A DNA stretch of 64,000 nt from Candidatus Spongiisociaceae bacterium (GTDB taxonomy: Bacteria; Actinomycetota; Acidimicrobiia; Spongiisociales; Spongiisociaceae). This document shows, piece by piece, positions 1-64,000 of the stretch; within the stretch, counting starts at the first letter, position 1, and every line of letters starts with the position of its first letter. The stretch covers positions 1,792,001 to 1,856,000 of the forward strand of contig OZ253564.1 in NCBI GenBank assembly GCA_965262915.1, written 5' to 3'. The notes under the pieces were generated by a model that was given only the letters and a program-made list of their open reading frames with translations, ran no database searches and was not told the origin of the DNA. Both the position numbers and the translations under genes were made by a program.

Positions 1-489
1 GGCTACAAGGGCGGACCCTGGCACCGCGGAGTCCGAGCCCATCCGACCGGCCATGTGGTGGAGGGCCGCTTTGTCTGTCCGATGGTGAAGGTCTTCTACT
101 GCCTGTCGGCTATCGGGCCGGGCGAGGGGGAGTTCGCGGTGGTTCCCGGCAGTCACCGGGCACAATTCGACGTCGACGGTGGCCCGGCCGACCGGGACGA
201 CGACCCCTTGCACCGCACGGCCGACGGGCGCATCGATCTCCCCGGCCAGAGGGTCTTCGACGACGTGGCGGCCGGTGACGTGATCGTTTTCAACGAGGCC
301 CTGCTCCACACGGGCCGTCCCAATCCCTCCCCGAAGACCCGCAAGACGGTCATCGTCAACTTCGGCCGCGAGGAAGCCGGTCCGTGGCCCGGCTACCGAC
401 CGCTACCGGCAACGTTGCAGAGTGTGACACCCCGCCAGGCTGCCATTCTCAGCACCGCCGACGGTCTGTGGGTCGAGCAAGCCTCATAG
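1..489 (+). CDS. Phytanoyl-CoA dioxygenase (PhyH)-family Fe(II)/2OG enzyme, 5'-truncated by window edge
   Basis: Frame open from base 1 (GYKGGPWHRG...); VVPGSH, GDVIVFNEALLHTG and terminal R..V motifs typical of the PhyH fold. Confidence 0.8.
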   Translation, partial: GYKGGPWHRGVRAHPTGHVVEGRFVCPMVKVFYCLSAIGPGEGEFAVVPGSHRAQFDVDGGPADRDDDPLHRTADGRIDLPGQRVFDDVAAGDVIVFNEALLHTGRPNPSPKTRKTVIVNFGREEAGPWPGYRPLPATLQSVTPRQAAILSTADGLWVEQAS

Positions 490-529
490 CCGCTCACACC
501 CTGTAGATCCCACCACTTTCCCCAGCGCC

Positions 530-635
530 GCTGAGAGAATGCCGACCAATGACGATTGCTCTTGGCCCGTTGTCCGATGACCGGCCACCAGGCATGATGA
601 GGGGCCGGGTAGGGGCCGGCGGCGACTCTCGCGCT
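530..635. repeat. Degenerate copy of ~105-bp MITE family B
   Basis: gaccaatgacgattgctcttggcccgttg resembles gaccaatgacgtttgctcctggcccatcg at ~51583; gagaatgccgacca is the reverse complement of the end sequence at ~51335. Confidence 0.5.
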
Positions 636-668
636 CTGATTCTGAGGGTGTGACTCGATCCGAACCTG

Positions 669-920
669 CTACCCGGACCCGAACGCTCCGGCGGCGCGCG
701 CCTCCTCGATCTGCCCGTCGTTGAGGTCTAGTACCTCCCGTAGCACCGCTTCGGTGTGGGCGCCCAGGGCCGGTGGTTGCTTCAGGGGGATCGGGGGCGT
801 GCCGTCGATGTGAACCGGGTTGCCAACCGTCGGGAGACGGTCGGAGCCCAGATCCACCAGTATGCCGTTGTGGATTACCTGGGGGTCAGCGACCACTGCT
901 TCGTAATCGGCTACCGGCGC
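669..920 (-). pseudogene. C-terminal remnant of a family III CoA-transferase (CaiB/BaiF)
   Basis: PVADYEAVVADPQV...PPALGAHTEAVLREVL is the characteristic CaiB C-terminus; no N-terminal part upstream. Confidence 0.75.
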
Positions 921-924
921 GCAG

Positions 925-1265
925 GACGGCCAAGCTGGTGGACGTCTTCCCGGACGGGCGCTCCTTACAACGTGTGCGACGGGATCCTCCGAGCCAGGTT
1001 CAGGAACTCCTTCGAGGCGCCCGTCGCGGTGACTCCCGGTGAACCCCACCACGTCGAGATCGATCTCGGACCCACCAGCCTGGTGTTCGGCCGCGGCCAC
1101 CGGATCCGCTTGCACGTGTCGTCCAGCAACTTCCCCGCTCATGCTCGAAACCTCAACACGGGTGGGGTGAACGCCGACGAGTTCGAGCCCGTCGTGGCGC
1201 ACCAGACCCTCCTCCACGATCCGGACCACCCGTCCCACCTGCGGCTGCCTGCGAGGTGGCGCTGA
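925..1265 (+). pseudogene. C-terminal remnant of a CocE/NonD hydrolase, frameshifted
   Basis: TAKLVDVFPDGRS continues as YNVCDGILRARFR...GHRIRLHVSSSNFP...NLNTG in another frame; one extra T at 965-966; N-terminal domains absent. Confidence 0.8.
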
Positions 1266-1491
1266 CGTGCCGGTGGCCGGCGGCCGGTGGTGATTCTCCG
1301 GGCCACCGGCTCGTGGCCTCACCTCGGACATTCCGGATCCTCGCGCGCTCGCGGAGTACGCGGTCGATGTCATGATCGAGAGGGTTTGAGAGGCCTCGTC
1401 CACCGCGACGCGGTCGAACCTCCCCGGTACCCGATCGACAAGTCTGAAGCAGCGGCGGGCGGATCGAAGTCTTCACGTCTACCATCCGGGC

Positions 1492-2643
1492 ATGCTCCGA
1501 TTCTTGACAGCAGGCGAGTCACACGGTCCCGGTCTGGTGACGATCGTCGAGGGTGTTCCGGCCGGGTTGACGGTCACCCGGGAGGGCTTTGGGGCCGAAT
1601 TGGCCCGCCGCAGGCTCGGGTACGGGCGCGGCGCCCGGATGAAGATCGAACAGGACAAGCTGGAGATCATGGGCGGGATCCGCCATGGGCGTACGCTCGG
1701 GTCGCCGGTGGCGGTAATCATCCGCAATACGGAGTGGCCCCGCTGGAAGGAGGAGATGTCGCCCGATCCGGGTACGCCCAAACGGCCAATGACCACGCCC
1801 CGTCCCGGACACGCCGACCTGGTGGGGATGCTCAAGTACGACACCAAGGACGCCCGCAACATCTTGGAGCGGGCTTCGGCGCGCGAGACAGCCGCGCGGA
1901 CCATCGCCGGCTACCTCGCCAAGCAATTGCTGGAGAGCATCGGCGTGACAGTGCTCAGTCACATAGTGGCTATCGGTAGGGCGATCTCGCCTTCTGAACG
2001 CCTCCCGACCATCGAGGACCTCCCGTCCATCGACTCCTCCGAGGTACGGGCTTTCGGTGCCGAGGCCGAAGCGGCCATGATCGCCGAGATCAAGCGGGCC
2101 AAGGCCGACCGGGACACGCTGGGGGGCGTCATGGAGGTGCTCGTGTACGGTCTGCCTCCCGGAGTCGGGTCCTACGTCCAGTGGGACCGGCGCCTGGATG
2201 CGAGGCTGGGGGAAGCTCTCATGTCGATCCAGGCGATGAAGGCCGTGGAGGTCGGTGACGGGCTGGAGAGTTCCCGCCGGCGGGGTTCCGAGGCCCACGA
2301 CCACATCTATTACGCAGATGGAGAGTTCTACCGCAACACCGACCGAGCGGGGGGAACCGAGGGCGGGATGACGACCGGCCAACCCCTGCGGGTCCGGGTG
2401 GCCATGAAGCCGCTCTCGACGGTGATGCGGCCCCTCCCCACTGTGAACGTGGTGACCAAGGAAGCCGAGGTCGCCTTCCGGGAGCGTTCCGACGTGTGCG
2501 CCGTGCCTGCCGCCGGGGTGGTGGCCGAGCAGATGGTGGCGATCGTGGTGACCCAGGAACTCCAGCGTAAGTTCGGGGGAGACACGGTGGACGATTTCGT
2601 GGTGAACGTCACCTCCTACCGGGCCCGGCTCCGGGCGTTCTAG
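1492..2643 (+). CDS. aroC: Chorismate synthase
   Basis: MLRFLTAGESHG, PRPGHAD, ERASARET, RSDVCAVP motifs. Confidence 0.98.
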   Translation: MLRFLTAGESHGPGLVTIVEGVPAGLTVTREGFGAELARRRLGYGRGARMKIEQDKLEIMGGIRHGRTLGSPVAVIIRNTEWPRWKEEMSPDPGTPKRPMTTPRPGHADLVGMLKYDTKDARNILERASARETAARTIAGYLAKQLLESIGVTVLSHIVAIGRAISPSERLPTIEDLPSIDSSEVRAFGAEAEAAMIAEIKRAKADRDTLGGVMEVLVYGLPPGVGSYVQWDRRLDARLGEALMSIQAMKAVEVGDGLESSRRRGSEAHDHIYYADGEFYRNTDRAGGTEGGMTTGQPLRVRVAMKPLSTVMRPLPTVNVVTKEAEVAFRERSDVCAVPAAGVVAEQMVAIVVTQELQRKFGGDTVDDFVVNVTSYRARLRAF

Positions 2644-2664
2644 CGCTCCCCTGACGGAGGGTCG

Positions 2665-4188
2665 ATGGGGAATCTCTGGCTCATCGGCATGATGGGCTCC
2701 GGAAAGACCACCGTGGGCAAGCGGGTGGCAAGGGTCCGCGGTATGCCATTCGCCGACGTGGATCAATTGGTGGAGGCGCGGACCGGGAAGCCGGTCATCG
2801 AGATCTTCCGCGAGGAAGGTGAAGGAGCCTACCGGCGGCTGGAGTCGGCCGAGATCGGACGCCTGGCGGCGGAGACGGCGGGACACGCCGGGGGTCGGGT
2901 GATCGCCACCGGCGGCGGAGCGGTGCTCGACGGCCGCAGCGTGGAGGCGATGCGCCGGACGGGCGTAGTGGTCTGGCTGGATGCTCCTCCGCCCTCGCTG
3001 GCGCGCCGGGTGGGGGAGGAACGGCCCCTGCTGGTCGGCTCGGATGTCTCCAACCGTCTGGCGGAGATCCTCGACCGCCGCCGCCCGTTGTACGGAACCG
3101 CGGCCCATTTCACCCTCGACGCCGACCGCCCCGCCGCCATGGTGAGCGATGATGCCTCCGGCTACGCCCGGGTGGCGGTGGGGAGTTCATCGGAGGTCCT
3201 GGTCGGGCCCGACCTGCCCGTACGGATACTTCCCGCCTCGACCGCACGCGAGCAGGCCGTGGTCATCGCCCAGCCGGGCGCCATGCCCGTAGCTCGCCGA
3301 ATCATGGCGAGGTTGGAGGCGGAGGCCTGCACGACGCTCATCGAAGTTCCCGATCGCGAGGAGGCCAAGACGCTCGCCACGCTGAGGATGCTCTACGACC
3401 GTCTGGCGGAGCTCAATCTCGGTCGCCATGACACCGTCGTCGGGGTCGGGGGAGGGGCCACCACGGATGTGGCCGGCTTCGCCGCCGCGACCTGGCTCAG
3501 AGGCATCGAGTGTGTCCTCGTTCCGACCACCCTGCTGGGAGCGGTGGACGCATCAATCGGAGGCAAGACCGGCATCAACGTACTCGGTAAGAACCTGGTG
3601 GGCGCCTTCTGGCATCCGGCCCGGGTGGTCATCAGCACCGACGTCCTGGCCGGGCTTCCCGAGGAGCTGCTGCGAGAGGGTTCCGCGGAAGCGGTCAAGG
3701 CCGGGTTCATCTCCGATCACCGGCTGGTCGACATCTTCATGGTGCACGGGCTGTCCTTCCCGATGGCCGAGGTGGTCAGGAGGGCGGTGACCGTCAAGGC
3801 CGCCGTGGTCTCGGGTGACTTCCGCGAGACGGGGAACAGGGCGATACTCAACTTCGGGCACACGATCGGCCACGGTGTGGAGGTGGTGTGCGGGCTGCCC
3901 CACGGCTACGCCGTCTCGGTGGGCATGGCGGCTGCGGCGGCCATCTCGGCGGAGCGGTACGGGCTCGACGCGAGCGTCGTTCTGGATGCTCTCGGGAGGC
4001 TCGGCCTGCCGACCCGGGTCGGGCAAGCCGACCGGGCCTCCGTGCGGCGGTTGATCTCGCGTGACAAGAAGCGCACCTCGGACGGACTGCGCATGGTCCT
4101 GCTGCGGCGGATCGGAGAACCCGTCGTGGAGTTGGTGGACGAGTCGGCCCTGGGAACCGGCCTCGACGCGGTCGGGGTGACCGGCTGA
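2665..4188 (+). CDS. aroKB: Bifunctional shikimate kinase / 3-dehydroquinate synthase
   Basis: N-terminal GMMGSGKTT P-loop and ATGGG; C-terminal GGGATTDVAGF, PTTLL, DASIGGKTGIN, LNFGHTIGH in one ORF. Confidence 0.95.
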   Translation: MGNLWLIGMMGSGKTTVGKRVARVRGMPFADVDQLVEARTGKPVIEIFREEGEGAYRRLESAEIGRLAAETAGHAGGRVIATGGGAVLDGRSVEAMRRTGVVVWLDAPPPSLARRVGEERPLLVGSDVSNRLAEILDRRRPLYGTAAHFTLDADRPAAMVSDDASGYARVAVGSSSEVLVGPDLPVRILPASTAREQAVVIAQPGAMPVARRIMARLEAEACTTLIEVPDREEAKTLATLRMLYDRLAELNLGRHDTVVGVGGGATTDVAGFAAATWLRGIECVLVPTTLLGAVDASIGGKTGINVLGKNLVGAFWHPARVVISTDVLAGLPEELLREGSAEAVKAGFISDHRLVDIFMVHGLSFPMAEVVRRAVTVKAAVVSGDFRETGNRAILNFGHTIGHGVEVVCGLPHGYAVSVGMAAAAAISAERYGLDASVVLDALGRLGLPTRVGQADRASVRRLISRDKKRTSDGLRMVLLRRIGEPVVELVDESALGTGLDAVGVTG

Positions 4189-4212
4189 CGGCCGCTGCTG
4201 TACAATCCGCCC

Positions 4213-4770
4213 ATGGTCTCCACCAACGATGTCAAGTCGGGAATGGCGCTGGATCTACCGGACGGGCTGTTCCAGATCATCGAACACCAGCATGTGAAAC
4301 CCGGCAAGGGCAGGGCCTTCGTCCGGATGAAGCTCAAGAACCTGATGTCCGGGGCGGTGGTCGACCGTACCTTCCGCGCCGACGAGCACGTACCGCAGGC
4401 CATCATCGACCGGCGGGACCACCAGTACCTCTACCGGGACCACTTCGGCTACCACTTCATGAACCTGGAGACCTATGCGCAGTTCGCGCTGTCGGAGGAG
4501 GAGGTCGGGGAGGCGCGGCGCTACATCACCGAGGGTTCCACCGTGATGCTCCCCCTCTACCGTGACCATCCCATCGGCGTTGAGCTGGCGGCTTCGGTCC
4601 GGCTCGAGGTCACGGGCGCCGAGCCTGCGGTCAGGGGCGACCGCGTCTCGGGTGCAACCAAGCCGGTGACGCTTGAGACCGGCCTGGTCGTTCAGGCGCC
4701 GCTCTTCATAGAAGCCGGTGACACCATCAAGGTCGACACCCGTTCCGGTACGTACATCTCCCGCGCCTGA
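4213..4770 (+). CDS. efp: Elongation factor P
   Basis: HVKPGKG loop; LETG and DTRSG..YISR C-terminus. Confidence 0.98.
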   Translation: MVSTNDVKSGMALDLPDGLFQIIEHQHVKPGKGRAFVRMKLKNLMSGAVVDRTFRADEHVPQAIIDRRDHQYLYRDHFGYHFMNLETYAQFALSEEEVGEARRYITEGSTVMLPLYRDHPIGVELAASVRLEVTGAEPAVRGDRVSGATKPVTLETGLVVQAPLFIEAGDTIKVDTRSGTYISRA

Positions 4771-4800
4771 CGGGGCCGGAATGTCGCCGGGTCTCCGCAC

Positions 4801-5190
4801 ATGACCGTTCGTGAGCCGCGGACTCGGGCCCTCGAAGCTCTTTACCAGGCCGACCTGCGCGAGCTTGCGGAACCGGCCGAGGGCTTGGGTGGCCGCGCCC
4901 GACGTTACGTGGAGGGCGTTTGGAAGGACCGCGAGCACTTGGACCGCCGGCTCGAATCCGTATCGGAGCGCTGGCCGGTACGTCGCATGCCCGCGGTGGA
5001 TCGGGCAATCCTGCGCCTGGGTCTGTACGAACTCCTCTACGAGCCGACCCCGACCGCGGTGGTGATCGACGAGGCGGTGGAACTCGCCAAGCGGTACTCC
5101 ACGAGGCGCAGCGGCGCCTTCGTCAACGGGATCCTGGCCACCCTGGCAGCGCAGGCCCGGCCGGACGATTTTCCTTCCAAGGAAGCGTGA
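4801..5190 (+). CDS. nusB: Transcription antitermination factor NusB
   Basis: DRAILRLG, IDEAVELAKRYS, FVNGIL; follows efp. Confidence 0.95.
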   Translation: MTVREPRTRALEALYQADLRELAEPAEGLGGRARRYVEGVWKDREHLDRRLESVSERWPVRRMPAVDRAILRLGLYELLYEPTPTAVVIDEAVELAKRYSTRRSGAFVNGILATLAAQARPDDFPSKEA

Positions 5191-5306
5191 GCTCATGGGC
5201 CGCTGCGTGTAGCAACGCCCAACCGGATAGCTCACGTTCCATCCCAAGATGCTATCCTAGATTCGAGTAAGGCAGGGTAAATGAAGCTCCCGACTATCCG
5301 AACCCT

Positions 5307-5939
5307 ATGACTGTGTCTGAGTCTTCTGACCCAGGAGGCTTCGAAGGTACGGCCTATCCTCAGCCAGCCCGGCTAGGTAGGCGGCTACTGGCTCGAATCA
5401 TCGACTGGATATCGTATTCGATAGTTGGTTTTTGTCTCGTGTTATCTTCGACTATATGGCTGGGTTTATTGACAGGTTTTGTCGGTATGGGTGGTTGGGA
5501 TACAAAACCTGGCGTTGCGTTGATCTGGATCGAGAATCTTACACTACCTGACTCTGTACGGTTGGTGCCGGTCTATTTCTCATACTTGATTGTTGTCAGC
5601 GGCTTGGCGGTGGTATTCCTTTACGAACTACCGCTCACCGCCGTTCGAGGGCAGACGGTCGGGAAGATGCTGACCGATGTCAGAGTAGCCCGTGTCGAGG
5701 ATGAAGGTACTCCCGGATGGGGACCATCTTGTATCAGGTGGGCGGTGCTCTACATTCCTCTGTTGGTCCCTTTCGGACCGCTACTAACTGTTCTGGTGGC
5801 TATTTCACCGATATTCGATGCTAGTCGTCGAGGATGGCACGATAAGATCGCCGGTACGATCGTTGTTGATAGATCTTCAAGGCAAGGCCGAGGAGCTCTG
5901 AACGGAGCCGGGGACCGAGAGGTAGCTGATCTTGTCTAA
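5307..5939 (+). CDS. RDD-family membrane protein (copy 1)
   Basis: RRLLARIID, GQTVGK, RRGWHDKIAGT motifs; hydrophobic segments. Confidence 0.9.
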   Translation: MTVSESSDPGGFEGTAYPQPARLGRRLLARIIDWISYSIVGFCLVLSSTIWLGLLTGFVGMGGWDTKPGVALIWIENLTLPDSVRLVPVYFSYLIVVSGLAVVFLYELPLTAVRGQTVGKMLTDVRVARVEDEGTPGWGPSCIRWAVLYIPLLVPFGPLLTVLVAISPIFDASRRGWHDKIAGTIVVDRSSRQGRGALNGAGDREVADLV

Positions 5940-6594
5940 GTCTTCTGGTTGCGAGGAGTTGTCGGATAGTAGTCGCTGTCCTACGGCCGGTTTGTGTAGG
6001 CGGCTACTGGCCCGATTCATCGACTGGATAGTATACGGAATATTAGGCTTTGGCCTCACATACTCATTAGTAATGGGGCTGGTATACGCCGGACCAGCGT
6101 ATACCGGTATGGGTAGCTGGAATGCAGATCGTTTAGGTACGACCATTATGATAGCAACGGACTTCAGCGGGATAGACACTTGGAAGTACAAGTTCCCGAG
6201 ATATATCATGATCGAAAACGTCGATATGTACGGTTTTCTCAATGGCTGGGTCCTCTTTTTCTTCTGGTACTTGATCCTTATTGTCGGTTTCCTGGCGATC
6301 TCTATCTACGAGCTGCCGCTGACGGCGGTTCGGGGACAGACGGTGGGGAAGATGCTGACCAACGTCAGAGTGGTGAGCGTGGAGGATGGTGGTGTTCCGG
6401 GGTGGGGGCGGTCCTGCGTGAGGTGGGCGGTGCTCTACCTGCCCCTACTGGTTCCTTTCGGGGTGCTGTTCACCCTTCTCGCGGGTGTTTCGCCACGGTT
6501 CGACGTCCGTCGCCGCGGGTGGCACGACAAGGTGGCCGGGACGATGGTCGTTCAGGTAACCCAGGAATCTGCTACCGTCCCCCGAAACCTTTAA
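5932..6594 (+). CDS. RDD-family membrane protein (copy 2)
   Basis: RRLLARFID, GQTVGK, RRGWHDKVAGT; clear paralog of copy 1. Confidence 0.9.
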   Translation: MSKSSGCEELSDSSRCPTAGLCRRLLARFIDWIVYGILGFGLTYSLVMGLVYAGPAYTGMGSWNADRLGTTIMIATDFSGIDTWKYKFPRYIMIENVDMYGFLNGWVLFFFWYLILIVGFLAISIYELPLTAVRGQTVGKMLTNVRVVSVEDGGVPGWGRSCVRWAVLYLPLLVPFGVLFTLLAGVSPRFDVRRRGWHDKVAGTMVVQVTQESATVPRNL

Positions 6595-6620
6595 TCCGGT
6601 CCGGTGAGGCCGGGAAGGAG
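6588..6620 (+). promoter_or_regulatory. PyrR-binding RNA element
   Basis: CCTTTAAtccgGTCCGGTGAGGCCGGGAAGGAG fits the PyrR loop pattern (CUUUAA..RUCC.NGNGAGGY..AAGG), directly upstream of the pyr operon; TGcTACCGT extended -10 at ~6570-6578. Confidence 0.8.
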
Positions 6621-6730
6621 AACCGCATGCGCCTCCTCGAAGCGCCGAGGTCGGGGTACGACAGCCCCGCCCGGTGCCGCCCACCGCTTCCCCCCCGCCG
6701 CTCCGGTGGTCGCGCGCCCGGGAGGATTCC

Positions 6731-7306
6731 ATGCCGCTCGTGATGGCTGCGACCGATGTGAGGAGATCGGTGAGGAGGATGGCCCACGAGATCGTCGAAG
6801 GATCCAGGGGCGCCCTCCCGGTGCTGGTCGGGATACATACCAGGGGGGTACCGCTCGCCCGCCGTATCGCTTCTGCCATCACGAGTTTCGGCGGATCGCG
6901 GGTGCCGGTCGGAACTCTCGACATCGGCTTGCACCGGGACGACCTGGCCCGGCGGCCCACCGCCCCGCTGGCCGCTACCCGCCTGCCGGTGGACATCACC
7001 GACCGGACCGTGGTGCTGGTGGACGATGTTCTCTACACGGGCCGCACCGTCCGGGCGGCCCTCGATGCCCTCAACGACTTCGGCCGTCCGGCCCTGGTGA
7101 GGCTGGCGGTGCTGGTGGACAGGGGCCACCGGCAACTCCCCATCCGGCCCGACCATGTGGGCAAGAACCTGCCCACCTCTCCCATGGAGAGGGTCTCGGT
7201 GCGCCTGTCCGAAGTCGACGGAGGCGAGGACGGGGTCTGGATCCACACCGGACCGCGGCCGTCGGGTGGGCGTGCGGGCGGCGGAAGGAAGGAGGTCCGG
7301 ATATGA
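6731..7306 (+). CDS. pyrR: Pyrimidine regulator / uracil phosphoribosyltransferase PyrR
   Basis: [33 protein letters not shown]; GGAGG at 6721. Confidence 0.96.
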
Positions 7307-8211
7307 GTTTTCTAACTACCAGGGGCGTTCCCCGGAGGGACCTCGAGGAGATGCTCGACCTTGCGGACGAGTTCAACGAGGTGCTGGCCCGGCCCATCCC
7401 CAAGGTACCGGCCCTCCAGGGCAAGCTGGTGGCCAACCTGTTCTTCGAGAACTCGACCCGGACGCGACTGTCGTTCGAACGCGCCACCCGGGCTCTGTCG
7501 GCCGACGTCATGAGTTTCAGCGTGGGGTCTTCGTCCGTGGCGAAGGGCGAGAGCCTCAAGGACACCGCCCTAACCGTCGAGGCATTGGGCGCCGATCTGA
7601 TGGTGGTGCGCCACAAGGCCACCGGGGCGCCGTGGCGGATCGCCGGATGGACCGACTGCCCGGTCATCAACGCCGGTGACGGCGCCCACCAGCATCCCAC
7701 CCAGGCGATGCTGGACGCGCTCACACTAAGACAGCGGTTCGGCCATCTCGACGGGCTCCGGGTGGCCATAGTCGGCGACATCCGCCACTCGCGGGTTGCC
7801 CGCTCCAACGTCTTCGCCTTCACCACACTGGGTGCCCGGGTGGTCCTGGTAGCACCGCGGACCCTGCAGCCGGTGGTCACGGAGGGTTGGCCGGCGGACA
7901 CCGCCGACGACTTGGACGAGGTGCTGGGGGAAGTGGACGTGGTGTACCTGCTCCGCATCCAGGCGGAGCGAGGCGGCTTGTCGCTGTTCCCGTCCCTGCC
8001 CGAGTACGTGTCCCGCTACGGGATGACCCGGGAACGGTTCGACCGGCTGTCGCCCGAGGCGGTGGTGCTCCACCCGGGGCCGATGAACCGGGGTGTGGAG
8101 ATCGCCGATGCGGTGGCCGCTCATCCACGGGCCCTGATCCTCAACCAGGTCGCCAACGGCGTTGCCGTGCGGATGGCGGTGCTGTTCCGCCTGCTGGGCG
8201 GTAAGGGATGA
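7303..8211 (+). CDS. pyrB: Aspartate carbamoyltransferase catalytic subunit
   Basis: [28 protein letters not shown]; ATGA overlap with pyrR stop. Confidence 0.97.
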
Positions 8212-9554
8212 GCGCCATCCTGGTGGCCGGTGGCACGGTCCTCACCCCTTCGGGCGAGGTGCGGGCCGACGTGCGCCTGTCCGGTGATCGGGTGGTCGAG
8301 GTCGGTCCCGATCTGGCGCGCAACGGTACGGGCGCCGGCCATCGGGCCGACGACGAGGTCATCGACATCTCCGGTCGCGTGGTGGGTCCAGGGTTTGTCG
8401 ATCTCCACGCCCATCTGCGCGAGCCGGGCCAGGAGTGGAAAGAGGACATCACCTCGGGCTCGGCGGCGGCCGCCGCCGGCGGATTCACCGCGGTCGTAGC
8501 CATGCCCAACACCGATCCGCCGACCGACTCCGGGCATCTGGCCCGCTACATATCGGAGCGGGGAAGGCAGGTCGGCCTGGTGGAGGTGGCCCCGGCGGGA
8601 TGCATGACCGCCCGGATGGAAGGTTCCCGCCTCTCGCATCTCGACGAACTGTTCGCCGCCGGAGTGCGGGTGTTCACCGACGACGGCCTTACGGTGACCG
8701 ATGCGGGTTTGTTGCGAAGAGCCATGGAGTACCTCGAGTCCCGCGGAGGGGTGATCGCCCAGCATGCCGAGGACCCGGGGCTCAGCCGGGACGGCCACAT
8801 GCACGAGGGGGAGGTGTCCTCCCTGCTCGGGATGGCCGGGATCCCAGCCATCGCCGAGACAACTGTGGTGGCTCGCGATCTGGACTTGGCCGCACTCACC
8901 GGCGCCTCGTACCACGCGCAACACGTGAGCTGCGCGCAGACGGTCGAGTTGATCCGCGCCGCCAAGGAGAGAGGGGTGGCTGTGACCGCCGAGGTGACCC
9001 CCCACCATCTCTGGTTCTCCGAACGGCACGTGCTGTCGATGGACCCGGTGTTCAAGATGTACCCGCCGCTGCGTACCCCCTCGGATATCGAAGCCCTCGC
9101 CGACGGGCTGCGGGAAGGCGCGATCGATGCGGTGGCCACCGACCACGCCCCCCACGCCGCCCACGAGAAGGACGTTCCTTTCGAAGAGGCGCCGAAGGGG
9201 GTCATCGGGCTGGAGACCGCCTTCGCCGCGGTCCGCTCGGCGCTCGATCCGGACCCGCGCCTGCTGTTCCGGCGGATGTCGGTCGCCCCGGCCGCCATAG
9301 CCTCCCTCGAACGTCACGGTCGCTGGATAGAACCCGGAATCCCCGCCAATCTGGTGGTGGTCGATTGGGAAGAGGAGTGGGAACCACAGCGCTTCGTGTC
9401 GAAGTCGGCCAATTCGCTGTTCGCCGGGGTGCCGCTCACCGGGAGGGTCTGTTACACGTTCTACGAGGGCCGGGTCACCCACGACGGTGGTGCAAGGGCG
9501 GCGGGACTCGCCCACCGGGTCGGGACGGTAGCGATGACGGGGGGTGCCCCTTGA
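8208..9554 (+). CDS. pyrC: Dihydroorotase
   Basis: [21 protein letters not shown]. Confidence 0.96.
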
Positions 9555-10717
9555 GGAAGGGGATCCTGGTCACCGCCGACGGGGAGGTCTTCGAGGGCCG
9601 GTCGGTGGGCGCCGACGGAATCCGGGTCGGGGAGGCGGTGTTCAACACCTCGATGACCGGTTACCAGGAGGTTCTCTCGGACCCCTCCTATGCCGGGCAG
9701 GTGGTGGTGATGACCTCTCCCCACATCGGCAACTACGGCGTGAGCGACCACGACGATCAGGCAACGGCCCCGGCGGCCCGCGGGCTGATCGTGCGATCCC
9801 TGTCCCGCAGCCATTCCAACTGGCGGGCCGAGGGCAGCCTGGCCGCCTACCTGGTGTCCCATGACCTGGTCGCCGTCGCCGATCTGGACACCCGGCGCCT
9901 TACCCGCCACCTCCGCGACAACGGGGCCATGCCGGTGGCTGTCGGCACCGATACAGACGTTGGGGAACTGTCCGAGCTGGCGGCCTCGGCGCCCCGCATG
10001 GAGGGGCAGGATCTGGCGACCGGGGTGACCACGCCCGTTCCATACCGGATCGATCCCGGAATAGCGCCGGTAGGGCGGGTAGTGGCCGTGGACCTGGGTA
10101 TGAAGCGCGACATCGGCCGCCAACTGGCCGCCAGGGGCCTCGAGGTGCACGTCCTACCGGCCACATGCAGTGCGGACCACATACTCGAGCGGGGTCCCGA
10201 CGGCATATTCCTCTCCAACGGTCCCGGGGACCCCGACGCGCTGACCGATCAGATCGCCGCGGTGCGCGGTGTTCTGGGCAGGGCACCGGTGTTCGGAATC
10301 TGCCTGGGCCACCAGGTCCTCGGCCTGGCGCTGGGCGCGGCCACCTTCAAGCTTCCGTTCGGCCATCACGGCGGCAACCACCCGGTAAGGCGCTTGGCGG
10401 ACGGGCGGGTGGAGATCACAGCCCAGAACCATGGCTTTGCGGTCGATCTGTGGTCCTTGACCGATCGCGAGCCGCCGGTCGCAACCGGCCTGGCCGGTCC
10501 CGAACTCCTGCCCGGGCGGGTGACCGGTGATTTCGGCGAGATGGCCCCCTCCCACCAGAACCTCAACGATGGGACGCTCGAAGGGCTGCGGTGCCTGGAC
10601 ATCCCGGCCTTCTCCGTCCAGTACCACCCCGAGGCAGCCCCCGGACCCCACGACGCCATGGGCCTGTTCGACGACTTCATGGAACTGATGGGGCTAGCCA
10701 CTCCCGGTGCTCCGTGA
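9551..10717 (+). CDS. carA: Carbamoyl-phosphate synthase small subunit
   Basis: [30 protein letters not shown]; TTG start overlapping pyrC stop. Confidence 0.96.
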
Positions 10718-13700
10718 TGCCGAGACGGACCGATATCCGCAGCATCCTCTTGATCGGGTCGGGCCCCATCGTGATCGGCCAGGCCTCCGAGTTCGACTAT
10801 TCCGGCACCCAGGCCGCCAAAGTGCTCAGAGCGGAGGGGTACCGGGTGGTGCTGGTCAACTCCAACCCGGCCACCATCATGACCGATCCCGAGTTCGCCG
10901 ACGCCACCTACCTCGAACCCATCACCCCTGAGATCGTCGAGAGGATCATCGAGCGCGAGGCCCCCGACGCGCTGCTTCCCACTCTGGGGGGGCAGACGGC
11001 TCTCAACGTCACGGCCGCACTGGCCCGGTCGGGTGTCCTCGATGCCCACGGCGTGGAGTTGATCGGGGCCGGTTTCGACGCCATCGAGCGGGCCGAGGAC
11101 AGGGGACTCTTCAAGGAGACGATGGCTGCCGTGGGAATCGAGTCGCCCCGGTCGCACTATGCCCGTTCGATGGAGGAGGCATTGGATGCGGCCGGGGACC
11201 TCGGCTACCCGCTCATGGTGCGGCCCTCGTTCATCCTGGGAGGGGGTGGGACCGGCATAGCAATGGACGAGGAGGCATTCCTCGGGATCGCCCGCCGGGG
11301 TCTCGACGCCTCGCCGGTAGGCGAGATACTGGTGGAGGAGTCGGTTGCCGGATGGAAGGAGTTCGAGCTCGAGGTGATGGCCGACCGCAACGGCAATGCG
11401 GTCATCGTCTGCTCGATCGAGAACCTGGATCCCATGGGGATCCACACCGGGGACTCGATTACGGTGGCGCCCATCCAGACCCTCTCCGATCGGGAATACC
11501 AGGAGATGCGGGACGATGCCATCACCTGCCTCCGGGCGATCGGAGTGCAGACCGGCGGCTCCAATGTACAGTTCGCCGTGGATCCCGCCACCGGGCGCCG
11601 GCTCATCATCGAGATGAACCCCCGGGTGTCCAGATCCTCTGCCTTGGCGTCCAAGGCCACCGGATTCCCCATCGCCAAGATCGCCGCCCTCCTGGCGGTG
11701 GGATACGCGCTGGACGAGATCGCCAACGACATAACGGGGGCCACCCCTGCCTGTTTCGAGCCGGTGCTTGATTACACGGTCGTCAAGGTCCCTCGTTTCG
11801 ACTTCGCCAAGTTTCCCGCCACACCCGACCGGCTCGGCACTTCGATGCGGTCGGTAGGAGAGGCGATGGCGATAGGACGTACCTTTCCCGAAGCGCTCCA
11901 GAAGGCTCTGCGAAGCCTGGAGACCGGCCGCTACGGGCTTAACGCCGACCCCGGCGAGAGGGCTGTGCGCCGGATGTCCGACGACCAGCTGGCCGTGTCG
12001 GTGGGGGTCCCCAGCTCGGGGAGGATCTTTGCGGTGGGGGAGGCGCTCCGGCGCGGCCGGAGCATCGAGGAACTGGCCCGGGCCACGGGCATCGATCCGT
12101 GGTTTCTCGATCAGATGGGGGAGGTCTGCGAGGTGCGGTCCAAGTTGGAGCAGGCCCGGGCGCCTGAGACCGCCCTGGTTCTCGAAGCAAAAAGGATAGG
12201 GTTCTCCGACGCCCAACTCTCCTACCTGTGGGGGCTCCCGGAAACCGAGATCAGGGAGTTCCGCCGTGCGGAAGGGATCCGCCCCACCTACAAGCGAGTC
12301 GACACCTGCGCCGCCGAGTTCGTGGCGCGAACCCCCTACTTCTACTCCACCTACGAGGATGAGAGCGAGGTGGAGGGCTCCGAGCGGCCCCGGGTGGTGA
12401 TCCTCGGTTCCGGTCCCAACCGGATCGGCCAGGGGATCGAATTCGACTATTGCTGCGTGCACGCTTCGTTCTCCCTCAAGGAGGCCGGTTACGAGACCGT
12501 CATGGTCAACTGCAATCCGGAGACGGTGTCCACCGACTACGACACCTCCGACCGCCTCTATTTCGAACCCCTCACCGTCGAGGACGTGCTGGAGATATGC
12601 GAGGCCGAGAACCCGGTGGCGGTGGTGGTGCAGCTCGGTGGCCAGACTCCGCTCAACCTGGCCCGGCGGTTGGAGAGCCAAGGGGTGCCGATAGCCGGAA
12701 CGGCACCCGACCGTATCGACGAAGCGGAGGACCGGGAGCGTTTCTCGGCGCTGTGCCGCAAGTTGGGCATCGCCCAGCCACCACACGGGACGGCCACCAG
12801 CGCTGCGGAGGCCCGCGGGGTGGTGGAACGGATCGGGCTTCCCGCCCTGGTGCGGCCGTCCTACGTTCTGGGGGGAAGGGCCATGCGGGTCGTGTACTCC
12901 CAGCGGGAGCTGGGTGATTACCTGGACGACCTGTACGGGACGGACCAGCAGGCAGGCCTGGAGATGCTGGCCGCCCCGGTGCTCATAGACCGGTTCCTCG
13001 AAGCGGCTGTGGAGGTGGACGTGGACGCCATCTACGACGGCCGCGAGATGCTCGTCGGGGGGGTGATGGAGCATGTGGAGGAGGCGGGGGTCCACTCCGG
13101 AGATTCGGCGTGCGTGACCCCGCCCCCCACGATCAGCGATTTGGCCCGCAAGGCCATAGTCGGCGCCACCGGGGACCTGGCGGAGGCGTTGGAGGTGAGG
13201 GGACTGGTCAATATCCAGTTCGCGGTGAAGGGCGACGAGGTGTTCCTGCTGGAGGCCAATCCCCGCGGGTCACGAACCGTTCCGTTCATCTCCAAGGCTT
13301 CCGGGATCCCCCTCGCCAAGCTCGCCTCCAGGGTGATGGTCGGCACGACGCTGGAACAACTGAGGGAAGAGGGAAGGTACACGGACCCCGGAGAGCGCAG
13401 CTTCGTGGCGGTCAAGGAGGCGGTCCTCCCCTGGGACCGTTTCCCCGAGGAGGACACCATCCTGGGGCCCGAGATGCGGGCCACCGGCGAGGTGATGGGG
13501 ATCGGTCGGGGAGCCGGGGTCGCGTACGCCAAGGCGATGATGGCGGCGGGGAGCGCCATACCGGTCTCGGGCACCGTCTTCCTGTCCTTCGCCGATCGTG
13601 ACAAACCGGCCGGTGGCAGGGTGGCCGAAGCGCTGGAGGGTCTGGGATTCCGGCTGCTGGCCTCGCCCGGCACCGCTGATTTCCTGCGCCGGAAGGGGGT

Positions 13701-13962
13701 GATGGCGGAGACTGTACACAAGGTGGGGGAGGGTCCGAACGACACCGTGGAGCGGATCGAGACGGGCGAGATGGACATGGTCATCAACACCCCGCAGGGA
13801 CGCCGAGCCCGCGGGGACGGCAGGTTGATGAGGCGGGCGGCTTCGTCCCGCGGCGTGCCCATCGTGACCACCGTGGCCGGTGCCGAGGCGGTGATCCGCA
13901 GCCTCCGCGGATCGCCGGAAGCGGTATACGAAGTGTGCAGCCTCCAGGATTGGCACCGGTGA
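10717..13962 (+). CDS. carB: Carbamoyl-phosphate synthase large subunit
   Basis: [25 protein letters not shown]; duplicated ATP-grasp halves; C-terminal MGS-like domain. Confidence 0.98.
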
Positions 13963-14870
13963 TCGACCGCTCGGTCGTGCTCGGGTCCGTGGCGCTCCGG
14001 TCGCCGTTGATCGGAGCTTCGGGAACGGTTGGTTCGGCAGTCGACTTCATGCCTGTCGCCCGACCCGAGTACTACGGGGCGCTGGTCGCCAAGTCGGTGG
14101 CGCCCGAGCCTTGGAGCGGTAACCCGGCCCCGCGCCTGGCGCCGGCCGGGGTGGGGATGCTCAACGCGATCGGCATCCAGAATCCGGGAATCGACGCCTG
14201 GGTGGCCGAGTTCGGCACCAGGTTGAGCGGGATCGGTGTACCGGTATGGGGTTCGGCCGTCGGCCACACCCCTGCCGGGTACGCCCTCGTGGCAAAGGGC
14301 CTCGAGGAGGCCGGGGTGGAGGCGGTGGAGGTCAACCTCTCGTGTCCCAACCTCGATGGCCATGGTCTGATCGCCCTGGATGCGGCGGCCTCTGCCCGGG
14401 TCGTCGAGGCGGTCCGGCAGATCACCTCGTTGCCGGTCTCCGCCAAGCTCTCGCCCAACGCGTCCGACATCGTGGCGGTGGCGCGGGCGGTGTGGGATGC
14501 GGGGGCGGACTGGGTGGTCCTGACCAACACGGCATGGGGGGCGGGGATCGATATCGAGACCCGCCGGCCGCGTCTCTCGACGGTGACGGGCGGATACTCG
14601 GGACCTCCCCTCAAGCCCATAGCGTTGAGGTGCGTTGCCGAGGTGACGGCTGCTTTGCCCGGGCTACCGGTTGTGGGGTGCGGGGGAGTAACCAGGGGCA
14701 CCGACGTGGTCGAGTTCCTCATGGCGGGAGCGGCGGCGGTGGCGATCGGGACGGTCCACTTCTCCGAGCCCCGTGCCGCGCGACGGATAGACCGGGAGTT
14801 GGCCCGATGGTGCCGATCGCACGGCGTGGACCGGCTGTCCGACCTCGTGGGAGCCATGATCCGGGCGTGA
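13959..14870 (+). CDS. pyrD: Dihydroorotate dehydrogenase (family 1)
   Basis: [32 protein letters not shown]. Confidence 0.95.
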
Positions 14871-14964
14871 CTCCCGCGCCACCGCCCCGGGTTTGTGTGT
14901 CTCCGCTCGACTGCGGCATCATTGCGGCGAACAGATAACGTCGTGGACATGAGGCGGGGGCATC

Positions 14965-15690
14965 GTGGCCGACGGGCATAACCCGATTCTGGTGGCGCTC
15001 GACGTTCCCACCGCGGAGCGGGCTGTCCGGCTGGCCCAGGAACTCGTTCCCTACGTCGGTGGTTTCAAGGTGGGGCTGGAGCTCCTGACCGGCCCGGGGC
15101 CACGGATCATCGGGGTGATAGCCCGATTGGGCAAGCCCGTGTTCGCCGATGCCAAGCTCCACGACATTCCCAATACCGTACGCGCCGCAGCCCGGCACCT
15201 AGGAGCGGCGGGTGCCCGGTGGGTGACCGCCCACGCCGCCGGGGGCAGGGCGATGCTGGCTGCGGCGGTGCAGGGTCTGAGCGATGGCGCCGGGGCGAGG
15301 CAGGCGGGAATCCTGGCCATCACGGTGTTGACGAGCCTGGATCAGGAGTCGCTGGCCGCCACCGGAGTGACTGCTTCTCCCGGGAGGTTGAGCGCCCGCC
15401 GGGCCCGGCTCGCCGGCGGGGTGGGGTGTGAGGGTGTGATCACCTCCGTCAAGGAACTGGGGGTCGTATCCGACGTGGCACCCGATCTGCTGACCGTGGT
15501 GCCCGGGATCCGCCCGACGGGTGTTTCCGCAGACGACCAGGTGCGATCGGCCACGCCCTCGGAAGCCCTCGCTCGGGGCGCCGGCTACCTGGTCATCGGG
15601 CGGGCGATCACCAAGGCGCCGGATCCGGTGCGGGCGGTCAGGGACATCCTGTCGGGTCTCGACGGACCCGGGGACGGATGTGGAGGTTGA
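14965..15690 (+). CDS. pyrF: Orotidine 5'-phosphate decarboxylase
   Basis: VALD, DAKLHDIPNT, VPGIRP, VIGRAIT. Confidence 0.96.
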   Translation: MADGHNPILVALDVPTAERAVRLAQELVPYVGGFKVGLELLTGPGPRIIGVIARLGKPVFADAKLHDIPNTVRAAARHLGAAGARWVTAHAAGGRAMLAAAVQGLSDGAGARQAGILAITVLTSLDQESLAATGVTASPGRLSARRARLAGGVGCEGVITSVKELGVVSDVAPDLLTVVPGIRPTGVSADDQVRSATPSEALARGAGYLVIGRAITKAPDPVRAVRDILSGLDGPGDGCGG

Positions 15691-15855
15691 GCACCGCCGG
15701 GCCTTGGCGGTCTGCTTGGACCGGTCGCACCCGTGCTTGCCGTCGATGTCCTCCGCTGCGTTCTGCCTCCCCACTAGGCTTTTGCGCGCCGCGCGTGGTG
15801 GCCCACGGATCGGTAGGCCCTACGATGCGGCATGCAGTAGAGCAAAGGAACTCGA

Positions 15856-16167
15856 ATGGCACCTCCGCAGCTGACCGCAGAGCAACGGGCCCAAGCCTTG
15901 GAGAAGGCGGCGATGGCCCGCCGCAAGCGGGCCGAAGTAAAGCAGTTGCTCAAGACCGGCTCCATATCGTTGTCCGAGTTGCTGGAGGGAGCAGAAGCGG
16001 ACCCGATGGTGGCTGGAATCAAGGTCAGCGCGGTGCTTGCTTCGATGCCGAGGATCGGGAAGATCAAGTCCAAGCGCCTAATGGAGAAGCTCGGCATAGC
16101 GGACAACCGGCGCATCCGGGGTCTCGGTGAGCGACAGCGCGCCGCCCTCCTCGAAGAGTTCAGCTGA
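15856..16167 (+). CDS. mihF: Actinobacterial integration host factor
   Basis: PQLTAEQRAQALEKAA..RR.RAEVK..LK and RRIRGLG..QR; conserved position pyrF-mihF-gmk. Confidence 0.93.
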   Translation: MAPPQLTAEQRAQALEKAAMARRKRAEVKQLLKTGSISLSELLEGAEADPMVAGIKVSAVLASMPRIGKIKSKRLMEKLGIADNRRIRGLGERQRAALLEEFS

Positions 16168-16786
16168 GCCTACGGCCCTTACCGGAAGTGGCAGGGGCCG
16201 GCTGGTCATAATCTCGGGGCCGTCCGGGGTCGGTAAGAACACCGTGGTCAGGGGTATGGCGGCCCATCGCCCGTTCCACTTCTCGGTCTCCGCCACCACG
16301 CGGGCGGCCCGGCCGGGTGAGACCTACGGGGTCGACTACCACTTCATCGATGAGGGGGTTTTTGCGGCGATGATCAGGGAGGACCGGTTGCTCGAATGGG
16401 CCGAATTCGCCGGGAGCCGCTACGGCACTCCTCGTGACCAGGTGTTCGATTACCTCGCGGAAGGCCAGGATGTCGTTCTCGACATCGAGGTGAGCGGGGC
16501 TATCCGGGTGATGGGCTCGTACCCCGACGCGGTGTCGATATTCGTTATGCCCCCGTCCATCGAGGAACTCGAGTCACGCATGCGAGGTCGGAGGGACATG
16601 TCAGAGACTCAGATAGCGACTCGCCTGGAGCTGGCCGGGGAGCAGATAGAGGTGGGACCGCAACGTTTCCGTCATGTGGTCGTCAACGAGGATCTCGACA
16701 CGACTGTGGCCGCCATTATGGATATACTCGGGTCGACCGTGAGGGAACCTGCCGTGGGTCGGACTCCAACGAACCGGGACCGGTGA
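16127..16786 (+). CDS. gmk: Guanylate kinase (start uncertain)
   Basis: ISGPSGVGK, SATTRAARPGE..GVDYHF, YGT. Confidence 0.95.
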   Translation: MSDSAPPSSKSSAEPTALTGSGRGRLVIISGPSGVGKNTVVRGMAAHRPFHFSVSATTRAARPGETYGVDYHFIDEGVFAAMIREDRLLEWAEFAGSRYGTPRDQVFDYLAEGQDVVLDIEVSGAIRVMGSYPDAVSIFVMPPSIEELESRMRGRRDMSETQIATRLELAGEQIEVGPQRFRHVVVNEDLDTTVAAIMDILGSTVREPAVGRTPTNRDR

Positions 16787-16817
16787 GGTTCCCTGACGCG
16801 GTTGCAGGTAGCGAGCC

Positions 16818-17120
16818 GTGAAGGATGATTCTCAAATGATGATCGAACCAGCCGTCGAGGAAATCATCGCCAAGACCGGCGGGCGCTTCAAGCTCGTTGT
16901 CCTGGCATCCCGCCGCGCCCGGCAGATCAACAACTACTACAGCCAGTTGGGCGGTGGTATAGGGCACTACGTACCCCCCCAGGTTCATTCCCTGAGCCAC
17001 AAGCCCCTCACCATCGCGCTGGAAGAGATCGCAGCCGGCAAGCTCACGATTGCAACCGGTGACAGCTCCGCCGATGGGGACAGCCACGAGGCGGGGCCCG
17101 ATGAGGTCGGGGGCGAGTAA
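16818..17120 (+). CDS. rpoZ: RNA polymerase omega subunit
   Basis: LVVLASRRARQINNYYSQL, KPLTIALEEI. Confidence 0.94.
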   Translation: MKDDSQMMIEPAVEEIIAKTGGRFKLVVLASRRARQINNYYSQLGGGIGHYVPPQVHSLSHKPLTIALEEIAAGKLTIATGDSSADGDSHEAGPDEVGGE

Positions 17121-18315
17121 CCCCGCCTTAGCCGGCCGTCGCCTGGTACTGGGGATCTCTGGAGGTATCGCCGCATACAAGGCGGTGTATCTTGCTCGCC
17201 GCTTCGTCGAGGTCGGGGCCGACGTGAGGAGCGTGATGACCTCCGGCGCGCTTCGCTTCGTGGGGGAGCAGAGCCTGGCAGGGGTCACGGGACGGGCTGT
17301 GGTCACTTCGCTGTTCGGTGGGATCGAGGTGAGTCCCCACACCGAACTCGCTGCGTGGGCGGACGCCGTGGTGGTGGCGCCGGCTACCGCCAACGTGATA
17401 GCCAAGGTGGCCAACGGGCTGGCCGACGATGCCCTGACCACCACCGTGGCTGCGTTCGACGGACCGGTCGTTATGGCGCCCGCCATGCACACCGAGATGT
17501 GGGAGCAGCCGGCCACCCGGCGGGCTGTGCAGCTCCTGAAGAACGACGGCCGTTACCTGGTCGGTCCGGTATCGGGGGCCCTGGCCGGGGGAGACACCGG
17601 TCCGGGCCGTATGGCCGAGCCGGAGGAGATTCTCCTGGCAGCGGCAGCCGTGTTCGATGCCTCCCTTTCGGGGCTGACCGTGCTGGTGACGGCAGGCGGG
17701 ACCAGAGAGGCCATCGACCCGGTTCGCTATGTGGGCAATCGTTCCTCGGGCAAGATGGGACACGCCCTGGCGATGGAGGCAGCCCGTCGGGGTGCGCGGG
17801 TGGTTCTGGTCACCGCCGCCCCCACGGCTCGGATGCCGGAGACCGTGGAGGTGGTTGAGGTCGAGTCCGCGGAGGATATGGCTAGGGAGGTCTGGTCGAG
17901 GGCTGCGATGATCGATGTGGCGGTCCTGGCCGCGGCGGTGGCGGACTTCCGTCCCGTGGCGGTGGCCCCCACCAAGCTGGCCAGGGCCGACGGGCCTCCC
18001 CGGATAGTGTTGGAACCCGCGCCCAACGTGCTGGCCGGGCTGGTGGAGCGGGTCGGACGAGGGACGACCGTGGTGGGGTTCGCGGCGGAGACCGGAGGGT
18101 TGGACCGCGCGGTATGGAAGGCCGCTTCCTACGGCGTGGACTTCCTGGTGGCCAACGATGTCACCCTCCCCGGCAGCGGGTTCGGAACGGATACCAACCA
18201 GGTGTCGATCATTTTCCCAGACGGCAGCCGGCAGGCTCTGGCGCTCATGACCAAGCGAGAGGTGGCCGCAGAGATCTGGTCGAGAGTCGTGGATCTGCGT
18301 GGCGACGCTGTATGA
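17101..18315 (+). CDS. coaBC: Phosphopantothenoylcysteine decarboxylase / ligase
   Basis: GGIAAYK, APAMHTEMW, TAGGTREAIDPVRY.GNRSSGKMG, GFAAET. Confidence 0.96.
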   Translation: MRSGASNPALAGRRLVLGISGGIAAYKAVYLARRFVEVGADVRSVMTSGALRFVGEQSLAGVTGRAVVTSLFGGIEVSPHTELAAWADAVVVAPATANVIAKVANGLADDALTTTVAAFDGPVVMAPAMHTEMWEQPATRRAVQLLKNDGRYLVGPVSGALAGGDTGPGRMAEPEEILLAAAAVFDASLSGLTVLVTAGGTREAIDPVRYVGNRSSGKMGHALAMEAARRGARVVLVTAAPTARMPETVEVVEVESAEDMAREVWSRAAMIDVAVLAAAVADFRPVAVAPTKLARADGPPRIVLEPAPNVLAGLVERVGRGTTVVGFAAETGGLDRAVWKAASYGVDFLVANDVTLPGSGFGTDTNQVSIIFPDGSRQALALMTKREVAAEIWSRVVDLRGDAV

Positions 18316-18345
18316 GGGTCTCTTGACCAGCCGTATACTGAGGTC

Positions 18346-19530
18346 GTGATGCGGTTCTTCACCAGCGAGTCGGTAACCGAAGGCCACCCCGACAAGATGG
18401 CCGACCGCATCTCCGATTCGATCCTGGACGCCATCCTGGAGCGGGATCCGGAGGCGCGGGTGGCCTGCGAGACGATGGTCGCGTCCTCGAAAGTCATCGT
18501 GGCCGGGGAGACCAGGAACGACGCCGGCTTCGACCATCGCGATTTCGCGAAGGTGATACGCGAAGCCCTGCGCGACATCGGATATACGTACGCGGACGCG
18601 GGATTCCACGCCGACAAAGTCCCGATCGACGTGTTGCTCGCACCCCAGAGCGCCAACATCGCCGCAGGTGTCGAGGTAGCTCTCGAGGCGCGCTTGGGGG
18701 GTGACGACCCGCTCGACCGGCTCGGCGCGGGCGACCAGGGTCTCATGTTCGGGTACGCCAACCGGGAAACCGACGAACTGATGCCGGCGCCGATCCAGTT
18801 GGCGCACCGCCTGGCGGAGCGGCTCGCGGAGGTGAGACAGACGGGACTGCTCGGCTACCTGCGGCCGGACGGAAAGACGCAGGTGACCGTCCGGTATGAC
18901 GGCCGCGAGCCCGTACATGTCCCCCGGGTGCTGATCTCCTCGCACCACGCGCCCGACGTGTCATCGGAGCAGTTGGAACACGATGTGCGCGCGCAGGTGC
19001 TCATGGCGATCGACTACGCGTTGATCGACGACACGACCGAGTTGCTCGTGAACCCTACGGGCCGTTTCGAGATCGGCGGTCCGGAAGGTGATGCCGGGCT
19101 CACCGGCCGCAAGATCATCGTCGACACCTACGGAGGCTACGCGCGGCACGGGGGAGGGGCCTTCTCGGGCAAGGATCCGACCAAGGTGGATCGGTCGGCT
19201 GCCTATTTCGCCCGCTACGTGGCGAAGAACGTGGTGGTGGCCGGTTTGGCCGAGCGGTGCGAAATCCAGGTTGCATACGCCATCGGCATGGCCAGGCCTT
19301 TCTCCGTCGATCTCGAGACCTTCGGCACTTCGGTGATCGACCCGGACAAGCTGAGTGCCCTGGTGGAGGACTTCTTCGACTTCCGGCCGGCGGCGATTCT
19401 GGAAACCCTGGGGCTGCGCGCACCCATCTACGCGAGGACGGCGGCCTACGGTCACTTCGGGCGGCCGGGGTTTCCCTGGGAATCGACCGAACCAGCCGAG
19501 GAGCTAGCCAGAGCAGCAGGTTCAGTCTGA
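18346..19530 (+). CDS. metK: S-adenosylmethionine synthetase
   Basis: [35 protein letters not shown]. Confidence 0.98.
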
Positions 19531-19532
19531 CC

Positions 19533-21311
19533 CTGACCACCGTTGCCCGGGTGGTCCCCGACATCCCCACCTTCGCGGTCGATGACGGATTCGCGTATCG
19601 GGTTCCCTCCGCCCTCGCCGACCGGGTGACCGTGGGATCGCTCGTCAGGGTTCCGCTGGCCGGTCGTCGCGTGCGCGGGTACGTGATCGGTATGGAAGGG
19701 GACTCCGGAGATCTCGATCCCCAGAAACTCAAGGATGTCCGCTCAGTATCCTCGCCGATCCCCGTGTTCGCCGAGGCGATGTTGCCTTCTCTCGAGTGGG
19801 CGGCCTGGTACTACGTAGCCCCGCTGGCCAGAGTGCTTGCCAAGACCGGTCCGCCCAACCTTCCCAAACGGCTTCCTCCCCTCGAACTTCCGTCCGTTCC
19901 CCGCTGCGACGGACCGGTTCCCGAGGTGGCTGAGGCGGCAACGGCGGGTGGCCCGTCCCGGACGGTACAGGTCGTGGTCGGCACCGGGTGGGCGGAGTTG
20001 ATCCGGGGGACGATCGCTGCCCCGGTGCGGGCGGAGAAGTCGGTGCTGGTCGTGGCGCCCAGCGCCGTGGAGGCGTCCCGGCTGGCATCCCGGTTGGTGG
20101 CCGATTTCGGCAGTCGGGTCCTGGATGTCGCAGAACAGGATCCTGCCTCTGTTACGTCCGCGTGGTCGCACGCCGCCACCCAGGGGGGTCTGGTAGTGGT
20201 CGGAACCATGCGGGTGATTTGGTGGCCGGTGATGAACCTATCGATGCTGGTGTTGGTGGAAGACGGTCGGCGGGGGATGAAGGAACGGCAGACCCCCACG
20301 GTGGCAGTTCGGGCTCTGGCGCGGGTTAGGGCGGTGGCCGAGAGGTTGCAACTGGTTCTGGTAGGAAGGGTGCCGACCGTTCAATCTCTGCACGAGGGAA
20401 CGGAAGTGATCCGGGTTCCGGGGCGTCTGTGGGCACCGGTCGAGATCGTGGATCGAAGCGAGGACCCGCCGGGTGGCGGGGTTCTCACCGCCCGAGCCCG
20501 GGTGGCCATCGCCTCGACCCGGCGCCGGGGTGGGAGGGTGCTTGTCTTCACGCACCGGCGCGGGTACGCGCCGGCGGCCCGTTGTGTTGGCTGCCGCCGG
20601 TTGAGGAAGTGTCCGGAGTGCGGGTCCCGCCCGGACCACCGTGACACCTGTCCGCGCTGTGAGGCGGTGGTTGGGGCATGTCGCTCCTGTGGGGGGTCCC
20701 GTTTCGAACCGCTGGGGGCTGGCGTCGGTCGGATTGTCGAGGAACTCCACGGGCTGGTGGGGGAAGAAGTCGGGGAGGTGGCAGCAGGCAGACCGGTGAT
20801 GGTCGGGACCGAACGGGATCTGATCACCGTTCCTCCGGTTGACCTGGCCGTGGTGGTGGACGCCGACGGTTTGGTGCGGGGCACCAACTACCGAGCGACC
20901 GAGGATGCGTTGTCGATCCTGGCCCGGGTAGCGTCCACCGTCCACCAGCGGGGTGGCCGATGGGTGATGTTGCAGACAGCCGATCGCCGCCATCCGGTCT
21001 ACGCAGCACTGCGGCGGGCGGATCCGTTTCCCTTCCTGGAAGACGAACTGGTGGCGCGCCGACGCTTCTCGCTACCTCCTTGCGGCGAGGTGATGGTCGT
21101 GGAGGTGGAGGGGACCGACGATCCGTCGATAATGGACGGGGTCATCGAAGGCGCCACCGTCTACGGCCCTTCCCGGGAGGCCGCCCGGATCAGGTGGATA
21201 GTTCAGGATCATGACCTCTGGGGTGTCAAGGAGCGGTTGCGGGTCACGGTCGGCCGGCTGCGTGATCAGGGGTGCAAGGTGAGGGTGGACGTGGATCCCC
21301 GCGAGTTCTGA
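19533..21311 (+). CDS. priA: Primosomal protein N', helicase motifs degenerate (start uncertain)
   Basis: N-terminal VRVP..GR 3'-DNA-binding region, RRGYAP plus four CxxC motifs, C-terminal VDVDP; follows metK. Confidence 0.88.
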   Translation: MTTVARVVPDIPTFAVDDGFAYRVPSALADRVTVGSLVRVPLAGRRVRGYVIGMEGDSGDLDPQKLKDVRSVSSPIPVFAEAMLPSLEWAAWYYVAPLARVLAKTGPPNLPKRLPPLELPSVPRCDGPVPEVAEAATAGGPSRTVQVVVGTGWAELIRGTIAAPVRAEKSVLVVAPSAVEASRLASRLVADFGSRVLDVAEQDPASVTSAWSHAATQGGLVVVGTMRVIWWPVMNLSMLVLVEDGRRGMKERQTPTVAVRALARVRAVAERLQLVLVGRVPTVQSLHEGTEVIRVPGRLWAPVEIVDRSEDPPGGGVLTARARVAIASTRRRGGRVLVFTHRRGYAPAARCVGCRRLRKCPECGSRPDHRDTCPRCEAVVGACRSCGGSRFEPLGAGVGRIVEELHGLVGEEVGEVAAGRPVMVGTERDLITVPPVDLAVVVDADGLVRGTNYRATEDALSILARVASTVHQRGGRWVMLQTADRRHPVYAALRRADPFPFLEDELVARRRFSLPPCGEVMVVEVEGTDDPSIMDGVIEGATVYGPSREAARIRWIVQDHDLWGVKERLRVTVGRLRDQGCKVRVDVDPREF

Positions 21312-21406
21312 CCGGAGACTGCCGCCGACCGCTGCTCGCATCAGGCACGGGTGCCGAAGTGACAGAGGGCTTCCCTTCCCTAAGCCGTTGGTTTATGTTA
21401 GATAAC

Positions 21407-22783
21407 ATGTTTGAGCGAAATCTTGGCTCGAGTAGTACGAAGGGTGTCGCGGGCGGCGAAGGCCCGCCGGATGAGGAGTCCGGCGAGGCTATGGATACGG
21501 TCGTGGAGACGGCCTCGGGCAGCCCGCACGTGAACCCCACCGGTGGCGTGTTCGACCTTGTCGAGGATGCTCTGGGGGAGCGGGAATTGTCTGCTCTGGA
21601 TTGGGTCGAGCTTGCATACCGGGCGCTGGGTCGGGTCGAAGTGGAAGGGTTGTGCCGTTCGGATCGGGAGGAGTTGGCGTCAGGCCTGGCCAGGGTGGGA
21701 TCCGTGGCGGCTTCGGGCCTGTGCAGGGTAGCCGAGTCAACGTCGGCTTCCGAGCCGGGTATCGATGTGGGGGAGATGCTGCGGCAGGCTACGGGTCTCT
21801 CCGCTCGGGAGACCAAGGACATGGTCGTGGTGGCGAGCGAGTTGAGGGACATGCCGGAGGTGGCCGAACGGTTCGCGTCCGGGAAGATGACCTTCGGGCA
21901 CGTCAAGGCTCTCGCGGCTGCTGCGCAGGAAGTCGGCGCCGAGATGGTCAACCAGCAGAAGGGGTTGCTGGATCTGGCGGGTGGCCTGCCGTCGGATACT
22001 TTCCGGAGGCGGGTGCGGAACTGGGCGACCCGGGTGATGCTCGATGCCGGTGTGGATCAACTCGACCGGCAGCGGCAGGCCCGCCGCGGGGCGATATGGA
22101 CGGATTGGCGGACCGGGATGCGAGTGCTGCGTTTCGAACTTGATCCGGTGAATGCCAGTCTGGTGGAGCAGGCCATCGACGGGAAGTTCCGCAAGCTATG
22201 GCTGGCCGACTCCGGCGGGGGTCAGGATCCCGACGACGTACGTACGCCCGCACAGCGGCTGGCCGATGCCTTCTTCGAGAAGGTCACCAAGCGAGATTCC
22301 TTCAGCTATGAGGCTCTCCCGGGTGGCGACGGCAAGACCGGATCGTCGGTGCTGTTGGTCCTGACGGCCGACGTCGCCGTCATCGATGGAACCGACCCGG
22401 ACGGGACGGTCGAGGTCTTGGGCGTCGGTCCCGTTCCCCGGCGCATGCTCGAGACACTCTCGCCGGATACGGAGCTGGTATCGATGATCTTTGCGGGGCC
22501 GGGGCGAGTGCTCTGGATGGGACGCAAGACCCGCCTCGGCAACACCCCCCAGCGTCTAGCTGTGGCGATACGGGACGGGGGCTGTTTCGAATGCGGCGCT
22601 CCGATGCACCGCTGCCAACTCCATCACATCCGGGAGTGGCGCCGAGACCAGGGTCCCACGGATGTGGACAATCTCGTCGCTGTGTGTCCCAAACATCACC
22701 GGTGGCTAAGCGACAACAACCTGCAGGTCCACCGGGCCGGCAACGGCTGGGAGACCAGACCCCGCGACGGACCGTCGCCGTAG
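21407..22783 (+). CDS. DUF222 / HNH endonuclease (13E12-repeat-like) protein
   Basis: RTPAQRLADA, QRLAVAIRDGGC..C, HHIREW...GPTDVDNLVAVC.KHH. Confidence 0.88.
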   Translation: MFERNLGSSSTKGVAGGEGPPDEESGEAMDTVVETASGSPHVNPTGGVFDLVEDALGERELSALDWVELAYRALGRVEVEGLCRSDREELASGLARVGSVAASGLCRVAESTSASEPGIDVGEMLRQATGLSARETKDMVVVASELRDMPEVAERFASGKMTFGHVKALAAAAQEVGAEMVNQQKGLLDLAGGLPSDTFRRRVRNWATRVMLDAGVDQLDRQRQARRGAIWTDWRTGMRVLRFELDPVNASLVEQAIDGKFRKLWLADSGGGQDPDDVRTPAQRLADAFFEKVTKRDSFSYEALPGGDGKTGSSVLLVLTADVAVIDGTDPDGTVEVLGVGPVPRRMLETLSPDTELVSMIFAGPGRVLWMGRKTRLGNTPQRLAVAIRDGGCFECGAPMHRCQLHHIREWRRDQGPTDVDNLVAVCPKHHRWLSDNNLQVHRAGNGWETRPRDGPSP

Positions 22784-22879
22784 GAACTCTCGGCTGGTAG
22801 CTGACGCTCGCCTTCCTCGATCGTAGGGGTTGCCCGGATTCGCAGGACCCGTCACTATCATGCGGGTCTAGGAGATCCG

Positions 22880-23374
22880 GTGGCCATATTTCCCATCCGC
22901 ACGTTTGGCGATCCCGTGCTGCGGGTTCGTACCGATAGGGTCGAGGTCTTCGACGATGCGCTGCGAAGGCTCGCCGAAGACATGATCGAGACCATGTACG
23001 ACGCGCCCGGCGTGGGCTTGGCGGCGCCCCAGATCGGTGTATCGAAGCGTATCTGCGTGTTCGATGCCGGTGATGGTCCCCAAGTGCTGGTCAACCCGGA
23101 AGTCGTCGAGGGATCCGGTAGCTGGGAGTTCGATGAGGGTTGCCTCTCGGTGCCGGGGCACTACTGGACGATCGTCCGGCCGGCGTGGGCGAGGGCTGCC
23201 GGGCAGGACCTGGACGGGGCTCCGGTCGAATATGCCGGTGAAGAACTCCTCGGCAGGGTTCTCCAGCACGAAACGGACCATCTGAACGGAATGCTGCTCA
23301 TAGAGCGGCTTGACGGGTCCACCCGTAAGGCAGCCCTTCGCGATCTCCGCAACAAGGCACTCGGGTTGGCCTAG
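22880..23374 (+). CDS. def: Peptide deformylase
   Basis: GVGLAAPQIG, EGCLS, QHETDHLNG. Confidence 0.97.
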   Translation: MAIFPIRTFGDPVLRVRTDRVEVFDDALRRLAEDMIETMYDAPGVGLAAPQIGVSKRICVFDAGDGPQVLVNPEVVEGSGSWEFDEGCLSVPGHYWTIVRPAWARAAGQDLDGAPVEYAGEELLGRVLQHETDHLNGMLLIERLDGSTRKAALRDLRNKALGLA

Positions 23375-23538
23375 TGATCTGTCTGCAAAGTGATTCGCCG
23401 TGTCCTGCTTGCCATCGACGCCCCTCGCTGCGTTCCGCCTCCTCGACGTACGCTCCCGGTACGCCTTCGTCGGCGGGCCTTGTGAGAAACGCCGCTGCCG
23501 GCGCATGCCACACCGCCACTTCACAGACAGACCACTCG
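23371..23538. mobile_element. MITE family A (~168 bp), copy 1
   Basis: CTAG-tgatctgtctg...cagacagacca-CTCG terminal inverted repeats; closely similar to 44098-44265. Confidence 0.85.
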
Positions 23539-24449
23539 TGATCCGGACGGCATTCCTGGGGACTCCGCGATCGGCCGTTCCCTCGCTCGAGACACTCGCC
23601 GAGTTCGCTGACCTCCGCTTGGTGGTCACCCGCCCGGACCGTCCCCACGGCAGGGGCCGGACCCCGGTTGCGCCCCCGGTGAAAGCCAGGGCGCTCGAAC
23701 TGGGGATTCCGGTCCGCCAACCGTCCAATCCGCGGGAACTCGATGCCGTTGTCGCCCGGCGGGCTCTCGATGTTGCGGTGGTGGTTGCCTACGGGATGGT
23801 CGTGCCGGAAGAGGCGCTTGGCCGTCCGCGTTCCGGCATGGTGAACCTGCACTTCTCTCTGCTGCCCCGGTGGAGGGGCGCGGCACCGGTCCAGCAGGCC
23901 ATCCTGGCGGGTGACCCCACCACGGGAGTGACTCTGATGGAGATGGAGACAGGACTCGACACCGGAGCTGTCCTTGGGGTCTGGGAGACGGCGATCGGGG
24001 TGGACGAGGCCGCCGGTCCGTTGACCGATCGGCTGGCGGTCGGGGGAGCCGAACTCCTCAGAGACAAGCTGGAAGCCGTAGTCAGGGGGGAACTCGTACC
24101 GGTGCCCCAGAGTGAGGGACTCGCCACGCGGGCACCTCGCTTCACGACAGGTGACGCCAGGCTTGACTTCAGCAGACCGGCAACCGAGGTGGTACGAACC
24201 ATCCGCGCCTTCCATCCTCGTCCCGGTGCCTATACCTGCTGGCGCAAACGGCGGTTCAAGTTACACCGGGGGCAGGTGGTTTCCGGTCACCTCGAACCGG
24301 GTCGGTTGGAAGCCCATCCGCGGGGTGTGCGGGTGGGCACGGTCGAAGGGTGCGTCGAGCTGATGACCGTCCAGCCGGCCGGAGGGAAGTCCATGGAGGC
24401 TCTCCGGTGGCTCCGGGGCGTCAAGGGTGATCCGGGTCGTTTCGTGTGA
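23538..24449 (+). CDS. fmt: Methionyl-tRNA formyltransferase
   Basis: FLGTP, VVTRPDRP.GRG, NLHFSLLPRWRGAAP; GTG start immediately after the MITE. Confidence 0.96.
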   Translation: MIRTAFLGTPRSAVPSLETLAEFADLRLVVTRPDRPHGRGRTPVAPPVKARALELGIPVRQPSNPRELDAVVARRALDVAVVVAYGMVVPEEALGRPRSGMVNLHFSLLPRWRGAAPVQQAILAGDPTTGVTLMEMETGLDTGAVLGVWETAIGVDEAAGPLTDRLAVGGAELLRDKLEAVVRGELVPVPQSEGLATRAPRFTTGDARLDFSRPATEVVRTIRAFHPRPGAYTCWRKRRFKLHRGQVVSGHLEPGRLEAHPRGVRVGTVEGCVELMTVQPAGGKSMEALRWLRGVKGDPGRFV

Positions 24450-25645
24450 AACCCGGGGTCGAAGCGCGGTTGGTGGCAGCCCGGCTCGTGGGAAGGGTGG
24501 TTCGAGGGGGCGCTTGGTCAAACGTGGTGGTTCGACATCTGGATCTCCTACCGGATGATGCACGCTTGGTGCGGCACCTCGTCTACGGGACGCTGAGAAA
24601 CCTCGGACGACTGGATCGGGCGGTCGCCGGGTTGTCGCACCGACCGGTTCCCACCATTGACGACGGTCTACTCGATGTGCTCAGGGTGGCCTTCCACGAG
24701 GTTCTGTTCGGGCGCACCGCCGGCCACGCGGTGCCCGATATGGCGGTCGAGTCGGCCCGGGCTCTCGGTTACGGCCGAGCGGCCGGGTTCGTCAATGCCC
24801 TGGTCAGGAACCTGCAGCGATGCGGGGAACCTACGCCGCCATCCGGAACCGCCGAGAGGTTCGGCCTGCCGGAGTGGCTGGTCGAAGATCTGGTCTCCAC
24901 GTGGGGGAAGGAGGCGACCTCGGCGTTTGCCGAGGCGGGCCACAAGGACGCTCCGGTGGCGTTCCGGATGCAATCGGGCGCAAGCCCGCCCGTCGACGCG
25001 GTTCCGGCTGCGGTTCCCGGTGCCTATTCGCATCCGGAGGGCCGCGTCCCGCCCGGCGCAATAGTGCAGGATCCTGCCTCGGTGGCGGTGGTGCGGGCGA
25101 TGCGCGTCGGTCCCGGAGATCAGGTTCTCGAGGTCGGGGCTGCGCCGGGAGGCAAGACGCTGGCGCTCTGGGATCGGGAGCCCGACCGGCTCGTTGCTCT
25201 GGACATACACCCCCGACGCATTCGGAGAGCCAGGGAACGTGCGGCCCGTTCGGGCTTCGCAGGTTGGTGGGTGAGAGCGGACGGCGTTCGTTTGCCGTTT
25301 CGCCGGGCTTGCTTCGACAAAGTACTGGTGGATGCGCCCTGCACCGGTTTGGGGACCCTCCGCCGCCGTCCGGAGATCGGTTTCCGTGTCTCTGTGGGGG
25401 ACCGCGACCGGTTGGCCAGACTCCAGCGGCGCATGCTGGAGGAGGCGCTGGAAGTGGTCCGACCTGGTGGGCGGGTCGTCTACGCCGTATGTACGGTGAC
25501 ATCGGCCGAGACAATCCAGGTCACGGCCGGCTTGGGCAGCCGCCCTCCGGGTGATTTGCCTGGCCAGCACCTGGAAGGAGGTCTGCTCATGGGCCCGCAC
25601 CTGACCGGGACCGATGGCATGTTCATCTCGGTTATCGATCGGTGA
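24446..25645 (+). CDS. rsmB: 16S rRNA m5C methyltransferase RsmB/Sun family
   Basis: NusB-like N-terminus, AAPGGKT, VDAPCTGLG..RRRPE, YAVCT. Confidence 0.9.
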   Translation: MKPGVEARLVAARLVGRVVRGGAWSNVVVRHLDLLPDDARLVRHLVYGTLRNLGRLDRAVAGLSHRPVPTIDDGLLDVLRVAFHEVLFGRTAGHAVPDMAVESARALGYGRAAGFVNALVRNLQRCGEPTPPSGTAERFGLPEWLVEDLVSTWGKEATSAFAEAGHKDAPVAFRMQSGASPPVDAVPAAVPGAYSHPEGRVPPGAIVQDPASVAVVRAMRVGPGDQVLEVGAAPGGKTLALWDREPDRLVALDIHPRRIRRARERAARSGFAGWWVRADGVRLPFRRACFDKVLVDAPCTGLGTLRRRPEIGFRVSVGDRDRLARLQRRMLEEALEVVRPGGRVVYAVCTVTSAETIQVTAGLGSRPPGDLPGQHLEGGLLMGPHLTGTDGMFISVIDR

Positions 25646-25735
25646 CCATACGACTGGCCCCCGGCTACTGATCCGTAACACCCTCCACCGAGCAGCCGTA
25701 CACCACCTCGGACCCTCTGACGGTACTCTACGACC

Positions 25736-26413
25736 GTGATCAAACCGGTTCGCATCGCGGCATCGATCCTCGCAGCCGACTTCGCCTGGCTCGGCCGGGA
25801 AGTTGCCAGGGTGGAGTCCCACCTCGACATGCTCCACGTCGACGTGATGGACGGTCACTTCGTTCCCAACATCTCATTGGGAATCCCTGTGATCCGCTCC
25901 CTCCGAGCGGTATCCGGTTTGCCCTTCGATTGCCACCTGATGACCACCAACCCCGACTCCCTGATCGGCGCCCTCCGCGAAGCGGGTGCCACCGGGATCA
26001 CCGTACATCTGGAAGCAGTACCCGACCCCACTCGGATAGCCCGCCTGGCCCGCCAGATCGGACTCGGTTTCGGGGTGGTCATAAACCCCGGAACGCCCTA
26101 CGAGGCCATGGATCCTTACCTCGAACTCTGCGACCTGGCACTGGTCATGTCTGTCGAGCCGGGATTCGGGGGGCAGGAGTTCATAGGCGCGGTGCTCGAG
26201 AAGGTCGAAGAAGCCCGCAGCGCCATTGACAGCCGGGGCCTGGATGTCGACCTGCAGATCGACGGTGGGATCACTTCGCACACGATCGGAGCGGCCCGCC
26301 GGGCCGGGGCCGATGTGTTCGTGGCGGGAACCGCTATCTTCGGTCGGCCGGATCCTGTGGCGGCGATCACCGATCTGAGGAACGCGGCCACTCCGGGGGG
26401 TGCTGAGCAGTGA
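25736..26413 (+). CDS. rpe: Ribulose-phosphate 3-epimerase
   Basis: SILAADF, HVDVMDGHFVPN, MSVEPGFGGQ, IDGG. Confidence 0.97.
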   Translation: MIKPVRIAASILAADFAWLGREVARVESHLDMLHVDVMDGHFVPNISLGIPVIRSLRAVSGLPFDCHLMTTNPDSLIGALREAGATGITVHLEAVPDPTRIARLARQIGLGFGVVINPGTPYEAMDPYLELCDLALVMSVEPGFGGQEFIGAVLEKVEEARSAIDSRGLDVDLQIDGGITSHTIGAARRAGADVFVAGTAIFGRPDPVAAITDLRNAATPGGAEQ

Positions 26414-26525
26414 CAATTGCGCGGCTTCACCGCTCGCCGGCCGGAATCCTCGTCATTGACCGGCGCAACGCCCGGGAATCGGTCGGTACCGTCGTCGAGG
26501 CCTGGCAGGTGGAAGGAGACGGGCC

Positions 26526-27971
26526 GTGAGTCCGGCCTGGTCGGAGACCGAACGCTGGATGATCAGAGCGATCGAATTGGCCCGCCCCCACCGTACCCAT
26601 CCCAATCCCCGGGTCGGATGCGTCATTGCGGATGCAGCCGGAGAGGTGGTGGGGGAAGGGGCCCATCGAGGTGTCGGGACCGACCATGCCGAGCAGCAAG
26701 CCCTGCGGCAGGCAGGACCTGCCGCCCGCGGCGGTGTCGCCGTCGTGTCCCTGGAGCCATGTGCACATTTCGGTCGGACCCCCCCCTGTGCCGACGCGCT
26801 GGTAGCGGCGGGGATTGCCAAGGTCGTGACGGCCACCCGCGATCCGGATCGACGGGTCGGAGGAAGAGGGCTGGAGATACTGGAGAATGCCGGGATCGAG
26901 ACATCGGTCGGGCTGTTCGCACATGAGGCCATCGCTCTCGACCCCGCGTACCACCACCATCGACGTACCGGCCGCCCATATGTCCGGGCGGTACTCACCG
27001 GTGGGCTGGACCGCTCTGACAGTGCGATCCGATCCGACGTGCATACGCTCGAGGATGGCATCGACCGCATGATTGCCGCGACCGATCTCACTGCTCGGGA
27101 CGGAGGCGGAGGGAGCCCGACGAACCGGTTGATCGGGCTGGGGGAACGGGGTCTCATCTACGTGGGAGTGCGGGACGAGGAACTGGTTGCCCGGCTTCAT
27201 GGGGCGGATCTGATCGATGCAGTGACCGTCTACTCCGACCACCCGACGCTGGACGACGATCCTATCTGGAGCAGTGGCGGTTACCACCGCGTGGCTTCCC
27301 GGTCGGTCGGCTCCCGTTACCGCATCGATCTGGACCGGATCGGTCGGCTGCAGGCACGACTGGTAAGACGAGGTGCCGAAGCGAGCATCCCCACCCGATA
27401 CGGCCGATTCCGGGCAATCGGTTACGAGTCCCTCGCAGACGGCCGCCAGCACGTTGCGCTGGTGCGTGGCACGGTGGCAGGAACCAGGGACGTGCTGGTG
27501 CGAGTCCATTCGGAATGCCTCACCGGAGATGTCTTCGCCAGCCTCCGATGCGACTGTGGTTCTCAGTTGGATGAGGCGTTGCGGCGCATCGGGGAGGGGG
27601 GCCGGGGGGTCGTCCTGTACATAAGGGATCACGAGGGTCGGGGTATCGGATTGATCCACAAGCTGGCTGCCTACGCGTTGCAGGAGCGGGGGCGGGACAC
27701 AGTCGAAGCCAATCTCGATCTCGGGTTCCCCGAGGACGGCCGCGACTACGGCGTGGGAGCTCGGATCCTGAGCGATCTCGGGGTCAGCACGCTGCGCCTG
27801 TTGACCAACAACCCCGCCAAGCGGGCAGGTATCGAGGAGAACGGCCTCAGGATCGTGGAGCGGGTTCCGCTGGTCACCGGCGAGAACGAGCACAACCGGT
27901 CTTACCTGCGGACCAAGGTCACCAAGTTGGGACATTTGATGGACTTGCAGGATCGGCCCCCGCAAAAGTGA
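26526..27971 (+). CDS. RibD pyrimidine deaminase domain fused to GTP cyclohydrolase II (RibA)
   Basis: PNPRVGC, HAE, LEPCAH.GRTPPC (deaminase); [29 protein letters not shown] (RibA). Confidence 0.9.
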
Positions 27972-28044
27972 GAGGGGCGGTGCGCCGGCTCCGCCGCCTA
28001 GAGGGTACTCGTCTCCCGATCTCCTATACTGCCGGTTGCGAACA

Positions 28045-28220
28045 AGACGAAGAGGAAGCCGGTTGCTTCCCACCCGGCCACCGGAGGTGGTTTTACCGGG
28101 GTCTCCGAGACACCCGGTCGCCAAGTGTGCCGAGGTAGTAGCACCCCGTGACACATTGTGATACGAGGGGAACCGACACCCCTAGGGGTATGGCTGACGC
28201 AGCCGGGCTTCTGTTTTTCT
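28045..28220 (+). promoter_or_regulatory. Probable L20 (infC) leader RNA
   Basis: GGAAGC-cggtt-GCTTCCCACC hairpin with a distal complementary gcagccgggcttc followed by a T-run, upstream of infC-rpmI-rplT. Confidence 0.65.
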
Positions 28221-28273
28221 ACCTATTACGCGTTGATGCTGCACGAACAGACCGACGAGCAAAGGAGATCCGT

Positions 28274-28831
28274 ATCGCCAAACTACGTGTAAACGACGAG
28301 ATCCGCGCTACCGAGGTGAGGGTGGTGGCTCCCGACGGTTCCCAGGTCGGGGTGAAAAGCCTCCGGGAGGCCAGATGGTTGGCCGACCAGTTGGGCTTGG
28401 ACCTAGTGGAGGTGGCGCCCGGGGCGACTCCCCCCGTGGCCCGGTTGATGGACTACGGCAAATACAAATACGAGCAGTCCGTGAAGGAGAGGGAAGCGCG
28501 CAAGAAGCAGTCGCGCAGCACGGTCAAGGAGATCGCCTTCCGGGTCAAGATCGGGAATCACGACTACGAAATCAAGCGAGACCGTGCCCTGCGCTTCCTG
28601 AACAACGGGGACAGGGTCCGCGTACGGGTCTGGCTTCGGGGTCGTGAAGCCTCCCGTCCCCAACTGGGTATGGCCATTCTCGATCGGCTCAGTACCGACT
28701 TGGCCGAGATGGCGCGGATCGAGCAGGAGCCCAAGATCGAAGGCCGCAACATGACAATGGCCTTTGCGCCGCTCAAGAGGCCGACCCGGCGACCCGTGGA
28801 GGGTAGTTCGGGTCGCAAATACGAGGTTTAG
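28274..28831 (+). CDS. infC: Translation initiation factor IF-3 (probable ATC start)
   Basis: [23 protein letters not shown]; SD AAGGAG at 28262-28267 precedes in-frame ATC at 28274. Confidence 0.93.
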
Positions 28832-28839
28832 GAAACACC

Positions 28840-29034
28840 ATGCCGAAGATGAAGACTCATAAGGGTGCCGCCAAGCGGTTCAAAGTGACCGGATCCGGGC
28901 GCCTACGACGGCGGCAATCCCACCGTGGCCACCTGCGCCTAGCGAAGGGCAAGGATAGCTACCGGCGCCTGAAGGGCGAAGCAGACCTGGCCAAGGGCGA
29001 CGAGAAGCGGGCCAAGCGCCTGCTCGGGATGTAA
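28840..29034 (+). CDS. rpmI: 50S ribosomal protein L35
   Basis: [20 protein letters not shown]. Confidence 0.97.
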
Positions 29035-29058
29035 GCGGACAGTGAGGGAGGTCCGACA

Positions 29059-29415
29059 ATGGCACGAGTAAAACGCGCCTCGAATGCCCGCTCCAGGCAT
29101 AGAAAGGTTCTGGAGAGGGCGAAGGGTTACCGCGGCGCCAAGAGCCGGAGTTACCGGGCTGCCAACGAACAGGTGATGAAGTCCTTGCAGTACGCCTACC
29201 GAGATCGGCGGGCGCGCAAGGGCCAGTTCCGGCGACTGTGGATCAGCCGCATAAACGCTGCTGCCCGTGAAAACGGGACGACCTACTCACGGCTTATAGC
29301 CGGACTCAAGGCCGCTGACTTCGGCGTGGATCGCAAGATGCTGGCCGACATAGCTGTCAACGACCCGGAGACCTTCCGCCAGATCGTCGAGATGGCCGGG
29401 ACCGACCGGACGTGA
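29059..29415 (+). CDS. rplT: 50S ribosomal protein L20
   Basis: [33 protein letters not shown]. Confidence 0.98.
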
Positions 29416-29424
29416 TCTCGCCAG

Positions 29425-30468
29425 ATGGTGGACGGGTCCGCTAGCCCGATGGACCCGGGGGGGATCGCGCAGATCGTCGACACGGCTCGGGAGCGGATCG
29501 CGCAGGCGGCCGATTTGGCCGATCTGGCCCGTGTCAAATTGGAGACTATCGGACGCCAGGCCGAGATCACCGAGGCGCGGCGGGGGATAGGCGCCCTCGA
29601 ACCACATCTCCGCAGGACCGTGGGGCGGGCGGTCAACGAAGCCGTGCGGTCGCTCACCCAGGCCATCGAGGCGAGGCGGGCAGTCCTTGAGATCGAGGCC
29701 GAGAACGCACTGCTCGAGCAGGACCGGGTAGATGTGACCCTGCCTTATGGCCGGCCCAGTCGGGGAACCCACCACCTCCTGACGCGGACCATGGACGAGG
29801 TGTGTGACGTGTTCCGGTCGATCGGTTACCAGGTGGCGGAGGGTCCTGAACTCGAGCTGGCCTGGTACAATTTCGACGCGCTCAACACCCCACCCACCCA
29901 TCCATCGCGATTCGAGTCGGACACGATGTACGTGGAATCCTTCGACGGCGAGGTGCGCACCGGCCCCGACGAGTTGCTCCTACGGACCCAGACCTCGCCC
30001 ATGCAGATCCGGTACATGGAACAGCATCCTCCTCCCGTCTATGTCGTTGTACCGGGAAGGGTGTTCCGCACGGACACTTGGGACGCCACCCACTCGCCCG
30101 TGTTCCACCAGATAGAGGGACTCGCGGTGGACTCGGACATTACGTTCGGTGACTTGAAGGGAACCCTGGCCCATTTCGCAACGGAGTTCTTCGGGCCCTC
30201 CGCCCGAACTCGCTTCGTGCCGCATTTCTTTCCGTTCACCGAGCCATCGGCCGAGATGCTGGTGTGGTTCAACGGCGAGTGGTTGGAGATGCTCGGGTGC
30301 GGGATGGTGGATCCCAACGTCTTCGAGGCGGTGGGGTACGACCCGGCCGAGGTGACCGGGTTCGCCTTCGGGATGGGAGTGGAGCGCCTGGCGATGGTCA
30401 AGCACGCTATCACCGATATTCGCCACTTCTACGAAAACGACCTGCGAATACTCGGGCAGTTCCGATGA
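29425..30468 (+). CDS. pheS: Phenylalanine-tRNA ligase alpha subunit
   Basis: NFDALN, LLRTQTSP, HSPVFHQIEG, FPFTEPS, GFAFGMGVERL. Confidence 0.98.
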   Translation: MVDGSASPMDPGGIAQIVDTARERIAQAADLADLARVKLETIGRQAEITEARRGIGALEPHLRRTVGRAVNEAVRSLTQAIEARRAVLEIEAENALLEQDRVDVTLPYGRPSRGTHHLLTRTMDEVCDVFRSIGYQVAEGPELELAWYNFDALNTPPTHPSRFESDTMYVESFDGEVRTGPDELLLRTQTSPMQIRYMEQHPPPVYVVVPGRVFRTDTWDATHSPVFHQIEGLAVDSDITFGDLKGTLAHFATEFFGPSARTRFVPHFFPFTEPSAEMLVWFNGEWLEMLGCGMVDPNVFEAVGYDPAEVTGFAFGMGVERLAMVKHAITDIRHFYENDLRILGQFR

Positions 30469-30511
30469 GGTTCCCGCGTGCCCGAGGCCGGTGCATCGGA
30501 GCGACCAACAG

Positions 30512-33007
30512 ATGAAGGTCCCGATCGGTTGGCTGGCCGACTTCCTCGATCTCCCGACGCGGGATCCGCACCAACTCGAGCAGGTCCTGGTCTCGCTTGG
30601 CCATGAGGTGGAGTCGATCGAGGAGTTCCTACCTTCCTTCGAGGGCGTGGTCGTCGGGCGGGTAGAGGAGGTGCGGCCCCATCCGGATGCCGACCTGATC
30701 CGCTTCTGCCGTGTCTACGACGGTTCCCTGACCCACGACGTGGTGTGCGGGGCGTGGAACTTCGGCGCCGGCGCGCTGATCGCGTATGCCCGGGTGGGCT
30801 CGCGGCTCGCCACGGACACCGACCGGCCCACCGAAGTGGGCAGCCGCAAGATCCGGGGAGTGGTTTCGCATGGCATGATCGCATCGGCCCGGGAACTGGG
30901 ACTCGGGGACGATCATGAGGGCATCCTGGTGCTGGACGAACTGGGCGCGGCGCGTGCCGACGACCTGGGTCGTCCGCTCGATGAGGTGATCGGTCTCTCC
31001 GACGTGGTGCTGGATGTGAGCATCACCACCAACCGCGGTGACTGCATGAGCATTCGCGGCTTGGCCCGCGAGCTGGCTGCGTACTGGCAGATCCCCCTCA
31101 AGGACGTGAGTCCGCGTCCCGAGGTCGGCTCCAGGACCGCGGACTTCGAGGTTTCCATCCGCGATACGGGAGCCTGCCCACGGTTCGTAGCCCACCAGGT
31201 CGACGGCGTGACGATCGGCCCGTCGCCGATGTGGATGCAACTTCGCCTGCTGGCCATCGGGCAGCGGCCCATCTCCAATGTGGTGGACGTCTCGAACTAT
31301 GTGATGTGGGAGTTGGGCCACCCGATCCACACCTTCGATGCCGACACCGTGGCCAGGCGGCACATCATCATCCGCCGGGCGATGGAGGGGGAGACCCTGG
31401 AGACGCTGGACGGAGTCGAACGGGAACTGCGCGCCGGAGACATCCTGGTCACGGACCCGTCGGGCCCCATAGCCCTGGCCGGGGTGATGGGGGGAGCCTC
31501 GACCGAGGTGTCCGGATCGACCACCAACATCCTCGTGGAGGCCGCCAACTGGCATCCCCCTTCCATCCTTCACATCTCTCATCGTCTGGGCCTCCGCAGC
31601 GAAGCGTCCGCACGGTTCGAGCGTGGAGTCGATCCCAACCTGTCGGGCCTGGCCAACGCCCGGACTGTGGAGCTGATCGCAATGACAGCCGGGGGTGTGC
31701 CGCGGGCGGGCGCGGTGGACTCCTACCAGGTCCCGGTGTCGCCCTGGGAGGTGGGCCTCGAAGCGCGGGACGTGAGCCGGTTGCTGGGGCCGGCCCCTTC
31801 GTTCGAAGAGTCCCTCGTCCTGCTCAACCGGCTGGGGTTCGGGGTGGTCCGGGAGGATAGCGCCGCTCGGGTCACGGTTCCCACCCATCGCGCCGACGTG
31901 ACCCGTCCTGTCGACCTGGTGGAGGAGATAGCCCGCCTCCACGGGTTCGACCGCTTCCCCGATCTGGTCCGGTACGGCCGGAAGGGTACGCTGACCCCGT
32001 CGCAGACCGCCACCCGCCGCATCCGCGAGACTCTGGTGGGCGCCGGCCTTACCGAGGCGCAGACCCTGAGCTTTTTGGGACAGGCCGACTTGGACGCCCT
32101 GCGCCTCCCCGAGGACGACCCCCGCTGGAAGGGTATGCGGGTCAAGAATCCTTTACGCGAAGAAGAGTCCGTCCTACGCACGACCCTGGTACCTGGGCTG
32201 ATCAAAGCGGCATTGTGGAACCTGGCTCAAGGGCTCGCGGACGTACGGCTGTTCGAGACGGGCCGCGTCTTCCGATCTACGTCCGACCCGAACGATCCCC
32301 GGATCCCGCATCAGCCGGTGCAGCTGGGGATGATCCTGGTAGAGGACGACTTAGCTGTGTTCTCGAGGCAGGGTTTCCCCCAGGAGACGCGACGGCGTTT
32401 GGAGCAGGAGTCGAGCTCCGACGGCCGCAGGCTCCTATTCGAGAGTACGGGTCTCATCGACTTGCTCGGTAGGGTCACGGGACTACGGTTGGAACTAGTG
32501 CAGGAGACCCTTCCGATGCTCCATCCGGGGCGGGGTGCCATGGTTCTCTGCGAGGGGACGCCGGTCGGTCTGGTTGGCGAACTGCATCCTCTACTGGCCC
32601 GGCACTTCGCGAGCACCCAAGACTTCTGGTTGCAGAAGCAGCACTTCGTGGTGGCCGAACTGGATCTCGCTCCGCTCGTATCGAGATCTTCGGAGTGGGA
32701 GCTCAAGGAGGTTTCCGCCTACCCGCCACTGTACTTCGATATGGCATTCATAATCCCCGACTCGACGCCCGCCGGCCGCCTGCTCGAGGTGATCGGGAAG
32801 AGCGCCGGTTCTCATCTGGAGCAATTGGATCTCTTTGACGAGTTCCGGGGAGGGTCGATTCCAGAGGGTCACCGAAGTCTGGCGGTACGGGTCACCCTGC
32901 GGGCCATGGACCATACCCTCTCCTACCGCGAGACGGCTCCCATCATGAGAGGTATCGCAGCTGTGGTGGAGCGGGAACTCGGCGGGATCCTGCGGGGCAG
33001 CGTGTGA
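30512..33007 (+). CDS. pheT: Phenylalanine-tRNA ligase beta subunit
   Basis: HPDAD, VCGA.N, NRGDCMS, RFERG, DLVEEIARL.G, C-terminal FDX-ACB-like domain. Confidence 0.97.
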   Translation: MKVPIGWLADFLDLPTRDPHQLEQVLVSLGHEVESIEEFLPSFEGVVVGRVEEVRPHPDADLIRFCRVYDGSLTHDVVCGAWNFGAGALIAYARVGSRLATDTDRPTEVGSRKIRGVVSHGMIASARELGLGDDHEGILVLDELGAARADDLGRPLDEVIGLSDVVLDVSITTNRGDCMSIRGLARELAAYWQIPLKDVSPRPEVGSRTADFEVSIRDTGACPRFVAHQVDGVTIGPSPMWMQLRLLAIGQRPISNVVDVSNYVMWELGHPIHTFDADTVARRHIIIRRAMEGETLETLDGVERELRAGDILVTDPSGPIALAGVMGGASTEVSGSTTNILVEAANWHPPSILHISHRLGLRSEASARFERGVDPNLSGLANARTVELIAMTAGGVPRAGAVDSYQVPVSPWEVGLEARDVSRLLGPAPSFEESLVLLNRLGFGVVREDSAARVTVPTHRADVTRPVDLVEEIARLHGFDRFPDLVRYGRKGTLTPSQTATRRIRETLVGAGLTEAQTLSFLGQADLDALRLPEDDPRWKGMRVKNPLREEESVLRTTLVPGLIKAALWNLAQGLADVRLFETGRVFRSTSDPNDPRIPHQPVQLGMILVEDDLAVFSRQGFPQETRRRLEQESSSDGRRLLFESTGLIDLLGRVTGLRLELVQETLPMLHPGRGAMVLCEGTPVGLVGELHPLLARHFASTQDFWLQKQHFVVAELDLAPLVSRSSEWELKEVSAYPPLYFDMAFIIPDSTPAGRLLEVIGKSAGSHLEQLDLFDEFRGGSIPEGHRSLAVRVTLRAMDHTLSYRETAPIMRGIAAVVERELGGILRGSV

Positions 33008-33888
33008 TCGACTTCCTGGGGATCGCCGACCTGGATCCGGTCTCTCTCGAGAGACTGGTGGAGTCGGCGGCTCGAATCAGGCGGGACCGCACCCTTCACA
33101 GGCGGGCCCTGGCCGGTCGGCGGATCGGGCTGTTCTTCGAGAAGCCCTCCACCCGCACGCGGGTGTCGAGCGAGATCGCCGTTCTCGAGATGGGCGCCCA
33201 CCCGGTGGTACTCGGTCAGGACGAGGTCGGGCTCGGTACCCGCGAGGCGGTTGGCGACGTGGCTCGCGTGCTCGACCGATACCTGGATCTCCTGGCGCTG
33301 CGGGTCTTCGACCACTCCAATCTGGTCGAGGTTGCGGAGGCCGCCCACGCACCGGTGGTGAACCTGCTGTCCGATCTCGAACACCCCTGCCAGGCCGTGG
33401 CCGATCTGCAGACCATCGCCGAGCACCGACCGGTCGACCGGGCGGTGGTGGCCTACGTCGGCGACGGCAACAACGTCTGCCATAGCCTGATGCTGGGTGT
33501 CGCCCTTCTCGGCGGCGAGATGCGCGTCATCTGCCCTCCCGGTTACGAGCCACGGGAGGACCTCGTCGGTCGGGGAGGGAGCCGTATCACCGTTTCTCCG
33601 GATCCGGCGGCTCTCGAGGGCGCCGATGTGGTCTACACCGACGTGTGGACATCGATGGGCCAGGAAACGGAGGCAGCCGATCGTGCAACGGCCTTCTCCG
33701 CTTACCGCGTCGACGGGGCGACGTTCGCCCGTGCCAGGCCGGATGCCGTCTTTCTCCACTGCCTGCCCGCCCACAGGGGGGAGGAGGTGACCGACGAGGT
33801 GATCGACCACCCGAGGTCACGCGTGTTCGAACAGGCGGAAAACCGGCTACATTCGATGAAGGCGATCCTGCTCGAACTGCTGGCTTGA
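33004..33888 (+). CDS. argF: Ornithine carbamoyltransferase
   Basis: FEKPSTRT, HPCQ, DVWTSMGQE, HCLPAHRG. Confidence 0.96.
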   Translation: MIDFLGIADLDPVSLERLVESAARIRRDRTLHRRALAGRRIGLFFEKPSTRTRVSSEIAVLEMGAHPVVLGQDEVGLGTREAVGDVARVLDRYLDLLALRVFDHSNLVEVAEAAHAPVVNLLSDLEHPCQAVADLQTIAEHRPVDRAVVAYVGDGNNVCHSLMLGVALLGGEMRVICPPGYEPREDLVGRGGSRITVSPDPAALEGADVVYTDVWTSMGQETEAADRATAFSAYRVDGATFARARPDAVFLHCLPAHRGEEVTDEVIDHPRSRVFEQAENRLHSMKAILLELLA

Positions 33889-34427
33889 TGGCGCCCGACC
33901 TGTCGGGACCCGTGGAGCACGTGGCCCGGCGCCTGCTGGGCCACCACCTCGTCTCTGATTTGGGAGCAGTGACGGCGGTGGTGGTCGAAGAGGTGGAGGC
34001 CTACGGCGGCGGCGCCGATCCCGCTTCCCACGCCTACCGCGGGCCGACCGCCCGGAACGCCTCGATGTTCGGGCCCGCCGGGACGCTCTACGTCTATCGC
34101 TCCTACGGGATTCACTGGTGCGCCAACGTCGTCACCGGCTCCTCCGGAGAGGGGCAGGCGGTGCTGATCCGAGGAGGCAGGGTGGTCGAAGGACTGGAAA
34201 CCGTCGTCTGCCGGCGTGGCCGCAGCGACCATCTGGCGGACGGGCCCGGCAAGCTCGCCCAGGCTCTGGGGATCACAGGGCGGCTCGACGGAACCTCGGT
34301 GTTGACCGGACCGGTGCACCTGGAGCCCGGAATCGTTCCGGATCCGGCTTCGGTGCGCACCACTTCACGGATCGGCATCACCAGGGAGGTGGATCGCCCG
34401 TGGAGGTTCGTGGTCCGTGGTCCGTGA
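33888..34427 (+). CDS. DNA-3-methyladenine glycosylase (MPG/AAG family)
   Basis: EVEAY, DPASH, YVYRSYGIHWCAN, AVLIR, GPGKL, RIGI. Confidence 0.93.
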   Translation: MAPDLSGPVEHVARRLLGHHLVSDLGAVTAVVVEEVEAYGGGADPASHAYRGPTARNASMFGPAGTLYVYRSYGIHWCANVVTGSSGEGQAVLIRGGRVVEGLETVVCRRGRSDHLADGPGKLAQALGITGRLDGTSVLTGPVHLEPGIVPDPASVRTTSRIGITREVDRPWRFVVRGP

Positions 34428-34534
34428 CCCGTGGTCGGTGGTTTTTCTCTCGGATCTGAGCTCGAGACTGACATACCCCGCCTCGTGGAACACCGGCGCC
34501 GGGACCATCCGGCACTGTCGCTAATCTCGAACTC

Positions 34535-35749
34535 ATGACTGCCACGCAAGACAAGAGCCCGGAGCAACAGGCCGAGGAACTCCTCCGGGATGTCGACACC
34601 TTCCTACCCAAGGACGAACTGGCCGCACGAATCGCCGAAGGTCGGCCTCTGCGTGCGAAGCTGGGCGTCGATCCGACCGCCTCGTCGGTAACGCTCGGTT
34701 GGGCCGTGGTGCTTCGCAAGTTGCGCCAGTTCCAGGATCTCGGCCACACCGCGGTGTTGATCGTGGGGGACTTCACGACCCAAGTGGGCGATCCGAGCGG
34801 GCAGTCCGAGACGCGGAAGCCCCTGTCGGCGGTGGAGATCGACCGTCATACGCGGGCGGTTCTCAAGGACTTCGGTCGGATCCTCTCGCAGGACAACCTC
34901 GAGATCAGGCGCAACTCCGCGTGGCTTCGTCCCTTGGACATGGGTGACGTTCTGGAGCTGACCGCCACATCCACGCTGGCCCAGATGCTGGAGCGGGACG
35001 ACTTCGCCAAGCGACTGGCCGCTCGCCGGCCCATCTCGATGATGGAGTTCATCTATCCACTCCTCCAGGGTTACGACTCGGTAGCTGTCGAGGCGGACCT
35101 GGAACTCGGCGGGAGAGACCAACTCTTCAACCTGATCATGGGCCGCCAGATCCAGCAACGCTATGGGCAGCGCCCACAGATGGTTCTGACCATGCCGCTG
35201 CTGATCGGAACAGACGGGCAGAAGAAGATGTCCCAGTCTCTGGGCAACTATGTCGGGATCGACGACCCGCCGGCCGAGATGTTCGGCAAGACGATGAGCA
35301 TCCCGGATGCGATAATGCCCCAGTGGTTCATGTTGGCCTCCGGTCTCGAGTGGAAGGAGGTCCGGGGTGTCGTCTCGGATCTCGGCGCCGACCGTATCCA
35401 TCCGGGGAAGGCAAAGCGTCGGTTGGCACGCTCGATCGTGGACCTCTACCACGGGTCGGGTAGCGGTATGGAGGCGGAGGCGGCCTTCGACCGCCAGTTC
35501 AAACTACGTCGGGCCCCGAAGGATGTTCCGACCCATCCGGTGGATACGCAGGATCAGGTTTACATCCCCGGTCTGCTGGCCGCCGCCGGCCTAGTGGCTT
35601 CCAACAGCGAGGGCAGACGTATGCTCGCTCAGGGGGCCGTGAAGATCGATGGCGGCAAGATCACCTCTGATGTCTTACCGCGTGCGAAGTTGTTGGACAC
35701 GGTGATCTCGGTCGGTAAGCGTAGGTTTGCCAGGCTGGTCGATCGCTAG
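34535..35749 (+). CDS. tyrS: Tyrosine-tRNA ligase
   Basis: KLGVDPTA, GDPSG, YPLLQGYD, GGRDQ, KMSQS, C-terminal S4-like domain. Confidence 0.97.
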   Translation: MTATQDKSPEQQAEELLRDVDTFLPKDELAARIAEGRPLRAKLGVDPTASSVTLGWAVVLRKLRQFQDLGHTAVLIVGDFTTQVGDPSGQSETRKPLSAVEIDRHTRAVLKDFGRILSQDNLEIRRNSAWLRPLDMGDVLELTATSTLAQMLERDDFAKRLAARRPISMMEFIYPLLQGYDSVAVEADLELGGRDQLFNLIMGRQIQQRYGQRPQMVLTMPLLIGTDGQKKMSQSLGNYVGIDDPPAEMFGKTMSIPDAIMPQWFMLASGLEWKEVRGVVSDLGADRIHPGKAKRRLARSIVDLYHGSGSGMEAEAAFDRQFKLRRAPKDVPTHPVDTQDQVYIPGLLAAAGLVASNSEGRRMLAQGAVKIDGGKITSDVLPRAKLLDTVISVGKRRFARLVDR

Positions 35750-35800
35750 CCCGCCGGGCCCCGCGGTCCAGTCCGGCAACCCCTACCTTGACAGACTTGC

Positions 35801-36109
35801 TCAGCAGCCCAGGGCATAGCCCACCGCCCTGCACACGTTGCGCATCGTGATGTCGTCCACGGCGCCGACAGGGCCGGAAAGGGATGACCGCGCAACGGTG
35901 TGCAGACCATCACAGTTGATGACCGACGGGCGGTCGAGACCGGCCCTTCGATGATCGAGATCGACCTCGGCGGCAAGACCGCGGATGGATGTGGTCACCT
36001 CCGCCACTGTGACGAACCGCCGCACATCGATGATCTCGGGGCGGGTGAGGATCAGAACGGGCCGGACCTTACGACCGGCTCGCGCCATCCAGATCTCCCC
36101 TCGGGTCAC
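35801..36109 (-). CDS. PemK/MazF-family toxin
   Basis: RGEIW, K.RPVLIL, TTS, SVINCD; GTG start overlaps antitoxin stop. Confidence 0.88.
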   Translation of the reverse strand: MTRGEIWMARAGRKVRPVLILTRPEIIDVRRFVTVAEVTTSIRGLAAEVDLDHRRAGLDRPSVINCDGLHTVARSSLSGPVGAVDDITMRNVCRAVGYALGC

Positions 36110-36315
36110 TCCTTGCCCCACGCTTCGGCTTCGTCCCAGAACTGATCGGCCTGCTCGGGCATGCGCCGGTACGCGGCCCGATCAGACTCGGCAAGCGCGG
36201 CGCGGACAGCCCTAGCGACACCGTCGCGCGCGGCGGCCGAGATGTTGACGTTCAGCCTACGAGCTTGATCGAGCAGTCTCCCGTCCAGGGTAAAGGTGGT
36301 TCTCCTACTAGCCAT
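36106..36315 (-). CDS. Type II antitoxin (RHH, CcdA/MazE-like)
   Basis: 69 aa, RTTFTLD..LLDQAR..NVNIS, acidic C-terminus, immediately upstream of the toxin. Confidence 0.8.
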   Translation of the reverse strand: MASRRTTFTLDGRLLDQARRLNVNISAAARDGVARAVRAALAESDRAAYRRMPEQADQFWDEAEAWGKE

Positions 36316-36832
36316 ATCCTAATGCTATCACTAGATGCTAGCCTTCCTGTCTGGATCCGGCACGTGCCTCCCTGTGGGCACATGCGGGAACACCTGCTAT
36401 AGTTATGCGGCTAGCTGCTTTAGCTACCTCTCCGGTTCCGCAGCCCGGTTACAGTCTTGACTGTCCACCGGTGCGGCGTCTGGGTCGGAGAGGTGGATGG
36501 AGCGGCTGACCGCAGGAGCTGCGGATCGGGCTCCTTGACAACTGAACAGCGTGTCAAAAGCCGAATGTCCATTCCTGGGCGGGTCGGTCTTGCTCACCCG
36601 TGTTCCCTCTATGAGGTTCCGCGGGAGGATGCTTGACATGGCCCGGCCAATGGGAATGTACTCCCGGCCGTCGGAACCAACCGGCGGCCAGGGATTGAAC
36701 TATCGGGTCCGGCGGGACGCACCCCAAATGGTGCCGTCTCCCTGATCCGAGAACACTGACAGGATTCAGTCCGGGTTCCATTCCGGGCGGGCCTCGGGTC
36801 CGTTCCGTTCTGCGATCCCGGTCGAAGAACTG

Positions 36833-38363
<1,531 letters not shown>

Positions 38364-38782
38364 AAGGAGTACGGAGGGACGGGGAACGACTCTTCCGCTT
38401 AGCGGAGGATGAGTTCTCGAAAGCGTCCCAAAGTCCGGGGCTCACGACAGCCCCGGGAGGAGTTCCAGGCTATATGCTTGGTACTCTGCTCTTAGTTGAT
38501 CGTTCGGTTACTCGGCCGTAGGCCATTATCTCAAGAAGTTGAGCCATTCCCCGTTTACGGGTGATGCAAGCTCCTTTGACGGATACGGGCCCGGCGGTCG
38601 GACACGCTGTTTAGTCGTGAAGGAGTCCCCGCCCCCTCCGCTACATGTGGATGGGTGCCGGTGGTCCTTGTGACGGCGATCCCTGGTTCGTGCTTGTGTC
38701 CTTGTGACATTTGCATGTGTCGGGTGAGAGTCGGGCTCTTTGAGAACTGCATAGCGAGCATGAATTGTCTTGAATTCTCTAT

Positions 38783-41882
<3,100 letters not shown>

Positions 41883-41970
41883 CGCAGAATTCAAGCATCA
41901 TGCTCGCTATGGAGTGCTCCAAGAGCACCCCTCGTTCGGTGTACGGGGGCAGTGAGAACTGAATAGAAGC

Positions 41971-42090
<120 letters not shown>

Positions 42091-42098
42091 CGATCGTG

Positions 42099-42124
42099 AG
42101 GGCCGCCCGAACCGGGCGGCCCTC
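42099..42124 (+). terminator. GC-rich hairpin after 5S rRNA
   Basis: agggccgcccg-aac-cgggcggccct perfect inverted repeat; no U-tract. Confidence 0.55.
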
Positions 42125-42183
42125 CTGTATGACCGACCAGGGTTCCCTTGTCGGCACCGGTCGGAGGGGAAGGACCGGTCGGG

Positions 42184-42290
42184 CTAGGAGAGGGCTCGAG
42201 AACCCCTCGTTGGCCTGACGGTCGGTCACCGAGTGCCACGTCAACGGACGACGGGCCAACCGTTTTCGCCGTTATTGAGCCTCCTCCTAG
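42184..42290. mobile_element. MITE family B (~107 bp)
   Basis: CTAGgagagggctc...gagcctcctcCTAG ends; internal gttggcc...gccacgtca.cgga..cgggccaacc shared with copies at 49012 and 51229. Confidence 0.82.
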
Positions 42291-42323
42291 GATGGTGCTC
42301 ACATATAGCTCACATCAAAACAG

Positions 42324-42550
42324 ACAAGGCCGATGAAGCGTGACGATGGACGGACCTCGAGAAGGTAGAGCGGCAGGCTCGGAGATTCCGACGCCCGAGC
42401 CGTAGCCGGAAAGGCACCGGAGCCGGGGAGTCTCCGGTGCGGTCGGTCCCTGGCCGTCTGCCCGGCGACCAGTGAGTCGGTGCCCGGGTGCCGACCCCTT
42501 CCGGGACTATCCCGAGCAGGGGCCGTCGTGTGGCGCGCAGCAGGGCTGTG
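42324..42550 (+). ncRNA. Candidate structured RNA (6S-like or cis-leader) upstream of rny
   Basis: Long-range pairings acgatgg(42343-49)/ccgtcgt(42523-29) and gaagg(42361-65)/ccttc(42497-501) enclosing three hairpins. Confidence 0.45.
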
Positions 42551-42568
42551 ACCTTGGAGGTCGCGATC

Positions 42569-44101
42569 ATGGATACAAGTCTGCTTGCGATAAGCGCAGT
42601 AGGGATTGCGCTTATCGGCTTGTCGGTTTCGGTCCTGATCATGCAGAGGCGCGTTCGCCGGCAGGTACTCGCTCCCCGAGAAGGGAACGTCGGTTCCGCC
42701 CGCCGGGAGGCGCAGCGGATCCTGAGTCGGGCCGAGGACGAGGGACGAGCACGGGCCGAGGCCTATCGGGAGCGTGAGGAGGCCCAACTCGACCATCGCC
42801 GGGTGGAGTTGGCATCGGCCGAAGAGCGCCTGATCCAGCGTGAGAAGACACTCGAGCAGCGGGCGTCCAACCTGGCCCAGAGGGAGCAGTTACTGCTGCA
42901 GCGGGAGGCGGCGGTGTCCGAGTCGCGGGCCGATGTGGAGCAGCTCACCGAAGATGCGCGGTCGAATCTCGAACGGATCAGCTCGCTCGATGCCAAGGCC
43001 GCCAAAGAGGAGTTGGTCAACCGGGTACGCGACGAGGCCCGTCGGGAGGCGATGTTGCTGGTTCGTGACAGTGAGATGCGGGCTCGCGAGGAAGCCGATC
43101 GCCGAGCGCGCCGCATCCTGGCCACGGCCATCGAGCGACTGTCCGCGCAAGTGGTCATGGAGACAACGGTCTCGGTCGTCGAGCTCCCGAGGGAGGAGAT
43201 GAAGGGCCGGATAATCGGGCGCGAGGGTCGGAACATACGCGCCTTCGAAGCGGTCACCGGAGTCAATCTGGTGGTGGACGAGACCCCGGAGGTAGTGGTG
43301 GTCTCGTCCTTCGATCCGGTACGGAGGGAGGTCGCCCGGATCACGCTGGAGAAGTTGATCGCCAACGGGCGCATCCATCCGGCCGCTATCGAGGAGCTCT
43401 TTGCCAAGGCGAAGGTCGAGGTCGAGCAGTCGGTACGCGACGCGGGCGAATGGGCGATGCTCGATGTGGGTATATCCAGGATGCACCCCGAATTGGTCAC
43501 GCTCCTCGGGCGGCTGAAGTACCGCACTTCGTACGGGCAGAACGTGCTCGGTCACCTGGTGGAATCCGCCCACATCGCCGGCATGCTCGGCGTGGAGCTC
43601 GGCGTGGACCCCGCGCCGATCAAGAGATCCGCCTTCCTCCACGACATCGGCAAGGCGGTGACCCATCATGTGGAGGGAGCCCATGCGTTGATCGGTGCCG
43701 AGATCGCCCGGAGATTCGGGGAAGAGCCGGCCATCGTCCACGGTATAGAGGCCCATCACAACGACGTGGAACCGCGTACGTTGCTGGCCATCATCGTCCA
43801 GGCTGCCGATACGGTGTCGGCAGCCCGGCCCGGAGCCCGGCGGGAAGCGTTGGAATCGTACGTACGGCGTCTCGTACAGATGGAGGAGCTGATAAAGGGG
43901 TTCGGCGGGGTGGAGCGGGTCTTCGCCATGCAGGCCGGTCGTGAGGTACGGGTGGTGGTGGACCCGCGGGCGGTGGACGATCTGGAAGCCGCTCACCTCG
44001 TCCGGCGTATCTCCCGCCGTCTCGAGGAGGATCTGCGTTACGCCGGGCAGATCGAAGTGACGGTGATCCGCGAGTTGCGGGTCACCGACTATGCCCGCTA
44101 G
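42569..44101 (+). CDS. rny: Ribonuclease Y
   Basis: N-terminal TM, coiled coil, MKGRIIGREGRNIR KH domain, LHDIGK HD domain; SD GGAGG at 42556. Confidence 0.97.
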   Translation: MDTSLLAISAVGIALIGLSVSVLIMQRRVRRQVLAPREGNVGSARREAQRILSRAEDEGRARAEAYREREEAQLDHRRVELASAEERLIQREKTLEQRASNLAQREQLLLQREAAVSESRADVEQLTEDARSNLERISSLDAKAAKEELVNRVRDEARREAMLLVRDSEMRAREEADRRARRILATAIERLSAQVVMETTVSVVELPREEMKGRIIGREGRNIRAFEAVTGVNLVVDETPEVVVVSSFDPVRREVARITLEKLIANGRIHPAAIEELFAKAKVEVEQSVRDAGEWAMLDVGISRMHPELVTLLGRLKYRTSYGQNVLGHLVESAHIAGMLGVELGVDPAPIKRSAFLHDIGKAVTHHVEGAHALIGAEIARRFGEEPAIVHGIEAHHNDVEPRTLLAIIVQAADTVSAARPGARREALESYVRRLVQMEELIKGFGGVERVFAMQAGREVRVVVDPRAVDDLEAAHLVRRISRRLEEDLRYAGQIEVTVIRELRVTDYAR

Positions 44102-44265
44102 TGGTCTGTCTGCAAGATGATTCGCCGTGTCCTGCTTGGCATCGACGCCCCTCGCTGCGTTCCGCTTCCTCGACGTATGCTCCCGGCATGCCTTCGCCGG
44201 CTGGCCTCGCGAGGAACGCTGTTGCAGGCGCATGCCACACCGCTATTTCACAGACAGACCACTAG
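44098..44265. mobile_element. MITE family A, copy 2
   Basis: Perfect CTAG-TGGTCTGTCTG...CAGACAGACCA-CTAG ends. Confidence 0.88.
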
Positions 44266-44279
44266 CCGATCGGTGTGAC

Positions 44280-45668
44280 ATGAACCAGACCGTCCTTCTC
44301 GATCTCCCCACCCGCCGATCGGCCGAGAAGAGGGTGCCGACCCGCGCCGGACGTAGCTACTTCCTGCGCACCTTCGGGTGCCAGATGAATGAACACGACA
44401 GCGAGCGGGTGGCGGGTCTCTTCGAGGCGGACGGCATGGTGAAGGCGGATCGCATCGACGAGGCCGATGTCATATTCATCAATACCTGCACCATACGGGA
44501 GAAGGCCGACAACCGGTTGTACGGCAACCTCGGCCAGCTCAAACCGCTCAAGGAGATGCGGGCCGGTCGGATGCTGGTGGTCGGGGGATGCGCCGCGCAG
44601 AAGGATCGCGAGCTGGTACGGGAGCGCGCGCCCTGGGTGGATGTCGTGCTGGGTACGCACAACCTCGACCGGGTAGTCCACCTGCTGGACCAGGCCGAGG
44701 AGTGGGGTCCGGTGACCGAGATCATCGAGTCCCTGGCCACCATGCCCTCCGATTTGCCGACCCGGCGTGAAGTGGCCCATGCGGCGTGGGTCACCATCCA
44801 GATCGGGTGCAACAACACATGCACCTTCTGCATCGTTCCGGCCGTGCGGGGTCGTGAGATCAGCCGACGCCCGGGCGACATCATCAGGGAGATCGAGCAA
44901 CTGGCGTCCGAGGGCGTGATCGAGGTGACGCTGCTGGGACAGAACGTCGATACCTACGGTCGTGACCTGGCTATCGACGGTCGCCGGCGCCCCATCTTCG
45001 GCCAGTTGCTGGCACGGCTCGGCCAGGTGGAGGGCATCAGGCGGATACGGTTCACCAGCCCCCACCCCAACGACTTCCGCCCGGAGGTCGCAGAGGCGAT
45101 GGCTCGGACCCAGGCGGTATGCGAGCAACTGCACTTTCCGCTCCAGTCGGGTTCCAACCGGATCCTCGCCGCCATGCACCGGGGCTATACGGCGGAGAAG
45201 TTCCTGGCGCGCCTCACCATGGCCAGGGAGGTGATACCGGACCTGACCGTGTCCACCGACGTGATCGTCGGCTTTCCGGGAGAGACGGAGGACGACTTCC
45301 GTATGACCCTCGAGGTTATGGAGCGGGCTCGTTTCGATCAGGCGTTCATGTTCATCTTTTCGCCACGGCCGGGTACCCGCGCCGCGTCCATGATCGACCG
45401 TTTCGTTCCTGCCGCGGTGGCCCGCGAACGGTTCGGACGTCTGGTGGAACTCCAGACCAGGATCAGTGCGGAGTGCAATCAACTCCACCTCGGCCAGAGG
45501 ATGGAGGTGCTGGTCGAGGGACCGTCCAAGAAGAATCCTCGCGTCGCCACGACGCGCACACGCGGCAACAAGGTGGTTCATGTGGATGGCGAGTTCGCTC
45601 CCGGAACCCTGATGGATGTCGTCATCGAACGGGCGGCGCTCCACTATCTGGTCGGTATTCCCGCCTGA
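44280..45668 (+). CDS. miaB: tRNA methylthiotransferase MiaB
   Basis: TFGCQMNEHDSE, NTCTIRE, CNNTCTFC radical SAM motif, TRAM domain. Confidence 0.97.
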   Translation: MNQTVLLDLPTRRSAEKRVPTRAGRSYFLRTFGCQMNEHDSERVAGLFEADGMVKADRIDEADVIFINTCTIREKADNRLYGNLGQLKPLKEMRAGRMLVVGGCAAQKDRELVRERAPWVDVVLGTHNLDRVVHLLDQAEEWGPVTEIIESLATMPSDLPTRREVAHAAWVTIQIGCNNTCTFCIVPAVRGREISRRPGDIIREIEQLASEGVIEVTLLGQNVDTYGRDLAIDGRRRPIFGQLLARLGQVEGIRRIRFTSPHPNDFRPEVAEAMARTQAVCEQLHFPLQSGSNRILAAMHRGYTAEKFLARLTMAREVIPDLTVSTDVIVGFPGETEDDFRMTLEVMERARFDQAFMFIFSPRPGTRAASMIDRFVPAAVARERFGRLVELQTRISAECNQLHLGQRMEVLVEGPSKKNPRVATTRTRGNKVVHVDGEFAPGTLMDVVIERAALHYLVGIPA

Positions 45669-45687
45669 GAGCCCCGGTGGGAACGCC

Positions 45688-46689
45688 ATGCCGGATACCT
45701 CGCCTGTTAGACGGCAACCCGGCCGGCGCTTGGCGGACCCTCGGGCGGTGGCGCCTGCTCGGATCCTGAAGCCGCTCGTCGCCATTCTGGGGCCCACCGC
45801 TTCGGGCAAGAGCGATCTGGCCATGTGCCTCGCTCGCGGCTGGGGCGCCGAGATCCTCTCGGTGGATTCCATGCAGGTGTACCGGGAGATGGACATCGGA
45901 ACGGCCAAGCCTTCTCCGGCCGACCAAGCTGAGGTCGCGCATCACATGATCGATCTGGTGCCCCCCGAGGCCGACTATTCCGTAGCGGACTTCCAGAGGG
46001 CGGGCCGTCGGGTCATGGACGATGCAGTATCCCGACATGTTCCCCTCGTCATGGCCGGCGGCTCGGGCCTGTACTTCCGGTCCCTGGTGGATCCGCTCGA
46101 GTTCCCGCCCTACGACCCGTCTGTACGCTCGGAAGTGGACTCCATGGGTCACGAGGCGACAGTGGCCGAGTTGCTGTCCGCCGATCCGGATGCCGGTGCT
46201 CATATCGAACTGGCCAATCCTCGCCGGGTGCTGAGAGCCGTGGAGATCCTCCGGCTGGGAGGTGGGACCCCTTCCCTCCGAGCGGCCCGGAACGAGGCCG
46301 GCCGGGTCAGGAACTACCAGGCCGACGTACCTTTCGTCGCGGTTGCTGTCGACCCGGGGAACGGGCTGGCGGATCGGGTCGGCCGCCGGATGGATGCCAT
46401 GATCGGCGCGGGTCTCCTCGATGAGGTAGCGGGACTCGATGCCAGGTTGGGCCGCACCGCGTCACAGGCGGTGGGTTACCGCCAGTTGATCCCGGTCGTA
46501 CGGGGCGAACTCGACTTGGAGCAGGGGAGGGTCGATGCTGTCAGAGCGACTATGGCGCTGGCTCGCCGCCAGCGAACCTACTTCGGGCGAGACCCTAGGA
46601 TCCGGTGGCTGGTCTGGGACGAGAGTCCGCAAGCGCGATGCAGGGCGGCGCGCCGTGTGATCGAGGAGATGCATCCGTGGAGTTCTTGA
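45688..46689 (+). CDS. miaA: tRNA dimethylallyltransferase (start uncertain)
   Basis: GPTASGKS, DSMQVYREMDIGTAKP, GGSGLY, ARRQRTYF. Confidence 0.96.
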   Translation: MPDTSPVRRQPGRRLADPRAVAPARILKPLVAILGPTASGKSDLAMCLARGWGAEILSVDSMQVYREMDIGTAKPSPADQAEVAHHMIDLVPPEADYSVADFQRAGRRVMDDAVSRHVPLVMAGGSGLYFRSLVDPLEFPPYDPSVRSEVDSMGHEATVAELLSADPDAGAHIELANPRRVLRAVEILRLGGGTPSLRAARNEAGRVRNYQADVPFVAVAVDPGNGLADRVGRRMDAMIGAGLLDEVAGLDARLGRTASQAVGYRQLIPVVRGELDLEQGRVDAVRATMALARRQRTYFGRDPRIRWLVWDESPQARCRAARRVIEEMHPWSS

Positions 46690-47441
46690 AGGTAGAGGGT
46701 CTGGGAAACGACTTCGTGCTGTTCGAAGGACCGGCGCCGTCGGCCGAGCAGGTCCGGGAATGGTGCGACCGGCGTACCGGAATCGGCGCCGACGGCGTAC
46801 TGTGGGTGACCCGGAGCGATCACCCGCAGGCGGTTGCCCGCATGGGGTACTGGAACTCGAACGGATCGGCGGCCGCGATGTGCGGGAACGGGCTCCGGTG
46901 CGTGGCGCGCTACGTTTTCGAGCAGGGTTGGACCGCCAGGCGGTCCTTCACGATCGAGACCGCAGTGGGCTTGAATCGGGCCCGGATACTCGCAGACGGG
47001 CTGGTGCGGGTGGAACTCGGTCCTTACCGGGTCGGGTCACGGTTGGAGATCGGAGGGCGGTGTTTCACGACCGCCGACATGGGGAATCCCCATGCGGTGA
47101 CCTTTGTCGAGCACCGGGCGGCACTCGAGGATGCCCCGCTGGGCACGCTCGGTCCCTCGTTCCAGGACCACCCTTCGTTCCCGGACGGTGTCAATGTCGA
47201 GTTCGCCCTCGTGACCGAAGGCGGGTTTCGGGTGAGGGTCTGGGAACGTGGAGCAGGCGAGACACGGGCCTGTGGAACCGGCGCTGCGGCTGTGGCGGCC
47301 GTGGCCGCACGCGACGGGCGAGCCGACCCGGCGACCGGCGTCGAACTTCCCGGCGGGTCGCTCGGTGTGCAGTTGACCGACGGAGTCGCTTGGATCAGCG
47401 GCCCGGCTCTGGTGGTGTTCAGCGGAAGGATCCCCGCCTGA
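46677..47441 (+). CDS. dapF: Diaminopimelate epimerase
   Basis: GLGNDF, GIGADG, MCGNGLRC, MGNPH, ERGAGETRACGTG. Confidence 0.96.
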   Translation: MEFLKVEGLGNDFVLFEGPAPSAEQVREWCDRRTGIGADGVLWVTRSDHPQAVARMGYWNSNGSAAAMCGNGLRCVARYVFEQGWTARRSFTIETAVGLNRARILADGLVRVELGPYRVGSRLEIGGRCFTTADMGNPHAVTFVEHRAALEDAPLGTLGPSFQDHPSFPDGVNVEFALVTEGGFRVRVWERGAGETRACGTGAAAVAAVAARDGRADPATGVELPGGSLGVQLTDGVAWISGPALVVFSGRIPA

Positions 47442-48138
47442 GCCCCGACCGTGGTCGGGACAGCGTGCGTAGAACCGTCACAACCTTTCCGAGTACCTCG
47501 ACCCCCGACGTGAAGACCATGGGTTCGTATGCCGGGTTCTCGGAGTGGAGGACAACCTCCCCGTTCCTCCGTTCTAATCGCTTGACAGTGGCCTCCTCAT
47601 GGTCGACCAGGCAGGCTACGATCTCTCCGTTCTCGGCATGAGGCTGGCTGCGTACCACCACCATGTCGCCGTCGAGGATCCCGGCGCCGGTCATGGAGTC
47701 ACCCCTTACCTCAAGCATGAACAATGGTCCCGATCCGACCAGGGACTCGGGTAGGGGCATCACGTACTCGATGTGTTCATCGGCGAGGATGGGCGAGCCC
47801 GCCGCGATGCGTCCGACCACCGGCACTTCCCGGGTCGGTTCCGATCGTGTGGGAATGGACGCCGGTGCGGGGTCCCGAAGGTCAGCGATCACCTGGATAG
47901 CCCGTGGCTTGGCCGAGTCCCGCCTGATGAACCCGGCCTTCACCAGGGCCGTCAGATGGCTATGGACGGTTGCCGGTGAGCGGAGTCCCAGGTGCTGGCC
48001 GATCTCCCTTACCGACGGTGGGTAGCCCCGGGTTGCCACCGCTTGCCTGATGAAGTCCAGGACCTGTAGCTGGCGGGGGCGCAGGTCAGCCGGGTCGGGG
48101 GGAATGCGGGTATCTGAACGGCTTTCGGCGGCGTCCAA
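47419..48138 (-). CDS. lexA: SOS repressor LexA
   Basis: GYPPSVREIG, RIAAG (Ala-Gly cleavage site), GDSM, ATVKR; SD GGAGG before TTG at 48138. Confidence 0.96.
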   Translation of the reverse strand: MDAAESRSDTRIPPDPADLRPRQLQVLDFIRQAVATRGYPPSVREIGQHLGLRSPATVHSHLTALVKAGFIRRDSAKPRAIQVIADLRDPAPASIPTRSEPTREVPVVGRIAAGSPILADEHIEYVMPLPESLVGSGPLFMLEVRGDSMTGAGILDGDMVVVRSQPHAENGEIVACLVDHEEATVKRLERRNGEVVLHSENPAYEPMVFTSGVEVLGKVVTVLRTLSRPRSGLRRGSFR

Positions 48139-48192
48139 TGTCAGGCCTCCTGTGAGTCGTAGGCAAGAACCTACCCGTTTGCGGCCATCGAT

Positions 48193-48369
48193 ACAAACAT
48201 ATGTTCGAAGGAGTCCGCCGGCAGCCGCCGGGCTCTCCTGTCTCGATCCAGGTTTCCTCGAAGCCGTCGAGCCGGGCTTGGCCGGCAAGATCTCCGCTCC
48301 GGCAACGTCCCTTGACACCGAACATCTGTTCGTGCATAATGGACCGTACCGGACCGAACATATGTTTGT
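48193..48369. promoter_or_regulatory. Three LexA (SOS) boxes and a sigma-A-type promoter
   Basis: acAAACatatGTTCGa 48193-208, cCGAACatctGTTCGt 48318-333, cCGAACatatGTTTGt 48354-369; TTGACA(48312)-17-CATAAT(48335). Confidence 0.9.
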
Positions 48370-48421
48370 CATTGGCGGTCCGGCCTGTGTCTCAGTAGCA
48401 ACCGGTCTGCAGGAGGTAGGG

Positions 48422-48982
48422 ATGATGTCTCATGCATACGCCCCTCATGACGAGTTTGATCTGCCCGTCCACCCGCTGTTCGCCCCCCCACGGGTCCTCG
48501 ACCAGCACGAACTCGACCGGATAGCGCATCCTCGACTCGGCGAGCGCGGCTACGGACCGGCCACCCGGCACCCCGGGCCGGCCGACCGCCGCCGGCCTGT
48601 CCGGGCGGGACGGAAGGAAGCGGCGCGCGGGCCGAATGATCCTTCCGGCCCGCTTGGAAACGACAGGTTCCTTACTGTGCGGATCGCCTTGCGGGTCGCG
48701 CTGGGCGCGATGATGGTGGCCGTCCTGCTGTTGCTGCTGTTCATGCCGAGCGCTGATGCGGGCCGCGGGCCGGTACCGCCGGTTCCGCACGTCGTGCAAC
48801 CGGGGGACACGTTGTGGTCGCTGGCGCAGGACTACACGCGTCCCGGCGGCGATGTGCGGGCTACGGTTGCGGTGATCCGTGCCGGCAACGAGATGTCCTC
48901 CGGTCAGCTGGTCGTGGGCGATGTCATCGAGGTGCCGGTGGGCGAGATTCCCGGGTGGCGTTCCCCTACGGAGGGTGGGTAG
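48422..48982 (+). CDS. Membrane-anchored LysM protein; probable SOS cell-division inhibitor (YneA/ChiZ/DivS-like)
   Basis: Single TM, then HVVQPGDTLWSLA...LVVGDVIEVP LysM domain; divergent from lexA behind SOS boxes. Confidence 0.85.
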   Translation: MMSHAYAPHDEFDLPVHPLFAPPRVLDQHELDRIAHPRLGERGYGPATRHPGPADRRRPVRAGRKEAARGPNDPSGPLGNDRFLTVRIALRVALGAMMVAVLLLLLFMPSADAGRGPVPPVPHVVQPGDTLWSLAQDYTRPGGDVRATVAVIRAGNEMSSGQLVVGDVIEVPVGEIPGWRSPTEGG

Positions 48983-49011
48983 TCAACCCGCGACGGCCGT
49001 TCGTCGAGCCT

Positions 49012-49117
49012 CTAGGAGAGTGGTCAAGAACCCCCGGTTGGCCCGGCGCTCGATGGCAAGACGCCACGTCAGCGGACCAGGGGCCAACCATTTACCCGTT
49101 CTTGAGCACCCTCCTAC
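49012..49117. mobile_element. MITE family B
   Basis: CTAGgagagtggtcaagaac...gttcttgagcaccctcCTAc. Confidence 0.82.
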
Positions 49118-50727
49118 GTGGAGATGATCAACTCGATCTCCTCGACCGTGCTGTGCAGTTGGGCGATCTCTGACATGGCCCAGGTCTGTACCTGCGCGAG
49201 CGGTACCGCCAGCTTCTCCTGCAAGCCGGCGATCGAATCGTGCATCAGGGCGGTCACATCGGCAGCCCTCGTGGTGTCCCCGTCGCGGAGAGCGATGATG
49301 TAGTCGGCTTGGGCTCGTTCCACCGTGGTCACCGTATCGGAAGCCTGCTGCCTGAAGGTTCCGAAGAACGGATCGTCCGGAAGTGTGGTGAGATCATGGC
49401 GCGTCTTCGCAATGGAGTAACTGAACTGCTCGGCGATACCTGCTACTTCGGTGAGGGACGCCTCGGTCGGAACGGCCGGAAGCTGGAACGCGGTGGACAG
49501 CGTGATGGAGTAGTTCATCGCGTTGTCGATCCGTTGCACGACTCCGAGTGCCTGGCTCGAAGCAGATCCGAGGAGCTGTCTTGGAACTACCAGGTCGTCG
49601 GCCGGGAGCCTCGTGCCGATGATCGGCACCCGCGGCAGTTCCTCGGAGGCCACCGCCGCCGCGGTCCTCGCCGCGCCGTCTAGGGCGTAGAGTTGACCCG
49701 TAAGCGTGGACAGTCCCGAATCGTTGAGCAGCAGCCCTTCGGCACCGAGCGACTCTTCGATCGGAACGAGGGCGCCGGATAGTTGCCGAGCCGCCGCCGT
49801 GTACCGTACTTCCCGGACTTCGGCTTCCCGTGCGGGAAGATTCCTGACAATCTGTACGGTCACACCTATGAGAGCGGCGAGAACAGCCAGGCTCACCACC
49901 AAAGACCAGCGAATACGGCGGAACGAGCGGGACGGGTCCGCCATGTTCGGGAGGTCGCTGAACACCAATCCGCTGTCCATGTCCATTTCGGAGGCTGCGT
50001 CCCACAGCCGCTTGACGGCGTCCCCGGTATTGCCCGGGCGATCCAGATCCCCTGCCACCGCGCTGAGCGGAGGGAGGCGGTTCCACGGGTCGTCGACCGG
50101 CTCGGCTTCCGGATACGAGCCGTTACCGTCCACCCGGTCCCCACCGAACGACGCTTCGGTCTCGCCGAATCCGAGGAGCGCCGCGAGGGACGAACCGTCG
50201 GCGGGATGGGCGAGTGGGAGCACCTGGGTCTCGGTCAACTCGGTCATGATCGGACGTGGACGGTTCAACCCGAGAACGGTTGCCGGCGGGCTCTGCAGCG
50301 GTGCTCGGATGGGTAGCCCCGTGGGTGGAGCCACTGACGCGACGGGCGGGTTCTTCCTGTTGCCGTTTGACAGGATCTCCAGCTCGCGTCCTCTGGAGCC
50401 CCCCTCCTTCATAGGGACCGCGCCGGGAATGGCATCGGAGGAAACCCCATTCGGAGTCGGCGTAGCGGCTTCGATCGACGGCGCAGGATCCGGTACGGGA
50501 TCCGGTCGGACTGTTCGGTAACGCCAGGAGGGCAGGTATCGGGCCAGGCCACCGGTCTCGGGATTGCCGTGGGCCGGTTGGTGGAGAAGCCAAGCGGTTC
50601 GGGCACGGCGCCGACCCCGCCTAGGGATGTTGACGACCGACTCGCGCGAAGCGCCGTTATCGGCAGTGCCGTCCAGTGGGCGGGCTGAAGCTATCGAATG
50701 TGGATGATCGGGTCTGAGAGTGACCAT
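49114..50727 (-). CDS. Hypothetical single-pass membrane protein (Pro-rich N-region, helical C-domain; start uncertain)
   Basis: Long ORF with WSLVVSLAVLAALIGVTV TM segment and amphipathic helical C-terminus. Confidence 0.65.
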   Translation of the reverse strand: MVTLRPDHPHSIASARPLDGTADNGASRESVVNIPRRGRRRARTAWLLHQPAHGNPETGGLARYLPSWRYRTVRPDPVPDPAPSIEAATPTPNGVSSDAIPGAVPMKEGGSRGRELEILSNGNRKNPPVASVAPPTGLPIRAPLQSPPATVLGLNRPRPIMTELTETQVLPLAHPADGSSLAALLGFGETEASFGGDRVDGNGSYPEAEPVDDPWNRLPPLSAVAGDLDRPGNTGDAVKRLWDAASEMDMDSGLVFSDLPNMADPSRSFRRIRWSLVVSLAVLAALIGVTVQIVRNLPAREAEVREVRYTAAARQLSGALVPIEESLGAEGLLLNDSGLSTLTGQLYALDGAARTAAAVASEELPRVPIIGTRLPADDLVVPRQLLGSASSQALGVVQRIDNAMNYSITLSTAFQLPAVPTEASLTEVAGIAEQFSYSIAKTRHDLTTLPDDPFFGTFRQQASDTVTTVERAQADYIIALRDGDTTRAADVTALMHDSIAGLQEKLAVPLAQVQTWAMSEIAQLHSTVEEIELIIST

Positions 50728-50803
50728 CGGACCAGGTTCGCTCCTGCTTGCCGTACTCCGCCCGGCTTCGAGAGCCCCGATTTATCTTGCTTGAATTGTG
50801 GGT

Positions 50804-51232
50804 ATGCACATTAGCCTGCTCAAACTCGATCGGGAACTACCCACACCGTGCCGGGTTCATCCGGGCGATGCCGGTCTCGACCTGCATGCGCGCTTCGCCG
50901 CTGAATTGGCGCCTGGGGAACGGGCCACCATTCCCACCGGTATTGCGGTGGCCATTCCCCGCAACCATGCAGGGTTGGTTCTGGCCAGGAGTGGTCTGGC
51001 AGCCCGGTACGGGATCGGCCTGGTCAACAGTCCGGGTCTAATCGACGCTGGCTATCGGGGAGAGATCCGGGTATTGCTGGTGAATCACGGGAACGAGCGG
51101 TTCGAGATCGCCCGGGGAGATCGGATCGCCCAACTCGTGATCGTGCCCGTTGCCATGGTCGATGTCGACTTGGTGGAGCATCTCGATGTCACCGACCGCG
51201 GCTCCGGAGGTCTCGGCTCCTCCGGACGCTAG
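50804..51232 (+). CDS. dut: dUTP diphosphatase
   Basis: GDAGLDL, RSGLA, GLIDAGYRGEI, RIAQL, RGSGGLGSSG. Confidence 0.97.
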   Translation: MHISLLKLDRELPTPCRVHPGDAGLDLHARFAAELAPGERATIPTGIAVAIPRNHAGLVLARSGLAARYGIGLVNSPGLIDAGYRGEIRVLLVNHGNERFEIARGDRIAQLVIVPVAMVDVDLVEHLDVTDRGSGGLGSSGR

Positions 51233-51334
51233 GAGAGTGCTGAGAAACCCCCCGTTGGGCCGGCGGTTGATGACAAAATGCCACGTCAGCGGACGACGGG
51301 CCAACCAATTACCCGTTTTTCGGCATTCTCCCAA
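51229..51334. mobile_element. MITE family B
   Basis: CTAGgagagtgctga...cggcattctcCCAA; internal motif shared with other B copies. Confidence 0.78.
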
Positions 51335-51374
51335 TGGTCGGCATTCTCCTAATGGTCGGCATTCTCCTAATGGT
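51321..51374. repeat. 3 x 18-bp tandem repeat at the MITE B / MITE A junction
   Basis: cggcattctcc(c/t)aatggt repeated three times. Confidence 0.9.
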
Positions 51375-51532
51375 CTGCTTGAAGACAACTTGCCGTGCCC
51401 TGCTCGCCACCGGCGCCCCTCGCTGCATCCCGCCTCCTTGACGTACGCTGTCGGTACGCCTTCGTCGACGGGCCTTGCGAAGAACGCCGCTGCCGGCGCA
51501 TACCACGACGCCTTTCACAGACAGACCACCAG
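51367..51532. mobile_element. MITE family A, copy 3 (diverged)
   Basis: CTAA-tggtctg...cagacagacca-CCAG; internal cgcccctcgctgc and gtacgccttcgtcg shared with copy 1. Confidence 0.82.
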
Positions 51533-51568
51533 GTTCCGGCCACTGTTTTCCCATGCATCGGGGAACCG

Positions 51569-51675
51569 CTAGGAAACTACTGACCAATGACGTTTGCTCC
51601 TGGCCCATCGCCCCCTGACCGGGCCATTCTGAGGTGAGCGACGAGCCGCTGGCGGATTGCTCAGCACTCTCCTAG
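51569..51675. mobile_element. MITE family B-like, opposite orientation
   Basis: CTAGgaaactactga...tcagcactctcCTAG; 107 bp. Confidence 0.7.
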
Positions 51676-51689
51676 ACTGGTGGACCCAC

Positions 51690-51762
51690 GCGGAAGTAGC
51701 TCAGTCGGTAGAGCGCAACCTTGCCAAGGTTGAGGTCGCGGGTTCGAACCCCGTCTTCCGCT
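51690..51762 (+). tRNA. tRNA-Gly(GCC)
   Basis: Cloverleaf gcggaag/cttccgc; anticodon arm caacc-ttGCCaa-ggttg; GTTCGAA T-loop. Confidence 0.97.
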
Positions 51763-51850
51763 CGCAGATTCGGGCGGCCCTTCCCCGTGGGGGTCCCCAT
51801 GGATGGGAAACCGCAAAAGGGAGTTCCACCCGAGATCCTCCAGAACATGT

Positions 51851-51921
51851 GGCGACGTGGCCGAGTGGTTAGGCACAGCTCTGCAAAAGCTGCTACACCG
51901 GTTCGATTCCGGTCGTCGCCT
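51851..51921 (+). tRNA. tRNA-Cys(GCA)
   Basis: ggcgacg/cgtcgcc acceptor stem; cagct-ctGCAaa-agctg. Confidence 0.96.
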
Positions 51922-51964
51922 CCTTGGGGCGGTGTACGGCTCGGTGCAATGCACCGTGTGCACT

Positions 51965-52036
51965 GGGCGCTTAGCTCAGGGGAAGAGCGCTTCCTTGACG
52001 CGGAAGAGGTCACAGGTTCAAATCCTGTAGCGCCCA
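51965..52036 (+). tRNA. tRNA-Val(GAC)
   Basis: gggcgct/agcgccc acceptor stem; cttcc-ttGACgc-ggaag. Confidence 0.96.
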
Positions 52037-52251
52037 CACAGGACTTGCGATACATCGGGTCGGGAATTGGCCGGCCTCGGTGGCTTATCTATTGACCGGC
52101 TCGCATTCGTCGGTTCGTGAATCCGTAGAGTGTGTGACATAATACCGTCCATATGTCCATCCTGTGAGCTTTGAGGTTACGCTGGCGTTGTGTTTATATA
52201 TGCCGGAGAAGTTTGGCCAAGAATTGGCTCACTACACAGAAGGGATCGTTG

Positions 52252-52647
52252 ATGTCCTTGAGCGATGACCACAAGGCAGCTCTTGCAAGGGGTAGGAGTG
52301 AGGCTCGCACGGTCAGGGCGTATCTTGATGCGCTGACTACCAAGAAGCCTCGTGGAGCTGCGAGCGCTGCGGCGTTGCAGGAACGCTTGGACCGGTTGAC
52401 CAGCCAGATCGACGCAGAGCAAAACTCGCTGAAGCGACTACAGCTCATCCAGCAGCGCTTTGATGTTGAGGACAAGCTCAAGGCGGTTGATGACAGCGTT
52501 GACTACGAGGCGCTGGAGACAGCTTTTGTGGCGGCGGCGGCTTCATATTCCGGACGTAAAGCCATCACCTACAGTGCCTGGAGAGCGGCCGGCGTGGCAC
52601 CCGACGTATTGAAGGCAGCCGGGATTCGGCGGACCCGGAGGACGTAG
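52252..52647 (+). CDS. Hypothetical basic, coiled-coil protein
   Basis: Protein-like ORF MSLSDDHKAALARGR...YSAWRAAGV..DVLKAAGI.R. Confidence 0.75.
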   Translation: MSLSDDHKAALARGRSEARTVRAYLDALTTKKPRGAASAAALQERLDRLTSQIDAEQNSLKRLQLIQQRFDVEDKLKAVDDSVDYEALETAFVAAAASYSGRKAITYSAWRAAGVAPDVLKAAGIRRTRRT

Positions 52648-52849
52648 CCTTACCCTTCCTCCGGTCTGATCAGGAGCTTATCCGATCATGAGTTACACCT
52701 GTTCAGGGCGGGTTTTCCCACGCTTCGTGGGTGGCTTAAACGTAAGTCTCGGGTAGTCCTTCGTAAACGAGGCCCGTTACTCCCGTTGCCCTTTCGGTGC
52801 AGGGCGGGCCTTTCCGCATGGTTGCGGTTTCGGTCCGCGACGGACTACG

Positions 52850-52955
52850 GGCCCGGAACAACCGGCATCGTTCAGTGGCCCGTCGGTCATCCGGGGAATC
52901 CCCGATCGGCGGGCGACGGGCCAACAGCAACCGTCCTTGTTGAGCACCCTCCTAG
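52850..52955. mobile_element. MITE family B, left end decayed
   Basis: gacgggccaac...ttgagcaccctcCTAG right end matches the 49012 copy. Confidence 0.65.
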
Positions 52956-53290
52956 CCCCATCCGAGTTCGTGTAGGCGTCGGTCGCCGATGCCCAAGTGG
53001 TGGGCGATCTCATGTAGCACGGTTCTGCGTATCTGCTCCGCCGTCCCTGCCCGGTCGAGTCCCATCGCCAGATGGCTGTCCATGAAGATCGATATCCGAT
53101 CAGGCAGTACCCCCGCATAGTCGATGCCGCGATCGGAAAGCGGGATTCCCTCGTATAAACCCAGAAGCCCTTCGTCATAGGGGTCTTGCTCCTCGACCAC
53201 CACGATGACATTGTCGAGTCGCTCGACAATGTCCCGGCGTATCTCTTCGAGCGCGCGGTCCACTACCCCTTCGAATTCCTCCCGGGCCAT
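52952..53290 (-). CDS. Zincin-like metallopeptidase (DUF1025-type)
   Basis: LLGLYEGIPL, LPDRISIF, TVLHEIAHHLGI. Confidence 0.9.
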   Translation of the reverse strand: MAREEFEGVVDRALEEIRRDIVERLDNVIVVVEEQDPYDEGLLGLYEGIPLSDRGIDYAGVLPDRISIFMDSHLAMGLDRAGTAEQIRRTVLHEIAHHLGIGDRRLHELGWG

Positions 53291-53480
53291 GCGGGAGGCG
53301 ATACCCCGATCACAACTCACCGTATCATCGCGCCGCACTCCGGTTCTCGTGATCCTCTCGACCATTCCAGATAGCAGGAGCATGGCATCGCTCACATCAT
53401 ATCGCTGCCGGGACCGAACTCGTTATATGCTCCTAATCGGGTGGGGAACTACTGTGAAGCGGCTAGACTCGCGGTCTCCG

Positions 53481-53552
53481 GGGCGCTTAGCTCAGCGGGA
53501 GAGCGCTGCCTTCACACGGCAGAGGTCACTGGTTCGATCCCAGTAGCGCCCA
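53481..53552 (+). tRNA. tRNA-Val(CAC)
   Basis: gggcgct/agcgccc acceptor stem; ctgcc-ttCACac-ggcag. Confidence 0.96.
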
Positions 53553-53567
53553 CACCAGGCGCGCCAC

Positions 53568-53915
53568 ATGCGACTATCCGGTTCACCCTCCTCTCTGACC
53601 CCGATACTCCTGTTCCTTCTTGCAGGGGCAGCCTGTGGCGGGTCCGAGGAGGAGATCCCGGCTTCGACTGTCGCGTTAACCGGTACCCCCGTTACCGTTG
53701 CCGCGGCTTCTTCCTCCTCCACCGCCACGCACGTCGACGCCGGTACCACGGTGACTGCGACCGGAACGGATGCACCTTCGCTGATCCTGGCTGTAGACAT
53801 CCTTGACGGGCTGGTAGTGGTCGCCGAACTGGTTCGACACGTACTTCCCCCACTACGGGGATGTGGCGAGGTTGGACAGTGACGGCGATGGGGAGGCATG
53901 CGAAAGCCTGTCCTG
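53568..53915 (+). pseudogene. Internally deleted, frameshifted lipoprotein with an excalibur Ca-binding tail
   Basis: Lipobox-like LAGAACGG and Thr/Ser-rich linker, then out-of-frame WFDTYFPHYGDVARLDSDGDG / ACESLS*. Confidence 0.65.
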
Positions 53916-54050
53916 AGGGGTTGGCGGATGAACTATGCGATCCGCCGGTCGTCGGCCTCGGTCCCCGGTTTTCGATCATCGACCGCCGTTCGGGGTGCAA
54001 AATCCGCCGAAATGTGCTGAAATCTCACCAGACTCCCGGGGAGCTGCCGC

Positions 54051-56321
54051 GTGGTACTGGAATCACCGACCTTCGTCAGGGCCGACGGGCCTGACAAGGT
54101 GACTGGAAGCGGTCGCTATGCGGCCGACCTCACCCTGACCGGAATGCTCGTCGCCAAGTTCCTCTATGCGGAGTTCCCGCACGCCCGGATCGTGGATCTG
54201 GATACGTCGGCCGCGCGCGCGATCCCGGGCGTCTTCGCCGTTCTTACCCACGAGGACGTACCCGATGTGCTCTACGGCTCTATTCAGGACCGGCGGCTGT
54301 TCGCCAAGGATGTAGTGCGATTCGAGGGTGAGGTGGTCGCGGCGGCGGCTGCCATCGACGAGAGCACCGCCGACCGGGCCCTCGATGCCATAGCGGTACG
54401 CTACGACCCTCTTCCGGCGGTGGCCGATATCGAAGCGGCCCTCGAGCCCGGCGCGCCTCTGATCCACGAGGAATGGAAGTCCTACGAGGCGCCGAGCGTC
54501 GAGCGGGACGGCAACGTGGCCTCCTTCACATCCCTGCGCCGCGGTGACGTGGACGAAGGGTTGGCCGCCGCGGATGTGGTCGTGACCAGCCGCTACGTAG
54601 CCGACGCCTCGCACGCGGTGCCGATCGAGCCACGCGCCATCCTGGCCCAATGGGAAGGTGACAAGGTCACCATCTGGTCGTCCACGCAGGTGCCTTTCGC
54701 AGCCCGTGACGGAGTGTGTGAGACGCTGCGGCTTCCCACCAACCGGGTGCGAGTGATCGTGCCCCACCTCGGCGGTGGTTTCGGAGGCAAGTGCGGGTTC
54801 CATTACGAAGCGCACGTAGCTGCCCTGGCCAGGGCAGCGCGACGCCCGGTCCGGCTGGTCTTCTCCCGGCGAGAGGAGTTCATCGCCCCCGACCGCCGCC
54901 GCGAGGGCATGATCGTAGAACTCACCAGCGGCGCCCGGATGGACGGTTCCCTGACGGCTCGGAAGGTAAAGGTGCTGATCGACAACGGTGCCTACGCAGC
55001 CGACTCCGCCGGCTTCCCCCAACTGGCGGCCATGCACGCGCTCGGTCCGTACAAGATCGAGAACATCGGGGTGGAGGCTTACGCCGTCTACACCAACTGC
55101 CAGCCGTCCGGATCGGTGCGAGCGCCCACTGCTCCCCAAGGGTGCTGGGCGGTGGAGTCGCACAGCGACGAGGTGGCGGCCGCGCTCGGGATGGATCCGG
55201 TCCATTTCCGCAAGCTGAACACCCTGGATACAGGGGACACCGGGGTGACGGGCCAGCGATACGACGAGATCGGGCTCCAGGAGTGCATTGATGCGGCGGT
55301 GGCGGGCATCGGGGATCGCCACGACCTCCCGCCGGACGAAGCGGTCGGTGTGGCCGTGGGGTGGTGGCCCAGCTTCGCCATGCCGTCCGGCGCATACCTG
55401 AAGATCGACCACGATGGCAAGGGAGTGATAATCACCGGTGCCCAGGAGTGCGGCACCGGTGCGGTCATGACCCTTCCCTACCTGGTGGCTGCAGAGTTGG
55501 GGATGCAGCCCGAGGACTTCCAACTGGTCTACCAGGACACCGGCGCCGCCCCTTACGACATGGGGGCCAGCGGCTCCCAGACGCTCTTCAACAACGGGCG
55601 CGCCACGCTGGCCGCCGCCCGGGAGGTCGCCTCCCAGCTCAAGGACTTGGCGGCCGGCGAACTGGAAGCGTCGCCTGAGGACATCGTGCTGACGGACGGG
55701 AAGGCCCGTATCGCGGGGGACCCGGAGTCGGCTGTCACCATAGAGAGGCTGGCCGCGATCGCCTCCGGAGGCGCCATGCTGCTCGGGCGGGGTTCGGGCG
55801 AACCTCCGGAGTGGCCGTCGATGTCGGGGGTTTCCTGCGTGGGTGACCACGGTCTCGGCGCGTGGGTGGCACCCCAGTTCTCGTGTCACGCAGTCCGGAT
55901 TCGCCTTGACCGGGAGACCGGGGTGGTGCGCGTTCTGGATGTCTCCACCGGTCATGACTCCGGCACGATCATCAACCACCGTGGTGCTCGGGGCCAGGTC
56001 GAGGGCGGTGTGTTGATGGGCATCGGCCAGGCCCTGACGGAAGGGGTGACCTTTGACGACGAGGGCCGGCAACTCAATCCGGCGCTGCTCGACTACAAGC
56101 TGCAGACCATCGCCGACGCCCCCGGCATCAGGACGCATTTCGCCCAGGTGCCTGCGGCGGCAGGCGGTCCCTACGGTTCCAAGGGCATTGCCGAGGCCCC
56201 CAACGTGCCCACCGCGGCTGCTATCTCCAACGCCCTCGCCAGGCTGGTCGGCAGCCCGGTTCGGCAGATGCCGATGACCGCTGAGCGGGTCTGGGAGGCG
56301 ATGGAGGAGGCCGGGCCATGA
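54051..56321 (+). CDS. Xanthine dehydrogenase-family molybdopterin-binding subunit
   Basis: DKVTG..RYAAD, LGGGFGGK, GQVEGG..MGIGQAL, SKGIAE. Confidence 0.93.
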   Translation: MVLESPTFVRADGPDKVTGSGRYAADLTLTGMLVAKFLYAEFPHARIVDLDTSAARAIPGVFAVLTHEDVPDVLYGSIQDRRLFAKDVVRFEGEVVAAAAAIDESTADRALDAIAVRYDPLPAVADIEAALEPGAPLIHEEWKSYEAPSVERDGNVASFTSLRRGDVDEGLAAADVVVTSRYVADASHAVPIEPRAILAQWEGDKVTIWSSTQVPFAARDGVCETLRLPTNRVRVIVPHLGGGFGGKCGFHYEAHVAALARAARRPVRLVFSRREEFIAPDRRREGMIVELTSGARMDGSLTARKVKVLIDNGAYAADSAGFPQLAAMHALGPYKIENIGVEAYAVYTNCQPSGSVRAPTAPQGCWAVESHSDEVAAALGMDPVHFRKLNTLDTGDTGVTGQRYDEIGLQECIDAAVAGIGDRHDLPPDEAVGVAVGWWPSFAMPSGAYLKIDHDGKGVIITGAQECGTGAVMTLPYLVAAELGMQPEDFQLVYQDTGAAPYDMGASGSQTLFNNGRATLAAAREVASQLKDLAAGELEASPEDIVLTDGKARIAGDPESAVTIERLAAIASGGAMLLGRGSGEPPEWPSMSGVSCVGDHGLGAWVAPQFSCHAVRIRLDRETGVVRVLDVSTGHDSGTIINHRGARGQVEGGVLMGIGQALTEGVTFDDEGRQLNPALLDYKLQTIADAPGIRTHFAQVPAAAGGPYGSKGIAEAPNVPTAAAISNALARLVGSPVRQMPMTAERVWEAMEEAGP

Positions 56322-57217
56322 GGTTCACGATTGCCCGGACTCTCGAAGAGGCGATCGAGGCGTTGGCTGCAGGGGCCCGCCCGATTGCCGGAGGGACCGA
56401 TCTGGTAGTCGGCGCCCGGCAAGGGAAAGCCCCGCTTCCGTCCTCTTTGGTGGCGATCGACCGGCTGGACGGGTTGGCCACCATCGACCGAGGACCCACC
56501 GGTACGCGGCTGGGCGCCATGGTGACCCACGCCACGTTGATGAGCGACCCGAGGGTGGTCGAGCCTTACACGGCTCTGGCGGACGCGGCGGCCCTGGTCG
56601 GCTCACCGGCTACCCGTAACGTTGGAACTCTGGGAGGCAACGTGATGAACGCCTCGCCCGCCATGGATACCGGCGCTCCTCTCGTCGTGTTCGGAGCGAC
56701 CGCCGAGTTGCGGTCGCTGGCCGGTCGCCGGGTGCTGCCGGTCGGCGACTTGTGGACCGGTCCGGGCAACACCAGCGCCACTCCGGAGGAGATGCTGGTC
56801 GCGCTGCACCTCGAGTCCCGGCCGGAGCGCTCGGGGAGTGCCTACGTCAGGTTGGAGTATCGCCGGGCTATGGAGATCGCGGTGGTTGGCGCGGCTGCGT
56901 CGATCAGTTTGGACGAGGACGGAGCGATTACCACCGGCCGGGTGGCCCTCGCTGCCGTTGCCCCTACAATCATCGAGGTGTCAGGAGTGGCTGATCTCAT
57001 CTCCGGTAAGTCGCCCGCCGAGGCTGGACCCTCAGTGGCGGAAGCGGCTGTTCACCAGGCCCTTCCGATCAGCGATTTGAGGGGGAGCGATCGGTACAGG
57101 CGTCACACGGTCGGAGTCATGGCCGGACGGGCGGTCTCCGCCGCGGCCCGGCGGGCTGCCGGGGAGTCGATCGCCGTACCGGTCAACCGGGCCATCGGGG
57201 TGGGATCTGCGCGATGA
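56318..57217 (+). CDS. Xanthine dehydrogenase-family FAD-binding subunit
   Basis: IAGGTDL, RNVGTLGGN..NASPAMD, PISDLRGS..YR. Confidence 0.93.
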   Translation: MRFTIARTLEEAIEALAAGARPIAGGTDLVVGARQGKAPLPSSLVAIDRLDGLATIDRGPTGTRLGAMVTHATLMSDPRVVEPYTALADAAALVGSPATRNVGTLGGNVMNASPAMDTGAPLVVFGATAELRSLAGRRVLPVGDLWTGPGNTSATPEEMLVALHLESRPERSGSAYVRLEYRRAMEIAVVGAAASISLDEDGAITTGRVALAAVAPTIIEVSGVADLISGKSPAEAGPSVAEAAVHQALPISDLRGSDRYRRHTVGVMAGRAVSAAARRAAGESIAVPVNRAIGVGSAR

Positions 57218-57678
57218 CCGTGTCGCTGGTCCTCACGGTGAACGGTGTCGGCTACCCGGTGACGGTGGATCCATCCCGCAACCTCTTGGGTGTGCTGCGT
57301 GACGAACTGGGCCTTACCGGTACCAAGGAGGGCTGTGACGACTGCGAGTGCGGCGCCTGCATGGTGCTGGCGGACGGCGGGCCGGTGAACTCCTGTTCCT
57401 ACCTCGCCGTCCAAGCTCAAGGACGGTCCATCACCACCATCGAAGGGATCATGGCAGGGGACCGGCTGCACCCCCTCCAGCAGAACATGATCACCGAGGG
57501 CGGTGTCCAGTGCGGGTTCTGCACGCCCGGGATGATCGTGTCGGCCCATGCCCTGCTGGCTTCCAACCCGTCACCTACCGAAGAAGAGATACGCATCGGC
57601 TTGTCGGGCAATCTGTGCCGGTGCACAGGGTACGCGGGAATCCTCGCCGCGGTGGCCCGGACGGCTTCCGAGGCCTGA
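57214..57678 (+). CDS. Xanthine dehydrogenase-family 2Fe-2S subunit
   Basis: GCDDCECGAC, QCGFCTPG, GNLCRCTGY. Confidence 0.95.
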   Translation: MTVSLVLTVNGVGYPVTVDPSRNLLGVLRDELGLTGTKEGCDDCECGACMVLADGGPVNSCSYLAVQAQGRSITTIEGIMAGDRLHPLQQNMITEGGVQCGFCTPGMIVSAHALLASNPSPTEEEIRIGLSGNLCRCTGYAGILAAVARTASEA

Positions 57679-57850
57679 AACCCGGATCGGTCCACCGGCT
57701 CGAAAGGCTGGAGGAGGAGAACGAAATCCCCTACTTGGGGGCGATAGTGCCGTAGGCTGGTGCCGTATCGGTGTCGATGGGTGAGATGACGGTGTCCTGC
57801 GTCTTTGGTAAGAGGGTCCGGGGTTGTCGTTCCTGCCTGAAGGAGCTGCC

Positions 57851-58576
57851 ATGAGGAAGCTGGTTTTGCTGGTGGCGGGGCTGGTGCTGACTGCGGTTGC
57901 GTGTGGCGGCGATGACCAGTCCGAAGAGACGACTACCACCAGCCGCCGCACCACTGCTACCACCAGAGCCGCGCCGGTGGTGGAGAGTGAACCTACCACC
58001 ACCGCGATCCCCTTCGAGGATGAGGTTGTCGAGATCTCCCCCACCACTCTGCCCGAGGATGAGGAGTCCGTCACCACCACCGGCGGTGCGATGCAGGAAG
58101 AGACCGTGTTGACGATCGATGCCGTGGTCACGCTGCGAGCTCTGGGCCCGGTACGGATCGGTATGACGGTGGACGAGGCGTCGGCCGCGGCCGGTGCGCC
58201 GCTCCGTAAGGACTTCGGTCGGCAATCGACCGGCAGTTGTCACTACGTGACCGCCGGGGAGGCGTTGCGAGGCGTGGCCTTCATGGTGGTGGACGGTCTA
58301 ATCGCCCGTATCGAGGTGGACCGTCCCAGCCCGGTGGGCACAAGGTCGGGTGTCAGGATCGGGACCTCCGCCTCCGACCTGCGGAGCGTCTATCCCGACA
58401 ATATCCAGAGAGCCAACGACGCGGTGGCCGGCGGTGAGGCGTTGGCGTTCGTGCCTAACGACGAATTCGATGCCAACTACCGGATCTATTTCGAGATCGT
58501 GGACGGAGCGGTGGCCCGTTACCGCCTCGGAATCAAGCCGGCGGTCGACTTCCTGAACGGATGCGCGGAGGAATAG
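57851..58576 (+). CDS. Lipoprotein of unknown function
   Basis: MRK-hydrophobic-LTAVAC lipobox, Thr/Glu-rich linker, LGPVRIGM and TRSGVRIG motifs. Confidence 0.8.
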   Translation: MRKLVLLVAGLVLTAVACGGDDQSEETTTTSRRTTATTRAAPVVESEPTTTAIPFEDEVVEISPTTLPEDEESVTTTGGAMQEETVLTIDAVVTLRALGPVRIGMTVDEASAAAGAPLRKDFGRQSTGSCHYVTAGEALRGVAFMVVDGLIARIEVDRPSPVGTRSGVRIGTSASDLRSVYPDNIQRANDAVAGGEALAFVPNDEFDANYRIYFEIVDGAVARYRLGIKPAVDFLNGCAEE

Positions 58577-58607
58577 TCAGGTGTCAGACACCCCAGGCGC
58601 GTAAATG

Positions 58608-59829
58608 TCAAGCTGCGGCTCGGTCGATGGTGGTTCGGTGTGCCCAGGCGGTGTGTTCGTTGTGGGGGGTTTGGTGTTTGAGGCAGCCGTGGAGGATGCC
58701 GACGAGTCGGTTGGCTAGGGCTCGGAGTGCTTGGTGGTGGAGGTCGCCGGCTGCTCGTTTCTGGTCGTAGAAGGCTCGGGCTCCTGGGCTTGGGGTTAGG
58801 GAACAGAACGCCCATTGGTCCAAGGCGTCGTAGAGACGCCGCTTTTCGGACGTGGCGGGCCAGGACAGCACGTTTGCGGCCCGACGCCACGGTGATGGGC
58901 GACGTTCCGGCGTAGTTCCTGCGAGACTTGGCGCTGGTGTAACGGTGGGGGTCGTCCCCGAACTCACCGAGCGCCCGGGCGCCGAGCACAGTACCGAGTC
59001 CTGGCTGGGAGTGGTAGATGACGGCGTCCGGGTGCTGCTCAAAACGGGTCTGGAGGGTTGCTTCGAGTTGGCTGATCTGGCGGTTGGCCTCCCCAATGAT
59101 GCTCACCAGTGCCCCGACAGTCGCTCCGAAGGCGTCCTCAACCGGCCCCGGTGCGGCGAGGTGAGCAGCTCGGAGGCCCGCTTGGATACGGCGGGCGACC
59201 GGATCGAGGTTGCGTCGCCGTCCGCCCCTTTTGAGCGCAGCTCGGATCTGGGGCAACGTCAGGCGAGCGCCCATGCTGGGGGTGGGTGCCCGACCCAGTA
59301 CGGCCACAGCGTCGGAATGGGCCAGGTCAGCGAACGTTTCCAGCGCTGCGGGATAGTACTCGCGCAGAGCGTTGCGGACCTGGTTGGTGTGACGAGTCCG
59401 AGCCCAGATCAGGTTCTGATGGGTTCTGGCCACGATCTTGATACCTTCCGATTCGGGGCTGTCACCGGCCACGGGACGGTGGTTGTGACGGTCGGTGCGT
59501 ACCAGATCAGCTAACACCTTGGCATCACCGCGGTCTGATTTAGCTCCGCCCAGGCTGTGACGGTCCCGGTAGCGGGACACCGCCCTAGGGTTGATCGCAT
59601 ACACCACATAGCCCGCCGCGACCAGCGCACCGACCCACAGCCCACGATCGGTCTCGATGCCTACCACTACCTCAGCCGCATCCGATGCGTGCTCGGCGAC
59701 CATCTGGTGGAACCTGGCTATACCTTGGATCCCTTCCGGTATACGGGCGAACCCCAGCCGGGTCCCACCCTCGTCCAGCAGATACACATCGTGGTGGCCC
59801 TCAGCCCAGTCGTTACCCACAAAAATCAT
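58608..59829 (-). pseudogene. IS110 transposase/recombinase with one +1 frameshift near the C-terminus
   Basis: VGND, GIETD, KSDRGDA (DEDD); YAGTSP..ASG; frame switches at the T4 run 58843-58846 into KRRLYDALDQWAFCS...ALRALANRLV. Confidence 0.88.
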
Positions 59830-59874
59830 CTTCGCCTCCCTCGTGCGGATCGATTCTTGCCGAGCTGTGGAGAA

Positions 59875-60062
59875 CGCCTGGCGGCGACCTAATGGATCAG
59901 TGCTCTGTGGCACGCCACCCCATGAGCGCTACAAGCGGCCCTCGCGAACCGGCCGGGGTACGATCTGACACTAGGAATCAGCGTTCCGGGTGCCACCAGT
60001 ACTCACCGGCCGGCCAGCTCAACCACCACACCCTCCCAGACAAACCGGCAGAAGTGGTGGAC
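59875..60062 (-). ncRNA. IS110 bridge RNA (predicted; ends approximate)
   Basis: 5' hairpin, then two internal loops whose strands match the target flanks and the donor junction. Confidence 0.85.
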
Positions 60063-60091
60063 CCCCATTAGGTGTCCCACTGTATTAGCAC

Positions 60092-61726
60092 CTAGCTATG
60101 TCTGTACCAGTCGACGTGTTCCGGGGGGAGTTGGGGGTTGCCGAGGATCATGTCGGCGGCCCGCTCGGCGATCATCATCACCGGGGCGTAGATGTTGCCG
60201 TTGGTGATGTTCGGCATGACCGAGGCATCGACCACCCGCAGGCCGTCGATACCGTGGACCCGTAGCGAGTCGGGATCCACCACCGCCATCCTGCCGGCTC
60301 CCATCCTGGCCGTGCCGCACGGATGGAGGGCGGTCTCGGCGTCCTTGGCGACCCAGGCGAGGATCTCCTCGCCGGTTGTCACGCCCGGCCCGGGTGACAA
60401 CTCCCCTCCGTTGAACTCCTCGAGTGCCGGCTGGTTGAGAATGCGGCGGGTGAGGCGCACGGCTTCCACCCATTCCTTGCGGTCCGTCGCGGTCGACAGA
60501 TAGTTGAAGCGCAGCCCGGGTTTGTCGAACGGATCAGCCGACTTGAGGAAGATCTCGCCGCGGGCGTCCGAGTACATGGGTCCTGCATGTACCTGGTAGC
60601 CGTGCCCACCGGAGGGTACGGACCCGTCGTAGCGGATGGCGATCGGGAGGAAGTGGAGCATCAGGTTCGGGTAGGTCACCTCGTCGTTGCTCCGGATGAA
60701 CCCCCCTCCTTCGAAGTGGTTGCTGGTTCCGGGACCACGGCGGAACAGCCACTGGAGCCCGATCCAGGGTTTCCGCCACGGGGCCAGATGAGGCTGGAGC
60801 GAGACCGGTTGCTTGGAGGCGTACTGGATGTAGACCTCCAGGTGATCCTGGAGGTTCTGCCCCACGCCGGGCAGGTCGGCGACCACATCGATACCCAGCC
60901 CCTCGAGGCGCCCGGCGGGACCGAGGCCGGACAGCATCAGGAGTTGGGGCGTGTTGATAGCGCCTCCGCAGGCGATGATCTCGTTGCCGGTCACCCTGCG
61001 CAGGCTCCGGGCCTTGCGGTATTCCACCCCGATGGCCCGCATGCCGTCGAAGAGGATCCTGGTGGCGTGGGCCCTCGTCGTCACGGTGAGGTTCGGTCTT
61101 GCGATCACCGGATGAAGGTAGGCACGGGCTGCGCTGAGGCGGCGTCCCCGGTAACGGTTGGCGTCGAAGGCGGCGAAACCCTCCTGCCGGTAGCCGTTGA
61201 CATCGGTCGTGCGTGGGATTCCGGCCTGCTCGCCGGCCGCGAAGAACGCCTGGAAGAGGGGGTTGGTGGCCGGGCCCCTCTCCAGGATCAACGGTCCCGA
61301 TCCTCCCCGGTAGCGGTCGGTTCCCGCCAGGGTGGTCTCGAGCCGTTTGAAGTAGGGGAGGCAGTGGGCGTAGTCCCAATGGGACATCCCCGTCTGCGAC
61401 GCCCATTTCCGGTAGTCCAGGGGATTACCCCGCTGGAAGATCATCCCGTTTATCGAGCTCGATCCTCCGAGTACCTTCCCCCGGGCGTGATATACACGCC
61501 GTCCACCCATGTGCGGCTCGGGCTCCGATTCGTACTTCCAGTCGTAGAACCTCGACCCGATGGGGTAGGTGAGGGCTGCCGGCATGTGGATGAAGACGTC
61601 CCAGCGGTAATCGGGCCGGCCCGCTTCCAGAACCAGGACCCGGTTGGAAGGATCGGCGCTCAGCCGGGCGGCGAGGGCGCATCCCGCCGAGCCCCCGCCG
61701 ACGATGATGAAGTCGTAGGCGCTCAT
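60092..61726 (-). CDS. betA: Choline dehydrogenase (GMC oxidoreductase)
   Basis: [59 protein letters not shown]. Confidence 0.92.
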
Positions 61727-63042
61727 GGGTAGCGGTCCGGGGGGGTGTGGTTCCGGCGCCTTCTCTCACCCGGCCGCCGGACCCGCCGGGCCGCATGGAG
61801 GATGACCGTACCGGCCCGGGCAGGCACCATCGTGAAAGCCCGCCGGTCCCTGACCGGAACTCCCTCATGGGTGAGGACCCGGAGGAGGGCGAAGGCGGTG
61901 ATTCCCAGATAGGTCACTCCGATGAACCAGAAGAGTCCTTCGGGACCCGTTCTGTCCATCATGAATGCGGCGGCGATCGGACCCGTTATGGCGCCCACAC
62001 CGGTGACGAAGGACACCACGCTGCTCACCCCCACCGCGGAACCGGGGGGAACGCGGTCGTTGATGTGGCTGAGCGCCAGCGGGTACATCGGGAGGGCCAG
62101 ACCCCCTACCAGGAAGGAGATGATCAGTGCCCACCAGCTTAGGGGGTCCGTGTTGACCATCGCCAGGCACGCGCCCGCGCCCAGGAAGGCCGTCACCATG
62201 ATCAGCCGTCGGCGCCCCACCCGGTCCGAGATCACGCCGATGGGTCCCTGCAACAACACGCTCCCGACGATGGAAGCGGTCATGAACACGGCGATGCGGT
62301 CAACGCTCATCCCGACCCGGCTACCGTACACCGCTGCCAGGCTCAGCAGGGCCGCCACCCCCACCCCCTGGCCGAAGGCCGCCACCAGCCCCAGCGGGGC
62401 GGCTTCCCAGACCCGCCTGACCGGTAACCTGTCGGAGAGGGCCAGGCGGGGTCCCGGGGAAGTGGACAGGGTTATCGGTATCACCGCCACCGACACCAGG
62501 ATCGACGAGACGATGAACAGGACTATCCCGGACGGATCGGCCAGGGTGATGAGCATCTGGCCGAGGGCCAGCCCGCCCATCGACACCAGCATGTAGACGG
62601 CCAGCAGGCGGCCCCGGGTCCGGTTGGTGGTGGCGTCGTTGAGCCAGCTTTCCGCCACGATGTACAGGCCGGACATCGAGAACCCGGTGACGAGCCGGGC
62701 GGCGCTCCACACGACCGGGGATGGTGTGAGGATGTAGATGAGGGTGGCTGTGGAGGCGAGCGAGGCGAGTGCCGCATACACCCGGATGTGGCCGACCTGG
62801 ACCACCAAGCCGGGGGTCACCGAGGCGCCGGCCAGGAACCCGACGTAATAGAAACCCAGCACCACTCCGATGGTGGTCGTGGAGAAACCCTCGAGCTCGG
62901 CCCGGATACCGAGCAGGGGGCTCAATACCCCGTTTCCCAGCATCACGAGGAGCACGGCGATGAACAGTCCCCACGCGCCGAGCACGGTGTGCGTGGTGGT
63001 ACCGGGGGCGGCGGCGCCCGCCGGCTTGAAAGGCGATCTCAT
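61723..63042 (-). CDS. MFS transporter (YcaD-like)
   Basis: About 12 hydrophobic segments, ESWLN...RGR, SDRVGRR. Confidence 0.9.
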
Positions 63043-63245
63043 GGGAACTCCACCTGCACGGCCCCAGGCCGCAAGGTATCGAGAGCCGCTCGGGTTCGTT
63101 CCGAACGGTGGGCGAGTCGGATTCGGGGGTCATGGGACTAGCCCTGTGACCGACGCCCGTATGGTACCAGGACAGGCCCGCTACAAAGACAGGCCCGATG
63201 GCGGACAGACCCCTCCGGCTCTGCCAACCGGTGGCGCGCACGGGG

Positions 63246-64000
63246 TCATCGCCCCATCCATCGCGGCCGGCGTTTCTCGGCGAAGGCCCGCGGACCTTCC
63301 ACCGAATCCTCGGATGCCAGCATTCGCCGGTAGGACTCGATGTTGCCCGAACGCATGAGAGCCAGCCCTTCCCGGACGGTCAGGCTCTCCGTCTGCCGGC
63401 GTATGTCGAGGATGGCGGCCACGGCCAGCGGGGCGAGGGCGGTGATCCTGTCGGCCATGGCCCGCGCCGCATCCATGAGCTCCCCGCCGGTCACCACCTC
63501 GTTGACCAGACCGAATCGGAGGGCTTCGGCCGCGCTGAGCCGGCGCCCGGCGATCAGGACCTCGGTGGCTACGGGTCCGGGTAGCAGCCTGGGAAGCCGT
63601 ATGGCGCCCGCATCGGGGATCACGCCCACCGCAGCCTCGGGGAGGAAGAAGGTTGCATGGTCTGCCGCCACCACGAGGTGGGCGGACATGGCCAGCTCGA
63701 AGCCTCCTCCCACTGCCATCCCGTTCACGGCGGCGATCACGGGCTTGCACAGATCGGGGAGTTCGGGGAAGCCGCCGAACCCCCCCGGCCCGAAGTCGCT
63801 CTCGTAGGCTTCTCCCTCGGCGGCGGCGGCCAGGTCCCATCCCGCCGAGAAGAACCGCTCCCCGGCGCCGCTGAAGATCGCCACCCTGAGCCGTGGGTCG
63901 TCCCGGAAAGCGGTGAACACCTCTCCCAGCACCCGGCTGGTTGCGGCGTCGATGGCATTGGCTTTGGGCCGGTCCAGGGTCACCTCGAAGGTCGATCCGC
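63246..64000 (-). CDS. Crotonase-family enzyme, carnitinyl-CoA dehydratase (CaiD)-like; 5' end beyond window
   Basis: LDRPKANAIDA.TS, FFSAGWDL, DFGPGGFGG, AVNGMAVGGGFE, EGPRAFAEKR. Confidence 0.85.
   Translation of the reverse strand, partial: GSTFEVTLDRPKANAIDAATSRVLGEVFTAFRDDPRLRVAIFSGAGERFFSAGWDLAAAAEGEAYESDFGPGGFGGFPELPDLCKPVIAAVNGMAVGGGFELAMSAHLVVAADHATFFLPEAAVGVIPDAGAIRLPRLLPGPVATEVLIAGRRLSAAEALRFGLVNEVVTGGELMDAARAMADRITALAPLAVAAILDIRRQTESLTVREGLALMRSGNIESYRRMLASEDSVEGPRAFAEKRRPRWMGR

Follow-up and report, generated by a model that had tools for sequence, protein, structure and literature searches.

An insertion sequence of the IS110 family lying in the window (by which we mean the whole stretch of 64,000 nucleotides that was analysed) raises the question of whether its two ends carry the two halves of a single promoter. 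The right end would supply the -35 box and the left end would complete the -10 box, the two coming together only when the element is excised as a circle. Such an arrangement had been proposed in an earlier note on this DNA. Taking the lines of evidence described here together, we consider it probable that the circle junction is a functional, circle-specific promoter (Pjunc) of a bridge-RNA-guided insertion sequence. The split-promoter mechanism is already known in the family, and the earlier note was right to call junction promoters established for IS110 circles, as the relevant parts of the reports on IS621 and ISPpu10 document (PMC11208160, PMC13626964, PMC12288879). What is new is the actinobacterial member; knowledge of the mechanism is unchanged by the finding.

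In IS621, the circle is reported to reconstitute a sigma-70 promoter across the core, with the bridge RNA transcribed from the junction (PMC11208160). Integrated IS621 copies are described as weakly expressed by read-through, and the junction promoter has been proposed to boost bridge RNA and recombinase after rare excision (PMC13626964). ISPpu10 has, according to the account in PMC12288879, a weak native promoter and a hybrid one, which combines a right-end -35 with a left-end -10 and is strong only in the minicircle; the junction of this minicircle was obtained by PCR, sequenced and found active in a lacZ fusion. For ISPpu9, the same account reports circles formed through a shared dinucleotide, an efficient native promoter, and a junction with neither promoter activity nor a predicted promoter. 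Circle-junction promoters in elements with DEDD transposases also include the Pjunc of ISEc11 (IS1111 group) and the circle junction of IS492 (both as cited in PMC13626964 and PMC12288879).

The element extends on the minus strand from 60071 to 58586 (1486 bp including the CT at both ends). Its own genome contains 23 matches to it, 11 of which are full-length copies with 85-100% identity. Similarity among these 11 stops exactly at two CTs, at ..CCT followed by AATGGGGG on the left and after GGGGTGTCT on the right. Alignment of the copies with their flanks showed the left terminus ..CT-AATG in all 11 and the right terminus GGGGTGT-CT in 10 of them, and CT was present at both boundaries in 10/11. 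The two element ends, CTAATGGGGG and GGGGTGTCT, have no inverted-repeat relation to each other. With DEDD domains, a shared core dinucleotide and sequence-specific targets, and without terminal inverted repeats, the element belongs to the IS110 family (IS110 group).

In the same alignment, the target halves flanking the window copy both read GACAC, at 60072..60076 (left, minus strand) and 58581..58585 (right, minus strand, within a heptamer repeat). Across the own copies, the flanks read G(A/G)CAC-CT-G(A/G)CAC in seven and GGCTC-CT-ATCA in three. Contigs assembled from four public sequencing runs diverge from the window at 60072/60074 and 58586/58587, and another break falls at 58579; a contig of 764 nt (run X16) has a single difference over 287 nt of the right flank, and carries further heptamer repeats where the window has the element. 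The assignment of the ends, with a CT core on both sides, is thus confirmed independently of any promoter argument by the own copies, by the covariation of bridge-RNA guides with flanks (below) and by the breaks in contigs from other samples, and it agrees with the ends given in the earlier note. From the ends, the guides and the other-sample contigs together, we infer that the target is G(A/G)CAC-CT-G(A/G)CAC inside tandem heptamer repeats.

The genome has 63 arrays of at least three tandem heptamers (A/G)(A/G)CACCT, the longest with 21-23 units, and 317 candidate 14-mer targets G(A/G)CACCTG(A/G)CACC. An array of the strict pattern adjoins three of the 11 own copies (e.g., the left flank of L003 and L006), and the others lie in shorter or imperfect repeats. 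One copy, L009 (G000:C1:290128-291612), has an aberrant right terminus, ..CCTGGGG-ATGCTCCT-ATGGTTG, where the other copies have ..CCTGGGGTGT-CT. The eight bases ATGCTCCT are also the left flank plus core of L009, so that its right end seems, from the sequence, to be fused to a complete target-like site. The distance between L009 and L011 is 1.3 kb.

The left end of the element is non-coding over about 240 nt and has the anatomy of a bridge RNA, placed by a consensus fold of 31 left ends at 59880..60062 (minus strand), with a 5' stem-loop followed by a target-binding loop and a donor-binding loop. In the IS1111 group, by comparison, the guide RNA lies downstream of the gene that encodes the transposase. 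The fold, computed from the left ends of 31 relatives, has 36 pairs, with compensatory changes in 20 of them, and comprises the 5' stem-loop and two further stems; with the C of the CT core taken as position 1 of the left end, the 5' stem-loop starts at position 13. Four guide segments could be assigned on the minus strand. The left target guide GGCACC (59989..59994), in the sense of the left flank G(A/G)CAC-C, and the right target guide GTGTCAG (59965..59971), the reverse complement of CT plus the right flank GACAC, were both identified by covariation among the own copies: GGCACC changes to GGCTCC or TGCTCC in exactly those copies whose left flank is GGCTC-CT or TGCTC-CT, and GTGTCAG changes to GTGCTAG, GTGCCAG or CTGATAG where the right flanks are CTAGCAC, CTGGCAC or CTATCA. 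The left donor guide ATGGGGTG (59916..59923), in the sense of the right-end terminus TGGGGTG, was located by own-copy alignment and the consensus fold. The right donor guide CCATTAG (59889..59895) is the reverse complement of the left-end CTAATGG, and the two covary in relatives (CCAATGG with CCATTGG, CTAATAG with TTATTAG, and CTAATGA with TTCATTAG; pairs 1-7 with 220-226). We therefore have a structured non-coding left end with the target halves matched in one loop and the donor halves in another, as in a bridge-RNA system. A search of Rfam with the region 58300-60400 gave no match to a bridge-RNA family, its sole match being Ms_AS-4, which is described at the end with the transposase gene.

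Some own copies have variant donor-loop guides. The left ends of L004, L009 and L011 carry GAGGGGGTG for CATGGGGTG and TCTGCTAG for TCCATTAG, and L010 carries the first of these variants too. The TCTGCTAG guide mismatches the left end CTAATGG of the copies that carry it; CTAGCA, its complement, is similar to the core and adjoining right flank in insertions of the L005 type.

With the ends in place, the two halves of the predicted promoter can be read on the minus strand. The -35 half, TTGACA (58606..58611), begins in the last Ala codon of the transposase gene and takes in its TGA stop (58610-58608), an overlap with the stop that the earlier note had described. It is followed by a 17-nt spacer, tttacgcgcctggggtg (58589..58605), the 3' part of which, TGGGGTG, is the left-donor sequence matched by the guide. 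A T (58588) and the right CT core (58587-58586) supply the first three bases of TCTAAT in the circle (58586..58588). At the other extremity, the left end consists of CT (60071-60070) and then AATGGGGG, and the left CT core with AAT (60069-60067), the last three bases of TCTAAT, covers 60067..60071. Joining the ends in silico through a single CT gives TTGACA-17 nt-TCTAAT, with 11 of the 12 consensus positions, so the coordinates, the junction sequence and the spacing count of the earlier note are correct; its estimate of about 1.5 kb between the halves in the integrated state compares with a measured 1.46 kb. This is how a junction promoter is arranged: the right end holds the -35, the left end completes the -10, and the whole faces the guide RNA and the transposase. 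TCTAAT ends at left-end position 5 and the 5' stem-loop starts at position 13, so that the predicted start would fall just before the conserved stem-loop, which supports the claim that the promoter points into the bridge RNA. Among the own copies, TTGACA is kept within this arrangement in 10/11, and L009 also has TTGACA, with the aberrant terminus described above. The joined sequence TTGACA-N17-TCTAAT is absent from the assembled genome.

We then looked at the conservation of both halves in relatives, collected by a protein-guided scan that yielded 80 loci with 55-84% amino-acid identity. Their sources are MAGs with the titles Acidimicrobiia, Candidatus Spongiisociaceae, Acidimicrobiaceae and Pseudonocardia, together with contigs of Rhodococcus, Nocardia, Nocardioides and Mycobacterium. 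Of the 80 loci, 72 contain TTGAC. It lies over the stop codon in 69 of the 79 loci with the stop in view, and all 69 have a recognisable terminus 20-21 nt past the hexamer. In two further loci (L065 and L070) the stop is elsewhere and TTGACA is still found 20-21 nt from the terminus. A third, L069, carries the motif too and was left out of the 69 because of an in-frame TAA directly behind it. The motif is missing in seven relatives (L043, L072, L086, L094, L102, L103, and L099, which has GTGACA). The 69/79, with the two displaced cases, is the count free of motif-based selection. The 49 unique right ends and the 47 junction comparisons used below come from loci chosen by a pattern that includes TTGA(C/T), and the 2 bits of information seen at TTGAC in these right ends are a consequence of that pattern. 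In the 49 selected right ends, information amounts to 1.1 bit at the sixth hexamer position and to 0.04-1.0 bit over the 11 spacer positions that follow, and it rises again at the guide-matched terminus TGGG(A/G)TGTCT. The spacer is variable in sequence, with a length of 17 nt in 20 unique right ends and 18 nt in 27. On the other side, the left end opens with CTAATGG in 61 of the 68 relatives' loci in which a left end was found.

Since the motif overlaps coding sequence and stop codon, it might be a coincidence: a conserved C-terminal Ala-Ala-Ala-stop could yield TTGACA incidentally, without any function of the DNA sequence as such. Codon usage speaks strongly against this. The first T of the hexamer is the wobble base of the last codon, and in 53 of 61 unique intact genes the codon before the stop is GCT, as against 301 of the 3845 other Ala codons in these genes (7.8%); the stop codon is TGA in 58 of the 61. 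A last codon that is otherwise rare, together with the fixed hexamer, indicates selection on the DNA sequence and not on the protein. Moreover, the C after TGA, which is non-coding, is kept in 69/69 loci with TTGAC over the stop, the two loci with a displaced stop retain TTGACA, and the hexamer occurs 986 times on both strands of the 5.06-Mb genome (64.4% G+C), or 9.8e-5 per position and strand. We regard coincidence as extremely improbable. The -35 half appears instead, on the supporting evidence of these alignments, as an island of conservation fixed 17-18 nt from TCTAAT across a wide clade and holding a rare GCT codon in place.

When the junction is reconstructed in silico for the 47 unique elements with both ends (selected as stated above), all 47 reach 10-11 of the 12 consensus positions with a spacer of 17-18 nt. 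The real left flank plus left end of the integrated elements has a median of 6 of 12. The right end with its real flank has a median of 9 of 12, and 4/47 reach 10, which raises another explanation, namely that the -35 of the integrated element acts as an outward half promoter and drives neighbouring host genes from a -10 supplied by the flank. At this locus, however, the flank hexamer is TCTGAC and the next downstream gene (57824..58576, plus strand) is convergent. In addition, a flank-derived -10 varies with the target (TCTGAC, TCTGGC, TCTAGC and TCTATC), whereas the circle alone yields one and the same hexamer in every copy. This outward role therefore seems improbable to us, and a promoter assembled in the circle remains the preferred reading.

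The integrated element itself, scanned over 58300-60400, contains no promoter-like and no terminator-like sites under a rule that requires A at -10 position 2, a rule that would exclude the TCTAAT junction too. An ORF for a GMC-type oxidoreductase (60092..61726, minus strand) ends 21 nt upstream of the element on the same strand. With no recognisable promoter in the integrated element and a same-strand gene 21 nt upstream, read-through is the likely basal source of expression, as reported for IS621 (in the part of PMC13626964 that deals with integrated copies). The element sits between convergent genes, the GMC-type oxidoreductase-like ORF (60092-61726, minus) and a lipoprotein-like ORF with a signal peptide (57824-58576, plus). 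Four relatives (L105, L107, L108 and L109) have both flanking genes adjacent and no element between them, in intergenic DNA too diverged to show the target.

A different function could also hold the block in place. TTGAC might be a site for recombination at the DNA level, contacted by the recombinase or serving as a spacing element of the donor, with its resemblance to a promoter as a by-product. A fixed distance to the terminus would suit a protein-binding site as well, and the -10 half is non-canonical, with C at position 2. On the other side, the conserved block is an exact consensus -35, and it stands 17-18 nt from a hexamer matching five of the six -10 positions. A 22-bp IS621 donor, which when cut to this length loses the -35 box, recombines if the bridge RNA is given in trans, which indicates that in IS621 the distal right end serves expression and not recombination (according to the donor experiments of PMC11208160). 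On this balance we find a recombination site unlikely, somewhat less so than an outward half promoter, and retain the circle-specific promoter as the explanation of the -35 half.

The -10 half calls for more caution. In a -10 box, the A at position 2 and the T at position 6 matter most, and the actinobacterial pattern is TANNNT. Reading the junction sequence by eye, we found TANNNT in no register. TCTAAT is present in 44 of the 47 unique elements (from the selected set), none of which has A at position 2, because the CT core sits there; TCTAAT also acts as recombination core and donor sequence, a role from which its conservation is inseparable. The C at position 2 may make for a weak promoter, or for one unusually dependent on the perfect -35. 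Given the CT core at -10 positions 2-3 throughout the clade and the strongly selected -35, it is conceivable, if a long shot, that an active junction would represent a class of -35-dependent promoters tolerating C at the position where melting nucleates. Activity of the junction might also depend on the torsional state of the 1.5-kb circle.

In the model that we favour, the TTGACA of the right end would be joined by a -10-like TCTAAT that arises only in the excised circle, where the two ends share a single CT core. RNA polymerase would initiate about 5-9 nt past TCTAAT, with the bridge RNA's 5' stem-loop directly following, and would carry on from the bridge RNA into the transposase gene, so that a strong output of guide RNA and recombinase would come only from the circle. 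We propose that restricting strong expression to the circle favours re-insertion. Integrated copies would depend for expression on read-through from the GMC-type oxidoreductase gene. A start inside the left end would also omit CUAAUGG, which in integrated read-through transcripts can pair with the right donor guide CCAUUAG, so a masking of the guide in such transcripts is conceivable, though again a long shot; if this were true, only circle-derived bridge RNA would be fully competent for insertion.

The closest known parallel is IS621 of E. coli, which shares with the window element the IS110 family, the CT core, a right-end -35 that lies outside the roughly 11 bp adjoining the core, and a -10 in the donor core region of a promoter facing the left-end bridge RNA and the recombinase gene (as given in the parts of the IS621 reports cited above). 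It differs in its host, Proteobacteria for IS621 and Actinomycetota here, and in that activity has been shown for IS621 and is predicted here. In the window element, the CT core forms -10 positions 2-3, so that the canonical A is lacking. The order of the halves, -35 from the right end and -10 from the left, is also that described for ISPpu10 of Pseudomonas putida; in the present element the hybrid promoter is a predicted one. ISPpu9, also of Pseudomonas putida and of the same IS110 family, is unlike it, since here there is no recognisable internal promoter and the junction is near consensus. Our literature search, with subscription journals mostly outside its reach, found no paper on junction promoters in this actinobacterial clade.

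If the junction is active as predicted, the logic of a circle-only promoter, so far tested in proteobacterial examples, would hold in a broad actinobacterial clade as well. This clade includes Acidimicrobiia-titled MAGs, with copies in contigs of Rhodococcus, Nocardia, Mycobacterium and Pseudonocardia. The right end is also a case of dense coding, with three codes overlapping in about 30 bp: the C-terminal codons and stop, the -35 box, and the donor site with the core. A precisely bounded element with its target and guide segments is, in addition, a candidate bridge recombinase.

We searched for the circle junction itself in several collections. Probes of 26 nt and 17 nt had no match on either strand of the assembly, and assemblies and contigs drop rare forms. 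The Logan contigs of four out of 24 listed runs (X16 and X17, presumed to be RNA, and X18 and X19, which are metatranscriptomes) showed no circle joint; such contigs lose rare forms, as well as transcript starts and levels. Nor was the right end present among the loose contig ends listed for the four runs, compared by eye with the end in the window. Summed contig depth was highest over the left end in 4/4 runs, a measure that is unfit for ranking parts of the gene. In X18 and X19, contigs run past the left boundary of a copy with about 92% identity and into other flanking DNA; they fit an integrated copy and possibly its read-through transcription, with DNA carry-over as an alternative source. 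A 16-nt IUPAC motif of the junction matched 55 stretches in genome_contigs and at least 116 in metagenome_contigs. In 135 loci among the matches listed, eight of which had any IS-like feature, there was no right end-CT-left end junction of the clade. One metagenome contig (L179, minus strand, about 430-395) has TTGACA-17 nt-TCTAAT about 100 nt upstream of a small secreted-protein-like ORF; we rejected it as a circle junction and consider it a chance match of the motif upstream of an unrelated gene.

The transposase gene of the window copy (58608..59829, minus strand), with the domains DEDD_Tnp_IS110 and Transposase_20, is frameshifted by one extra base near 58847-58842, a detail absent from the earlier note. 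The authentic C-terminal frame is the ORF 58608..59096, which ends ..DRAAA-TGA; because of the frameshift, the long N-terminal ORF passes this TGA in another, wrong frame and continues to 58519. The domains were scored on an intact sister copy (L003, 97% DNA identity), with E 2.3e-33 for PF01548 (DEDD_Tnp_IS110) and E 7.7e-9 for PF02371 (Transposase_20), and the window copy encodes the same protein in two frames. With its transposase frameshifted, the window copy would need recombinase from an intact sister copy.

The one-base insertion (window 58842-58847, minus strand) is common to five of the 11 full-length copies (L001, L002, L004, L005 and L009), which read cgaaaagcgg vs cg-taaccgg or cg-caaccgg in the others. 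The copies with the insertion lie at different loci and are 86 to 100% identical; either defective copies have spread, implying mobilisation in trans, or gene conversion has occurred between copies. L005 is open throughout, with the conserved GDDPHRYT stretch in another frame. Finally, the Rfam match to Ms_AS-4, an sRNA of Actinobacteria, lies at 58927-59008 on the plus strand, antisense to the gene in its conserved Transposase_20 part; it scores 84.8 bits, where the gathering score is 50, with E 3.9e-13. It may mark an antisense RNA like Asr9 of ISPpu9 and Asr10 of ISPpu10 (as these are described in PMC12288879), or the Rfam family may record conserved IS110 coding sequence.

Follow-up and report, generated by a model that had tools for sequence, protein, structure and literature searches.

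In IS621 of Escherichia coli, an insertion sequence of the IS110 family, a recombinase with DEDD and serine motifs is combined with a bridge RNA encoded in the long left end of the element, upstream of the recombinase gene. As published (PMC11208160, PMC11208158), this RNA consists of a 5' hairpin followed by a target-binding loop and a donor-binding loop. The guides on the 5' side, 8-9 nt long, address the bottom strand, and those on the 3' side, 4-7 nt long, pair with the top strand; the CT core is included in the pairings and position 7 of the donor tolerates a mismatch (PMC11208160). Handshake guides located just 3' of the right target guide (RTG) and the right donor guide (RDG) pair with positions 6-7 of the opposite, and not of the cognate, DNA (PMC11208158), and in the excised circle a promoter is formed anew over the core (Durrant et al. 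2024, PMC11208160). Elements of the IS1111 group have the same recombinase family and follow the same RNA-guided logic, with the RNA in a long right end and long subterminal inverted repeats (PMC11208160); ISPpu10 and ISPpu9 of Pseudomonas putida insert in short, repeated, multicopy intergenic sequences, the targets being palindromic and REP-type or single conserved intergenic sites (10.64898/2026.03.19.712850, PMC12288879); and CazIS110-1 of Caloranaerobacter azorensis, a Firmicute element studied at the bench, depends on a bridge RNA and has been argued to move by copy-out, a second pathway that involves only the target loop being described as well (bioRxiv 10.1101/2025.10.25.684509).

Here we analysed a window of 64,000 nucleotides from Candidatus Spongiisociaceae bacterium (contig OZ253564.1, positions 1,792,001 to 1,856,000), in which the segment 60071..58586 of the minus strand is an IS110-group copy. 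As judged from sequence comparisons, its left end of 242 nt very probably codes for an IS621-type bridge RNA. The features that it shares with IS621 are the DEDD and Ser recombinase, an RNA located in the long left end upstream of the gene, the succession of 5' hairpin, target loop and donor loop, the lengths and strand assignment of the guides with the CT core included, the mismatch-tolerant donor position 7, and handshakes after the 3' guides. A candidate promoter motif was computed across the circle junction, with a hexamer TCTAAT that lacks the consensus A. The element differs from IS621 in its distant protein (406 vs 328 residues; with the intact sister copy L003 as query, the IS621 transposase 8wt6, which is the single solved relative, matched at E = 1.3e-7 over two partial stretches), in its donor GGGGTGT-CT-AATGG and its targets, and in the donor-loop basal stem, which was not found by RNAalifold with the guides either free or forced open, a candidate long-range helix around both loops being present instead. 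Furthermore, a permissive Rfam scan of 58400-60300 returned no family over the RNA region. Unlike the IS1111 group, it has a long left and a short right end (242 nt up to the ATG, about 22 nt after the stop codon), and in contrast to ISPpu10 and ISPpu9, with which it shares insertion in a short repeated multicopy intergenic sequence, one guide variant here aims at a direct tandem heptamer, (GACACCT)n. By analogy with CazIS110-1, copy-out would fit the many copies that reside together in this genome.

The original prediction had left it in doubt whether such a system had been characterised in this lineage. The kind is already known (IS621-type, Durrant et al. 2024), and NCBIfam names the protein an RNA-guided transposase; system, mechanism and annotation being already known, the locus opens no new question. 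In the literature searched we found no experimental study of this actinobacterial clade, members of which may be included in the supplementary lists of Durrant et al. 2024, and nothing on point about IS110 elements with tandem or heptanucleotide targets. The interest of the locus is that the bridge-RNA rules of E. coli IS621, namely guide order, strand rule, CT core, tolerant donor position 7 and handshake bases, hold in a distant clade that spans uncultured Acidimicrobiia associated with sponges and, besides these, Rhodococcus, Mycobacterium, Nocardia and Gordonia.

The element, its insertion site and its recombinase

By its domains, its match to NF033542, the layout of its ends and its CT cores, the element is classed in the IS110 group of the IS110 family. 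It has no terminal inverted repeats, and the same end bases were found in the 10 other full-length copies of the genome. On the minus strand, the left junction reads gtgggacac-CT-AATGG (CT at 60071-60070) and the right junction GGGGTGT-CT-gacac (CT at 58587-58586), so that both junctions read as had been claimed for a reconstructed target gggacac-CT-gacac and a donor ggggtgt-CT-aatgg. CT is present at both junctions in 10 of the 11 copies of this genome (the copy L009 is aberrant) and in most relatives.

The insertion point lies between two convergent genes, with a stop codon on either side (Table 1). The orthologous intergenic site was without the element, its flanking genes being adjacent, in all 7 of the same-genus genomes examined; judged from the sequences, the insertion of the window copy is recent. 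The empty allele GGGACAC-CT-GACAC itself was not readable in these 7 genomes, as the short spacer is too diverged.

The recombinase gene of the window copy had been described as frameshifted, and comparison with L003 located one extra base near 58846, which places the last ~75 residues in another frame. The frame is intact in 7 of the 11 copies and encodes 405-406 residues (406 in L003), whereas it is broken in L001 (the window copy), L002, L004 and L009. The Pfam domain DEDD_Tnp_IS110 (PF01548) matched residues 4-160 at 3e-33, over positions 1-155 of the 155 of the profile. Transposase_20 (PF02371) matched at 2.4e-7 over profile positions 6-66 of 87 only, because of the frameshift in the window copy. 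The protein of L003 passes the NCBIfam model NF033542, 'IS110 family RNA-guided transposase', with 181.7 bits for a cut-off of 140. In its alignment with IS621, KSDRGDA falls on KTDTVDA, which holds the second and third acidic motif, and ASG on ESG, which holds the catalytic serine; this serine lies upstream of the break in the window copy. The first D and the E of DEDD were recognised by eye only, in MIFVGNDW and VGIETD. The intact-frame stop codon TGA sits inside the right-end TTGACA (58606-58611, minus strand), so that the end of the gene and the -35 motif constrain each other.

Table 1. Coordinates of the element, of the parts of its putative bridge RNA and of its neighbours (positions of the window)
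Feature	Coordinates	Strand	Remarks
Whole IS110-group insertion sequence	58586..60071	minus	1,486 bp including the CT core at both junctions
Left core dinucleotide CT	60070..60071	minus	left target gggacac on the left, right donor AATGG... on the right
5' stem-loop of the bridge RNA (CCACCAC... / ...GTGGTGG)	60023..60060	minus	minimum-free-energy fold
Candidate long-range helix, 5' strand TTGAGCTG	60015..60022	minus	would enclose both loops
Target-binding loop (outer stem, internal loop, inner hairpin)	59947..60015	minus	RNAalifold covariation
Left target guide (LTG) GGTGGCACC	59989..59997	minus	top-strand sense of left target plus core C
Right target guide (RTG) GTGTCAG	59965..59971	minus	reverse complement of CT+gacac, 7/7 in the window copy
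Target-loop handshake positions AT	59963..59964	minus	strand exchange would allow A to pair with T of donor position 7
Left donor guide (LDG) TGGGGTGGC	59914..59922	minus	8/9 identical to right-end TGGGGTGTC
Donor-loop inner hairpin GTGC-CACAGA-GCAC	59900..59913	minus	minimum-free-energy fold
Right donor guide (RDG) CCATTAG	59889..59895	minus	reverse complement of CTAATGG, 7/7
Donor-loop handshake positions GT	59887..59888	minus	complementary to target positions 7 and 6 (C, A)
Candidate long-range helix, 3' strand CAGCTCGG	59860..59867	minus	probable 3' limit of structured RNA
Recombinase gene, broken	58608..59829	minus	ORF starts at 59829
Right end	58586..58611	minus	TTGACA (58611-58606), 17-nt spacer, left donor GGGGTGT, core CT
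Neighbour, 544-aa ORF	60092..61726	minus	element adjoins its stop codon
Neighbour, convergent gene	57824..58576	plus	element adjoins its stop codon

Parts and fold of the putative bridge RNA

The four guide motifs that had been predicted on the minus strand, GTGGCACC (59996-59989), GTGTCAG (59971-59965), GGGGTGGC (59921-59914) and CCATTAG (59895-59889), are all present at these positions, and their order LTG-RTG-LDG-RDG, the strand rules and the CT core agree with the IS621 conventions given in PMC11208160. The place of the LTG was right, but the 8-nt GTGGCACC is better read as the 9-nt GGTGGCACC (59997-59989), which has the core C as its last base; the base that faces the core T differs among members of the family. 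In the window copy, this LTG is identical to the flank at 6 of 9 positions, or at 7 of 9 if one G:T wobble is counted, and the sole mismatch of the LDG is at donor position 7.

The 5' hairpin, the GGCCGG...GTAC stem and the GTGC hairpin of the original prediction were all recovered in the minimum-free-energy fold, the energy of which is close to that of shuffled sequences (z = -1.66; 11 of 200 shuffles at least as stable). RNAalifold, applied to 66 unique left ends, returned 29 pairs, among which 14 show compensatory changes; all 14 belong to the target loop, where they lie in its outer stem and its inner hairpin. The four pairs of the donor-loop inner hairpin are invariant in all 66 sequences, and this hairpin is therefore neutral on pairing and gives no covariation evidence. 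At the 5' stem-loop, relatives with different yet self-complementary arms were seen by eye in the alignment (unscored). In 44 of 45 unique sequences, a pairing of the TTGAGCTG : CAGCTCGG type comprised 6-8 of 8 positions at best, with replacements of T:A by C:G, and the observed mean was reached in 22 of 2,000 trials of a swap control, results which lend modest support to a long-range helix enclosing both loops. The RNA had been thought to end at 59875; with this candidate closing helix it probably extends to about 59860.

The agreement of the guides with the target and donor of the window copy, as originally claimed, proved to be of unequal weight. The occurrence of such matches by chance was estimated in composition-matched shuffles of 59875-60062 (200,000 for the exact reverse complements, 20,000 for LTG and LDG). 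An exact reverse complement of CT plus the right target was present in 1.7% of the shuffles, and one of CT plus the right donor in 0.48%; the exact 7/7 matches of RTG and RDG occurred together in a fraction of 8.5e-5. On the other hand, a 6/8 match for the LTG was reached somewhere in 68% of the shuffles and a 7/8 match for the LDG in 27%, and these two matches, being at chance level, are meaningless by themselves. On the sequence evidence, the real support for the bridge RNA is the comparison of copies.

Guide sets of the copies in the same genome

The genome, a single contig of 5.06 Mb, contains 11 full-length copies with 85-100% identity, in addition to fragments. When their left ends and flanks were aligned, the donor loop was nearly constant, while both sides of the first loop varied with the DNA outside the element. 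Five target-loop guide sets were distinguished, each matching the flanks of the copies that carry it: RTG GTGTCAG with flank CT-gacac (L001-L004), RTG GTGCCAG with CT-ggcac (L006, L007), RTG GTGCTAG with CT-agcac (L005), LTG AGGCTCC and RTG TGATAG with flanks aaggctc-CT-atca (L008, L010, L011), and LTG GAATGCTCC with flank ggatgctc-CT (L009). Within the first set, a T-to-C change in the LTG of L004 fits its flank cgacac. For the 8 unique pairs of this genome alone, the observed value was reached by 78 of 10,000 shuffles for LTG and by 4 of 10,000 for RTG. The 11 copies form a compact natural set of guides and targets with one shared donor, which could be a starting point in designing orthogonal recombinases for high-GC hosts.

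Covariation of guides and flanks across relatives

Species-representative genomes were scanned for relatives; 242 were confirmed and 80 of them fetched. By record title they comprise Acidimicrobiia MAGs (several of them Candidatus Spongiisociaceae or Spongiisocius), Rhodococcus, Mycobacterium, Nocardia, Gordonia and others. Both ends were called by motif in 77 of 91 loci, one of which (L045) was a false call and was dropped. In the alignment of the 66 unique left ends, the hypervariable columns fall exactly on LTG and RTG, the two sides of the first loop, and the guide sequences differ widely between lineages.

Covariation was measured in guide/flank pairs taken from this genome and from those of other Actinomycetota, of which 67 were unique once identical combinations had been collapsed. 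The LTG matched 5.55 of 8 non-core bases, compared to 2.64 (sd 0.16) with shuffled flanks, and the RTG 4.36 of 5, compared to 1.89 (sd 0.13). Neither value was reached in any of 10,000 shuffles, and the result was the same without the pairs of the own genome (59 pairs), although these figures overstate the significance somewhat because related copies are not independent. The comparison of homologous copies that had been proposed as a check of the prediction was thus strongly positive.

The handshake positions were compared in the same manner. In 56 of 60 unique cases, the first base of the donor-loop handshake is the Watson-Crick complement of target position 7 (mean of the shuffles 33.9; 56 reached by none of 10,000), while it pairs with position 7 of its own donor in only 8 of 60. 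In the target loop, the handshake A is opposite the donor T in 60 of 60 unique cases, with cognate pairing in 7 of 60; this A is invariant and therefore carries no covariation signal. The second handshake positions are weak, the donor-loop value of 19 of 60 being reached by 546 of 10,000 shuffles.

The donor guides vary little overall. In relatives, the LDG variants GGGGTG and GGGATG track the right end, and in two loci (L059 and L061) an RDG CCATTGG is found together with a left end CCAATGG, which represents a two-sided change at the core (T to C in the core, A to G in the RDG).

Circle junction, expression and proposed mechanism

No promoter-like site was found in the integrated window copy. 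When circle junctions were computed, a TTGAC[AGT] motif followed after 17 or 18 nt by a hexamer was present in 54 of 54 unique junctions, and the hexamer was TCTAAT in 52. This hexamer combines donor position 7 and the core with the three bases that open the left end; it is without the A at position 2 that is required by the sigma-70 pattern used. The right-end TTGACA and the junction-spanning TCTAAT would form a promoter on the circle and, by analogy with IS621, RNA and recombinase would probably be transcribed mainly from the excised form. The region 59771-60072 is covered at about 91-100% identity by contigs of three sponge metatranscriptome runs and of one run of uncertain type; these are assembled contigs, some of which reach flanking DNA, so that carry-over of DNA is possible and start, end and strand are not deducible from them. 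One contig, from a run labelled as possible RNA, shows 0 differences over 59941-60074. These RNA-library contigs are a weak hint of expression.

In the mechanism that we propose, the bridge RNA would comprise the 5' hairpin, a loop for target binding and one for donor binding. The two sides of the latter, TGGGGTGGC and CCATTAG, would read the element's joined right and left ends, and the two handshake nucleotides after each 3' guide would, once the first strand exchange has taken place, pair with the opposite DNA. RNA binding, the chemistry of strand exchange and expression from the circle are those that we infer from the work on IS621; the sequence, the covariation of the structure and that of guides with flanks were observed here. 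As its recombinase is frameshifted, the window copy can be mobile only if a sister copy supplies the protein.

Alternative explanations

The reading that we consider most seriously besides this one, and nevertheless as somewhat unlikely, accepts the bridge RNA for the family and regards the window copy as a dead relic, untranscribed when integrated, without a working recombinase and immobile, its guides being a fossil of the last insertion. The frameshift near 58846, the 0 promoter-like sites of the integrated copy, the broken frames of 4 of the 11 genomic copies and the solo left-end and right-end fragments scattered in the genome are all in line with such a fate. However, the first 649 nt of the window copy, which include the whole RNA region, are identical to those of the intact L003, and only 45 differences were counted over the 1,486 bp, a near-identity which means that the decay happened recently. 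No damage is seen in either end or in any guide, any of the 7 intact copies could supply a matching recombinase in trans, and the contig without differences over 59941-60074 speaks, weakly, for transcription.

The two other alternatives concern the origin of the agreement between guides and flanks. If the protein alone picked the target, the left end would be a leader or regulatory region and the guide-like matches would be terminal repeats and chance, as the chance-level LTG and LDG matches of the window copy, the unremarkable stability of the fold and the barely varying donor-loop guides, which could be conserved protein-binding sites, might suggest. Yet the flanks lie outside the element, and two left-end stretches of variable sequence nevertheless follow them (67 unique pairs; none of 10,000 shuffles), five guide sets fit five target classes in one genome while the donor loop remains nearly constant, a handshake position tracks target position 7, and the core change from T to C in L059 and L061 has its counterpart in the A-to-G change of the RDG. 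Targeting by the protein alone is already contradicted by this covariation and is very improbable. Even less probable is that the agreement arose from copies duplicated together with their flanks, without any choice by the RNA. In favour of segmental duplication, L008 (G000:C1:4420448-4421937) and L010 (3638542-3640031) have identical flanks, over at least 39 nt to the left and some 30 nt to the right, which indicate a repeated or duplicated segment and not independent sites. Identical guide/flank pairs were, however, collapsed before counting, the flanks of most copies are unrelated beyond 10-15 nt around the core, with no long shared blocks, and the signal persists in the 59 unique pairs from other genomes. 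A bridge RNA encoded in the left end thus remains the preferred reading.

A repeated heptamer as target and predicted self-pairing of the guides

The GTGTCAG variant of the bridge RNA would aim at the heptamer pair GACAC-CT-GACAC, which is common in tandem arrays of the same genome. The degenerate heptamer GACACCT/GGCACCT forms 86 dispersed arrays of 3-23 units (for example at G000:C1 372874-373034, 1214138-1214291 and 1659792-1659938). The 12-mer GACACCTGACAC occurs 72 times and GGCACCTGGCAC 217 times, and a 21-mer of three heptamer units gave 103 matches with at most 2 mismatches, compared to 0 for the reversed control. Five of the IS copies (L002-L006) are located no more than 60 bp from heptamer arrays.

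The direct repetition in the target makes LTG and RTG complementary to one another, and the free RNA is predicted to have them paired: the probability of the RTG being unpaired is 0.15-0.25, compared to 0.74 in the L008 type. This predicted self-pairing might hinder the use of the guides. One could go further and view the clade as a case of natural bridge-RNA reprogramming, in which a single genome joins at least five target loops to the same donor loop, one of them aimed at a dispersed (GACACCT)n microsatellite whose period makes the guides pair and closes the loop, self-pairing and long-range helix together acting as a brake or switch on guide availability. This extended reading is speculative and in our view unlikely; a brake or switch of this kind has not been described for IS621.

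Variant, rearranged and fragmentary copies

Three copies that belong to different subgroups (L004, L009 and L011) carry the RDG CTGCTAG, owing to a common three-base change from CAT to TGC at the equivalent of window 59891-59893. Two further changes 5' of the LDG are shared by these copies and also found in L010. The identity of this RDG with the left end is only 3-4 of 7, or 6 of 7 counting G:T and U:G wobbles, and a left end starting with CT-AGCAG, which would suit it, was searched in the genome and not found. The shared change suggests an exchange between copies or a second donor specificity.

The usual right end ...CCTGGGGTGT-CT (...GGGGTGT-CT) is replaced by ...CCTGGG(G)ATGCTC-CT in L009 (G000:C1:290128-291612) and in L015 (near G000:C1:4804800). 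L009 is located 1.3 kb from L011 and has a 10-bp direct repeat, GGATGCTCCT, at both junctions; its left and right flanks are two variants of the 31-copy repeat GATGCTCCTATG.... From this sequence context it is probably a nested or rearranged, decayed copy. A repeat starting with GATGCTCCTATGGTTGTCAA(A/G)TCG..., found at 31 sites of the genome (for example G000:C1:466552, 677250 and 1759285), represents the class of target found for L009 and, in a related MAG, for L027. By its sequence it looks like the end of another mobile element, and one IS110 subfamily thus appears to aim at another repeat family.

Among the solo left-end and right-end fragments of the genome, several left ends are preceded by ...cagcac(c/t)ctc-CT (for example at G000:C1:4518975, 4967434, 2945834 and 36164), which is the target class of L026-L031, L039-L042 and L057 in related MAGs. 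These solo left ends appear to be left over from a further subfamily, of which the genome contains no full copy. In another relative, the locus L073 (CAVXGQ010000004.1) has a left end CT-GCTGGGG instead of CT-AATGGGG, preceded by a sequence resembling the 3' part of the donor loop (...ACCATTAGGAAG), and looks like a rearranged or tandem arrangement.

Finally, the Rfam family RF02464 (Actinobacteria sRNA Ms_AS-4) matched positions 58927-59008 of the plus strand with 84.8 bits (gathering score 50), antisense to the recombinase gene and over its conserved GLGT...GEFGDDP region; this family may perhaps be just the opposite strand of IS110-type transposase genes.
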